Source: Octopus vulgaris
Lineage: Eukaryota
Direction: 5' to 3'
NCBI GenBank assembly: GCA_951406725.2
Contig: OX597815.1
Coordinates: forward strand, 58,528,001 to 58,592,000
Length of the DNA: 64,000 nt
Of the stretch, positions 1-64,000 are shown piece after piece. A model generated the notes under the pieces. That model was not told the DNA's origin and ran no database searches. It saw only the letters and a list, made by a program, of their open reading frames with translations. The stretch's first letter is position 1, and every line of letters begins with the position of its first letter. The translations under genes were made by a program, and so were the position numbers.

Positions 1-2565
1 CCTGTACATGGCTTGCACAGCTCTCACTAACCATTCCTAGTTTTCTCATTGCCCACCTGACAAGTGATTGGGGGACCCTGTCAAAGGCTTTTTCTGAAAT
101 TTACCTTTGGCTAGGTATCTTTCCTGCAGCTGTCTTACCAGAAATATAGCATCAGTGGTGTTTTTCCCTGGCACAAATCCAAACTGCATCTCATCTAAAC
201 TAACTCTCTCCTTAATTAATTGGGCTATGACCCTCTCCGTAACTTTCATTACCTGATCCAATAACTTGATACCTCTGTAATTATTTGTATCTAATGCATC
301 ATCTTTACCTTTGTAGCAGTTGACTATGGTGCTGCTACACCAGTTATTGTGTTTGACTCCTACATGTATCACCTGATTGACTATACATGTGACTAGACTA
401 TAGTTGGCACCGCCAGATATTTTAAGCATCTCTGTGATGATTCCTGATGGCCTTTCCCTGTCTTCATACTCTTAATTGCTTTATCTACCAAGGTACTATC
501 AATTCGGATAACTGGTCCCTCTGTTGGATCGACATTCGGCAAATTCTCTTTCTCCCATTTATTCTCTTCATTTAACAACCTTTCATAGTGGCATCTCCAA
601 GTCTCTCTCCTAGCAGTTTCATTAAATGCAAGTGAGCCATTATCCATGTGGACACACATCTCTCCTATGACATCACAATTCTCTCTCTCATACACTGTCT
701 TGCAACACGAAACACCTCAAGTATGGTCCTCATGACGCAGAACATTGGCAAATTTTTTCTTATCTGCTTCCCCTCTGGCTAAATAAACCTATCTCCTAGC
801 TTCCCTTCTGGCAGTCTGATACAATTCCCTACTATCACCACTCTTCTAGTCCTTCCATGCCTGTTTCTTTTCCCTAATGGCCCTGTTCCACCACCACATT
901 ACCTTGGGTTGAGAGGGGACTTTGCACCATCCACAGATCTGGTCGGTAGCCCTCAACAGGTTGTCTCATAGAAACTTCCAGTTGTCTTTCACATCATGTG
1001 ATGCTATATACCCCTCTATTTTGTAATACGTCTCTAAATCTCTGTCCATTTGCAGGATCCTTAAGCTTCCAGACCCTTCAGCTCCATGCTGGTCATCTGG
1101 GCATCCATTTAGCCCTGATCCTGAAGTTGCTAACTACTAATCTATGTTGTGGGGTGCATTCTACACCTGGGAAGGTTTTGACATTTATAAGTAGCCATCT
1201 TTCCCATTTCCTGGTGAGGATGTAGTCAATTTCACTAGTATGTCTACCAGATCAGTAAGTGAATAGGTGACTGGCAGGTTTCCTGAACTTAGTATTACAA
1301 ATCATAAGATCATTTGCACTGCAGAACTCCAGCAGCCTGGTTCGCTCCTCATTGTGGGAACCAAAACCATAGCCTCCACGTATGCCATGGAAGCCCTCTG
1401 CATGTTGTCAACATGTCCATTAAGGTCACCAGCCACAAAGAGATGGTCCCTGTCACTTGTCAACAAGGTAGTCTGCAAGAGGGTGTCATAAAATCGGTCT
1501 TTCTGCTCATCAGGTAACCCCGGCTGAGGGGCATAGGCCGAGATAATGGTTGCTAACCCCAGTTGCAGCACTAATCTAATCTTAAGTATTCTGTTACAGA
1601 CTCTAACTACTTTGATTACCTTATCAACCCATTTCTCTGCAAGAAGTATACCCACGCCCCCAACCCCATCAGTGTTCCCTGCCCAGAAAATCTTATACCT
1701 GTGTTCTTTGCCTGTGAGGAACCTAGCAGAACTTCTCCTTCACCTTATTTCTTGGATGTAGCACAAATCTACATGTCTCCGTTCAAGCATCTCAACAATC
1801 TCACCAGAGCAGCATCATGTACCTGAAAAGAAAGCTTGCATTTGGCAGAACTCATGAACATACAATAGCCTTCAACCTGCATACGCTACACCATCATTTT
1901 TATGTGCTGCACAATCACATTACATAGGAGATAAACCCTAAGTAGGGATGGGGGAACATTAAGCCTTTAGAAGTGTTCATGGGAGAGACATCTGATAGAG
2001 GTCAGAGGATAGAAACTTCCGGTACAGGTGGTGGGGGTGTGATGGGTAGTCGCACCGAGAAACAGCAAAATCTCGGGCTGTGAGTGTGAGAGAATATTAT
2101 GTTAATTATGAGATAGAATTGGGCATTTGAAATTCCTAACTAAAGCTATAACCAAGAGTTTTGGGACAGCCAAACTGTAACAAAGTAGATAAATGAATAA
2201 GTGATGATAATAAATGAGCGTGATAGAGAGGGAGGAAGAGGGAGAGTTGGATTGAGCGAAGTGATCTTAAGTTTCTTTTTTTTTTAAATATACAGTGTGG
2301 AAGATAAAACTGTATTTCCAAAGATAGATAATGAAATAGAATGAAATGAACTAATAAGGTAATTATGATCTGCGCTGAAAAAAGAGAGGTTTAGTTGTAC
2401 TGGGTTGAAAAACAGGATTGCTTATCTGAACATCTGATTTTCAGCTCCTTTTGGCGAGGTGTTAAAATGAGATAGGGGAATCTGAGTGAGCTAGTTTATA
2501 TAGGGTGGGGGAAGCGGAGATAAAGTGTTGAGAGAAGCAAGTGGTTATCGAAACAGAGAGAGAGA
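1..2565 (-). mobile_element. RTE-clade LINE, 5' half (5' UTR, APE endonuclease, start of RT), frameshifted; runs off window edge
   Basis: ORF pieces GILLAEKWVDKV..SAYAPQ..VAGDLNGH and [29 protein letters not shown] match the 24034-26784 ORF; probable start MSSAKCKLSFQVH at ~1855; 5' UTR shares motifs with 38870-39470. Confidence 0.9.
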
Positions 2566-2829
2566 TATATGTATATATATATATATGTATATACATAGTA
2601 ATACACATAGATGCATATATATATATATATATATATACATCCATATACCCCGCATTACCAATAAATGATATACACACACATATATAAATGAATATAGAGA
2701 TTTCTATAGGCATACTTGTACACATAGTTACATGCATATACACATACACACACACACATATATATATATATACATATATACACATAAAAACATATCCACA
2801 CATATATATATACATACATATATATATTG

Positions 2830-3589
2830 TTATTATATGACCAAACGCACGCGTTGTTTCTCTTCTCCAAGTAAGTTTTTATTTGAATAATCATGACGCG
2901 CACTCTTACTCTTTACTTGACCTTTCCTCCCTGCCTGTCTGTCTTCCTCTCTAATTGTCTCTCACCTTCTTATTTTTCACACTTTCTGGTTTCTTTTCCC
3001 CCCCCTCTCTCTCTCCTCCTCCTCCTCTCTCTGGCTGTTGACCAGAGTGCTACTAAAACTTTCTTTCAGCTCATGCTTTCAACGATTTTTCACATGCGTT
3101 CTAACTAATTTTTCCACCGTCTAGGCCTAAAAAAGCCCTTATTGTTGGTTTTCTTGTCCTGTTATTCTTTATTTGTACTGTTTTTTCTACTGTTTTTTCT
3201 TCATTTGTATTGCTTTTACATCTTGATCTTGTTCTTGTCACTTGTTTTACCCCTCTGCAAAAGAATTTTATTCAATTCCTTTTGCAGGAAGGACTGCTTC
3301 AGCCTGGCCGTGTTCTGCCCTTACCTTCGAAACACGCATTGAGTCGAACCAGGGGCAGCTGATGAAGGGGAATTTTCCTTGTATTGTTTGTCCTGTACTC
3401 TGATTTTTCGTTGTTAAAAAAAGTCCGTTTCCTTGTTTGATTTTATGTTTTCGTTTCTCATTGTGTTCTACGTTTACTTGTGGTGTCCTGTACTCACATA
3501 TATATTTATATATATGCATGTATATATACATATAGATGTAAGTATGTACATATATGTATGTATATATGCATGTTTTATTTATTTATTAT

Positions 3590-3590
<1 letters not shown>
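2830..3590 (+). mobile_element. Non-coding repeat (PLE pseudo-LTR/SINE-like) carrying a rearranged hammerhead motif
   Basis: Homologous to the inverted copy at 3632-4236 (shared cgtctaggc..aaaaa.gccct, ribozyme block, gtcctgtactcacatatat tail); flanked by (TA)n. Confidence 0.65.
3309..3370 (+). ncRNA. Candidate non-circularly permuted hammerhead ribozyme (S-G-C order)
   Basis: CGTGT-T-CTGCCC(TT) ... CCTTC-GAAA-CACG ... (AG)GGGCAG-CTGATGA-AGGGG; stems III and I pair fully, stem II is wobble-rich. Confidence 0.65.
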
Positions 3591-3631
<41 letters not shown>

Positions 3632-3634
<3 letters not shown>

Positions 3635-4236
3635 GTGTAATAAATAAAATATATGCATACATACATACATATATGTACGTACCTACATCTACATGTATAT
3701 ATACATGCATATATAAATATATATATGTGAGTACAGGACACCACAAATAGACGCAGAACTCAACGAGAATGAAAACGTAAAAACAAGCATGGAACGAACC
3801 TTTTTTTACAAAGAAAAAACAGAGTACTAGACAAACTACAGAAGGAAAAATCCCTTCATCAGCTGTCCCTAGTTCAACTCCAGCATGTTTCGAAGGTAAG
3901 GACAGAACACGAATCGTCGAACTAGCCCTTCCTGCGAAGAAATTAAAGGAAATTACTTCGCAGAGGGGTAAAAACAAGGAAAGAACAAAATGTGACACAA
4001 ACAGGACGTAATAACGATACAAATAAAATTACAAAATAAAATACAAAATAAAAATACAATTACAAAAAAATACAATACAAGAAATAAAAACACACAAGAA
4101 AACAACCAAAGAGGGCCTTTTTTGCCTAGACGAGGAGAGATTCAAGGAGCGCAAGAAAACCGTGTGTTTACAGTTAGAAGGCCGCATGCAAAAGTAAGTA
4201 TTTGGCCGGCTGTGAGAGAGATGAGAAGGAGTTAGA
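3632..4236 (-). mobile_element. Second, diverged copy of the rearranged-hammerhead repeat, tail-to-tail with 2830-3590
   Basis: Reverse complement aligns with ~3110-3590 across a central (TA)n. Confidence 0.65.
3851..3911 (-). ncRNA. Candidate non-circularly permuted hammerhead ribozyme, copy 2
   Basis: Minus strand: CGTGT-T-CTGTCC(TT)A-CCTTC-GAAA-CATG...(AG)GGACAG-CTGATGA-AGGGA; C-G to U-A compensatory change in stem I versus copy 1. Confidence 0.65.
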
Positions 4237-4254
4237 TATATATTTATATATATA

Positions 4255-4290
<36 letters not shown>

Positions 4291-4831
4291 CATATATATA
4301 TACACACAAACATATACATATGCATAACAAGATATAGATAGCAGCAGATAAATACAAACAACATGTACCCATGTATACAAATACATATGGATATACACAA
4401 ATATATGATTATTCGTATACACATACATATATGTACAAATATAGACACTTGATAAAATTTTCTAAACACATTTAGAATAGTGTGTACAAGATAGAACACT
4501 CTCAAGTCTTTCATTAAGCAATTTCTTCTTAGATGTTAATATCTGGTATAATTCATCTATAAGTAAGTTGCATCTAGCATCATTAATTTTATATGATCCA
4601 GCATGACTAAGTATTTTCCAATTTATTTTTTATAATTTCTTACTATCATTCAATTTCCAAACTAGTTTACTGAGACTAGTACTGTTAAACCTATCTCTAT
4701 TCCTAAAGGTATACTCAGGGTTTACTATTCATTTGTTGATAAAATTTTCCGTTGACCCTATGTAAAAATAATTTCTTCATTCCAAATCCACCCTACCTCT
4801 ATATACAATATTATTCTGTAAGCGGTGAATG

Positions 4832-5092
4832 TGTAACACCCCAAAAATAGTAAAATGTAGTTGGCAAAAATGTTAATCAAACAGACCAAATTAAAGATTT
4901 TTAATTTTGGGTAAGAGTTTTGAAGTGGCTAGTTTAAGTTGGAATAATTATATGAATAAGAGTGCTCACGTGAAAACAGAGGCAAATTGTAACTCGCAAA
5001 TGAATACTGCTGGCAATACTGTGCAAGCAGTTGATAAGAGCTCACCCCAGCTGACAAAGCATTGATTTTTTTCCAGCTGGGTGTACGTTACA
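4832..5092. mobile_element. Possible short solo LTR or TGT-ended TIR element
   Basis: Starts TGTAACACCCC, ends GGGTGTACGTTACA (imperfect inverted termini); no TSD seen. Confidence 0.3.
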
Positions 5093-5289
5093 TTTTTCGC
5101 TGGCCCAAGCCAAATCCTAGGTGAATTGAGATTAGTCTATTTATGTTGGGGGTGTGGAATTTGGAGGAAAGAATTTTAAGAAAAAGTGTCCTAAGTCAAA
5201 GAGAGCACACATGTCAAATTCGGTGAAATTGAGTTGAAAATTGTAGGAGTAGAAGTGGTTCACACAACACACACACACAGTTTGAGGAA

Positions 5290-5725
5290 TAATTCATAAA
5301 CATTTTTTTCAAATTTAAAAATGCATGCAGGAATAAAATGCATTAGCAAAATGTTTTATGTTATTTGAAAGAGAATTTTTGCTCTACAAGATAGTGTGTT
5401 TTGATTTTTTAATTTTATTGATTTTTGCGTATTTTCATATCATTAAAATGGAATGTCAAGTGAACAAAACTGAGTATTTTGGACACCTTTGCTTTTTGCA
5501 TTTAACCGAGGTGTTAAGCCTTCCAAAGCTGCTTGCGAGATTTGTGCTATGTAAAAAAGCATTTCAAATTGTTCTCCTAGTTTTGCTGCCTCATAACTCC
5601 CTTTGAAATGCAAAAATATGCTCCAGTGGGCATAGATAACAATTATGTAGATAAAAGTAAAGAAAAAATGCTCATGCTTTGAAAATTGATGGAAAGAAAG
5701 TCAGGGAGTTCCCGAATTCAACTTC
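5290..5725 (+). mobile_element. Tc1/mariner transposon remnant (N-terminal HTH of a mariner transposase, frameshifted)
   Basis: From ATG ~5448: MECQVNKTEYFGHL, then shifted LFAFNRGVKPSKAACEICAM, typical mariner N-terminus. Confidence 0.65.
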
Positions 5726-6076
5726 TAATTAGTTATATGTACAAATTTTATCAACATAACCATAATGTACAATGGTGAATTTGCAAACAAGCTAAATTTC
5801 ATTTTAAAAAAATATACATGAGAAAATAAATCTGAGAGGGAAGGAGAGAGAATGACCCAAAATTCCTTAAAAATATTCTTTTTAATTTCAACATAATCAT
5901 ACACCCTTGAAAATGTATCTCTTCCATTGCAAAATATATGCATTTTTCACAGTCATGAAAAAATATAACTGAAGGAGACTCTGTGTGTGTGTTTCCATGA
6001 AATTAAACATGAGAATATTCTCTGTTTAAAGGTATTTTTTTCCAAAACAACCAGTAATATGTTTTGTTTGTCATTC

Positions 6077-8285
6077 AGCATCATCATCATTGCTTAATGC
6101 CTGTTTTCCATCCTGGCATGGGTTGGATAGTTTGACAGGAACTAGCCAGTCAGAGAGCTGTCCAAGTTCCAATTGTCTGTTGTGACATGGTTTCTACAGC
6201 TAGATGCCCTTCCTAATGCCAACCACTTTACAGAGTGCATCTTACATAGCAGTGGCACCTGTAAAGAACTTGCCTGTATGTATGGATGACTGCAATTTTA
6301 CTTAGCATGATGCATCTTCTCGAGTACAGCAAATCGCCATAACTCCTGGTCATTTGTCATTTCCTCAATGAGGTGTAGCATCTTAAGATCTTTTCTCGCC
6401 ACTTCATCCCACGTCTTCCTGCATCTACCCCTTCAATACGTTCCCTCTACAATTAGAGATTGACACTTCTTTACATAGATATCCTCATCCATACGCATCA
6501 CATGACAAAACCAGCACAGGCTTCTCTCTTGCACACAACATCTAATGCTTCTCATACCCGATTTTCATCTTAAATCATTTACACACTGGCATTACCCATC
6601 CAGCAGAGCATGCTAGCTTAATTTCTTTCAAGCCTTAACAAGTCCTCTGTAGTCATAGCCCAGGTTTCACTGCCATGTAGCATGGCTATATGTACACACA
6701 TACAATCTGCCTTTCACTCTGAGAGAGAGGACCTTTGTTACCAATAAAGGTAGCTCTCTGAACCTTGCCCAGCCTATTCTTATTCTAACAACTATGCTTT
6801 CAGAACTTTCTCTTCCACTGCTAATTCAGTTGCCTAGGTAACAGAAGTCATCTACTGGGATTTGAGGAAATCTATTGTCTGCACATTTTTAGTACTTATT
6901 GTACCCACTCATTTGCCACACGAAAAGACTATTTTCTCTCTTAACCTTACTGCAATACAACTACACCTCATGTGTCCAAAGATTGCAGTGAGTTGAGCAT
7001 AGAGAGTTTCTACCAACAGCTTTCTTACATATCAAGTAGGGACTTGTGATTTGTCTGTCTTCCTACATGCTAGGACTTTGGTTTTTGCTAAATTAACTCT
7101 AATGCCAACTTTCAATTAACTGACAGCATCCCTGTACATGGCTTGTATAGCTCTCACTAACCACTCATCTTTCCCTAGTTTCTGTATAGATCACCAGATA
7201 AAGGAGCGGATAATCCTGTCAAAGGCTTTTTCCATGTTGACAAAAGCCAAGTATAGCGGTTTATTTTTGGCTAAATACTTCTCCCTCAGTTGCCTAACCA
7301 GGAATATAATATCGATTGTACTTCTCCTAAGCATAAAACCATACTGCATCTCATCTATGCCAACTCTTTCCTAATTAGTTTTAACTTTCATTACCTGGTC
7401 CAGCAGTTTGATACCTCTGTAATTATGTCTGTCTAAGGCATCACCTTTACCTTTGTAGCAGTTGACTATGGTACTGCTACACCATAGGGTATGACTCTCT
7501 TGTGGACAACCTGACTAGGCCATATCCCACTCTGCAAGATATTTTAAGCGTCTAAGTAATGATTCCTGATGGGCCAAGGGCTTTCCCTGTTTTCATATCC
7601 CTAACTGCTTTATCTACTAAGCTACTGTCAACCTGAATAGCTGGTCCCTCAGTTGGGTCTATATTAGGTAGACTCTCCTTCTCCCATGCATTCTCCACAT
7701 TTAACAGCCTTTCATAATGGCATTTCTAAGCCTTTTTCTTTGCAGAATTACTCACTGCAAGTGAACCATCATCCATGTGGACACATTTCTCCTATGACAT
7801 CATGATTTTTCTCTCACGCACTGTCTTGCAATCCAAAACTCTTCAAGTCTCTAGTCCTCGCTCTGCAGAAGATTGACAAACTTCTTTTCTACTTCTCCCT
7901 TGGCTAAATATACCTGTTTCCTGGCCTCCCTTCTGGCTATCTGATACAGTTCGCTGCTACCACCACACTTCCAGTCATTCTAGGCCAGTTTCTTCTCTCT
8001 AATGGCCCTATCAACTATACTATTCCACCACCATGTCACTTTGGGTTGAAAAGGGACTTTTCACCAGCTACAAATTTGGTCAGTGGCCTTCAACAGCTTG
8101 TCCCGAAGGAACCTCCAGTAGTCCTTCATGTTATATGTTGCAACATTCTCCTCTTTTTCACCAAATGCTTCAAGTCACGTGTCTCTAAATCTCTGACCAT
8201 TCAGAGGATCCTTAAGCTTCCAGACCTTTCTTTTCCTCCTTTGTCTTCTTGATAGCCTTCAAGCCCTGATTCTGAAGTCGCTAAT
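6077..8285 (-). mobile_element. Old degraded RTE LINE with (GAT)n tail and internal deletion
   Basis: Tail catcatcatc at ~6078, 3' UTR motif gatgcccttcctaatgccaaccac, RT remnants homologous to 24034-26784. Confidence 0.85.
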
Positions 8286-10552
8286 AACAATGCTATAGAA
8301 CTTGAGCATATGTGTTGTGTGCTTGTGTATGTGAAATTCCGTCATTTTAAAGGAACAGTGTTTTGTTTAAATTTTTTGTTTTTCGCCTTTTCAATATAAA
8401 CTATAGTGTTAAGGGAAAATTACAGCAAAATTTACAGTTTCAACTCCAGCCACTATAGAATTCTTTCACTTTCCCTTACCTCATTTAATATCTCCAAATA
8501 CCACTCACTTTTTCACCATCTGTTGTATTAGTCTTCCGCCATCAAGTGTGCCAACAAACAAAAGCACATTTATGTTTTATATGTGATTATTTCAATCTTT
8601 CATAAATTTCCTGAGAAAGATGAAAAGATAGAAAAAGAGTCACCCTGTTCTCACTCCCACCCCTATGAAAATGGAGGCCATGATGGTGACAATGAAGACA
8701 AAATAAATTCTTACTTGAGTTTTCCAGCATATTCTAATTCAATTGCACACCTTTCCTTCAAAAAATGTGTGTATTTTTCACAAACTTCAATACCTTTACA
8801 AGTGTGGGATGATATATTATCATATTGGTCCTGTAATTAGAAACATGCGTACAAGAATTATAAAACTGAAGTAAAATAATATAGGAAATATAAAAAAAGA
8901 ATTCTAAAGTATAACTTTATTACTACTAACAGATATTCATTTCTGATCATCTATTAATATTTAAAATGCTTAAACTACCTGAATTAGTTTAAGCAACAAA
9001 ATTAAACAATCATGAAGTGGACTTGTAACCTTACTGTATGAACACTTTGCTTTAAAAGTATTCCTGGAACATTTATCAGTAGATTTTTGTGATATAAAAT
9101 AGGCCATTATCAAAAGTAAACATAGCAAATCTTTTTCTTTTTATCAAAAGCCATTGACCTACTTATAAAAACTGCCAAATGTGTATATTCATGAAATTTG
9201 TAAACTGATAAAAAAATAATAGAACATTTACTGCAAGGAGGATTGTCATAAGTAGTTTAGAAAGTAATTGCTTATATCAACTACCAGTTCTCAGCAGCTA
9301 TCCAATCTGTTAGAGATAAGTTATGTCATCCTCCAAACAAACCTTACAGTCTTTAATAAAGGATGTATAAGACAATGTAGTCCCTGATATACAAACAGGA
9401 AGAAAATGGTCATGATTGTATTGTATTTGACCTGCTCAATCAGGAATGAAGTGGGTTCCACAATATATTCATTAAAAAGATGAACAATATGAAACAGGGT
9501 TTTATGATAATTGTAGCACAATGAATATGACCTACTCAGTATTCAATTCAAATCCTGAAAGATACACTCCACCCATTATTTTTTTCTTATTTATTAACTC
9601 ACAAAACAGTTCTCTACCATAAATAACTGCAACAACTGTCATCAATTCCTGAACTGTATGTAATCACAATCAAATAGTGTTTGTTGTTTTGAGTAAGAAA
9701 ATGGAACTAAGAATTCTTATGCATGAGAAACAAAGCTCTACCTCATTTTAGAAAGAACTTCTTGTCAACAAACTTCCTGCTTGCACTATGTGCATTTTTT
9801 TCTTCTTTTTTGCATTTTATCATGTAAATTTCTCTGGATTTGTCTTCCTTCAACTTTCAAGCATAATATATCAAGCAGTGAGTTAGAATTTGGTGATATG
9901 GTTTTTATTATATTTTTTTTATTTATTAATTATTTACTTAGAGAAAGAAAGTATTAATTGGAGAAAATAATTGATATTTCAATGTCAGCTGTAAGCGCAA
10001 GCTATCTACATGATATCTGAATTTATCAATTCTGTGTAGGAGTAGAATTATCACAAAGTTTATATTATATCAACGTTTTCTTTCAAGATAGGGTTAGTAA
10101 ATGGTAAGGACTAACAAGAAACAATGTACTGATATATTTTAAATGCAGGGTTTCTGCATACTAGTAAGTTTATGAGGAGAGAATAATTATTGCAATAGAA
10201 TAAATAACACTAATAATTTGTTGAGCCTCACAAAACTTCTGAACGGAGGAGATGAAGATATATTTTGGAATGCTTCTTCTAATGGTAGTTGTGCAGCTTT
10301 CAAGTTATAGAAGCTAGATGGACTTTCTGATATAAAGTAAGTCATTATCAAAAGCAAAGATTGCAATAATTTTATCCTTATATCAAAAGCTATCAAACTA
10401 TCTACAAAAACTAACAAATGTGTGTAATCATGAAATTGGTAAACTGGTAAGTTTGCCAATAAAATGGAGTACAAATTCGGCTATGAAATATGAAATTGAT
10501 GCCCAGAAATTAATGCCATGTAAATATGTGTAAAAAACCTACATATATATAA

Positions 10553-10947
10553 AGACACAGGAGTGGTTGTGTGGTAAGTAGCTTGCTTACCAACCACATG
10601 GTTCCAGGTTCAGACCCACTGCATGGCACTTTGGGCAAGTGTCTTCTACTATACCCTCAGGCTGACCAAAGCCTTATGAATGGATTTGGTAGAGAGAAAC
10701 TGAAAGAAGCCTGTCATGTATATGTGTGCGCGCACGCACACGTTCGCCCCCCCCACACACACACACATAACATCGCTTGACAACCAATGCTGGTGTCTTT
10801 ACGTCCCCATAACTTAGTGGTTCAGCAAAAGAGACTGATAGAATAAGTACTAGGATTACAAAGAATAAGTCCTGGGGTTGATTTGCTCAACTAAAGGTAG
10901 TGCTCTAGCATAGCCACAGTCAAATGACTGAAACAAGTAAAAGAATA
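10553..10947 (+). mobile_element. tRNA-derived SINE (octopus type)
   Basis: A-box-like ggttgtgtggtaag, B-box-like ggttcagacc, body gggcaagtgtcttctactata, tail cagtcaaatgactgaaacaagtaaaaga; three copies in window. Confidence 0.85.
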
Positions 10948-11040
10948 TCAATTTACTTGTATTAAACTTATCCTGGCAGGGGAAATAGATGTGACAACAG
11001 TTGAAAATCAACAGCAGGTAAAAACCACATACACAATGTA

Positions 11041-11427
11041 TACTCTTTACTTTTTTACTTGTTTCAGTCATTAGACTGCGGCCATGCTGGAGCACTGCCT
11101 TTAGTCGAGGAAATCGACCCCAGGACTTATTCTTTGTAAGCCTAGTACTTATTCTACTGGTCTCTTTTGCCGAACGGCTAAGTTAAGGGGACATAAACAC
11201 ATCACCATCGGTTGACGAGCAATGTTGGAGGGGACAAACACAGTCACACAAACACATATATACGATGGGTTTCTTTCAGTTTCCGTGTACCAAATCCACT
11301 CACAAGGCTTTGGTCAGCCCGAGGCTATAGTAGAAGACACTTGCCCAAGGTGCCATGCAGTGGGACTGAGTCCGGAACCATGTGGTTGGTAAGCAAGCTA
11401 CTTACCACACAGTCACTCCTGTGCCTA
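11041..11427 (-). mobile_element. tRNA-derived SINE, tail-to-tail with 10553-10947
   Basis: Reverse complement of the same SINE body and tail. Confidence 0.85.
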
Positions 11428-11879
11428 CAATGTATGCCAATATTCAAAATATTTTATCAGCAATGTTATCCACCTTGATGCAATAGTTATATTTTTATGA
11501 CAGTTTATACAGGACTAACTGTATTTCATCAAAATTTCTAGTTTTTAATTGGATTAGAAGATTTATATAGAGAAAGGACTTTAAGAAAAGAGTGAAAATG
11601 AATATTTTAACGAAAGAAACATTTTAGCAGATGAGTTTGATATGTAAAAGGCTCTAAATAACAACCTGTGATTCGATAATTGCTTTCAAATGATTTATAA
11701 TTTTAATAAATTGGTAAAATTTATTTCTAAAATTCTAAAGCACTTCTAATTCATTTTCAGATAATATCGCTATACATTTCTCATGATTGACAATAAAAGT
11801 ATCAAATAGTTATTAGCATGAGTTAGGGAACATGTTTAAGAATAAACATTATGCAATGGCTGTCGATAGCAGATATTGC

Positions 11880-11966
11880 AGGTTAGTGCAGTCCTCAGGC
11901 TCGCTGGCTCCTGCCATATTGTCTATTCCCAGCATGGAAAATGGATGTTACATGATGATGATGATG
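11880..11966 (+). mobile_element. RTE 3' tip
   Basis: cagcatggaaaatggatgttacatgatgatgatgatg matches RTE 3' end. Confidence 0.65.
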
Positions 11967-12099
11967 AAATATAACAGGATCATCAGTTTTGTAGTCCCAA
12001 AGGCTACCCTTTCCTTTACCGTCAAACAGTGCAAGCTAACTTTTGTCTCTCTCACTATAGGAATGTATCCTATTTCCAAGACAGATGTCTACATTCCAA

Positions 12100-13300
12100 T
12101 GAAGGAGCTATGTTTCTGAGTTAGAGACCAGCTCTTTCAGTATTGGGGAAAAATTAAAAAGAAAGCTAATGTCATATATTATCAAAAGGGGGCATCCTGT
12201 AGGGAGACAGTATGTCAGTACTATTTAAACTCATCGTTCCTGCTCGTAAAAGTTTTTATAGAAATGATGGGTACACTAAATACAAAACATCTCTCACTTT
12301 TCCTTCAGAAACAATCTTAAGTCAAAAAGAAATTGAATCTCATCAGTCAATATTCCATAGTCACAGGAATTAAATTTGATGAGTCAAAATGCATAACATT
12401 GATGGTAAGACAATGAAAATGTGTGCCTGGCCAAAAAGACAAATATGAACAGCCTGAAGGTGCAACCAACATAGTAAGTATGATGGATCCATTACCAAGG
12501 AAAAGACAAGAAATGAATACCTCAGGAGAGCAAAGAAAATATGGTTATGAGAACTCTCAGCCTATGATAAGCATATTGCATACAGCACTTTTGCAGTACC
12601 TAGCCCGATACCTACATTTGGTCTTCTGGATTGGTCACTATAAGAACTTAAGGCAGATGCAAAAACTCAGAAACAGTTTGGTGTTACTGGAAATTTCAAC
12701 ATCAGTAGGAATGTAGAAACTATATTTTACATACAAGGAGGGTAGCTGTGACTTTAAATTTACTTCAACATCATGAAGTAAAGATTGTATGCAATACAAT
12801 AGCATCATCTGCAACAGTCAAAAAAGAACACCAGCTATTTCACTCAAGTTTTGTAAACTTGAGTGAAATAGCTGCAGAAAATATTAGGATATTTATCTTA
12901 ATTTGTTGTATAACACAGTACAACATGAAACTGCATTGGTAAGCCAGTCTGAAACACACACTATCACAAGAATCAGGCTTTGTTTACTTTGAAGGAAGTT
13001 AGAATTCTCTAATGTTAAGAGAAAGCTCAATCCTTTCTTCTACCACTGACTTGTCCCGAAACAGACTCATCACAGGACTGAGTTTCTGACTTAGAAAATT
13101 TTCAAGAAGATGTTAAGAGTTTACTTAAGGAGAAACATGAAATAGACTGGCACTAATCTCTACACAGAATATAAGAAAATCCCACTTAACAAAAATGGAA
13201 AGTATTCCAGTTCCCTGAGTATTTGAAACAAAAACCACTAATAGAAAGAATAAGCCACACTAAAAGCCTGGCATGATGTACCAAAAAGTTTATAAGATTT
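12100..13300 (+). pseudogene. Heavily decayed non-LTR reverse transcriptase, possibly R4/Dong-like
   Basis: KRGIL*GDSMSVLF (~12185-12225, RT QGD motif), SIVTGIKFDESKC (~12355-12392); many stops and frameshifts. Confidence 0.4.
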
Positions 13301-13377
13301 CACCTTCAAGGTTGTCTCCAAACAATCCTGGATGACAAAAACAAATCCCTATAAGGTTCTTATCTAGTAATTCCAAG

Positions 13378-14665
13378 ATTAGAAATGCCATTTACCAATG
13401 CAGAGTTTATACTGGATCGGATGTCTACTCGTATATCGGAGCGTCATCATCAAAACTAGCCGTGAGAATATCGAACCACTTCACAACTTTTCGCGATTTT
13501 AGAAAACAACACGCTACCGGACTAAGTAAATTAATCTGGCGTTTGAAGAACGCGAATTCAGCATTTAGACTGGAATGGTCGATTTTATCGGTGGCTGTAC
13601 CGTTTGATAGGGGCAAAAGAATCTGTAATCTCTGAACTTTTTCACATTTTGTTCGCCCGAGGGCAGCTAGTTAACGGGATTTTGCAACACTCTTTCAGAT
13701 GTCCCCACTGGAGGCGACTGACATTTCTTGCATACAATTGAAGCCTAAGATAAAATTAACACCTTGATGTCCTAAGAAAAGAAAAAAATTGTTTGGAAGA
13801 AATTTGGGAAAAATTTTGAATTAAATTTGAAAGGGGAAATTACTCCCCTTTTAGCGTATGTTCTGCTACTTTTTTAGAAACAATATCAGGGATTATACTC
13901 CCCTTGTTTTTGACAAGTCATCTGCATATAAACTGGTCATAGACGAACACACAGACACAGAATTTTATCAGCCGCTTGACCAGCAATGCCTACAATACAA
14001 TATATTTTCTCTCTAGCTGCTCCCTAACATACTGCCACACATACATAGGCGCATACACACACACATACATGTAGGTAGTTCCACACACCCAAATAAGATA
14101 GCTGTCATTCTTAAAACAATTTGAACATCAACACTAGTTATACAGAATATATTCACACTCTTTGGGTTTTCTGTGATTCTTCCCCTACCTGATTTGACCG
14201 TGGTTTGACCTAGGTTTATTCCAACGGATTTTTTCGGCGGTCTTCACCCACTCTGACGTCAGCACATATTGAGAAACAGTTTTGTGCCATTTTTACCATG
14301 GGCTCCTAGGGAGCGTTTTGTTCGGAAAGCTTGCTGCGCATTTGTTTTGAGATTTTAAATTCCTGGATTTTCCTGAAGAGAAAGCTGCAGAATGGTCTCC
14401 TTATTCAATCCGAATTTGGGAATTTGCAGCCTTTGAAACATGTGTAGAAAATAATAAAAAGGAATTTTGTAGAATCTTCGTTCGGCTCCATTTCTTCCCT
14501 TCACTAAATATATAAAACTTCAATTATCCGCGCTAAAGCATGAGGGCGAAACCCCATGGTCGTAACCTCAACCGTGTCTTTTCTGGTGTGATTTTTGCTA
14601 CACAGGTATCGGTTAAATTTTGAATAATCCGTAACAAGATAATTCATTTATCCATTTCATTAAAT
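13378..14665 (+). mobile_element. Penelope-like element 3' part: GIY-YIG endonuclease remnant plus pseudo-LTR
   Basis: Frame absent from ORF track: RNAIYQCRVYTGSDVYSYIGASSSKLAVRISNHFTTF..TGLSKLIWRLK..EWSIL..KRICNL, then FRCPH; hammerhead downstream. Confidence 0.8.
14368..14451 (+). ncRNA. Type I hammerhead ribozyme with long stem II
   Basis: TTTTC-CTGAAGA-GAAAGCTGCAG..TTTGCAGCCTTT-GAAA-CATGTG-TA-GAAAA; predicted cut after GUA (14446). Confidence 0.75.
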
Positions 14666-14690
14666 ATATATATATATATATATATATATT

Positions 14691-16690
14691 TTCCTAGTTT
14701 CAGCTCAGAGCTGCAGCCATGCGGATGCACTGCTGTTTTGCTACACTGTTATTACTAAGAGCCACATCTAATATGTGGCACTTGATGAAGAATGGAGTTT
14801 GATATAGCTACCCTTGCTGTGAGGTAGGTTCATATGGGACTCTCGACAGGAAGACGTCCAGCTTTGATTTAAAAACAGCTACATCTACTTTGTGCAAGTT
14901 CCTCAGACTCTTTAGGAGAATATTAAAAAGCTGTGGGCCATTGAAACCCAGGCTGTTGCAGTAACTGGTCCTGAAGCGTGATGGCATTGCTGGGATCTTT
15001 GGCACGATGCAGTGTCGTCCCGTTCTGGCATTGGTGTAGCTTTCAATGCCAAAATTTGGCACAATTACTTCCAGGATCTTCCAGATATATATTACTGCAT
15101 ACATCTCCTATCTTCTCTCCAGGGATTAGAGTCTTAGCTGTTTCAACCTTTCCCAGTAGCTGAGCTGTTGCAAAGAGACGATCTTCTTTGTGAATCTTCT
15201 CTGGATTGCTTCAAGGTCCACTGTTAATTTCACACTGGTGGGTGACCATAGCTGTGAGCAGTAATCCAGGCGACTGAGGGCAAATTTCTGCCAGAGGACC
15301 ATCATGGTTTCCTTATCTCTGGTTCTGAATGTTCTTAGGATCCATCCAGCCAGTCGTCTGCACTTTGTCGCCATCCTGGTAATGTGCACTTGGAAAGAGG
15401 TATCCTCACTCATGTCGATACCCAGGTCCCTCACAGACTTAGGCTCTGGGATTGAAAATCCCTGTGGACTGGTATACCCTGTAAGTTTCATATTCAGTTT
15501 TGGATGCTGGTAGCGCAGAGCCTGGAATTTTTCAGCATTAAACTGCATATTGTTATCCTCAGCCCATCTGTAGATTGAGTCCAACTCCTGCTGCAGGTGT
15601 GCAACATCGCTGGGGTTCTGTATTTTCTGCGAGACTTTCGTAACGTCTGCATAGCTTGCCAGAGTGGCTATCCGGGCATATCAGAGAGGGCCACTATAAA
15701 AAGCAGTGGTCCCAAGACAGTGCCCTGTGGAACACCGCTCACTATTTGTGTGTTCATAGAGGTGGCTCCATTAGGCACTACTGCCTTGACTCCTATCTTT
15801 CACGAAGTCATGTAACCACACTCCAAGTTTTCCAGCTATGCCAAGGTTACACAGTTTGTGGCATATCATACCATGATCCACCTTGTCAAAAGCTTTTGCA
15901 AAATCAAGGTATATTACGTCCACATTTGATTTGTTGAGTAACTGCCTCAACACCCAGTCATAATATTGTAAGAGCTGGGTCAGGCAGCTCCTACCTGGTC
16001 GAAAACCATGCTGGGTATCACTCAGCAAGTTGTTTTCCTCAAGAAATGCAAATAGTTCCCCTCTGACTATCTGTTCCATGACTTTGTTGATGTGTGAAGT
16101 CAGAGAGGTAGGCCGATGGTTTTTGGCATCTGCTCTATTTCTCCCTTTATGTACTGGGCATATTATTCCCTCCTTCAGCTTGCCTGGCAGTTTGCCATTT
16201 GTAAGAAAACTCTGGAAGAGAATCTTGAGGGGTTTTGCCAGGGCATGCTTACATGTTTTGAGGAGGATTGGTGGGGAAACCATCAGGACCAGCAGCTGAG
16301 TTTGTGTCCACTTCCTCTATGGCTAGTAGTATATCTTCTTCACTAATGTCAATGTATTCCATTGTAATTACCTCGCTGATTATAGGTGAGGCAGCAAAGA
16401 AGTCCACTGGTTCGTTCAATTTTCTGTGTTCCAACGGGATGGTAAAGACACTTTTAAACTTGTCATTCAGTATCTCACTGATGTTAGTTGGACTGTCTGT
16501 GAGGGAGCCATCTTTTTGGAGGAGGGGTCCTATCTTGTAGTGTACTGAGACTGTTTCTTTCGCGAAATTAAAGAAGGCCTTTGGGTTTGATTTAATGTTT
16601 TTTATAACCCAGGCTTCTTTGTCTGCTTTCTCCCTCACATGTGATTGTTGCAGCTTTTTTTCGATCTCCATCAGTGTTGTATTTAGGCAG
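14691..16690 (-). mobile_element. CR1/L2-type LINE, 5'-truncated, frameshifted RT
   Basis: QHGFRPGRSCLTQLL, VIYLDFAKAFDKVDH, VPQGTVLGP, YAD; 3' tail abutting (TA)n. Confidence 0.92.
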
Positions 16691-16705
16691 GACGCTACTA
16701 GTCAG

Positions 16706-16890
16706 TAGCGGTATGTGGCAGAATGCTCGGGTGCAATAAACACTGACAATGCGCAGAGAACAACTTCTGACACATTCCAGGGAGAAAAACTAGAAGTAGT
16801 TGATATCTTCCGTTACCTAGGTGACCTAGTCAGTAGCCTCCCGTCAATAGCGGGGGAGGGTCCTCTGAAAGTGTAGCTGCTAGAATATGC
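16706..16890 (+). mobile_element. Short internal RTE fragment
   Basis: ttccagggagaaaaactagaagtagttgat..cgttacctaggtgac matches 26179-26230. Confidence 0.75.
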
Positions 16891-17323
16891 ACAGCATAAG
16901 GGAATCCCTTACCATCCTTAGGTGTTATGGACCACACACTCTGAATAAATTTACTGACGTGATTCCTTTTTGCATCCATAAATTTCATCTACCTTCTTAA
17001 AAGTGTATAGGAATAAAATAAGTTGTAGCAAGTTAATAATTTAGCTCTTACATGGAACTGAAACCGTCGAGTTTGAATTTAATTTAATACAGCCATTTAT
17101 ATAGTTAATATATTGATATAGGGTTTTTTTCCTTTTTTTTATATAGGTAGCACGGTAGGCTTTTTTAGGCTTGATATAGATTTTTTTTTTTTTTTAATTC
17201 TTTTAAAATTTTGAATATTTGGGTTGGTCTGAGCATGACTTCTTAAATAAGAAACCACGCAATATTGCATTAGATTTGGTTAAGGAGGTCTCGCACTGGT
17301 ACATGATGTGTGTTTCTTTACTT

Positions 17324-17405
17324 TTCCCCTGACGAAGGAGTAATTATCGTAATGCACCCTCGTGCATTAAATACAGTGATGAACCCCTGAAATGGCCATA
17401 GGGAA
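17324..17405 (+). ncRNA. Type I hammerhead ribozyme with extended stem II, in a PLE pseudo-LTR-like AT-rich repeat (~16900-18380)
   Basis: TTCCC-CTGACGA-AGG..(taatgcac/gtgcatta hairpin)..CCT-GAAA-TGGCCA-TA-GGGAA; palindromic stem III ATGGCCAT. Confidence 0.8.
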
Positions 17406-17577
17406 TGTAAATATGATTTCTTCTTTTTTGCTTGAACACTGGCTTTTAACAATAGGTTTCCTTTACCTTGAAAAGTAATTTTTAATCGAAAAAATTTTTA
17501 AATGATGAACTTTTATTTTATATATTATTTATTTATATGCTTCCTATATATATGTATTTTTATATTTTTTTATATAT

Positions 17578-17802
17578 ACTCTTTAACCCTTTTACTTGTT
17601 TTAGTCATGTGACTGTGGTCATGCTGAAGCACCGCCTTTAGTCAATCAAATCAACCCCAGGACTTATTCTTTGTAAGCCTAGTACTTATTTTAATGGTCT
17701 CTTTATTGCGGAACCGCTGAGTTACGGGGACGTAAACACACCAGGCATCGGTCATCAAGTGACACTGGGGGTACAAACACAGATACACAAACACGCACAT
17801 AC

Positions 17803-17851
<49 letters not shown>

Positions 17852-18003
17852 TACAACGGGCTTCTTTCAGTCTACCAAATCCACTCACAAGGCTTTGGTC
17901 GGCCTGAGGCTATAGTAGAAGACACTTGCCCAAGGTGCCGCGCAGTGGGACTGAACCCGGAACCATGTGGTTCGTAAGCAAGCTTCTTACCATACAGCCA
18001 CCC
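17578..18003 (-). mobile_element. tRNA-derived SINE
   Basis: Same family as 11041-11427. Confidence 0.85.
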
Positions 18004-18386
18004 TTATCTATATATTTATATATTTCTTTAAATTTTTATGCATTTATTATTCTAGATGTTGTAATGTTAAAAAAATATATATTTTTTTAGTCGCTAAATT
18101 ATTAATCATTAACTTTTAACCGCGATGGACTGTATTCACAAATTTTTCTTATATGCTTGTATTGATGAGTTGTGCATCATCTTCCGTGATTTTATGCATG
18201 TATATACTATATGAAAGAAAAAGCATTATGTGATTAAATGTTCGAGATATGAGATGTTACATGGATGACCTTGTTCTGCAACCATAGTTTAATATATTTG
18301 TCTCATTTAATTGAGCACTTCTATAGGAGTCCTATTAAACATTTTGTTCCTGATGTGAAACAATCACTTTAATATTAATATATATG

Positions 18387-18421
<35 letters not shown>

Positions 18422-18430
18422 GTATATATG

Positions 18431-18461
<31 letters not shown>

Positions 18462-18494
18462 ATGTATATATGTATATATATATATATTTTTATA

Positions 18495-19820
18495 TACTAC
18501 GTTTATTCATACATTGATAACTTGATTCGTCTTACCCATCGAAAATTTACGAAAATTTAACCTTTTAGGCTACTTTCAAGCCTTCGCCATAACTTGATTT
18601 ATCTTTCCTATCTCTCTCTCTACAAAATTTAACAAAATTTAACCTTAGGCTACCTCAAGCCGTAATCCCATCTTTTCCCTTCTTTCCGCCATTGGCGGTC
18701 TTTCCTCCTCTTCTTCTTCTTATGCTAAAACTTGAAAATCGCCATTACCATTACGATTCTGCAATTTAAATTCCCAATTCAACTTACTTCTTCTTCAATT
18801 TCAACTCCCGGTCGATGCCCGCAGCAAGTTCTTAAAAATTTATCTTACTATTTTTATTCGTTGTTACTACGTTTATTCATACATTGATAACTTGATTCGT
18901 CTTACCCATCGAAAATTTACGAAAATTTAACCTTTTAGGCTACTTTCAAGCCTTCGCCATAACTTGATTTATCTTTCCTATCTCTCTCTCTACAAAATTT
19001 AACAAAATTTAACCTTAGGCTACCTCAAGCCGTAATCCCATCTTTTCCCTTCTTTCCGCCATTGGCGGTGCGCCCGCCCCCCACCCCCCACCACCAATAC
19101 CGATGAACACTGTTCTCACCCCCACCACCAATACCGGTGAACACTGTTCTCACCGCCACCACCAATACCGGTGAACACTGTTCTCACCCCCACCACCAAT
19201 ACCAGTATACCCTGTTCTCACCATCTACACCGGATACGCCCTACTCATCTACACCGGGTACGCCCTACTCCCTCCTCCTCCCCCCACTATCCCTTCTCCT
19301 CATATGCTTTCACTGTGAAAAGACAAGCTGCTAGCGCCATAGCTCATCAACTGCCCACCGATCTTACGCTTCCTCCTGACACTGCCTCAATCCGACCATC
19401 CCCTTTTAGTACCCTCCCGCCTCGTAATATCCTACGTTTTTATTTCTTAGGAACCTACACCAACCCTTCCTGCCATCGTTCCTCCTTACCCTAACCCTAA
19501 CCCTTAAGTACCCCAGATCCCCAAAGTACCCCGATCCCCAAAGTACCCCGGACCTCGTTGCCCCCGTGCCGCTGACACGTTAAAATGCTCGAACCGATCG
19601 TGACGATGCCGGACCCTCCGGCCCCTGTGCAGGTGGCACGTAAAAAGCACCCAATCCACTCACGGAGTGGTTGGCGTTAGGAAGGGCATCCAGCCGTAGA
19701 AACTCTGCCAGATTCAGACTGGAGCCTGGAGCGGCCCCTGGCTTCCCAGACCCGGTCAAACCGTCCAACCCGTGCTAGCGCGGAAAGCGGACGTTAAACG
19801 ATGATGATGATGATGATGAT
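18495..19820 (+). mobile_element. ORF-less bipartite RTE derivative: 370-bp monomer x~1.55, RTE 5' UTR module, RTE 3' tail
   Basis: Direct repeat 18495/18865; gcggtgcgccc..ccaccaccaataccg module at ~19066; RTE 3' end ggcgttaggaagggcatccagc..cgttaaacgatgatg. Confidence 0.75.
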
Positions 19821-19949
19821 GTATATATCTATGAGCATATATATATATATCTATGTGTGTGTGTGTATATATATATATATATGTATATATCTATGTGCAT
19901 ATATATATATATATATATATGTATATATCTATGTGCATATATATATCTA

Positions 19950-20002
<53 letters not shown>

Positions 20003-20073
20003 ATGTGCATATATATATATGTGTGTGCGTGTGTGTATGTATATATTGATATATATATATATATATATATTTA

Positions 20074-20160
<87 letters not shown>

Positions 20161-20227
20161 ATGTATATATTGATATATATATATATATATCTATGTGCAT
20201 ATATATATGTGTGTGTGTATGTATATA

Positions 20228-20296
<69 letters not shown>

Positions 20297-20325
20297 ATAT
20301 ATTGATATATATATATATATATATA

Positions 20326-21206
20326 CTAGCAGTATCGCCCAGTGTTGCTCGGGTTTGTAAGGGAAATAACTATAAAGCATTTTTAGAGAGTTATAGCCAA
20401 AAAATAGCAAAAAAATGCATTAAAAATCGAAAAAAAATTATAGTAATTTTTTTTTAATTGTTGACTCATCGTAGACATTTTTAGAGAGTTACTTCCCTTA
20501 TATAATAGCAAAAAATGCATTAAAATGGAAAAAAATGATGGTAAATTATTTTTTAAATCGTAGACGCCCGCTAATACCCAGAAGGGCTCGATATGAATCA
20601 CGACTATAAGATACCCGGTTTTGGTTAAACTGCACTGCAAAATGTAGGAGTAGTTAGGAATCTAAATCGTAGGAGACAGACACACAACTTCACTTTTATA
20701 TATAAAGATTTGTGCAACAACTAAAACATTCGGTTGTGCAAATTGTTTGCACAGGAAACCTGCCCTGTGTGGCGGTTTTTGCCGTTTTTGTGGATCTGTT
20801 TCAGCTTTTTTAGCGATTTCTGTTTTGGTGACTTCAAGCCATGAAGTCGTTGTTCTAAAAGAACGCTGGTCTCCTTGACAACGCTTTACGATGTTGATTT
20901 CCTTACACTCCCTTCCCCACAGCTTCACGAGGGAGGGAAGAAGGGGGAGAAGCAACACAGGTGCAGGTGTGAGCATGGACGCCAACTCCGCCGCCATCGA
21001 CACACGAACAAATATGCGTTAAAATGGAAAAAAATTATGGTAAATTATTTTTTAAATCGTAGACTCATTGTAGATGCGCTCGATATGAATCACGACTATA
21101 AGATACCCGAATTTGGTTAAGCTGCACCGCAAAATGTGGGAGTAGTTAGGAATCTAAATCGTAGGAGACAGACACTCACACAACTTCACTTTTATATATA
21201 TATAGA
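20326..21206 (-). mobile_element. Non-autonomous Helitron with two nested 5' ends (20708, 21206)
   Basis: Minus strand 5'-TC(T)TATATATAAAAGTGAAGTTGTG; 3' hairpin cccgagcaacactggg followed by CTAG|T. Confidence 0.75.
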
Positions 21207-21208
21207 TA

Positions 21209-23549
21209 TCTATATATATAAAAGGCAGTCTGTCTGTGTGTCTGTCAGGTTGTACCCTCACCCTGACCACGGCTTTCAACCGATTCTGATGAAACTTGAC
21301 ACACACATACCCCAACGTCATATTGACACACACATACCCCAACGTCATAATTCAAAACTAACGCAGTGAAAATTTTGAAAGGTTCCCCCAGTTCTGAAAA
21401 AAATCGATAAATTCGACATGGGGTCCAGAATCTAAGTTTATCATATGCAACACATTTTCCATTGTAGTTTTCGCAACTTGCAATCGATTTTCACCAAACT
21501 CATGGTGAAGCTTAATGTTACCCTAAGGAACTTAATTCTGACGTTAGTTTTCCGTGCTATACCTTACATTCAGAAAAAATCGATAAAATCATGCCATTTT
21601 GGGAAATCGCGTTCAAATTCAAGATGACATATTTTCGACAATATCTTTAACAAATTGGCAGGAATTTTTTTGGAAATTCACAGCGAGCATCATGTCTGCT
21701 CCAAGGAGCTATATGGCACTTTTGATTCCAATAGGATACGTTATTTACATCATAGGTGGCACACATAGCAAACGGATTTTTCTGCGATATTTTTTGAAAG
21801 TTCACATAGATTTTCCCTACACCGATGTTGGACATCAAGTTTGCATTAAATGTCAAACTAACGACCGTTTGTCAATGCAGTTAACAAGTATTGGGAGAAA
21901 TTGACAAAACCATATCACTTTGAGACCGACCATGCGAACCCTACAAAACTGACTTTTGTTAAATAGTTGGTGGATTTCAGGCGATTTAGTCGATTTTTGT
22001 CGCTTTTATCATAAAGGTTACTAGAAATGGCATATGTTTTCCTTTTGCTTCAAATCTGAGCAATGTTGGGCTGTAGATGCATTTGCAGTTGTGTGAGCAT
22101 GTGTCCTTGACACGATGATTGCAGCTCTTCCCATTGGCTCCCCAAACGGTGAACAATGCTCCCAATTAAACACTCTTTGGCCAATCACATGCACTGACAC
22201 ACTCAATTGTGCGCATATAGTTTGTGACTCCCACTTCTCTCGGTTCACACCCGCTTGCTTCACACGTTGGCCTACTTCTGCTAATCGCTGCAGCAGCCGC
22301 AAGTTATTCGAATACTTTTTTTGTTTAAACTTTCTTTATAACTACCACCCCAAACGTTTTACCTTAAATTTTTGACATACCCTAAAGGTCCTCGGACACT
22401 GCTTGCAAACTCTTGGTTTATTATAAGCCACTTTTGTCATGTGCACCAAAAAACCTTTTCCATTCATTTGTTCACTTTTTGCTCTTTTGTTGTTGTCACT
22501 CACATTGCTGCCTGCTTTTTTTCCATTTTTGTATATTTTTATACATTTTGGGATACTTACCCCACGTGTTCCTTTTCATTACACCTTTGCCAAAAACATT
22601 GCTATCCACCAAAATGCCACCCAAAAAGAGAAGGACCCTCCTCAGCCCTCAGACAGCCAAGGCATCGGCTGCTAGGGCTAGAAGGGCACGCGAGACCCAC
22701 GAGGAAACCGCCCTGTGCCTCTTGCAAAAAGGTTCCTGTTCTGACGTTGCTCAGGCATCTGAAACTACTAGCGACCATTCTACCCGACTTGCAAGGGCCG
22801 CAGCGTACAGATCTTCCCTCGCGCGAGGTTGACGAAAGAGCAACAGTCCAGCCAAAACATGCGGGCTTCTTCCTGTGCTTCCATCCGCAGAGCACGCAAG
22901 AACCCCAAACAAAGGGCCATTTGGAATGCGGCTAACACCGCTAGCACCGCCAGGACACGGTCTGTCGAAACCCCTCAGCAGAGGAGAACTCGCCAAGCTG
23001 CTGACGTCGCAAACACAGCCATGGCCCAATCTGCCGAAACACCTCAACAAAAGAAAGCTCGCCAAGCTGCTGACGGCGCAAACACAGCCACGGCTCGATC
23101 TGTCGAAACTCCACACCAGGACTAGATCAGGATTAGTCTTTGCCTACTAGAGGCTCCCGAGCCCCCTTTCGCTAGACTTGAGTTAGGATTAGGCAGGGCT
23201 TAGCTGTGGTCTGAACCAAACTTGGGTTCAGGAGGGCGGTGTCAAAGGGGCCGGCATGTGCAACCTTATCACCTCTGCCTGTCAAACTCCCAACCCATGC
23301 ATTCCCGTAGCGACACTGATCCCGCAGAACTGGGTTGGGTGTGCTAAACAAAAAAAAAAAATGCACTTTCAATGTCATAGATTTTCTTCATGCATACGAG
23401 GGAACGGTGCCTTGAATGCCTTAATGCCTTTTAGGCTTCCTTTTACAAAATCACGGTTCAATGAGTAAAAGAAAGGGTTCAAAGGTAAAGGGCATGGCTT
23501 ATCAACAAAGTTTCTTACATACCCGGACAACGCCGGGCTATGCTGCTAG
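21209..23549 (+). mobile_element. Non-autonomous Helitron retaining RepHel N-terminal repeat region
   Basis: 5' TCTATATATATAAAAGG, 3' hairpin cccggacaacgccggg then CTAG|T; internal MPPKKRRTLLSPQTAKA..RARETHEET and ETPQQR repeats (~22613-23125). Confidence 0.75.
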
Positions 23550-23597
23550 TATTGATATATATATATATATATATATATTGATATATATATATATGTA

Positions 23598-23638
<41 letters not shown>

Positions 23639-23667
23639 ATATATATATTTTATTTTATTTTTATTTT

Positions 23668-23770
23668 ATCTAATTTCAGCTCATGAGCTGTGGCCATGCT
23701 GGGGCACCACCATTCGGTGTTGCTACATGATTTTACTTCACGAATGCTTTTTAGCGATTGCTATTTGGTG
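23668..23770 (-). mobile_element. CR1-type LINE 3' tip
   Basis: tttcagctcatgagctgtggccatgctggggcacc matches tails at ~14697 and ~54630. Confidence 0.7.
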
Positions 23771-23788
23771 CATATATATATATGTATG

Positions 23789-23838
<50 letters not shown>

Positions 23839-23985
23839 AATATATATATATATATATATGTATGTAAATATATATATATATATATATATATATTGAATAT
23901 ATATTGATTATATAAATATATATATATATTGATTATATAAATATATATATATATATTGAATATATATTGATTATATATATATATA

Positions 23986-26900
23986 GTAAATGAGGTAATC
24001 AGAGTAAGTGACAGAATACTTAAGATTAGAATAGTGCTTCATAATAGATTAGCAACCATTATATCGGCCTATGCCCCTCAGCCAGGGTTACCCGATGGAC
24101 AGAAAGACAGTTTCTATGACACCCTACTGCAGACCACCTCATTGACAAACGACAGGGACCTTCTCTTTGTGGCTGGTGATTTCAATGGGCATGTTGGACG
24201 ACATGCTGGGAGCTTCCATGGCGTACATGGAGGCTACAGTTATGGTTCCCGCAACGAGGAGGGAACCAGGCTGCTGGAGTTCTGCGATGTGAATAGTCTT
24301 ATGGTCTGCAACACTAACTTCAGGAAACCAACAAGCCACCTGGTCACCTACCGATCGGGCCGGCATACTAGCCAAATCGACTACATCCTTGCCAGAAAAA
24401 GGGAAAGATGGCTGCTTATAAATGCCAAAACCTTCCCGGGCGAAGAATGCACCCCACAACATAGACTGGTAGTTAGTGACTTTAGGATCAGGACTAAGAG
24501 GGCGACTAGAAGACGACCAACATGGAGAAGAAGGGTCTGGAAGCTTAAAGACCCTGCGAATGGACAGAGATTTAGAGATATGTTACTTGAAGCCTTTGAC
24601 GAAGTGGAAGGGGGTATAGCTACACATGGGGTAGAAGACAACTGGACGTTTCTGAGGGACAACCTGCTGAAAGCTGCTGACCAGATCTGTGGCTGGTGCA
24701 AAGTCCCCTTAAGACCCAAAATAACGTGGTGGTGGAACAATATTGTTGACAGGGCTATTAGACAAAAGAAACAGGCTTGGAAGGCCTGGAAAAACGGTGG
24801 TAGCAGGGAAGGGTATCAGACTGCCAGAAGGGAAGCTAGGAGACAGGTCTATCTAGCCAGAGGGGAAGCAGATAAGAGAAAATTTGCCAATATCCTGCGC
24901 CGTGAGGATGAAAGACTTGAGGTATTTCGTGTTGCAAGACAGTGTGTGAGAGAGAATCGTGATGTGGTAGGAGAGAAATGTGTTCGCATGGAGGATGGTT
25001 CACTTGCGCTAAATGAGGATGCAAAGAGAGAAGCTTGGAGACGCCACTATGAAAGGTTGCTGAATGAGGAAATTAAATGGGATAAAGAGAGTCTGCCGAA
25101 TGTTGACACTACAGAGGGACCAGCTATCCGAGTTGATAGTTCCGTGGGAGCTAAGGCAATTAGAAGCATGAAGACAGGGAAAGCCCCAGGCCCATCAGGA
25201 ATTACTGCAGAGATGCTCAAAATATCTGGCAGTGTCGGCTATAACCTAGTCACCCGTATAGTCAACCAGGTGATACACGAAGGAGTCATACCCAATGACT
25301 GGTGCAGCAGCATACTAGTCAACTGCTACAAAGGTAAAGGTGATGCCCTAGATATAAATAATTACAGAGGTATCAAGCTGTTGGATCAAGTAATGAAGGT
25401 TACGGAGAGGGTCATAGCCCAACTAATTAGAGAGAGAGTTAGTTTAGATGAGATGCAGTTTGGGTTCGTGCCAGGGAAAAGTACCACTGATGCTATATTC
25501 CTGGTAAGGCAGCTGCAGGAGAAATACCTAGCCAAAGATAAGCCCCTGTACCTGGCTTTCGTTGACATGGAGAAAGCTTTTGATAGGGTCCCCCGATCCC
25601 TTATCTGGTGGTCAATGAGGAAACTAGGGATAGATGAATGGCTGGTGAGGACTGTGCAAGCCATGTACAGAGATGCCGTAAGTAAGGTTAGGGTTGGCAA
25701 CATGTACACAGAAGAATTCAAAGTAGAGGTTGGGGTCCACCAGGGTTCAGTACTCAGCCCCCTCCTATTTATAGTACTCCAGGCAATTACGGAGGAATTC
25801 AAGACAGGCTGTCCCTGGGAGCTCCTCTACGCTGACGACCTTGCTCTTATTGCTGAGTCACTATCAGAACTGGAGGAGAAGTTCCAGGTGTGGAAGGAGG
25901 GTTTAGAATCAAGGGGCCTTAGAGTCAACCTAGCTAAAACCAAAGTACTAATAAGTAGGAACGTAGACAATCCACAAATGTCTTCAGGAAAATGGCCCTG
26001 CTCGATCTGTAGAAAAGGTGTAGGTAGAAACTCTATAAGATGTACCCAGTGTAAGCTATGGACACATAAGAGGTGCAGCAATGTCAAAGGTAGGCTAACT
26101 GGGAAGATAGTTTTTGTATGTGGCAGATGCTCGGGAGCATTAACCTCCGAAAATCTGCAGAAAACAACTTCCGTCACTTTCCAGGGGGAAAAACTAGAAG
26201 TAGTTGATAGCTTCCGTTATCTAGGTGACCAAGTCAGTAGTGGGGGTGGGTGCGCTGAAAGTGTAACTGCTAGAATAAGAATAGCCTGGGCAAAGTTTAG
26301 GGAGCTCTTACCTCTGCTGGTGACTAAAGGCCTCTCGCTCAGAGTAAAAGGCAGACTGTATGATGCGTGTGTACGAACAGCCATGCTACATGGCAGCGAA
26401 ACATGGGCCGTGACTGCTGAGGACATGCGTAAGCTCATGAGGAATGAAGTCAGTATGCTCCGTTGGATGTGTAATGTCAGTGTACATACTCGACAGAGCG
26501 TTAGCACCTTGAGAGAAATGTTGTACCTAAGAAGCATCAGTTGTGGTGTGCAAGAGAGACGATTGCGCTGGTATGGTCATGTGGCGAGAATGGATGAAGA
26601 TAGGTGTGTGAGAAAGTGCCAATCCCTAGCAGTTGAGGGAACCTGTGGAAGAGGTAGACCCAGGAAAACCTGGGACGAGGTGGTGAAGTACGACCTTCGA
26701 ACTTTAGGCCTCACTGAGGAAATGACCAGCGACCGAGACCTTTGGAAATATTCTGTACGTGAGAAGACCAGGCAGGACAAGTGAGCCCAGCCCACTTATG
26801 AATGCCTTTACTCCCTTGGACACAAAGACCTGTTGAGGCAAGCGAAGTCGATATAGAACCTCATCCGACGACAGACACCCATGCCAACCCCCATGCTTGC

Positions 26901-27434
26901 GAAGACATGTTGGGGCAAGCGAAATCGAAATCGAAACCGAATTGAACCAGCCAGGATCCCTGGCCTGGTGGTATGTAAAAAGCACTATCCAACTCGTGGC
27001 CGTGGCACGTAAAATACTCCAATGCGACCGTACGACAGGCACCCATGCCAACCCCCTTTGCTTGTGAAGACATGTTGGGGAAATCGAAATCGAATTGAAC
27101 CAGCCAGGATCCCTGGTCTGGTGGTACGTAAAAAGCACTATCCGACTCGTGGCCGATGCCAGCACCGCCTCGACTGGCTTCCGTGCCGGTGGCACATAAA
27201 ATACACCAATCTGACCGTGGCCGTTGCCAGCCTCGCCTGGCACCTGTGCAGGTGGCACGTAAAAAGCACCCACTACACTCACGGAGTGGTTGGCGTTAGG
27301 AAGGGCATCCAGCTGTAGAAACATTGCCAGATTAGACTGGAGCCTGGTGCAGCCTTCTGGCTCCCCAGAACCCCGGTCGAACCGTCCAACCCATGCTAGC
27401 ATGGAGAACGGACGTTAAACGATGATGATGATGA
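23986..27434 (+). mobile_element. Young RTE LINE, 5'-truncated within APE, complete 3' UTR and (GAT)n tail, inserted in (TA)n
   Basis: Uninterrupted ORF; tail cgttaaacgatgatgatg; flanking tatatattgattatat motif on both sides. Confidence 0.95.
24034..26784 (+). CDS. RTE ORF: partial AP endonuclease plus reverse transcriptase with PHD-like finger (true N-terminus missing)
   Basis: 916 aa; GDFNGH, SQIDYIL, QHRLV (APE); [28 protein letters not shown] (RT); C-terminal RGRPRKTW. Confidence 0.92.
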
Positions 27435-27449
27435 TATATATATATTGAT

Positions 27450-27504
<55 letters not shown>

Positions 27505-27515
27505 ATATATAGAGA

Positions 27516-30460
27516 GATCTTACTGCATGCAATCAAGCCCTATGCATAGCACTCGCGGAAACTCACCTCAACCCTGATATAGGGGATGCAGAAGTACACG
27601 TACCAAACTATGCCATACTGTGAACAGACACAAGGGAAAAGAGCCATGGTGGAGTTGCTGTATACATCCGAGATGACCTCACACCCCAGGTCTTACTGAC
27701 ATACTCAAATTCGGTATGTGACACTTTAATTGTATACATAAGACAACATAATATAGTCATATGCAATACATATTGCCCACCAGATGCTCCAAATCACATG
27801 GGCAAGTTTGAAGATTGCCTCACAAGAATTAAAGAAATCCTCATGAATCTGGAACACCACGTGACCATATTTCTTATGGGTGATTTCAACTTCCCCAACG
27901 TCAAATGGCCCGAAGGTCTCATACTCTCAGGAATGAATCATTGAAAGCAAGTACAGGTGGAGTCACTGTTCAACCTCACCAATGCCTTATTCATGGAGCA
28001 ACTTGTACTCAAATCAACTAGGGCGAATAACATTCTGGATCTCTGCTTCACGAACAATATGGATATCATTCATGATGTGAAAGTGACACCGATATTAGTC
28101 TCGGATCACAACATAATAGAGCTGTCTATGTTTGGGCCGAAAGTAACCAGAGACATACAGCCTAAAGGAAGCACCCGAAATCTCTCCAATCTGAACTTCC
28201 ACAAAGCAGATTGGGAATCGATCCAAAAAGAGATCCTCAGAGAGGACTGGCTGAAATGTCTCTCCACACCAGACATTGACATGAATCTAGGATGTCTCAT
28301 GTCTTCTGTGCAAGTCATATGCCAGAAATATGTCCCAGAGCACAAGGCCAAAACAAGATTCCAAGAGACAGGAAGATCCTCAGGAGACGATGGACGAAGG
28401 TTGCAAATCGATTCAACCAACATCCTAAAAGTAGCGAAACGTCCCGCCTAAAAACAACACTGATGGAGATTGAAAAAAGGCTGCAACAATCACATGTGAG
28501 GGAGAAACCAGACAAAGAAGACTGGGTTATAAAAAACATTAAATCAAACCCAAAGGCCTTCTTTCATTACGCGAAAGAAACAGTCTCAGTACACTACAAG
28601 ATAGGACCCCTCCTCCAAAAGGATGGCTCCCTCACCGACAGTCCAACTAACATCAGTGAGATACTGAATGACCAGTTCAAAAGTGTCTTTACCACCCGGT
28701 TGGAACACAGACAAGTGAACGAATGAGTGGACTTCTTTGCCGCCTCATCTATAACCAGCGAGGCAGTTACAATAGAATACATTGACATTAGCGAAGAAGA
28801 TGTCCTACTAGCCATAGAGGAAGTGGACACAAACTCAACTGCTGGCCCTGATGTTTTCCCAGCAATCCTCCTCAAAGCGTGTAAGCATGCTCTGGCAAAA
28901 CCCCTCAAGATTCTCTTCCAGAGTTTTCTTACAAATGGCAAACTGCCAAGAAAGCTGAAGGAGGGAATAATATGCCCAGTACATAAAGGGGGAAGTAGAG
29001 CAGATGTCAATAACTATGGGCCTATCTCTCTGACTTCACACATCAGCAAAGTCATGGAACAGATAGTCAGAAAGAAACTAATCGCATTCCTTGAGGAAAA
29101 TAACTTGCTAAGTGATACCCAGCATGGTTTTCGACCAGGTAGGAGCTGCCTGACCCAGCTCTTACAACATTATGACTGGGTGTTGAGGCAGTTACTCAAC
29201 AAATCAAATGTGGACGTAATATACCTTGATTTTGCAAAAGCTTTTGACAAGGTGGATCATGGCATGATATGCCACAAACAGCGTGACCTCGGCATAGCTG
29301 GAAAACTTGGAGTGTGGTTACATGACTTCGTGAAAGATAGGAGTCAGGCAGTAGTGGTTAATGGAGCCACCTCTATGAACACACAAATAGTGAGCAGTGT
29401 TCCACAGGGCACTGTCTTGGGACCACTGCTTTTTATAGTGGCCCTCTCTGATATGCCCTCAAATGCCCGGATAGCCACTCTGGCAAGCTATGCAGATGAT
29501 ATGAAAGTCTTGCAGAAAATACAGAACCCCAGCGATGTTGCACACCTGCAGCAGGAGTTGGACTCAATCTACAGATGGGCTGCGGATAATAATATGCAGT
29601 TTAAAGCTGAAAAATTCCAGGCCCTGTGCTACCAGCATCCAAAACTGAATATGAAACTTACAGGGTACACCAGTTCACAGGGAATTTCAATCCCAGAGCC
29701 TAAGTCTGTGAGTGACCTGGGTATCGACATGAATGAGGATACCTCTTTCCAAGTGCACATTACCAGGATGGTGACAAAGTGCAGATGACTGGCTGGATGG
29801 ATCCTAAGTACATTCAGAACCAGAGATAAGGAAACCATGATGGTCCTCTGGCGACATTCGTCCTCAGTCGCCTGGATTACTGCTCACAGCTATGGTCACC
29901 CACCAGTGTGAAATTAACAGTGGACCTTACAACAATACAGAGAAGATTCACAAAGAAGATCGTCTCTTTCCAACAGCTCAGCCACTAGGAAAGGTTGAAA
30001 CAGCTAAGATTCTACTCCCTGGAGTGAAGACGGTAGAGGTATGCAGTAATATATATCTGGAAGATCCTGGAAGGAATTGTGCCAAATTTTGGTATTGAAA
30101 GCTACACCAATGCCAGAACGGGACGACACTGCATCATGCCAAAGATCCCAGCAATGCCATCATGCTTCAGGACCAGTTACTGCAACAGCCTGGGTTTCAA
30201 GGGCCCACAGCTTTTTAATATTCTCCCAAAGAGTCTGAGGAACTTGCACAAAGTAGATGTAGTGGTTTTTAAATCAAAGCTGGACATCTTCCTGTCGAGA
30301 GTCCCATATGAACCTACCTTATGGCAAGAGGTGCAAATGAGAGTAGCTATATCAAACTCCATTCTTCACCAAGTGCCACATAGAGGAAGTTTTTCGTAAT
30401 AACTGTGTAGCACAAAACGGCGATGCATCAGCATGGCCGCTGCTCTGAGCTGAAAAAAAT
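27516..30460 (+). mobile_element. CR1/L2-type LINE ORF2 (APE+RT) with stops/frameshifts; close to the 14691-16690 subfamily
   Basis: NNILDLCFTN, SDHN (APE); DFAKAFD, PQGTVLGP, YADD; tail gcatggccgctgctctgagctgaaa. Confidence 0.93.
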
Positions 30461-30469
30461 AAAAGTAAA

Positions 30470-30507
<38 letters not shown>

Positions 30508-30642
30508 AGACGTACTCGCATAGCAAGTGATTTGATCTGAGATCGTGTGCTGGAACGAAAACAATTGCTGCGTGGAAGCTGTTTGTAAGCCATTTAAGAA
30601 ACACACAAAAGCCGTTCGATTCACTTCAACATTTAAGTTTAA

Positions 30643-30691
30643 TTTGTCAAAATATTTTCGTCGCAAAATCCGCGACCTGTTCACTGACAAA
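30643..30691 (-). ncRNA. Minimal type I hammerhead, G3:C8 core variant, in a ~200-bp PLE-like fragment (30505-30700)
   Basis: TTTGTCA-GTGAACA-G-GTCGCggattttGCGAC-GAAA-ATAT-TT-TGACAAA. Confidence 0.7.
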
Positions 30692-30764
30692 AATTGGTGC
30701 TGACATATATATATATGTCAATATATATATATGCCACACAAAGGTAAACGACATGCAGACTTGA

Positions 30765-31562
30765 TACACTGGCCCGGGAAGAATTGCAATCCTTGAGTCA
30801 AAATCAGTGCATGACCTGGGCATTGACATGAGCAATGATGCATCTTTCCAAGTGCATATTACTAATCTGGTGATAAAATGTAGACGGCTAGCTGGATGGA
30901 TTCTCCGAACTTTCAGAACAAGACAGATGGAGACACTGATGGTCCTGCGGAAAACTTTCGTCCTCAGCCGCTTGGATTACTGCTCCCAACTATGGTCACC
31001 ACACAATATAAAACTAACAGCAGAACGCAAAGCAATTCAAAGAAGCTACACAAAGAAGATTGTCTCAATGCAACATGTCAGCTACTGGGAAAGAATAAAA
31101 GTATTAAACTTCTTCTCCCTAGAGCAAAGGCGGGAGAGATATGCTGCGATATACATCTGGAAAATCCTGGAGGGTCTTGTCCCAAACTTTGGCATTCAAA
31201 GTTACCCCAACCGCAGAACGGGCGCCACTGCATGGTGCCAAAGATTCCAACATCATCATCAAAATACAGGACCAGATACTGCAACAGCTTGGGTTTCAGA
31301 GGACCACAGCTCTTTAACATCCTCCCTAAATGCCTGAAAGACTTGCATGGTGTGGATGTGGGTTGCTTTAAAACTAAACTGGATCACTTCTTGTCGTGGG
31401 TCCCAGATGAACCTACCTCACGACAGGAGACACAGATGCGGGCAGCGGCATCGAACTCCCTTGTTGATCAAGTGCCACGTATCAGAGGTGGATTCACATA
31501 TTAGTGTAGCTCGTTCAGCGGTGGTGCCCCAGCATGGCCGCGGCCTTCTGGCTAAAACTTTT
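30765..31562 (+). mobile_element. CR1-type LINE 3' fragment, different subfamily
   Basis: DLGIDMSND..RLDYCSQLWSP..GPQLFNILP; tail ccagcatggccgcggccttctggctaaaac. Confidence 0.88.
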
Positions 31563-31634
31563 TTAAGGATTTATATATATATATATCAATATATATATCA
31601 AGATATATATATATCAATATATATATGTCAATAT

Positions 31635-32359
31635 TGATACACTGTGCGCTCACTCAGGACCTGAGGACCCTTGGCTTTCTGATTCCACCACGGGCCTAAG
31701 TCAAACCGGAAGCTCATCACAGATAGGAGGGGTGGGCAGTGAACGCAAGCCAGAAACCGACACAACAACAACAACAACAGAGAGAGAGGCAGCTGGAGGC
31801 AGTTGCGTAATTTAACAATTTTTAACTTCAGAAAATCAGAACATTTCAAAACAAAAGCATTTAACTACAACACAATTCGAATAACAATCAAATACATTTA
31901 AACATAGTACAACTGTTCGATTTTTCTAAACAAATCAATTAACATGCAACACAATACAGAATCCGACAACAATCAGTTAACGTTCAGAGTTCGATCCTTC
32001 AAAACAAATAGTCTTTCTTTTTCTTTTAAAAACACATCTTACAGTTCTTTTTCTCTTTCTTTTCTCTTCCTTCTAACGCAATGTTCCTTTTCTTTTCTCT
32101 CTCTTCTTCTAAAACAGAGAGTTCGTTCCCAAAGATCCCTTTTCTTTCCCTTTTCATCAGTTTTTCTGGGGTTTTTTTTTTACAATTACAAGTTCTCTTT
32201 TTTTTTTTTCCTTTTCTTTTCAACAGATTAGGTCACAGAGTCCTCTTTTTTTTACAGGACAAAGAATATTTTCGTTGTCCTGAACAACTGGAGCGCCGGT
32301 TCAACTCCAACCAACGGAACTAGGTTACAATGTTTTCCTGTTTATTTACCTCCGTAACA
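31635..32359. mobile_element. Probable solo LTR (~725 bp)
   Basis: TGATAC...GTAACA termini (TG..CA, imperfect inverted repeat), non-coding, embedded in (TA)n; TSD not clean. Confidence 0.5.
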
Positions 32360-32410
32360 ATTTGTTAATATATATATATATCAATATATATATGTTGATA
32401 TATATATATG

Positions 32411-32481
<71 letters not shown>

Positions 32482-32577
32482 TTTATGGCTCGGCTTTGTG
32501 AACGAAGATCAATATATATATATTAGTATATACGATGATGATGATATATATTTGTCTGTATATATATACATATATCA

Positions 32578-32627
<50 letters not shown>

Positions 32628-32637
32628 ATATATATCA

Positions 32638-32671
<34 letters not shown>

Positions 32672-32681
32672 ATATATATCA

Positions 32682-32719
<38 letters not shown>

Positions 32720-32791
32720 ATATATATCAATATATATATATATATATATATATCAATATATATCAATATACATATATATCAATATATATAC

Positions 32792-35205
32792 CGTTCATCA
32801 TAAGGACCAAAGACTTGAGGTGTTTCGTGTGAGAGAGAATCGTGATGTGGTAGGAGAGAAATGTGTTCGCATGGATGATGGTTCACTTGCGCTAACTGAG
32901 GATGCAAAGAGAGAGGTTTGGAGATGCCACTATGAAAGGTTGCTCAACAAAGAGAATGAATGGGATAAAGAGAGTCTGCCGAATGTTGACCCAATAGAGG
33001 GACCAGCTATCCGAGTTGACAGTTCCACGGTAGTTAAGGCAATTGGAAGCATGAAGACAGGGAAAGCCCCAGGCCCATCAGGAATTACTGCTGAGATGCT
33101 CAAAATATCTGACGGTGTCGGCTATAGCCTAGTCACCCATATAGTTAACCAGGTGATACACGAAGGAGTCATACCCAATGACTGGTGTAGTAGCATAATA
33201 GTCAACTGCTACAAAGGTAAAGGTGACGCCCTAGATACAAGTAATTACAGAGGTATCAAGCTGTTGGATCAGGTAATGAAGGTTACGGAAAGGGTCATAG
33301 CCCAACTGATTAGAGAGAGAGTCAACCTAGACGAGATACAGTTTGGTTTCGTGCCAGGGAAAAGCACCACTGATGCTATATTTCTGGTGAGACAGCTGCA
33401 GGAGAAATACCTAGCCAAAGATAAAACTCTGTACCTGGCTTTCGTTGACTTGGAGAAAGCCTTTGACAGGGTCCCCCGTTCCGTTATCTGGTGGTCAATG
33501 AGGAAACTAGGGATACATGAATGGTTAGTGAGAGCTGTGCGTGCCATGTACAGGGACACTGTTAGTAAGGTGAGGGTTGGCAACGAATACAGTGAAGAAT
33601 TCCGGGTGGAGGTTTGGGTCCACCAAGGCTCAGTCCTCAGCCCCCTCCTATTTATCATAGTCCTCCAGGCAATAACGGAGGAATTGAAGACAGGATGCCC
33701 CTGGGAGCTCCTCTATGCTGATGACCTTGCTCTAATTGCTGAATCACTATCAGAACTAGAGAAGTTTCAGGCGTAGAAGCAAGGATTAGAATCGAAAAGC
33801 CTTAGAGTCAACCTAGCTAAAACCAAAGTCCTAATAAGTAGGAAGGTAGACAAATCTCAAACGCCTTCAGGTAGATGGCCCTGCTCGATCTGTAGAAAAG
33901 GCGTAGGTAGGAACTCTATAAGATGCACCAATTGTAAGCTATGGACACATAAGAGGTGCTGCAATGTCAAAGGTAGGCTAACTAGGAATATAGTTTTTGT
34001 ATGTGGCAGATGCTCTGGTGCAATAAACACTGAAAATGCGCAGAGACCATCTTCCGCCACATTCCAGGGAGAAAAACTTGAAATAGTTGATAGTTTCCGT
34101 TACCTAGGTGACCAAGTCAGTAGCGGGAGTGGGTGTTCCGAAAGTGTTACTGCTAGAGTAAGAATCACCTGGGCAAAGTTCAGAGAGCTCTTACCTCTGC
34201 TGGTGACAAAAGGCCTCTCGCTCAGAGTAAAAGGCAGACTGTATGACGCATGTGTGCGAACAACCATGCTACATGGCAGTGAAACATGGGCCATGACTGC
34301 TGAGGATATGCGTAAGCTCACAAGAAATGAAGCCAGTATGCTCCGTTGGATGTGTAATGTCAGTGTTCATACCGGACAGAGTGTAAGTACTTTGAGAGTA
34401 AAGTTGGACCTAAGAAGCATCAGATGTGGTGTGCAAGAGAGGCGTCTATGCTGGTATGGACACGTAGTAAGAATGGATGAAGAAAGTTGTGAAAAAGTGC
34501 CACACCCTAGCGGTTGAGGGAACCTATGGAAGAGGTAGACCTAGGAAAACCTGGGACGAGGTGGTGAAGAACGACCTTCACTCTTTAGGTCTCACCGAGG
34601 AAATGACCAGAGACCTAGACCTTTGGAAGTATGCTGTGCGCGAGAAGACCCGGCAGGACAAGTGAGGCCATAACCCATGGTCCCTACCTGGGACGTAGTC
34701 AGTCCACCTGTGCATACCTTCCTTCTTGGGACACATAACTTTACTTGTGAAGACCTGTTGAGGCAAGTAAAAATCAAAAATCAAAGAATCAAATCAAAAT
34801 CGATGAACATCCATGGAATTTGTAGTTTCGTGGTACCAGTGGCACATAAGAAAACAATCCGAACGTGGCCGTAGCCAGTACCGCATCGACTGGCCTCCAT
34901 GCTGGTGGCACGTAACAAACACCATCCGATCGTGGCCGTGCCAGCGTAGCCTGGCCTCTGTGCCGGTGGCACGTAAAGAACACCATCCGAGTGTGGCCGT
35001 TCGCCAGCCTCGTCTGGCACCTGTGTCGGTGGCACATAAAAAGCACCCATTACACTTACGGAGTGGTTGGTGTTAGGAAGGGCATCCAGCTGTAGAAACA
35101 CTGCCGGATCTGACTGGCCTGGTGCAGCCTTCGGGCTTCCCAGACCCCCAGTTGAACCGTCCAACCCATGCTAGCATTGAAAGCGGACGTTAAACGATGA
35201 TGATA
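32792..35205 (+). mobile_element. RTE LINE, 5'-truncated, premature stops
   Basis: RT motifs [21 protein letters not shown]; 3' UTR and (GAT)n tail. Confidence 0.93.
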
Positions 35206-35229
35206 TATCAATATATATATATATCTCAA

Positions 35230-36546
35230 TAGTAGTAGTAACAGAAAAGAGGAATTTCTATTATCTCCATATGGTGGGTTGTAATGTATATAAGAAATTG
35301 AAAAAGGAAAATATGCACACTTACATAGTTTTAATATAATTTTTAATATATCGACCGGTTTCGCTATCGCTATTTATGATATTATGTTTTACTTTTTTGA
35401 ATATATATTTTTTCTTAAGAAGAAATTTTGTCCATGTTGTATGCAATGAAATTCATGAGTGAATGACTTCACAAGTTGATAAAGGGAGGCAATTAGTTGT
35501 CGTTATTATTTTTATTGTTGTGGGTAAGGGAGATAACTGTTCAGCTTTCGGTAATGGGTGGAGATTATATATGTGTACAGACAGAGACAAGTTTCAAAAA
35601 CCTTGTTTCGTAGGGGATTTATGTACAGTGATGTAATCGTGAATTGAAATATGTAAAAAGATAAAAGTTGGTTATGAGTGCATATTAAGATATGTTTTGT
35701 ATTTTTCAATTAAAAAAGTTTTTTTATTTAAACGTTCTAGTTGAGAGATTGCGTCTTTGCACTGGTAGAAAGGGAAGACTGTGAAATTTGGTTTGATGTT
35801 ACCTGCAAATTTTTCTATATGTTCACCGAGAGGAATTTGTATAGCGGGAAACGGATTTGCTCCTTATGTAGGGTGGTTCTCTTTCTCAAGGTCATACTCG
35901 TTTGTCCAATATAGTGGTGTCCGCAACACGAGAAGGTTATTACATAAATTAGATTCTCAGAAGCACAGGTGAAACTAGTTTTAATTGTGAGCCTCTGTCC
36001 TTGTTTGAAAAGGAAATCTGAGTCTTCAAGCAGGTTGGGGCAGGTTCCACAATTTGGGCATCCACATTTTTCAACCATTGGTTTCGTGTTTGTTTTTTAA
36101 AGCTTCGCATTTGTTAGTAGTCTCTTTAGCGATTTGTCTTGTTTTTTGGATTTGATGAGTTTGTGTGTTTTCAGAATGTCGTTCATTTTTGGATCTCCAG
36201 TTAGTAAGAGTTGGCACAATAGTGTTGAATGCCTCACTGTTTCTTGGGTTGTGTGTTGATATAAATAGTAATGCTTTGGTTTGAGGTGTGGTGCTATGTA
36301 TTTTTGTTCTTAGTGTTTTTGTGTCTAATTGTCTGGCATGTTTAATTCCCTCGTCGATAAGAGAGGGTAGATATTGTCTTTCAATAAGTGTTGTTTTGAC
36401 GAAGGTCCCGAGTTGTTCTATCAGAGACTATTGTGCAGATCCTTTTTGCTAAGTTGAAAGGGATGTTTATTTTTATGTGTTTCAGGTGGCATGAGTTAAA
36501 AAGAAGATATTGTTTTGAATCAGTTGGTTTATAATAAATGTCAGTT
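35230..36546 (-). mobile_element. Penelope-like element 3' half (RT thumb, Cys linker, GIY-YIG, pseudo-LTR)
   Basis: KCGCPNCGTCP..FTCASENLIYVITFSCCGHHYIGQTSMTLRKRTTLHKEQI; upstream YKPTDSKQYLLFNSCHLKHIKINIPFNLAKRIC. Confidence 0.88.
35348..35382 (-). ncRNA. Minimal hammerhead, A3:U8 variant, with G5A (probably inactive copy)
   Basis: ATATC-ATAAATA-GCgataGC-GAAA-CCGG-TC-GATAT. Confidence 0.55.
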
Positions 36547-36547
36547 A

Positions 36548-36647
36548 ATAAATGTCAATCTTAACACCAACATCCCCCCGTGACTATGGAATAAAAGCAA
36601 CTAAATTCTGGTTGGAAAAGTACCCTAAAGTCCTCCGGGAACGTAAT
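36548..36647 (+). mobile_element. Inverted Penelope RT fragment
   Basis: NLNTNIPRDYGIKATKFWLEKYP resembles the PLE RT LYTNIP motif. Confidence 0.55.
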
Positions 36648-36882
36648 TAGTCACCGTAATTAGAAATATTGAATTTCTAAATGTCTCATAGAGACATGAG
36701 CGGTGGTGGAGCGATAGAGTAGTTGCATAATGTCAACATAACGTGACGGTCCCGTAAAGGGAATTACACTACCGCTATATAGCCCTAGGAAGCATCAACG
36801 CTTCCTGTCGGCTTGGACACATTTCCTGTGTCCTTATATTTGCAAAGGGGAGGCAAGCACTCCCACCAGCTAGGACTGGCAA

Positions 36883-36928
36883 CCTGAAGACATGCATGTT
36901 TCTGGGTCTTGCCCGTTATCAGTCAAGG
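36883..36928 (-). ncRNA. Type I hammerhead (G8A in this copy)
   Basis: CCTTGA-CTGATAA-CGGGcaagaCCCA-GAAA-CATGCATG-TC-TTCAGG. Confidence 0.65.
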
Positions 36929-37237
36929 GTAGCGAGTCCCGGCTAGCAGTGATGCCTGCCAAGCCTCTGCAAATATATATATTTACAGTGAAATCTATTC
37001 ACTGGTCACCGTTATTAGAAATATTGAATATCTAAATGTCTCATAAAGACATGAACAGTGGAGGAGCAATAGAGTAGTTGCATAATGTCAACATAATGTG
37101 ACGGTCCCGTAAAGGGAATTACACCACCGCTATATAGCCCTAGGAAGCATCGACGCTCCCTATCGGCTTGGACACATTTCCTGTGTCCTTATATTTGCAA
37201 AGGGGAGGCAAACACCCCCACCAGCTCGGACTAGCAA

Positions 37238-37284
37238 CCTGAAGACATGCATGTTTCTGCGTCTTGCCCGTCATCAGTTGAAGG
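37238..37284 (-). ncRNA. Type I hammerhead (intact CUGAUGA core, stem mismatches)
   Basis: CCTTCAA-CTGATGA-CGGGcaagaCGCA-GAAA-CATGCATG-TC-TTCAGG. Confidence 0.7.
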
Positions 37285-37519
37285 TAACGAAGCCCAGCTA
37301 GCGGTGATGCCTGCCAACCCTCCGCAAATATATATATTTACAGTGCAATCTATTCACTGGTAACTGTAATTAGAAATATTGAACTTCTAAATGTCTCATA
37401 TATATATATATATACCGGAGTAAACACATAAATGTGAAACAAGGTGGAAAAAAGAGTACTCAAATACCAGTGGTAGAGTAATATGCTTTATTTAAAAGCA
37501 GCAGAAAATTCAACAAAAC

Positions 37520-37557
37520 CTGTTACTCTGAGTTTCACGTTCCCATTCGTCGGACAG
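37520..37557 (-). ncRNA. Minimal hammerhead, U4C variant, in a short PLE-like fragment (37414-37560)
   Basis: CTGT-CCGACGA-ATGggaaCGT-GAAA-CTCAGAG-TA-ACAG. Confidence 0.6.
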
Positions 37558-37559
37558 TT

Positions 37560-39470
37560 TTATCTACCAAGGTGCTGTGAACTTAGATAGCTGGTCCTTC
37601 TGTTGGGTCGACATTCAGCAGACTCTCTTTCTCCCATTCATTTTCTTTATTCAGCAACCTTTCATAGTGGTGTCTCTAAACCTCTCTCTTTGCATTCTCA
37701 TTTAGCGCAAGTAAACCATCATCCATGCGAACACATTTCTCTACCACATCACGATTCTCTCTCACACATTGTCTTGCAACATGAAATACCTGAAGTCTTT
37801 GGTCATCCTGGTGCAGAGCATTGGCAACTTTTTTATCTGCTTCCCTTCTGGCTAAATAATCTTGCGTCTTAGCTTCCCTTCTGGCAGTCTGATGCACTTC
37901 CCTGCTACCACCGTTCTTCCAGTCCTTCCAAGCCTGTTTCTTTTGTCTAATAGCCCTGTCAACAATATTGTTCCACCATCACCACATTACTTTGGGTTGA
38001 GAGGGACTTTGCACCAGCCACAGATCTGGTCAGTGGCCCTTAGCAGGTTGTCCTGTAGGAACCTCCAGTTGTCTTCTATACCATGTGGAGCTATATCTCC
38101 TTCTATTTCGTCAAAGGCTTCGAGTAATATGTCTCTAAATCTCTGTCCATTTGCAGGATCTTTAAGTCTCCAGACCCTTCTTCTCCTTGCTGGTCGTCTT
38201 CTCGGCATCCATTTAGCCCTGATCCTGAAGTCACTAACTACCAGTCTATGTTGTGGGGTACATTCTTCGCCTGGGACGGTTTTGGCATTTATAAGCAGCC
38301 ATCTTTCCCTTTTTCTGGTCAATCTGAATAGTGTTTCTGCCAGAGTGGTAGGTGACTAGGTGGCTGGCAAGTTTTCTGAAATTAGTATTGCAAACCATAA
38401 GATCATTTGCATCCACAGAACTCCAGCAGCTTTGTTCATTCCTCATTGCGTGAGCCAAAACCGTAGACTCCATATATGCCATGGAAGCTAGCCCATGATG
38501 GCACACTAATCTAATCTTAAGTATTCTGTCGCATACTCTGACTACCTTATCTACCCATTTCTCCGCAAGAAGTATACCCACATCCCCAACCCCGTTAGTG
38601 TTCTCCACCCAGAAAATCTTGTACCTGTGTTCTTTGCCTGTGAGGAACCTAGCAGAACCTCATATCCACCTTACTTCTTGGATGCAGCACATATCAACAC
38701 ATCTCTGTTCAGGCCTCTCAGCAATCTCACCATCCTACCTTTCAGTGTGCCGACGTTGAGAGTGCCAACCCTGAAGTTATGGGAGGTATGTGCCCTAGAG
38801 ACCCTGTGAGGGGAGACAGTGGCATGATGTACCTGAAACGAGAGCTTGCATTTGGCAGAATTCATAAGCAACCTATAGTCTTAAGTTCAACTTGCGTACA
38901 CTACACTATCATGTTTGTCACTGTATGATCACTACCTTATATAGTAGTGGTGGGGTTAGGGTTAGAGACGAATGACTGTGTGATCGTGTGATAAACTTTC
39001 ATAGATGAGTGAAAGAATATGTTGCAAATTATGGAAATGCGTGAGCTAAGGTTGTCTCAGACATCAACAAGTAAGACAAAAATATAGAACTGAAATGCAT
39101 GAGCTAAAGTTATCTTAGACATCAACAGTAAGACGAAACTATGGAACTATATTTACATGATGGCATGGTGCTGAAATAGACACAATAAGACAGAATATAA
39201 TAATAAGGGTTTATGATGATGATATTCGCAGATATACAGTGGAAGGTGGATAACAAGTTGAAAGGTAAAAATCTCTTATCTGAAATTTTTCATCCTCTGA
39301 GATTTGTATTTTACGGCCAAGGTATCGAAATCAAATAGGAGGGTTATCATGCGTGTGTTAGTTTATATAATGTGGTGATAGTGGTGGTGGGGGAAGTAGG
39401 AAATCTTGGCTAGGCGAGTGGTAATAGAAAGAGAGTGAGATATAGACACAGACAGAGTGATGGCCGATAG
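37560..39470 (-). mobile_element. RTE LINE 5' half with 5' UTR, frameshifted
   Basis: MNSAKCKLSFQVH..RVGTLNVGTLKGR (APE start, ATG ~38865); homologous to 1-2565. Confidence 0.88.
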
Positions 39471-39505
39471 ATATCAATATATGTGTATATATATATATAT
39501 CAATA

Positions 39506-40516
39506 TCTATATATATAAAACTCGTGTGTCTGTGTGTTTAACTTCATGGCACATCTCCTAGCCATCAAATCGTAGAACCACCAAAAATGGGTCACTTAAA
39601 GTTTAGGCGAATGAAAATTGAACTGCGCTATTTCTGTTCTAAAATTCATCTCGCAAGTACAAAAATCGATAATGTGTTTGTTTAGGCCTTATCCCATGCA
39701 TTGAATAGTGAACTTTACTCAGTCAGCTGTTTGACGTGAACTGTGTTCACCACGCATGCAAGCATGCATAAATTGCATTAAAAATAAAAAATCAAGATAG
39801 AAAAACGAATCACCGTAAACATTGTAGAACTTCGGCAAAGAAATGAATTTTCGGGATATAACCTGGAGGGATTTTTCGTGTTAATCATTTGGACTTTGTG
39901 AACACATACCAATTGTTTTCATAACATTTTTAACGCTTTGAATTAAATGTAACCATTTTGCGTTGAGTCTGCAGTTTGAATCACTTTAACCAAATTTTAG
40001 CTGGCCGGATTTTTGATCATCACGATACATCGCCAGCGACTCCCTGAAACTCTCCCCTGAAATCCCTGTTGAGAAATCAATATATATAAAACTCTACTTG
40101 TATGTCTGTGTGTGTGTCTGTGTGTTTAACGTTTGGATCTACCAAGTTTCATTATTATGTGTGGCAAGTTTGGTAGCCTTCAACTAACACTATCTCCTTC
40201 GAGACCCTGCAGTGCAATTTGACCAAAATTGAGAGTATGATAGAAGGCTTGCTTTTCATTCTGTAGAAGATAAAATTCAAATTGGACCATGTTAACACCA
40301 ACAATTATTTACATAAAAAAAGGTGCTTTTTTTCTATGGAAATCCCTATTTTTTACGATTTTTGACTGCTGTGTCACCATTTTTCGGTGTATTTCAACTG
40401 GAAAAATGTTCACTTGAAGAGAATAACAAGTTGCATAATGCAAAATTTTTACTTTTCAAAACTTCCAATTCTAAAGGGTCGAAACAAACCCAAGCAACAC
40501 TGGTTGATACTGCTAG
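39506..40516 (+). mobile_element. Non-autonomous Helitron (composite, second 5'-like end ~40077)
   Basis: 5' TCTATATATATAAAACT; 3' ccaagcaacactgg..gatactgCTAG|T. Confidence 0.7.
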
Positions 40517-40563
40517 TATATATATCAATATATATATATATATATATATATATAGCAATACAT

Positions 40564-41906
40564 ATCATCATCATCATCATCATCATCATCATCGTTTAGC
40601 GTCCGTTTTCCATGCTAGCATGGGTTGGACGGTTCTACTGGGGTCTGTGAAGCCAGAAGGCTTCATCAGGCCCAGTCAAATCTGGCAGTGTTTCTACGGC
40701 TGGATGCCCTTCCTAACGCCAACCACTCCGTGAGTGTAGTGGGTGCTTTTTACGTGCCACCCGCACTGGTGCCAGACAGAGCTGGCAAACGGCCACGAAC
40801 GGATGGTGCTTTTTATGTGCCACCGGCACGAGGGCCAGGCGAGGCTGGCAACGGACACGAAACGGGGCGGTGCTGGCAACGGTCGCGAAACGGAAAGTTC
40901 TCTTACATGCCACCGGCACTGGTAATACATCTGCAATTTCCATTAATCGATTTCCATTGATCGATTTCGATTCTGATCCTCACTTGCCTCAACGGGTCTT
41001 CACAAGTAGAGTTTCGACATGCCATCGGCACTGGTAACACATCCGCAATTTCCATTGATCGATTTCGATTCTGATCCTCACTTGCCTCAACACGTCTTCA
41101 CAAGTAGAGTTTTGTGTCCCAAGAAGGGAAGGTATGCATACGTAGGCTGGCTCCATCCCATGTAGAAGGCCACGGGTTATGGACTCACTTGTCCTGCCGG
41201 GTCCTCTCGCGCACAGCACACTTCCAGAGGTCTCGGTCTCTAGTCATTTCCTCAGTGAGACCTAAAGTTCGAAGATCGTGCTTCACCACCTCGTCCCAGG
41301 TTTTCCTGGGTCTGCCTCTTCCACAGGTTCCCTCAACCGCTAGGGTGTGGCACTTTTTCACACAACTATCTTCATCCATTCTCGCCACATGACCATACCA
41401 GCGCAAACGTCTCTCTTGCACACCACAACTGATGCTTCTTAGGTCCAGCTTTTCTCTCAAGGTACTTACACACTGCCGAGTGTGAGTACCGGCATTACAC
41501 ATCCATCGGAGCATACTGGCTTCATTTCTAGCGAGCTTACGCATATCCTCAGCAGTCACGGCCCATGTTTCACTGCCATGTAGCATGGCTGTTCGTACAC
41601 ACGCATCATACAGTCTGCCTTTCACTCCGTGCAAGAGGCCTTTTGTCACCAGCAGAGGTAAGAGCTCTCTGAACTTTGCCCAAGCTATTCTTACTCTAGC
41701 AGTTACACTTTCAGCACACCCGCCCCCGCTGCTGACTTGGTCACCTAGGTAACGGAAACTATCAACTATTTCTAGTTTTTCTCCCTGTAAAGTGACGGAA
41801 GTTGGTCTCAGAGCATTTTCAGTGTTTATTGTTCCTGAGCATCTGCCACATACAAAATCCATCTTCCTAGTTAGCCTTCCTTTGACATTGCTGTATCTCT
41901 TATGTG
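40564..41906 (-). mobile_element. RTE LINE 3' fragment
   Basis: [24 protein letters not shown]; (CAT)n tail at 40564. Confidence 0.92.
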
Positions 41907-41915
41907 TATATATAT

Positions 41916-41962
<47 letters not shown>

Positions 41963-42055
41963 TATATACATATATATATACATATATATATATACATATA
42001 TATATACATATATATATACATATATATATACATATATATATACATATATATATAC

Positions 42056-42126
<71 letters not shown>

Positions 42127-42153
42127 TATATACATATATATATACATATATAT

Positions 42154-42186
<33 letters not shown>

Positions 42187-42229
42187 TATATACATATATA
42201 TATACATATATATATACATATATATATAC

Positions 42230-42752
<523 letters not shown>

Positions 42753-42800
42753 TATATATATATATATAAAATACATATATATATATATATATATATATAT

Positions 42801-44123
42801 TCCTCTGTCTACGTAGGCTCTGTAGTGACGACCATGACTTTGAGACTCAGTCTCAACGCATGGCTTGCCACTTCATCCTACGTGGATACCCCCTCACCAC
42901 AATCCACACCGCCCTTGCCAGAGCACGTTCCATAGACCGTGCATCTGCTCTCTCCCCCCGAACCAGCCCTGTAGTCTCCCGCCTCCCTTTTCCCCTCACT
43001 TACCACCCCACGACCCTACCTCTCCAACGCACCATTCTTTGAGCTTTCCGGCATCTCCAGTCCAACCTGTCCACTTCACACCTCTTCCCCAACCGACCCC
43101 TCCCCTCTTTCAAACAAGCCCATAACCTACGAGACCTTTTGGACCACAGCTCCTTCCCTGACCCTACCTCCCAACCTGGCTCGTTCCCCTGCTCCCGCCC
43201 ACGTTGCCACACTTGCCCTTACCTCTCCAACACCACCCTCCTCACTGGCACCCATCATCGACCCTATCGCATCATCAACTCCTTCACCTGCACCACCAGT
43301 AATATCATCTACTGCATCTCTTGCTCTCTCTGCCATTCCCTCTACATCGGACAAACGGGACGCCGCCTGGCTGACCGTTTCGCGGACCATCTCCGTGACA
43401 TCCGCCTTGCCAACGACACACCGGTCTCATGCCATTTCCGCTCCACCGATCACTCCTAGCAACACCTGTCTGTGTTCGGTTTGTCCTTGCACAGAGACCA
43501 TCCGGATTCCCGTTTCCGCCGTGAACAGGGATTAATCTTCTCTCTTCGCTCTTTTACGCCATTTGGTCTCAACTCTCTCCCCCTCCTCATCTAACCTCCA
43601 CCTGACTCCTGCTTCTCTTCGGTCCTTCATCTTTTCACCCCTACTGTCTTGTGCTCCTCTTCCATTCTTCCTTCCTCTTTCTTCTTCCTTCTTCCCCTTC
43701 TCTCTTTCTCTCTGCTCCCTCACATCCCTTCTCTCTCCCACCTATCCCCCTCTCCTTCCTTCCCCCCTCCCTCCTCCCCCTCTTCTCCTCTTTCCTTCTC
43801 CCCCTTATCTCATCTCCCCCTCTCACCCTCGCTCTCACCTTTCCTCTTCTCCCTCCTCTCCCCCCCCTTCAACTCTCTCTCACTCTTCCCCTCATCCCTC
43901 CTCTCTCCACTACAACATTTGACATTACACATCACATCATACATACATAAACACTCCAGACCTTTTTCTCTCCATGTTTCTTTTCTGTGTATCTTTCTAT
44001 TGAAGAGCGTAGGCTCGAAACGTAAAAGACTTGTTTATTTATATTCCCGAGCGCCATACTAATACAATTGTTTGTTTGTACTCCTCCTGCCTTCATCTTT
44101 TGTTTATTTTTATAAAGCTTCCC

Positions 44124-44125
<2 letters not shown>
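42801..44125 (+). mobile_element. Penelope-like element 3' part (thumb, GIY-YIG, CT-rich spacer, pseudo-LTR)
   Basis: LRRLCSDDHDF..RGYP; PCSRPRCHTCP..FTCTTSNIIYCISCSLCHSLYIGQTGRRLADRFADH. Confidence 0.9.
43991..44030 (+). ncRNA. Degenerate minimal hammerhead of the PLE pseudo-LTR
   Basis: TCTTT-CTATTGA-A-GAGCgtagGCTC-GAAA-CG-TA-AAAGA; core differs from CTGATGA at two positions. Confidence 0.55.
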
Positions 44126-45852
<1,727 letters not shown>

Positions 45853-48530
45853 AGTCTCTCGCTCTATCATCCTTTTTCAACCTTCGCGCGTATTTGTCTA
45901 TCGATCTCCGCCATCTTTAAAGCCTGTTCCCTTAATACACTTCCGCCTTGTCCAAAAATTCCTTTCCGGTCAATTTCTTTACTTAAGGCAACAACATCTG
46001 CTCTCTCATTCATTCACCTAGCGGCTATAATCTCGAGCACAGCTAAGTTTGAATGCTTATCTTATTTTTATTTATTTTCACTTCACTTCACTTCTCGACC
46101 AATCATACATGTTTTCCTATCTGTTGTTATTTATCTATCTAACTATTGTATCTAATTTCTCCTCTATTAACTCTTGCCCGACCAAGTCTCGCTCTATCAT
46201 CCTTTTTCAACCTTCGCGCGTATTTGTCTATCGATCTCCGCCATCTTTAAAGCCTGTTCCCTTAATACACTTCCGCCTTGTCCAAAAATTCCTTTCCGGT
46301 CAATTTCTTTACTTAAGGCAACAACATCTGCTCTCTCATTCATTCACCTAGCGGCTATAATCTCGAGCACAGCTAAGTTTGAATGCTTATCTTATTTTTA
46401 TTTATTTTCACTTCACTTCACTTCTCGACCAATCATACATGTTTTCCTATCTGTTGTTATTTATCTATCTAACTATTGTATCTAATTTCTCCTCTATTAA
46501 CTCTTGCCCGACCAAGTCTCGCTCTATCATCCTTTTTCAACCTTCGCGCGTATTTGTCTATCGATCTCCGCCATCTTTAAAGCCTGTTCCCTTAATACAC
46601 TTCCGCCTTGTCCAAAAATTCCTTTCCGGTCAATTTCTTTACTTAAGGCAACAACATCTGCTCTCTCATTCATTCACCTAGCGGCTATAATCTCGAGCAC
46701 AGCTAAGTTTGAATGCTTATCTTATTTTTATTTATTTTCACTTCACTTCACTTCTCGACCAATCATACATGTTTTCCTATCTGTTGTTATTTATCTATCT
46801 AACTATTGTATCTAATTTCTCCTCTATTAACTCTTGCCCGACCAAGTCTCGCTCTATCATCCTTTTTCAACCTTCGCGCGTATTTGTCTATCGATCTCCG
46901 CCATCTTTAAAGCCTGTTCCCTTAATAAACTTCCGCCTTGTCCAAAAATTCCTTTCCGGTCAATTTCTTTACTTAAGGCAACAACATCTGCTCTCTCATT
47001 CATTCACCTAGCGGCTATAATCTCGAGCACAGCTAAGTTTGAATGCTTATCTTATTTTTATTTATTTTCACTTCACTTCACTTCTCGACCAATCATACAT
47101 GTTTTCCTATCTGTTGTTATTTATCTATCTAACTATTGTATCTAATTTCTCCTCTATTAACTCTTGCCCGACCAAGTCTCGCTCTATCATCCTTTTTCAA
47201 CCTTCGCGCGTATTTGTCTATCGATCTCCGCCATCTTTAAAGCCTGTTCCCTTAATACACTTCCGCCTTGTCCAAAAATTCCTTTCCGGTCAATTTCTTT
47301 ACTTAAGGCAACAACATCTGCTCTCTCATTCATTCACCTAGCGGCTATAATCTCGAGCACAGCTAAGTTTGAATGCTTATCTTATTTTTATTTATTTTCA
47401 CTTCACTTCACTTCTCGACCAATCATACATGTTTTCCTATCTGTTGTTATTTATCTATCTAACTATTGTATCTAATTTCTCCTCTATTAACTCTGCCCGA
47501 CCAAGTCTCGCTCTATCATCCTTTTTCAACCTTCGCGCGTATTTGTCTATCGATCTCCGCCATCTTTAAAGCCTGTTCCCTTAATACACTTCCGCCTTGT
47601 CCAAAAATTCCTTTCCGGTCAATTTCTTTACTTAAGGCAACAACATCTGCTCTCTCATTCATTCACCTAGCGGCTATAATCTCGAGCACAGCTAAGTTTG
47701 AATGCTTATCTTATTTTTATTTATTTTCACTTCACTTCACTTCTCGACCAATCATACATGTTTTCCTATCTGTTGTTATTTATCTATCTAACTATTGTAT
47801 CTAATTTCTCCTCTATTAACTCTGCCCGACCAAGTCTCGCTCTATCATCCTTTTTCAACCTTCGCGCGTATTTGTCTATCGATCTCCGCCATCTTTAAAG
47901 CCTGTTCCCTTAATACACTTCCGCCTTGTCCAAAAATTCCTTTCCGGTCAATTTCTTTACTTAAGGCAACAACATCTGCTCTCTCATTCATTCACCTAGC
48001 GGCTATAATCTCGAGCACAGCTAAGTTTGAATGCTTATCTTATTTTTATTTATTTTCACTTCACTTCACTTCTCGACCAATCATACATGTTTTCCTATCT
48101 GTTGTTATTTATCTATCTAACTATTGTATCTAATTTCTCCTCTATTAACTCTTGCCCGACCAAGTCTCGCTCTATCATCCTTTTTCAACCTTCGCGCGTA
48201 TTTGTCTATCGATCTCCGCCATCTTTAAAGCCTGTTCCCTTAATACACTTCCGCCTTGTCCAAAAATTCCTTTCCGGTCAATTTCTTTACTTAAGGCAAC
48301 AACATCTGCTCTCTCATTCATTCACCTAGCGGCTATAATCTCGAGCACAGCTAAGTTTGAATGCTTATCTTATTTTTATTTATTTTCACTTCACTTCACT
48401 TCTCGACCAATCATACATGTTTTCCTATCTGTTGTTATTTATCTATCTAACTATTGTATCTAATTTCTCCTCTATTAACTCTGCCCGACCAAGTCTCGCT
48501 CTATCATCCTTTTTCAACCTTCGCGCGTAT
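45853..48530 (+). repeat. Tandem array of 8 near-identical 329/330-bp monomers plus a partial ninth
   Basis: gctctatcat recurs at 45861, 46191, 46521, 46851, 47181, ~47510, ~47839, ~48169, ~48499. Confidence 0.97.
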
Positions 48531-49037
48531 TCGCGGTGCACCCACCCTGCCCACCCCCACCACCAATACCGGATATCTCTATATTTTTGCTCCATCTATA
48601 CCGGATGTTGTTTCTCCCACCACCATTATAGGTGTCTACTCTTCGAATGCCCCCTCCTCAATACGCTATTTTCACCATGCATTACCCTCTATATCCTACG
48701 TTCTACTTGCCTAAGAACCTGTCATCATTCCTCTGAACCACCCCTCCCCACTGGTGCTCCCCTATATTTCTGCCCCCCCCCACATAAAAAAAAAAAAGCA
48801 CCATCCGAACGTGGCCGATGCCAGACCCCTCTGGCACCTGTGCAGGTGGCACGTAAAAAACACCCACTACACTCGCGGAGTGGTTGGCGTTAGGAAGGGC
48901 ATCCAGCTGTAGAAACACTGCCAGACTAGACTGGAGCCTGGGGCAGTCCCTAGCTCCCCCAGACCCCGGTCGAAACCGTCCAACCCGTGCTAGCGCGGAA
49001 AACGGACGTTAAACGATGATGATGATGATGATGATGA
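45853..49037 (+). mobile_element. ORF-less bipartite RTE derivative: monomer array, RTE 5' UTR module, RTE 3' tail
   Basis: 48531-48590 aligns to reverse complement of the RTE 5' UTR at ~2005-2060; 48790-49037 is the RTE 3' end with (GAT)n; same satellite on both flanks. Confidence 0.75.
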
Positions 49038-51856
<2,819 letters not shown>

Positions 51857-53352
51857 TCCTCTTATTATAAAAGGCAGATTTTATCTGCCTCCCTTTGTAA
51901 CTTATAGAAATCTACAATATAGGATTTCTTCAATTACAATTTACCTAGCATTTTTAAGAGTAGAATGCATCGGGTCATGCCAGGTCTAGTTTTTAAAATT
52001 TAAACTCCAATTAAGCAAATCGGTATTTACAGAAAACTCACATTCTGGTGTGTATGTCAAATGTTTTTCTAAATGTGGTTTACACCACACGCAAACGCAC
52101 ACACACACAAAGGGAGCGAATTGTTTCACTGACGCAATCACCCTTTTCTCCTTTCTTTGTCTTTGCAAGTTTGCAGCTATTAAAGTGAAAACAGTGAATC
52201 CGACAGCGATAAAGAAAACGAATTGGTACCTGAATGGAGTGAAAATTTAAAAACTGTTTCTTTCGGTGATTTTTTCTGAAGAAACTGCACAAGCCACAGA
52301 CTTTCCCAGAAGTGTAAAGCCTTAGACTATTCCTATTTACTTTTTCGAATGAGCCCATTTGAAATCATTACGGCAGAAACAAAACGTTACGCTAAACGTA
52401 AACAAAACGAAAGAAAGGATAGTTTGTTATTTCCCACAACCTTAAATGAAATTAAGGCCTATTTTGCCATAAATATTATTATGGGTATCAGAAAGTTACC
52501 CAGAATAACAAATTCTATCGTAAAATTTTGTTGTATACCCAATTGAATATTAGCTAATAACCCATTTTCTATAGCAATGTTTGAACAAAATTTTAATAAT
52601 TTTATATATTGTTGAATTTACCTGTATCTACCTGCAATTAAGTTTCACTTTGTGACAAAAATTATAGTGTAGAATTGGTTGAGGACATTTCATTAAATTA
52701 TCTTCCAAAATTCACGTTAATATATTGATAAATAAAAAAGTTATTGTTGTTTAATGAAACCAGACTAAATTTATGATTACGTTAGAAATTAATTGAAACA
52801 CATAAGGGGTGTATTTTGGTCAGAAATATAGTAACAAAAGGGTTAAGAAAAACCAAAAGATATTTTATTCTTTTATAAATGTTGTATTCAAAATAACATT
52901 TTCTTTTAAGAATGTGTATATAACAAAGTATGTGTTTATAACTACGTGACTTATTTCTTTATATATAAGAGTGAAGTTGTGTGTGTGTCTCCTACGATTT
53001 AGATTCCTAACTACTCCCACATTTTGCGGTGCAGTGTAACCAAAACCGGGTATCTTATAGTCGTGAGTCATATCGAGCCCTTCTGGGTATTAGCGCGCGT
53101 CTACGATGAGTCTACAATTTAAAAAATTTACCATCATATTTTTTCCCATTTTAATGCATTTTTTTCGCTATTATATAAGGGAAGTAACTCTCTAAAAATA
53201 TCTACGATGTGTCAACGATTTGAAAATAAATTTACCTTAATTTTTTTTCCATTTTTAATGCATTTTTATCCTATTTTTGGCTATAACTCTCTAAAAATGC
53301 TTATATAGCTATTTCCCTTACAAACCCGAGCAACGCCGGGCGATACTGCTAG
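51857..53352 (+). mobile_element. Composite Helitron-like unit; short Helitron 52956-53352 supplies the 3' end
   Basis: 5' TCCTCTTATTATAAAAGGCAG at 51857; TCTTTATATATAAGAGTGAAGTTG at 52956; 3' cccgagcaacgccggg..CTAG|T. Confidence 0.65.
52280..52846 (+). mobile_element. piggyBac transposase fragment and right terminus
   Basis: FEIITAETKRYAK..TTLNEIKAYFAINIIMGIRKLPRI resembles the start of the piggyBac DDE domain; ends ..AGGG|TTAA at 52839-52846. Confidence 0.7.
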
Positions 53353-54612
<1,260 letters not shown>

Positions 54613-54624
54613 TGATTTTGATTT

Positions 54625-57600
54625 TTCCAGTTTCAGCTAATGAGCTGTGGCCATGCTGTGGCACCGCCATTTGGTTTGCTACACGGGTTTTTACCTCACG
54701 GATGCTTACCTTAGCAACGCCATCTGATGCATGAGAGAGTTCGATGCAGCTGCCCTCATCTGCACCTCCTGCCGTGAAGTTGGTTCATCAGGGACACCTG
54801 ACAGGAAGAGATCCAGTCCTACTTTAAAGACATCCGCATCTACACCATGCAGGTCCCTCAGGTTCTTCGGGAGGACATTGAAGAGCCGTGGGCCTCTGAA
54901 GCCCAGGCTATCACAATATCTTCTCTACATCTTGATGGCAAATTTGGAGTCCTTGGTACTACGCAGTGGCGTCCGGTTCTGGCGTTTGTGTGACTCTCGA
55001 TGCCAAAGTCTGGGACAAGACCTTCCAGGATCTTCCAGATATATATTATGGCATATCTTTCTCGCCTACGCTCCAGGGAATAGAGCTTTAATCTCTTGAG
55101 TCTCTCCCAGTAGCTTGTATGCTGCACAGAGGCTATCTTCTTCGTGTAGCTTCGTTGGATCGCCTCAAGTTCTGTGATCAACTTGACACTGGATGGTGAC
55201 CATAGCTGAGAGCAATAGTCAAAGTGGCTTAGGACAAGTGTCTTCCAGAGGACCATCATGGTTTCTTGTTCTCTTGTTCTAAAAGGTTCTAAGAATCCAG
55301 CCAGCCAGCCGTCTGCATTTCATTGTCAGTTTAGCAACATGTACATGAAAGGTCGCGTCATCACTCATGTGAATACCCAGGTCACGCACTGATTGTGCCT
55401 CTGGGATTGCAATCCCTCCGGGTCCAGTGTATTCATTGGGTATTGCATTCAGTCTTGCATGCTGATAGTATAAAGCTTGAAACTTTTCAGCATTGAACTG
55501 CATGCTATTCTTTTCAGCCCACTTGTATATTTCGTCAGCTCACATTGCAGGTGCTTAGTGTCTTCAGGGTTCTGTATTGCCTGTGAAACTTTTGTATCAT
55601 CTGCATAACTTGTGATCGTGGCTCTCCGCGTGGCTGAGGGCATGTCTGAGAGGGCCATTATGAACAGTAGTGGTCCCAAAACAGTGCCCTGTGGAACACC
55701 GCTCACTATTTGCGTGCTAATGGAAGTGGCCCCATTGGCTGCTACCACCTGACTTCTATTCTTCAGAAAGTCATGAAGCCATTCTCCTAGTTTTCCAACT
55801 ATGCCAAGATCACGCAGTTTGTGACATATCATTCCATGATCGACTTTATCGAAGGCCTTTGCGAAGTCGAGATATATGACTTCCACATTTGAGTGGTTGA
55901 GCAGTTGTTTCAGCACCCAGTCATAGTGCTGCAGGAGCTGAGTTAAGCAGCTTCTTCCTGGTCGGAAACCATGTTGGGTGTCAGGCAGCAAGTCATTTTC
56001 TTCAAGGAAAGGTGATTAGTTTCCTTCTGACTATTCGTTCCATGACCTTGCTGATGTGTGAGGAGTCAGAGAGATAGGTCTGTAGTTCTTGGCCTCCGCT
56101 CTGCTACCTCCTTTATGAATAGGGCATATTTTACCTTCCTTCAGTTTTCTTGGAAGTTTGCCAGCTGCAAGGAAGCTCTGAAGAGGAACTGCAGTGGTCT
56201 TGCTAGGACTCTCTTACATACTTTTAGGAGGATTGCCGGGAATCCATCGGGGCCAATAGCTGAGTCTGTTTTCATTTCATCTATAGCCTTTATTACATCG
56301 TCTTCCTTTATATCGATGTAATTTATCGTCGCCGCCTCTGATTCTATATCTGCAGTGGTAAAGAAGTCAGTTGGATTGCTGATTTGGAAATGCCCAAGGG
56401 GTGGAGTGAAAGAAACACTCTTGAATTGTTCATTCAGTATTTCACTTACCCTCATTAATTTTTCCTGTGAGTGTGCCATCCTTTTCAAGGAGTGGCCCTA
56501 TCCTACAGTGCACCGTAGCTGTTTCTTTGGCATACCTGTAGAAAGCTCTGGGGTTAGTTTTTATGTTCTGTCTATAGCCCAGGCTTCTTTGTCTGCTCTC
56601 TCCTTCTCATGGGAGAGTTGCAGACAATTTTCAATTTCCTAACAGTTTTATTTTCAGGCGGGACTTTTCACTGCTTTCATGGCTTGCATTACAGACATGA
56701 ATTGTTGAAGTATCATGTCGATGTCCGGCGAGGAGAGACATTCAGGCCAGTTTTGTTTGAGGATCTCTTTCTCAATTTGTTTCCAGTTTGCCTTATTAAA
56801 GTTCAAGCTGGAAAGATTCTGAGGGTTTCTTGTAGGCTGCATGTCCGTGCTCTCTTTTGGCCCATACATGGTCAGCTCTACCATGTTGTGATCCGAGAGT
56901 AGTGTCGGTGTCACTTTCACATTATGGATGAGATCCATATTATTTGTGAAGCAGAGCTCCAGTGTGTTACCTGCTCTGGTTGGTTGGAGTATTACTTGCT
57001 CCATGTACAGGGTGTTGGTGAGATTCAGGAGGGACCTCGCCTGTCCTCGTTCATATCTTGTCATTCCTGGGAGAGAAAGGCCCTCGGGCCATCTGACATT
57101 TGGTAGATTGAAGTCTCCCATGAGAAGTACACTTATGTGTTGTTCTAATGTGATTAGAACTTCTTCTATTTTTAAAAGGCAGTCCTCAAACTTGCCCATA
57201 TGACTTGGGGCATCTGGACGGCGATATGTAGCACACACAACTACATCAAGTTGCCTTATGTGTACAATTAGTGTGTCACACACCGAGTTTCAGTATGACA
57301 AAAGCACCTGGGGTGTGAGGTCCCCACGGATGTACATAGCAACTCCTCCATGACTCCTTTCTTTCCTGTCGGTCTGTAGTACAACATACTGTGGTATGTG
57401 TAATTCCGCATCTGCTATGTCCGGTTTCAGATGCGTTTCTGTGAGTGCTATGCATAAGGCTTGATTGCATGCGACAAAGTCTCTCAGGAACAGGACTTTT
57501 GTCCTGTTACTGTGTGTTAGTAGTCCTCTGATGTTCAGTAGGAGCATCGAGGTGAGGTGTATGCTGTTGCCGGCGGTGTCCACCCTGGGTCCATCTGCTG

Positions 57601-58430
57601 TGGCGGTCTTGTGAACTGTGAGCAGTTCCATCTGCGAGCCTGAGCCTGATGGAGCCAGGTTAGCTGCTGTACAATCTTTTGTGCCATGCACAAAAAAGAT
57701 TCCTGCTCAGCAGCTGCCCTTTCAACAACACGTTGGTGGTTTGTGGTACGCACCACATCTGCGTACCTCCGTTTTGGGGCAGGTGATGCGTGGTCCATCC
57801 CATTTCCTTTCGGTGGTTGGTTTCTGTGGCAGGGTCCCGGATGTGCAAAGCGGCAGCCTGCACCTTCCTCTCCATGCCGGCAGGCACCTTTCAGGTAGAA
57901 CCTACATACCCGTGTGCGCTGCTTGTTTCCATCCTTTTTGGCATATGGATAGTTAGGTTTGCCTCTATCCCTGGCTGCCTTGCCCCTTGGCTTTGTCTGT
58001 GTTTTAGCTTCAGTTTTTCTTCCTTTTTGGTTTTTTCATCTCCATGTCCATGGCTTTTGGTGCTGGTAGGAGCATCCGCACCTGGGTTCATCTCCCGGGC
58101 AGGCCTCTCAATGGAGTTTTCTTCCTGGGCGTCTACCAGGTGGGGGTGACCCTCCTCATCAGCGCCCGCGTCTCTATCCTTGCCATCTTTACTTTGTTCG
58201 CGTTTTTCGCTGTCAAACATGGCATCCAGCGTGTTAATGTGCGATCTGACAAGTGCGTAGGAGCGTATAAATTCTTGCTTCTTCCGCTCTATTTGAGCTG
58301 ACGTCCTTTTGTATCCGTTGTTCTTCAGCACAGCCGTAATTATATTATTTGGATTTTCTCCGTCAGCGCATTGCCATCCTCGCAGGAACCACGCCAGTTC
58401 GTCACGTTTCCAGGTTCTGGACATTCTTGA
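54625..58430 (-). mobile_element. Near full-length CR1/L2-type LINE (ORF1-like region, APE, RT, tail), frameshifted
   Basis: LLNIRGL..IALTETHL..GDFNLP..SDHN (APE); DFAKAFD, GVPQGTVLGP, YADD (RT); tail at ~54630. Confidence 0.92.
57830..58424 (-). pseudogene. ORF1-like N-terminal region: Myb/SANT-like (trihelix) domain and CCCH zinc finger
   Basis: MSRTWKRDELAWFLRGW..IITAVLKNNGYKRTSAQIERKK; shifted frame VCRFYLKGACRHGEEGAGCRFAHP (~57838-57909). Confidence 0.6.
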
Positions 58431-59220
58431 TATTTTATCTATCTATCTATCTAATTATATTATATTAATTTATATTAATCTAATAGTGCAATAGGGGGTA
58501 GGGAGGAAGTAGAGAAAGAGAAATTACAAGAAATTACGGAGATATAAAACAATAATTCGATACACACATACATATACATACAGACACACACACGCATGTG
58601 ACAAATAATATTTGCGACTATACTTCTAACACACACATATCCATACACATAGATATATTATTGTTTTCTGTTTGAAAGAACAATATTGATAACAAAATAA
58701 ATAATATCTTCCTTACCTTACCGGCTGAGAGAGTACTTACGTGATTCCTTTTTATGAGAAAGGAAGATAGATAGACAAGACAGACCTTTTATATTCCTTA
58801 AGCGTATTTTGTAAACAAACGGGATTTGAGTTTCGATTTAGCACATGCAACAGTTTGAGGATACTTTCTGTATTTTCCTAAGCGATTTGGTATTAAGCAG
58901 CAAATTTTTCAAAGGCTTTTTTCAGAACACGCAGATATACATCAAAAACGAAAATATCCTGTGTCTTGTTGATTCACAGACGAAGAATAAAATTCACTTC
59001 GATTTCGGAAGTAACACACGTGCGTATTAACACGTGTATTCGCGAGTATGTTCTAGTTGCAAAATACTATATCAAGAGCGAAAATATTCTTCTCAAATAC
59101 AATGACTTGTTGTACTTTCACTTATATTCGCTTTGCAGACAATTTCGCTTCTGATAACATCGATGTCTGGAAGGACTTCTTTAATATTTAGGAGAGACAC
59201 GTTAACACACTTGTTGTTAG

Positions 59221-62718
<3,498 letters not shown>

Positions 62719-62887
62719 ATAATAGTTATCGCCATACTAATATGGTATTCTTATAAAAATAAGAAAAAAGCTGTCCGCTTATTAGCTCCATGAGGCCATC
62801 GCCTTAAGTTAGCTATTTGATACACAAACTGTATCCATATAACCTTCGAACAAGGGAGGTCAGTTGCTCCACACTACTTGACCGGCA

Positions 62888-62928
62888 GCTACAGACGCGT
62901 TTCGGAGTATTGCCCTTTTCAATGCAGC
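62888..62928 (-). ncRNA. Minimal type I hammerhead, U3:A8 variant
   Basis: GCTGCA-TTGAAAA-GGGcaataCTCC-GAAA-CGCG-TC-TGTAGC. Confidence 0.7.
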
Positions 62929-62975
62929 GTAGCCAGCCAGTAGGTGTCGCTTCCGACAATCTCTGTTCGATGGTT

Positions 62976-63022
62976 TTATTTACCTAGTTTCGGTGGAATA
63001 CATCCACTTGTTTTCAATAATA
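62976..63022 (-). ncRNA. Second U3:A8 hammerhead-like motif (inverted copy at ~63379-63425, + strand)
   Basis: TATTA-TTGAAAA-CAAGTGGAtgtatTCCACC-GAAA-CTAGG-TA-AATA; stem I needs a bulge. Confidence 0.5.
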
Positions 63023-63247
63023 GAAATATTAAAATAACTAAGTCTCTCTAAAAGAGAACAGCGGCAGCGTTCCCGGAAAATAATAGTTATCGCCATACTA
63101 ATATGGTATTCTTATAAAAATAAGAAAAAGCTGTCCGCTTATTAGCTCCATGAGGCCATCGCCTTAAGTTAGCTATTTGATACACAAACTGTATCCATAT
63201 AACCTTCGAACAAGGGAGGTCAGTTGCTCCACACTACTCGACCGGCA

Positions 63248-63289
63248 GCTACAGACGCGTTTCGGAGTATTGCCCCTTTTCAATGCAGC
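63248..63289 (-). ncRNA. Minimal type I hammerhead, U3:A8 variant, second copy
   Basis: GCTGCA-TTGAAAA-GGGGcaataCTCC-GAAA-CGCG-TC-TGTAGC. Confidence 0.72.
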
Positions 63290-63623
63290 GTAGCCAGCCA
63301 ATAGTATGGCGATAACTATTATTTTCCGGGAACGCTGCCGCTGTTCTCTTTTAGAGAGACTTAGTTATTTTAATATTTCTATTATTGAAAACAAGTGGAT
63401 GTATTCCACCGAAACTAGGTAAATAAAACCATCGAACAGAGATTGTCGGATACAGTTTGTGTATCAAATAGCTAACTTAAGGCGATGGCCTCATGGAGCT
63501 AATAAGCGGACAGCTTTTTACTTATTTTTATAAGAATACCATATTAGTATGGCGATAACTATTATTTTCCGGGAACGCTGCCGCTGTTCTCTTTTAGAGA
63601 CTTAGTTATTTTAATATTTCTAT

Positions 63624-64000
<377 letters not shown>

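Follow-up and report, generated by a model that had tools for sequence, protein, structure and literature searches.

A 64,000-nt stretch of the Octopus vulgaris genome (contig OX597815.1, positions 58,528,001 to 58,592,000 of the forward strand; here called the window, with coordinates counted from its first base) carries two copies of a hammerhead-type motif in which the conserved blocks stand in reversed order and the chain is predicted to be opened between A9 and G10.1. We consider it quite probable that this is a hammerhead-type RNA, likely self-cutting after U3314, and that its host, a Penelope-like repeat of the non-autonomous kind, likely depends on Naiad-type machinery for its mobility. 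As sequence and covariation show, its strands follow each other as P0, P0b, stem II 5' strand, I-II helix, block S, block G, I-II helix, stem I strand, CUGAUGA and P0'. More cautiously, we lean towards a wider reading, in which the opened-core ribozyme is a seventh natural hammerhead topology, its chain entering and leaving by a four-way junction within the catalytic core. Together with its circular permutant CSG and occasional twisters, it would be the self-cleaving element that all Naiads seemed to lack, active in vivo and numbering thousands of copies in animal genomes.

The motif in the window

A sequence-only reading of the window had placed hammerhead parts here in the order S-G-C, outside types I to III. 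All of these words were found in both copies and in that order: copy A holds CGUGU-U-CUGCCC at 3309-3320, CCUUC-GAAA-CACG at 3324-3336 and GGGCAG-CUGAUGA-AGG at 3353-3368, and the inverted copy B has CUGUCC/GGACAG as stem I words and CAUG as stem III word. The covariation claimed between the two copies is present as base changes, but these reflect the divergence of two different subfamilies (about 78-79% identical). The motif is larger than the span first reported, starting at 3250 in copy A and at 3968 in copy B. The hammerhead core (C3-A9, G12-A14, A15.1-U16.1 and an H17 other than G) is intact in both, with U or C at H17 depending on the subfamily. Block S is followed by block G and then by CUGAnGA, the order of type SGC, and UUA forms a 3-nt linker from stem I to stem II. 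A9 is joined to 10.1 neither directly nor via one or two bases; P0 and P0b intervene, and the 5' strand of stem II lies upstream. The parts of the motifs and of their host repeat are as follows.

2825 to 3594, plus strand: copy A, one full non-coding unit of ~770 bp, Penelope-like tandem repeat, subfamily A (BLAST to other copies; ends approximate)
2871 to 2876, plus strand: donor-like GUAAGU near the unit start; acceptor-like UUUUGCAG ends at 3287 (words 3280-3288); both from sequence only
3250 to 3254, plus strand: P0 5' strand CCCCU, pairing with 3366-3370 (sequence; 94.9% of cells paired; U-A to G-C in one subfamily)
3255 to 3287, plus strand: hairpin P0b, whose last base precedes G10.1 (two-sided changes in 4 of 7 pairs; present in the minimum free energy [MFE] fold)
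3288 to 3292, plus strand: stem II 5' strand GAAGG, G10.1 at 3288, partner 3324-3328 (five Watson-Crick pairs; 16 Naiad loci have a strand of different sequence at this position)
3294 to 3303, plus strand: I-II helix (IIIb) 5' strand, partner 3343-3352 (two-sided changes in 5 of 10 pairs; two mismatches in copy A)
3309 to 3320, plus strand: block S, with stem III strand CGUGU, H17 (U3314; predicted cut 3' of it) and stem I strand CUGCCC
3324 to 3336, plus strand: block G, with stem II 3' strand CCUUC, G12-A14 (3329-3331), A15.1 and stem III strand (sequence)
3343 to 3352, plus strand: I-II helix (IIIb) 3' strand (covariation in family copies)
3353 to 3365, plus strand: stem I 5' strand GGGCAG and core C3-A9 CUGAUGA at 3359-3365 (sequence)
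3366 to 3370, plus strand: P0 3' strand AGGGG, taken for a stem II strand in the sequence-only reading (pairing in family copies)
3595 to 3631, no strand: (TA)n tract common to the 3' ends of copies A and B, likely target site (sequence; copies end in (TA)n)
3627 to 4236, minus strand: copy B, 5'-truncated unit, subfamily B (BLAST, 97% to locus L068; ends approximate)
3852 to 3968, minus strand: copy B motif, with P0 at 3968-3964, hairpin 3963-3932, G10.1 at 3931, H17 at U3906, G12 at 3891, CUGAUGA at 3862-3856 and P0' at 3855-3852, the last with one G fewer than most of subfamily B

A pattern spanning GAAA to CUGAUGA (G-C pattern) matched twice in the window and never in 100 shuffles. Across the 2.8-Gb genome it gave 1,705 exact matches (837 + 868), against 0 for the reversed control; these are counts of exact patterns, so that further families may be missed. 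The prediction that standard descriptors would overlook the motif held: searching positions 1-10,000 of the window with Rfam returned no hammerhead, only microsatellite-driven miRNA matches.

The acceptor-like word ends exactly between hairpin P0b and G10.1, and splicing there would remove P0 and P0b from the motif. Back-splicing that joins A9 to G10.1 was considered and rejected: there is no donor after A9, and the acceptor-like site is absent from most Naiad motifs. A closing helix formed by GCAGGAAGG and UUUUCCUUG was dropped as well, its bases being used in P0b and stem II.

Stem II pairing within the octopus genome

To score the pairings, 32 copies of the window family were picked to cover its subfamilies, from about 75 extracted. 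Under the six-helix model, 94.0% of cells were paired and 53 cells carried two-sided changes, compared with 0 of 500 shuffles as high and 36-46% paired for slid pairings; related copies inflate such counts. Stems I and III around the core, as given in the sequence-only reading, were borne out, being paired with covariation both in family copies and in Naiad motifs.

Stem II, which that reading had built as a G-U-rich helix from the bases after CUGAUGA, fared differently. Since stem II is invariant inside the window family, and the earlier fold and the upstream pairing leave 98.4% and 99.4% of cells paired, respectively, the window family alone leaves the choice between the two models undecided. 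In copy A, the duplex energy is -3.1 kcal/mol for the contiguous and -5.7 kcal/mol for the upstream stem II, and the bases after CUGAUGA also form the 5-bp Watson-Crick helix P0 with the upstream CCCCU. The scaffold needed for the fold lies 14.7 kcal/mol above the MFE fold in copy A and 5.4 kcal/mol above it in L064, a subfamily B copy; in a 128-nt stretch of L064, scaffold and MFE fold are the same. Copy A may therefore misfold, as modelled, and single genomic copies may be dead.

A second, Naiad-type family in the same genome (355 exact matches to its motif) bears on this choice. Most of 40 copies have the upstream partner at one fixed offset; in two of them its far end pairs as U-A in place of C-G, and in nearly all 40 the bases after A9 reach at most two to three pairs. 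By eye, the octopus Naiad consensus in the part of the PMC8557442 supplement drawn on here also shows the order S-G-C, with a stem II strand that pairs at 6 of 6 positions with a strand upstream of S.

The same layout in Naiad elements

Walking from the Naiad-type motif into reverse transcriptase (RT) fragments of the octopus genome led to loci L185 and L189, which have RT and motif on one strand. A short RT fragment used as query found no homologues, and 52 Naiad-like metagenome loci were obtained with an alignment of the L191 fragment and 14 homologues. Those with enough upstream sequence encode an N-terminal GIY-YIG and a C-terminal RT, which is the Naiad order, and a GIY-YIG/RT open reading frame (ORF) was found in the motif carriers L212-L216, L218 and L239.

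With a split descriptor that demands an upstream stem II, the opened form was detected 3' of the RT in 16 of the 52 loci, always in sense orientation (0 antisense; 0 in 100 shuffled sets), or in 16 of the 40 loci whose sequence continues for 400 nt or more past the RT match. The strict split form was not found in the other 36, of which 12 have less than 400 nt there. A second search, requiring stems I and III only, gave 17 sense and 0 antisense matches. An upstream Watson-Crick partner of 5-6 bp opening on G-C was present in 16 of these 17 (1-75 of 500 shuffles as good, each match tested singly), and in 16 of 17 the upstream stem II strand is at once followed by a 6-14 bp I-II helix, whose other strand stands before stem I. 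The exception is L249, which is without an upstream partner; by eye, its 3' untranslated region (UTR) possibly holds a true contiguous type SGC with a weak stem II, and that of L231 possibly another with a weak stem I.

MAFFT alignment across lineages was unreliable, and anchored counts were used instead, over 19 motifs (the 16 loci, the two window copies and L185). G10.1-C11.1, which the search did not demand, occurs in 19 of 19, and positions 2 to 5 of stem II show 3, 3, 4 and 2 pair types. All 19 have the upstream Watson-Crick stem II, whereas only two could form four contiguous stem II pairs, with 28-33 of 76 cells pairing, as by chance. By this count and the second search, the G-U-rich stem II is very likely wrong. 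P0 begins on the base after A9 and the hairpin stops on the base before G10.1, with gaps of 0-1 nt. In 14 of the 16 loci, no more than 6 of 300 shuffled flanks did as well as P0 and hairpin together; L213 and L239, where shuffled flanks were not beaten, lend P0/P0b weak support. As the layout is widespread in Naiad elements, the idea of an independent cephalopod invention was abandoned.

The 3' ends of sister Naiads also carry plain type CSG hammerheads, with a whole block C and an I-II helix (L241:1691, L243:2925). In the supplement of Craig et al. (PMC8557442), the opened form was seen by eye in at least nine places and plain CSG in at least six, with 58 of the 62 occurrences of CTGATGA covered and, for the other core words, 10 each out of 43, 25 and 23; some of the six plain CSG places adjoin nematode entries. 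A twister-P5-like motif occupies the same slot in L223 (3076-3135; E value 0.054, below the gathering score), and the 3' UTRs of L222 and L237 contain a twister-like motif by eye. In an RT tree covering 31 of these 52 loci, the opened form falls into several supported clades, among twister-like and CSG carriers; the octopus row is a long branch of unsure placement. The nearest RT relatives of twister carriers bear the opened hammerhead, which suggests ribozyme swaps.

Two further features of these loci were observed. The 3' UTRs of L217 and L219 share a G+C-rich stretch in the ribozyme slot of sister Naiads, without hammerhead words or an Rfam match. Naiad-like ORFs at L231:482-4306, L233:24-4055, L235:78-2843 and L250:125-1906 encode a C-terminal ubiquitin-specific protease domain after the RT (Pfam UCH PF00443, E values 2e-25 to 2e-30), and L247, L249 and L252 have a similar motif at the C-terminal end.

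Comparison with known hammerheads

The sections of Eckert et al. 2023 (PMC10085705) drawn on here describe six hammerhead permutations, among them type SGC from metatranscriptomes, for which cleavage was shown, and type CSG, of which two sequences from metagenomes were known. Within these sections, no such RNA is reported from genomes of known organisms, except one GCS candidate from a bacterium, and CUGAnGA with its flanking stem strands is taken to be uninterruptible. The octopus motif has in common with types SGC and CSG (HRIMA-1 and variants) the reversed block order, the full core, the short linker between stems I and II and a helix by which these two stems are connected at their distal ends. 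In contrast to type SGC as described there, where block C is whole, block C is split here, with two helices between A9 and G10.1, and the carriers are animal retroelements. Rearranged hammerheads placed in Xenopus repeats by the sequence-only reading could not be traced: the main text of PMC10085705 mentions Xenopus 0 times, and the literature search returned nothing relevant.

According to the parts of Craig et al. 2021 (PMC8557442) consulted, Naiads lack canonical hammerheads, and eight of them, including an octopus element, are marked HHR_half_core; these half cores are left unfolded in that paper. In its consensus sequences we see the motif by eye at the 3' end, including in one HHR_half_core entry. 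Unlike those elements, the window element has no ORF and consists of a ~0.8-kb unit.

The minimal type I hammerheads of Penelope-like elements (PLEs), in the portions of Cervera and de la Pena 2014 (PMC4209133) used here, share the slot in the element, G10.1-C11.1 and the tolerance of an insert at 9/10.1, but have type I order, a one-base insert only and a weak palindromic stem III, and are thought to be dimeric. Single bases are the known natural inserts between A9 and G10.1 and are common there, which suggests that the backbone has room at this point. Non-LTR retrozymes, in the part of Li, Clavereau and Pollet 2026 (10.64898/2026.07.22.740005) drawn on, are likewise non-coding tandem hammerhead units of proposed PLE derivation; the window unit is longer, occurs mostly as dispersed truncated copies and has a non-canonical ribozyme. 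Measured against a retrozyme, a tandem non-coding unit with a type I hammerhead, it is non-coding and partly tandem, but its ribozyme is not type I. The PK hammerhead (Zhan et al. 2024, PMC11300833, in part) is similar in its long-range helix II, its extra helix and its retained G8/G12 active site, and differs in that A9 runs into G10.1, the blocks are not reversed and the connectivity is pistol-like.

The open-access literature searched yielded neither a hammerhead in which helices separate A9 from G10.1 nor one of reversed block order from Naiads or any animal genome. The sequence evidence indicates that the motif is a real, conserved structure and a hammerhead variant outside the six named permutations, and that it likely cleaves itself. 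If true, this would separate CUGAnGA from its stem II strand and break the working rule behind the count of six permutations, place reversed-order hammerheads in animal genomes, and offer an answer to why Naiad elements seemed hammerhead-free. The split descriptor is a new means to find ribozymes missed by Rfam and RNAMotif searches, and a four-way junction at A9/G10.1 would offer a new attachment place for switches on a widely used ribozyme.

Proposed fold and predicted cleavage

In the fold that we propose, the A9-G12 pair, P0, P0b and stem II would be the arms of a perfect four-way junction, with every base paired. If P0 stacks on P0b, A9 would stay beside G10.1, so that the normal II/III stack and the G8/G12 chemistry would be retained; alternative stacking of the junction could serve as an off state. 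As in type SGC, stems I and II would be tied to each other by the I-II helix and the 3-nt linker. Joining A9 to G10.1 would give the same circle of strands as in types SGC and CSG, and the opened form would therefore be a circular permutation of these, with its opening inside block C. One cut per unit would release RNA of unit length from read-through or tandem transcripts. The ends of this RNA may pair again, and ligation might then close it into circles, a route put forward for hammerheads of other Penelope-like elements in the portions of PMC4209133 used here. Reverse transcription of the cut RNA would yield many copies starting just past the cut site.

The pairings could also be as described but with activity residing in a dimer or in two units in tandem, where the loop of one molecule docks on the open strands of another, in the manner of minimal Penelope-like hammerheads. 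The monomer model invites this reading, since stems I and II are pseudoknotted on a rod-like scaffold that must bend back; copies are found in tandem, and dimer action has been proposed for other PLE hammerheads (PMC4209133, in part). We nevertheless hold it to be unlikely: stem III is a stable helix of 4-6 bp with a non-palindromic loop, most Naiad loci have one motif, and the 3-nt linker and I-II helix match those of SGC ribozymes that cut during transcription (PMC10085705, in the sections drawn on).

An indirect sign of cutting comes from the 5' ends of family copies. Among the matches listed, 26 distinct (TA)n-junction starts fall within 30 nt upstream of CCUUC, and by eye 22 of these 26 coincide with the predicted cut or follow it by up to 10 nt, and four are in the 20 nt before it. 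Minus-strand junction places number 147, versus at least 868 copies. For a control stretch upstream of GAAGG the count is 18 of 484 over 30 nt, and the excess of 5' ends just past the predicted cut is roughly tenfold per base. The Naiad-type family leans alike (about 21 of 31 by eye, leaving out four unrelated rows). Most 5' ends lie 5-9 nt past the predicted cut, where T/A microhomology contributes, and the clustering is for this reason suggestive only. Contigs from four public runs, guessed to be RNA, showed no splice joint; one ends at 3314, one at 3315, and others span the site. Self-cleavage after U3314, the position also predicted in the sequence-only reading, is likely.

A slightly less favoured alternative than the dimer, and again an improbable one, is a real fold that does not cut and acts as a hammerhead-derived binding or stalling signal for the reverse transcriptase of the element. 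The established hammerhead structure has a metal site at A9/G10.1, which opening of the chain there could disturb. The contigs that span the predicted cut site would fit this reading, as would the anole Penelope-like element, whose insertion in vitro proceeds without need for cleavage in the part of PMC11167929 drawn on. The whole catalytic core and G10.1-C11.1 are, however, kept over motifs with unrelated stems, related Naiads have intact CSG hammerheads and a twister-like motif in the same slot, and the 5' ends cluster just past the predicted cut. As for a plain type SGC with the G-U-rich stem II, in which the upstream pairing would be an off state, it seems very improbable: CCUUC is able to pair with GGGG in nearly all window-family cells and L231, judged by eye, is possibly a genuine SGC with contiguous stem II, but contiguous pairing stays at chance level over the 19 motifs, the duplex is the weaker one in copy A, and the same bases make P0.

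The host repeat

The link to Penelope-like elements suggested in the sequence-only reading was upheld by (TA)n ends, 5' truncation, tandem units and tails repeating the unit start. The non-coding unit has a period of 763-834 bp in three tandem copies. Copies A and B meet tail to tail across one (TA)n tract and probably represent two insertions. Family copies have a common 3' end, variable 5' truncation, frequently an inverted partial copy, and (TA)n at the end; of the 54 copies whose end could be recognised, 23 carry a short tail repeating the unit start. The window family thus shows the (TA)n target, 5' truncation, partial tandems and optional tail that mark Naiads in the sections of PMC8557442 drawn on.

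The Naiad ORF order, N-terminal GIY-YIG and C-terminal RT, is not found in the family. tblastn of Naiad and Neptune proteins against 120 window-family loci gave only one 38-residue match, and no ORF linked to the family was seen over these loci; among 30 copies retrieved via the 5' part of the unit, 29 have the motif 425-590 nt downstream of the unit start. The unit is therefore non-autonomous, likely mobilised by Naiad-type machinery and presumably descended from a Naiad parent, which was not found. Relatives in viral contigs were not found either. A young Neptune-like family encoding 781 amino acids was rejected as parent because its 3' ends do not match the unit. This PLE family (L097, L102 and others) has many identical 781-aa open frames in the genome; close to the 3' end of the element, hammerhead words of type I-like but degenerate form were seen by eye.

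The 3' end of the unit contains a long AT-rich near-palindrome (3490-3575 and 3648-3735) that is kept in all subfamilies and could be a signal for the reverse transcriptase. Elsewhere in the window, 36-1145 and 7174-8296 are two copies of another repeat, 71-89% alike, and 10553-11426 is a long inverted repeat (85-89%).
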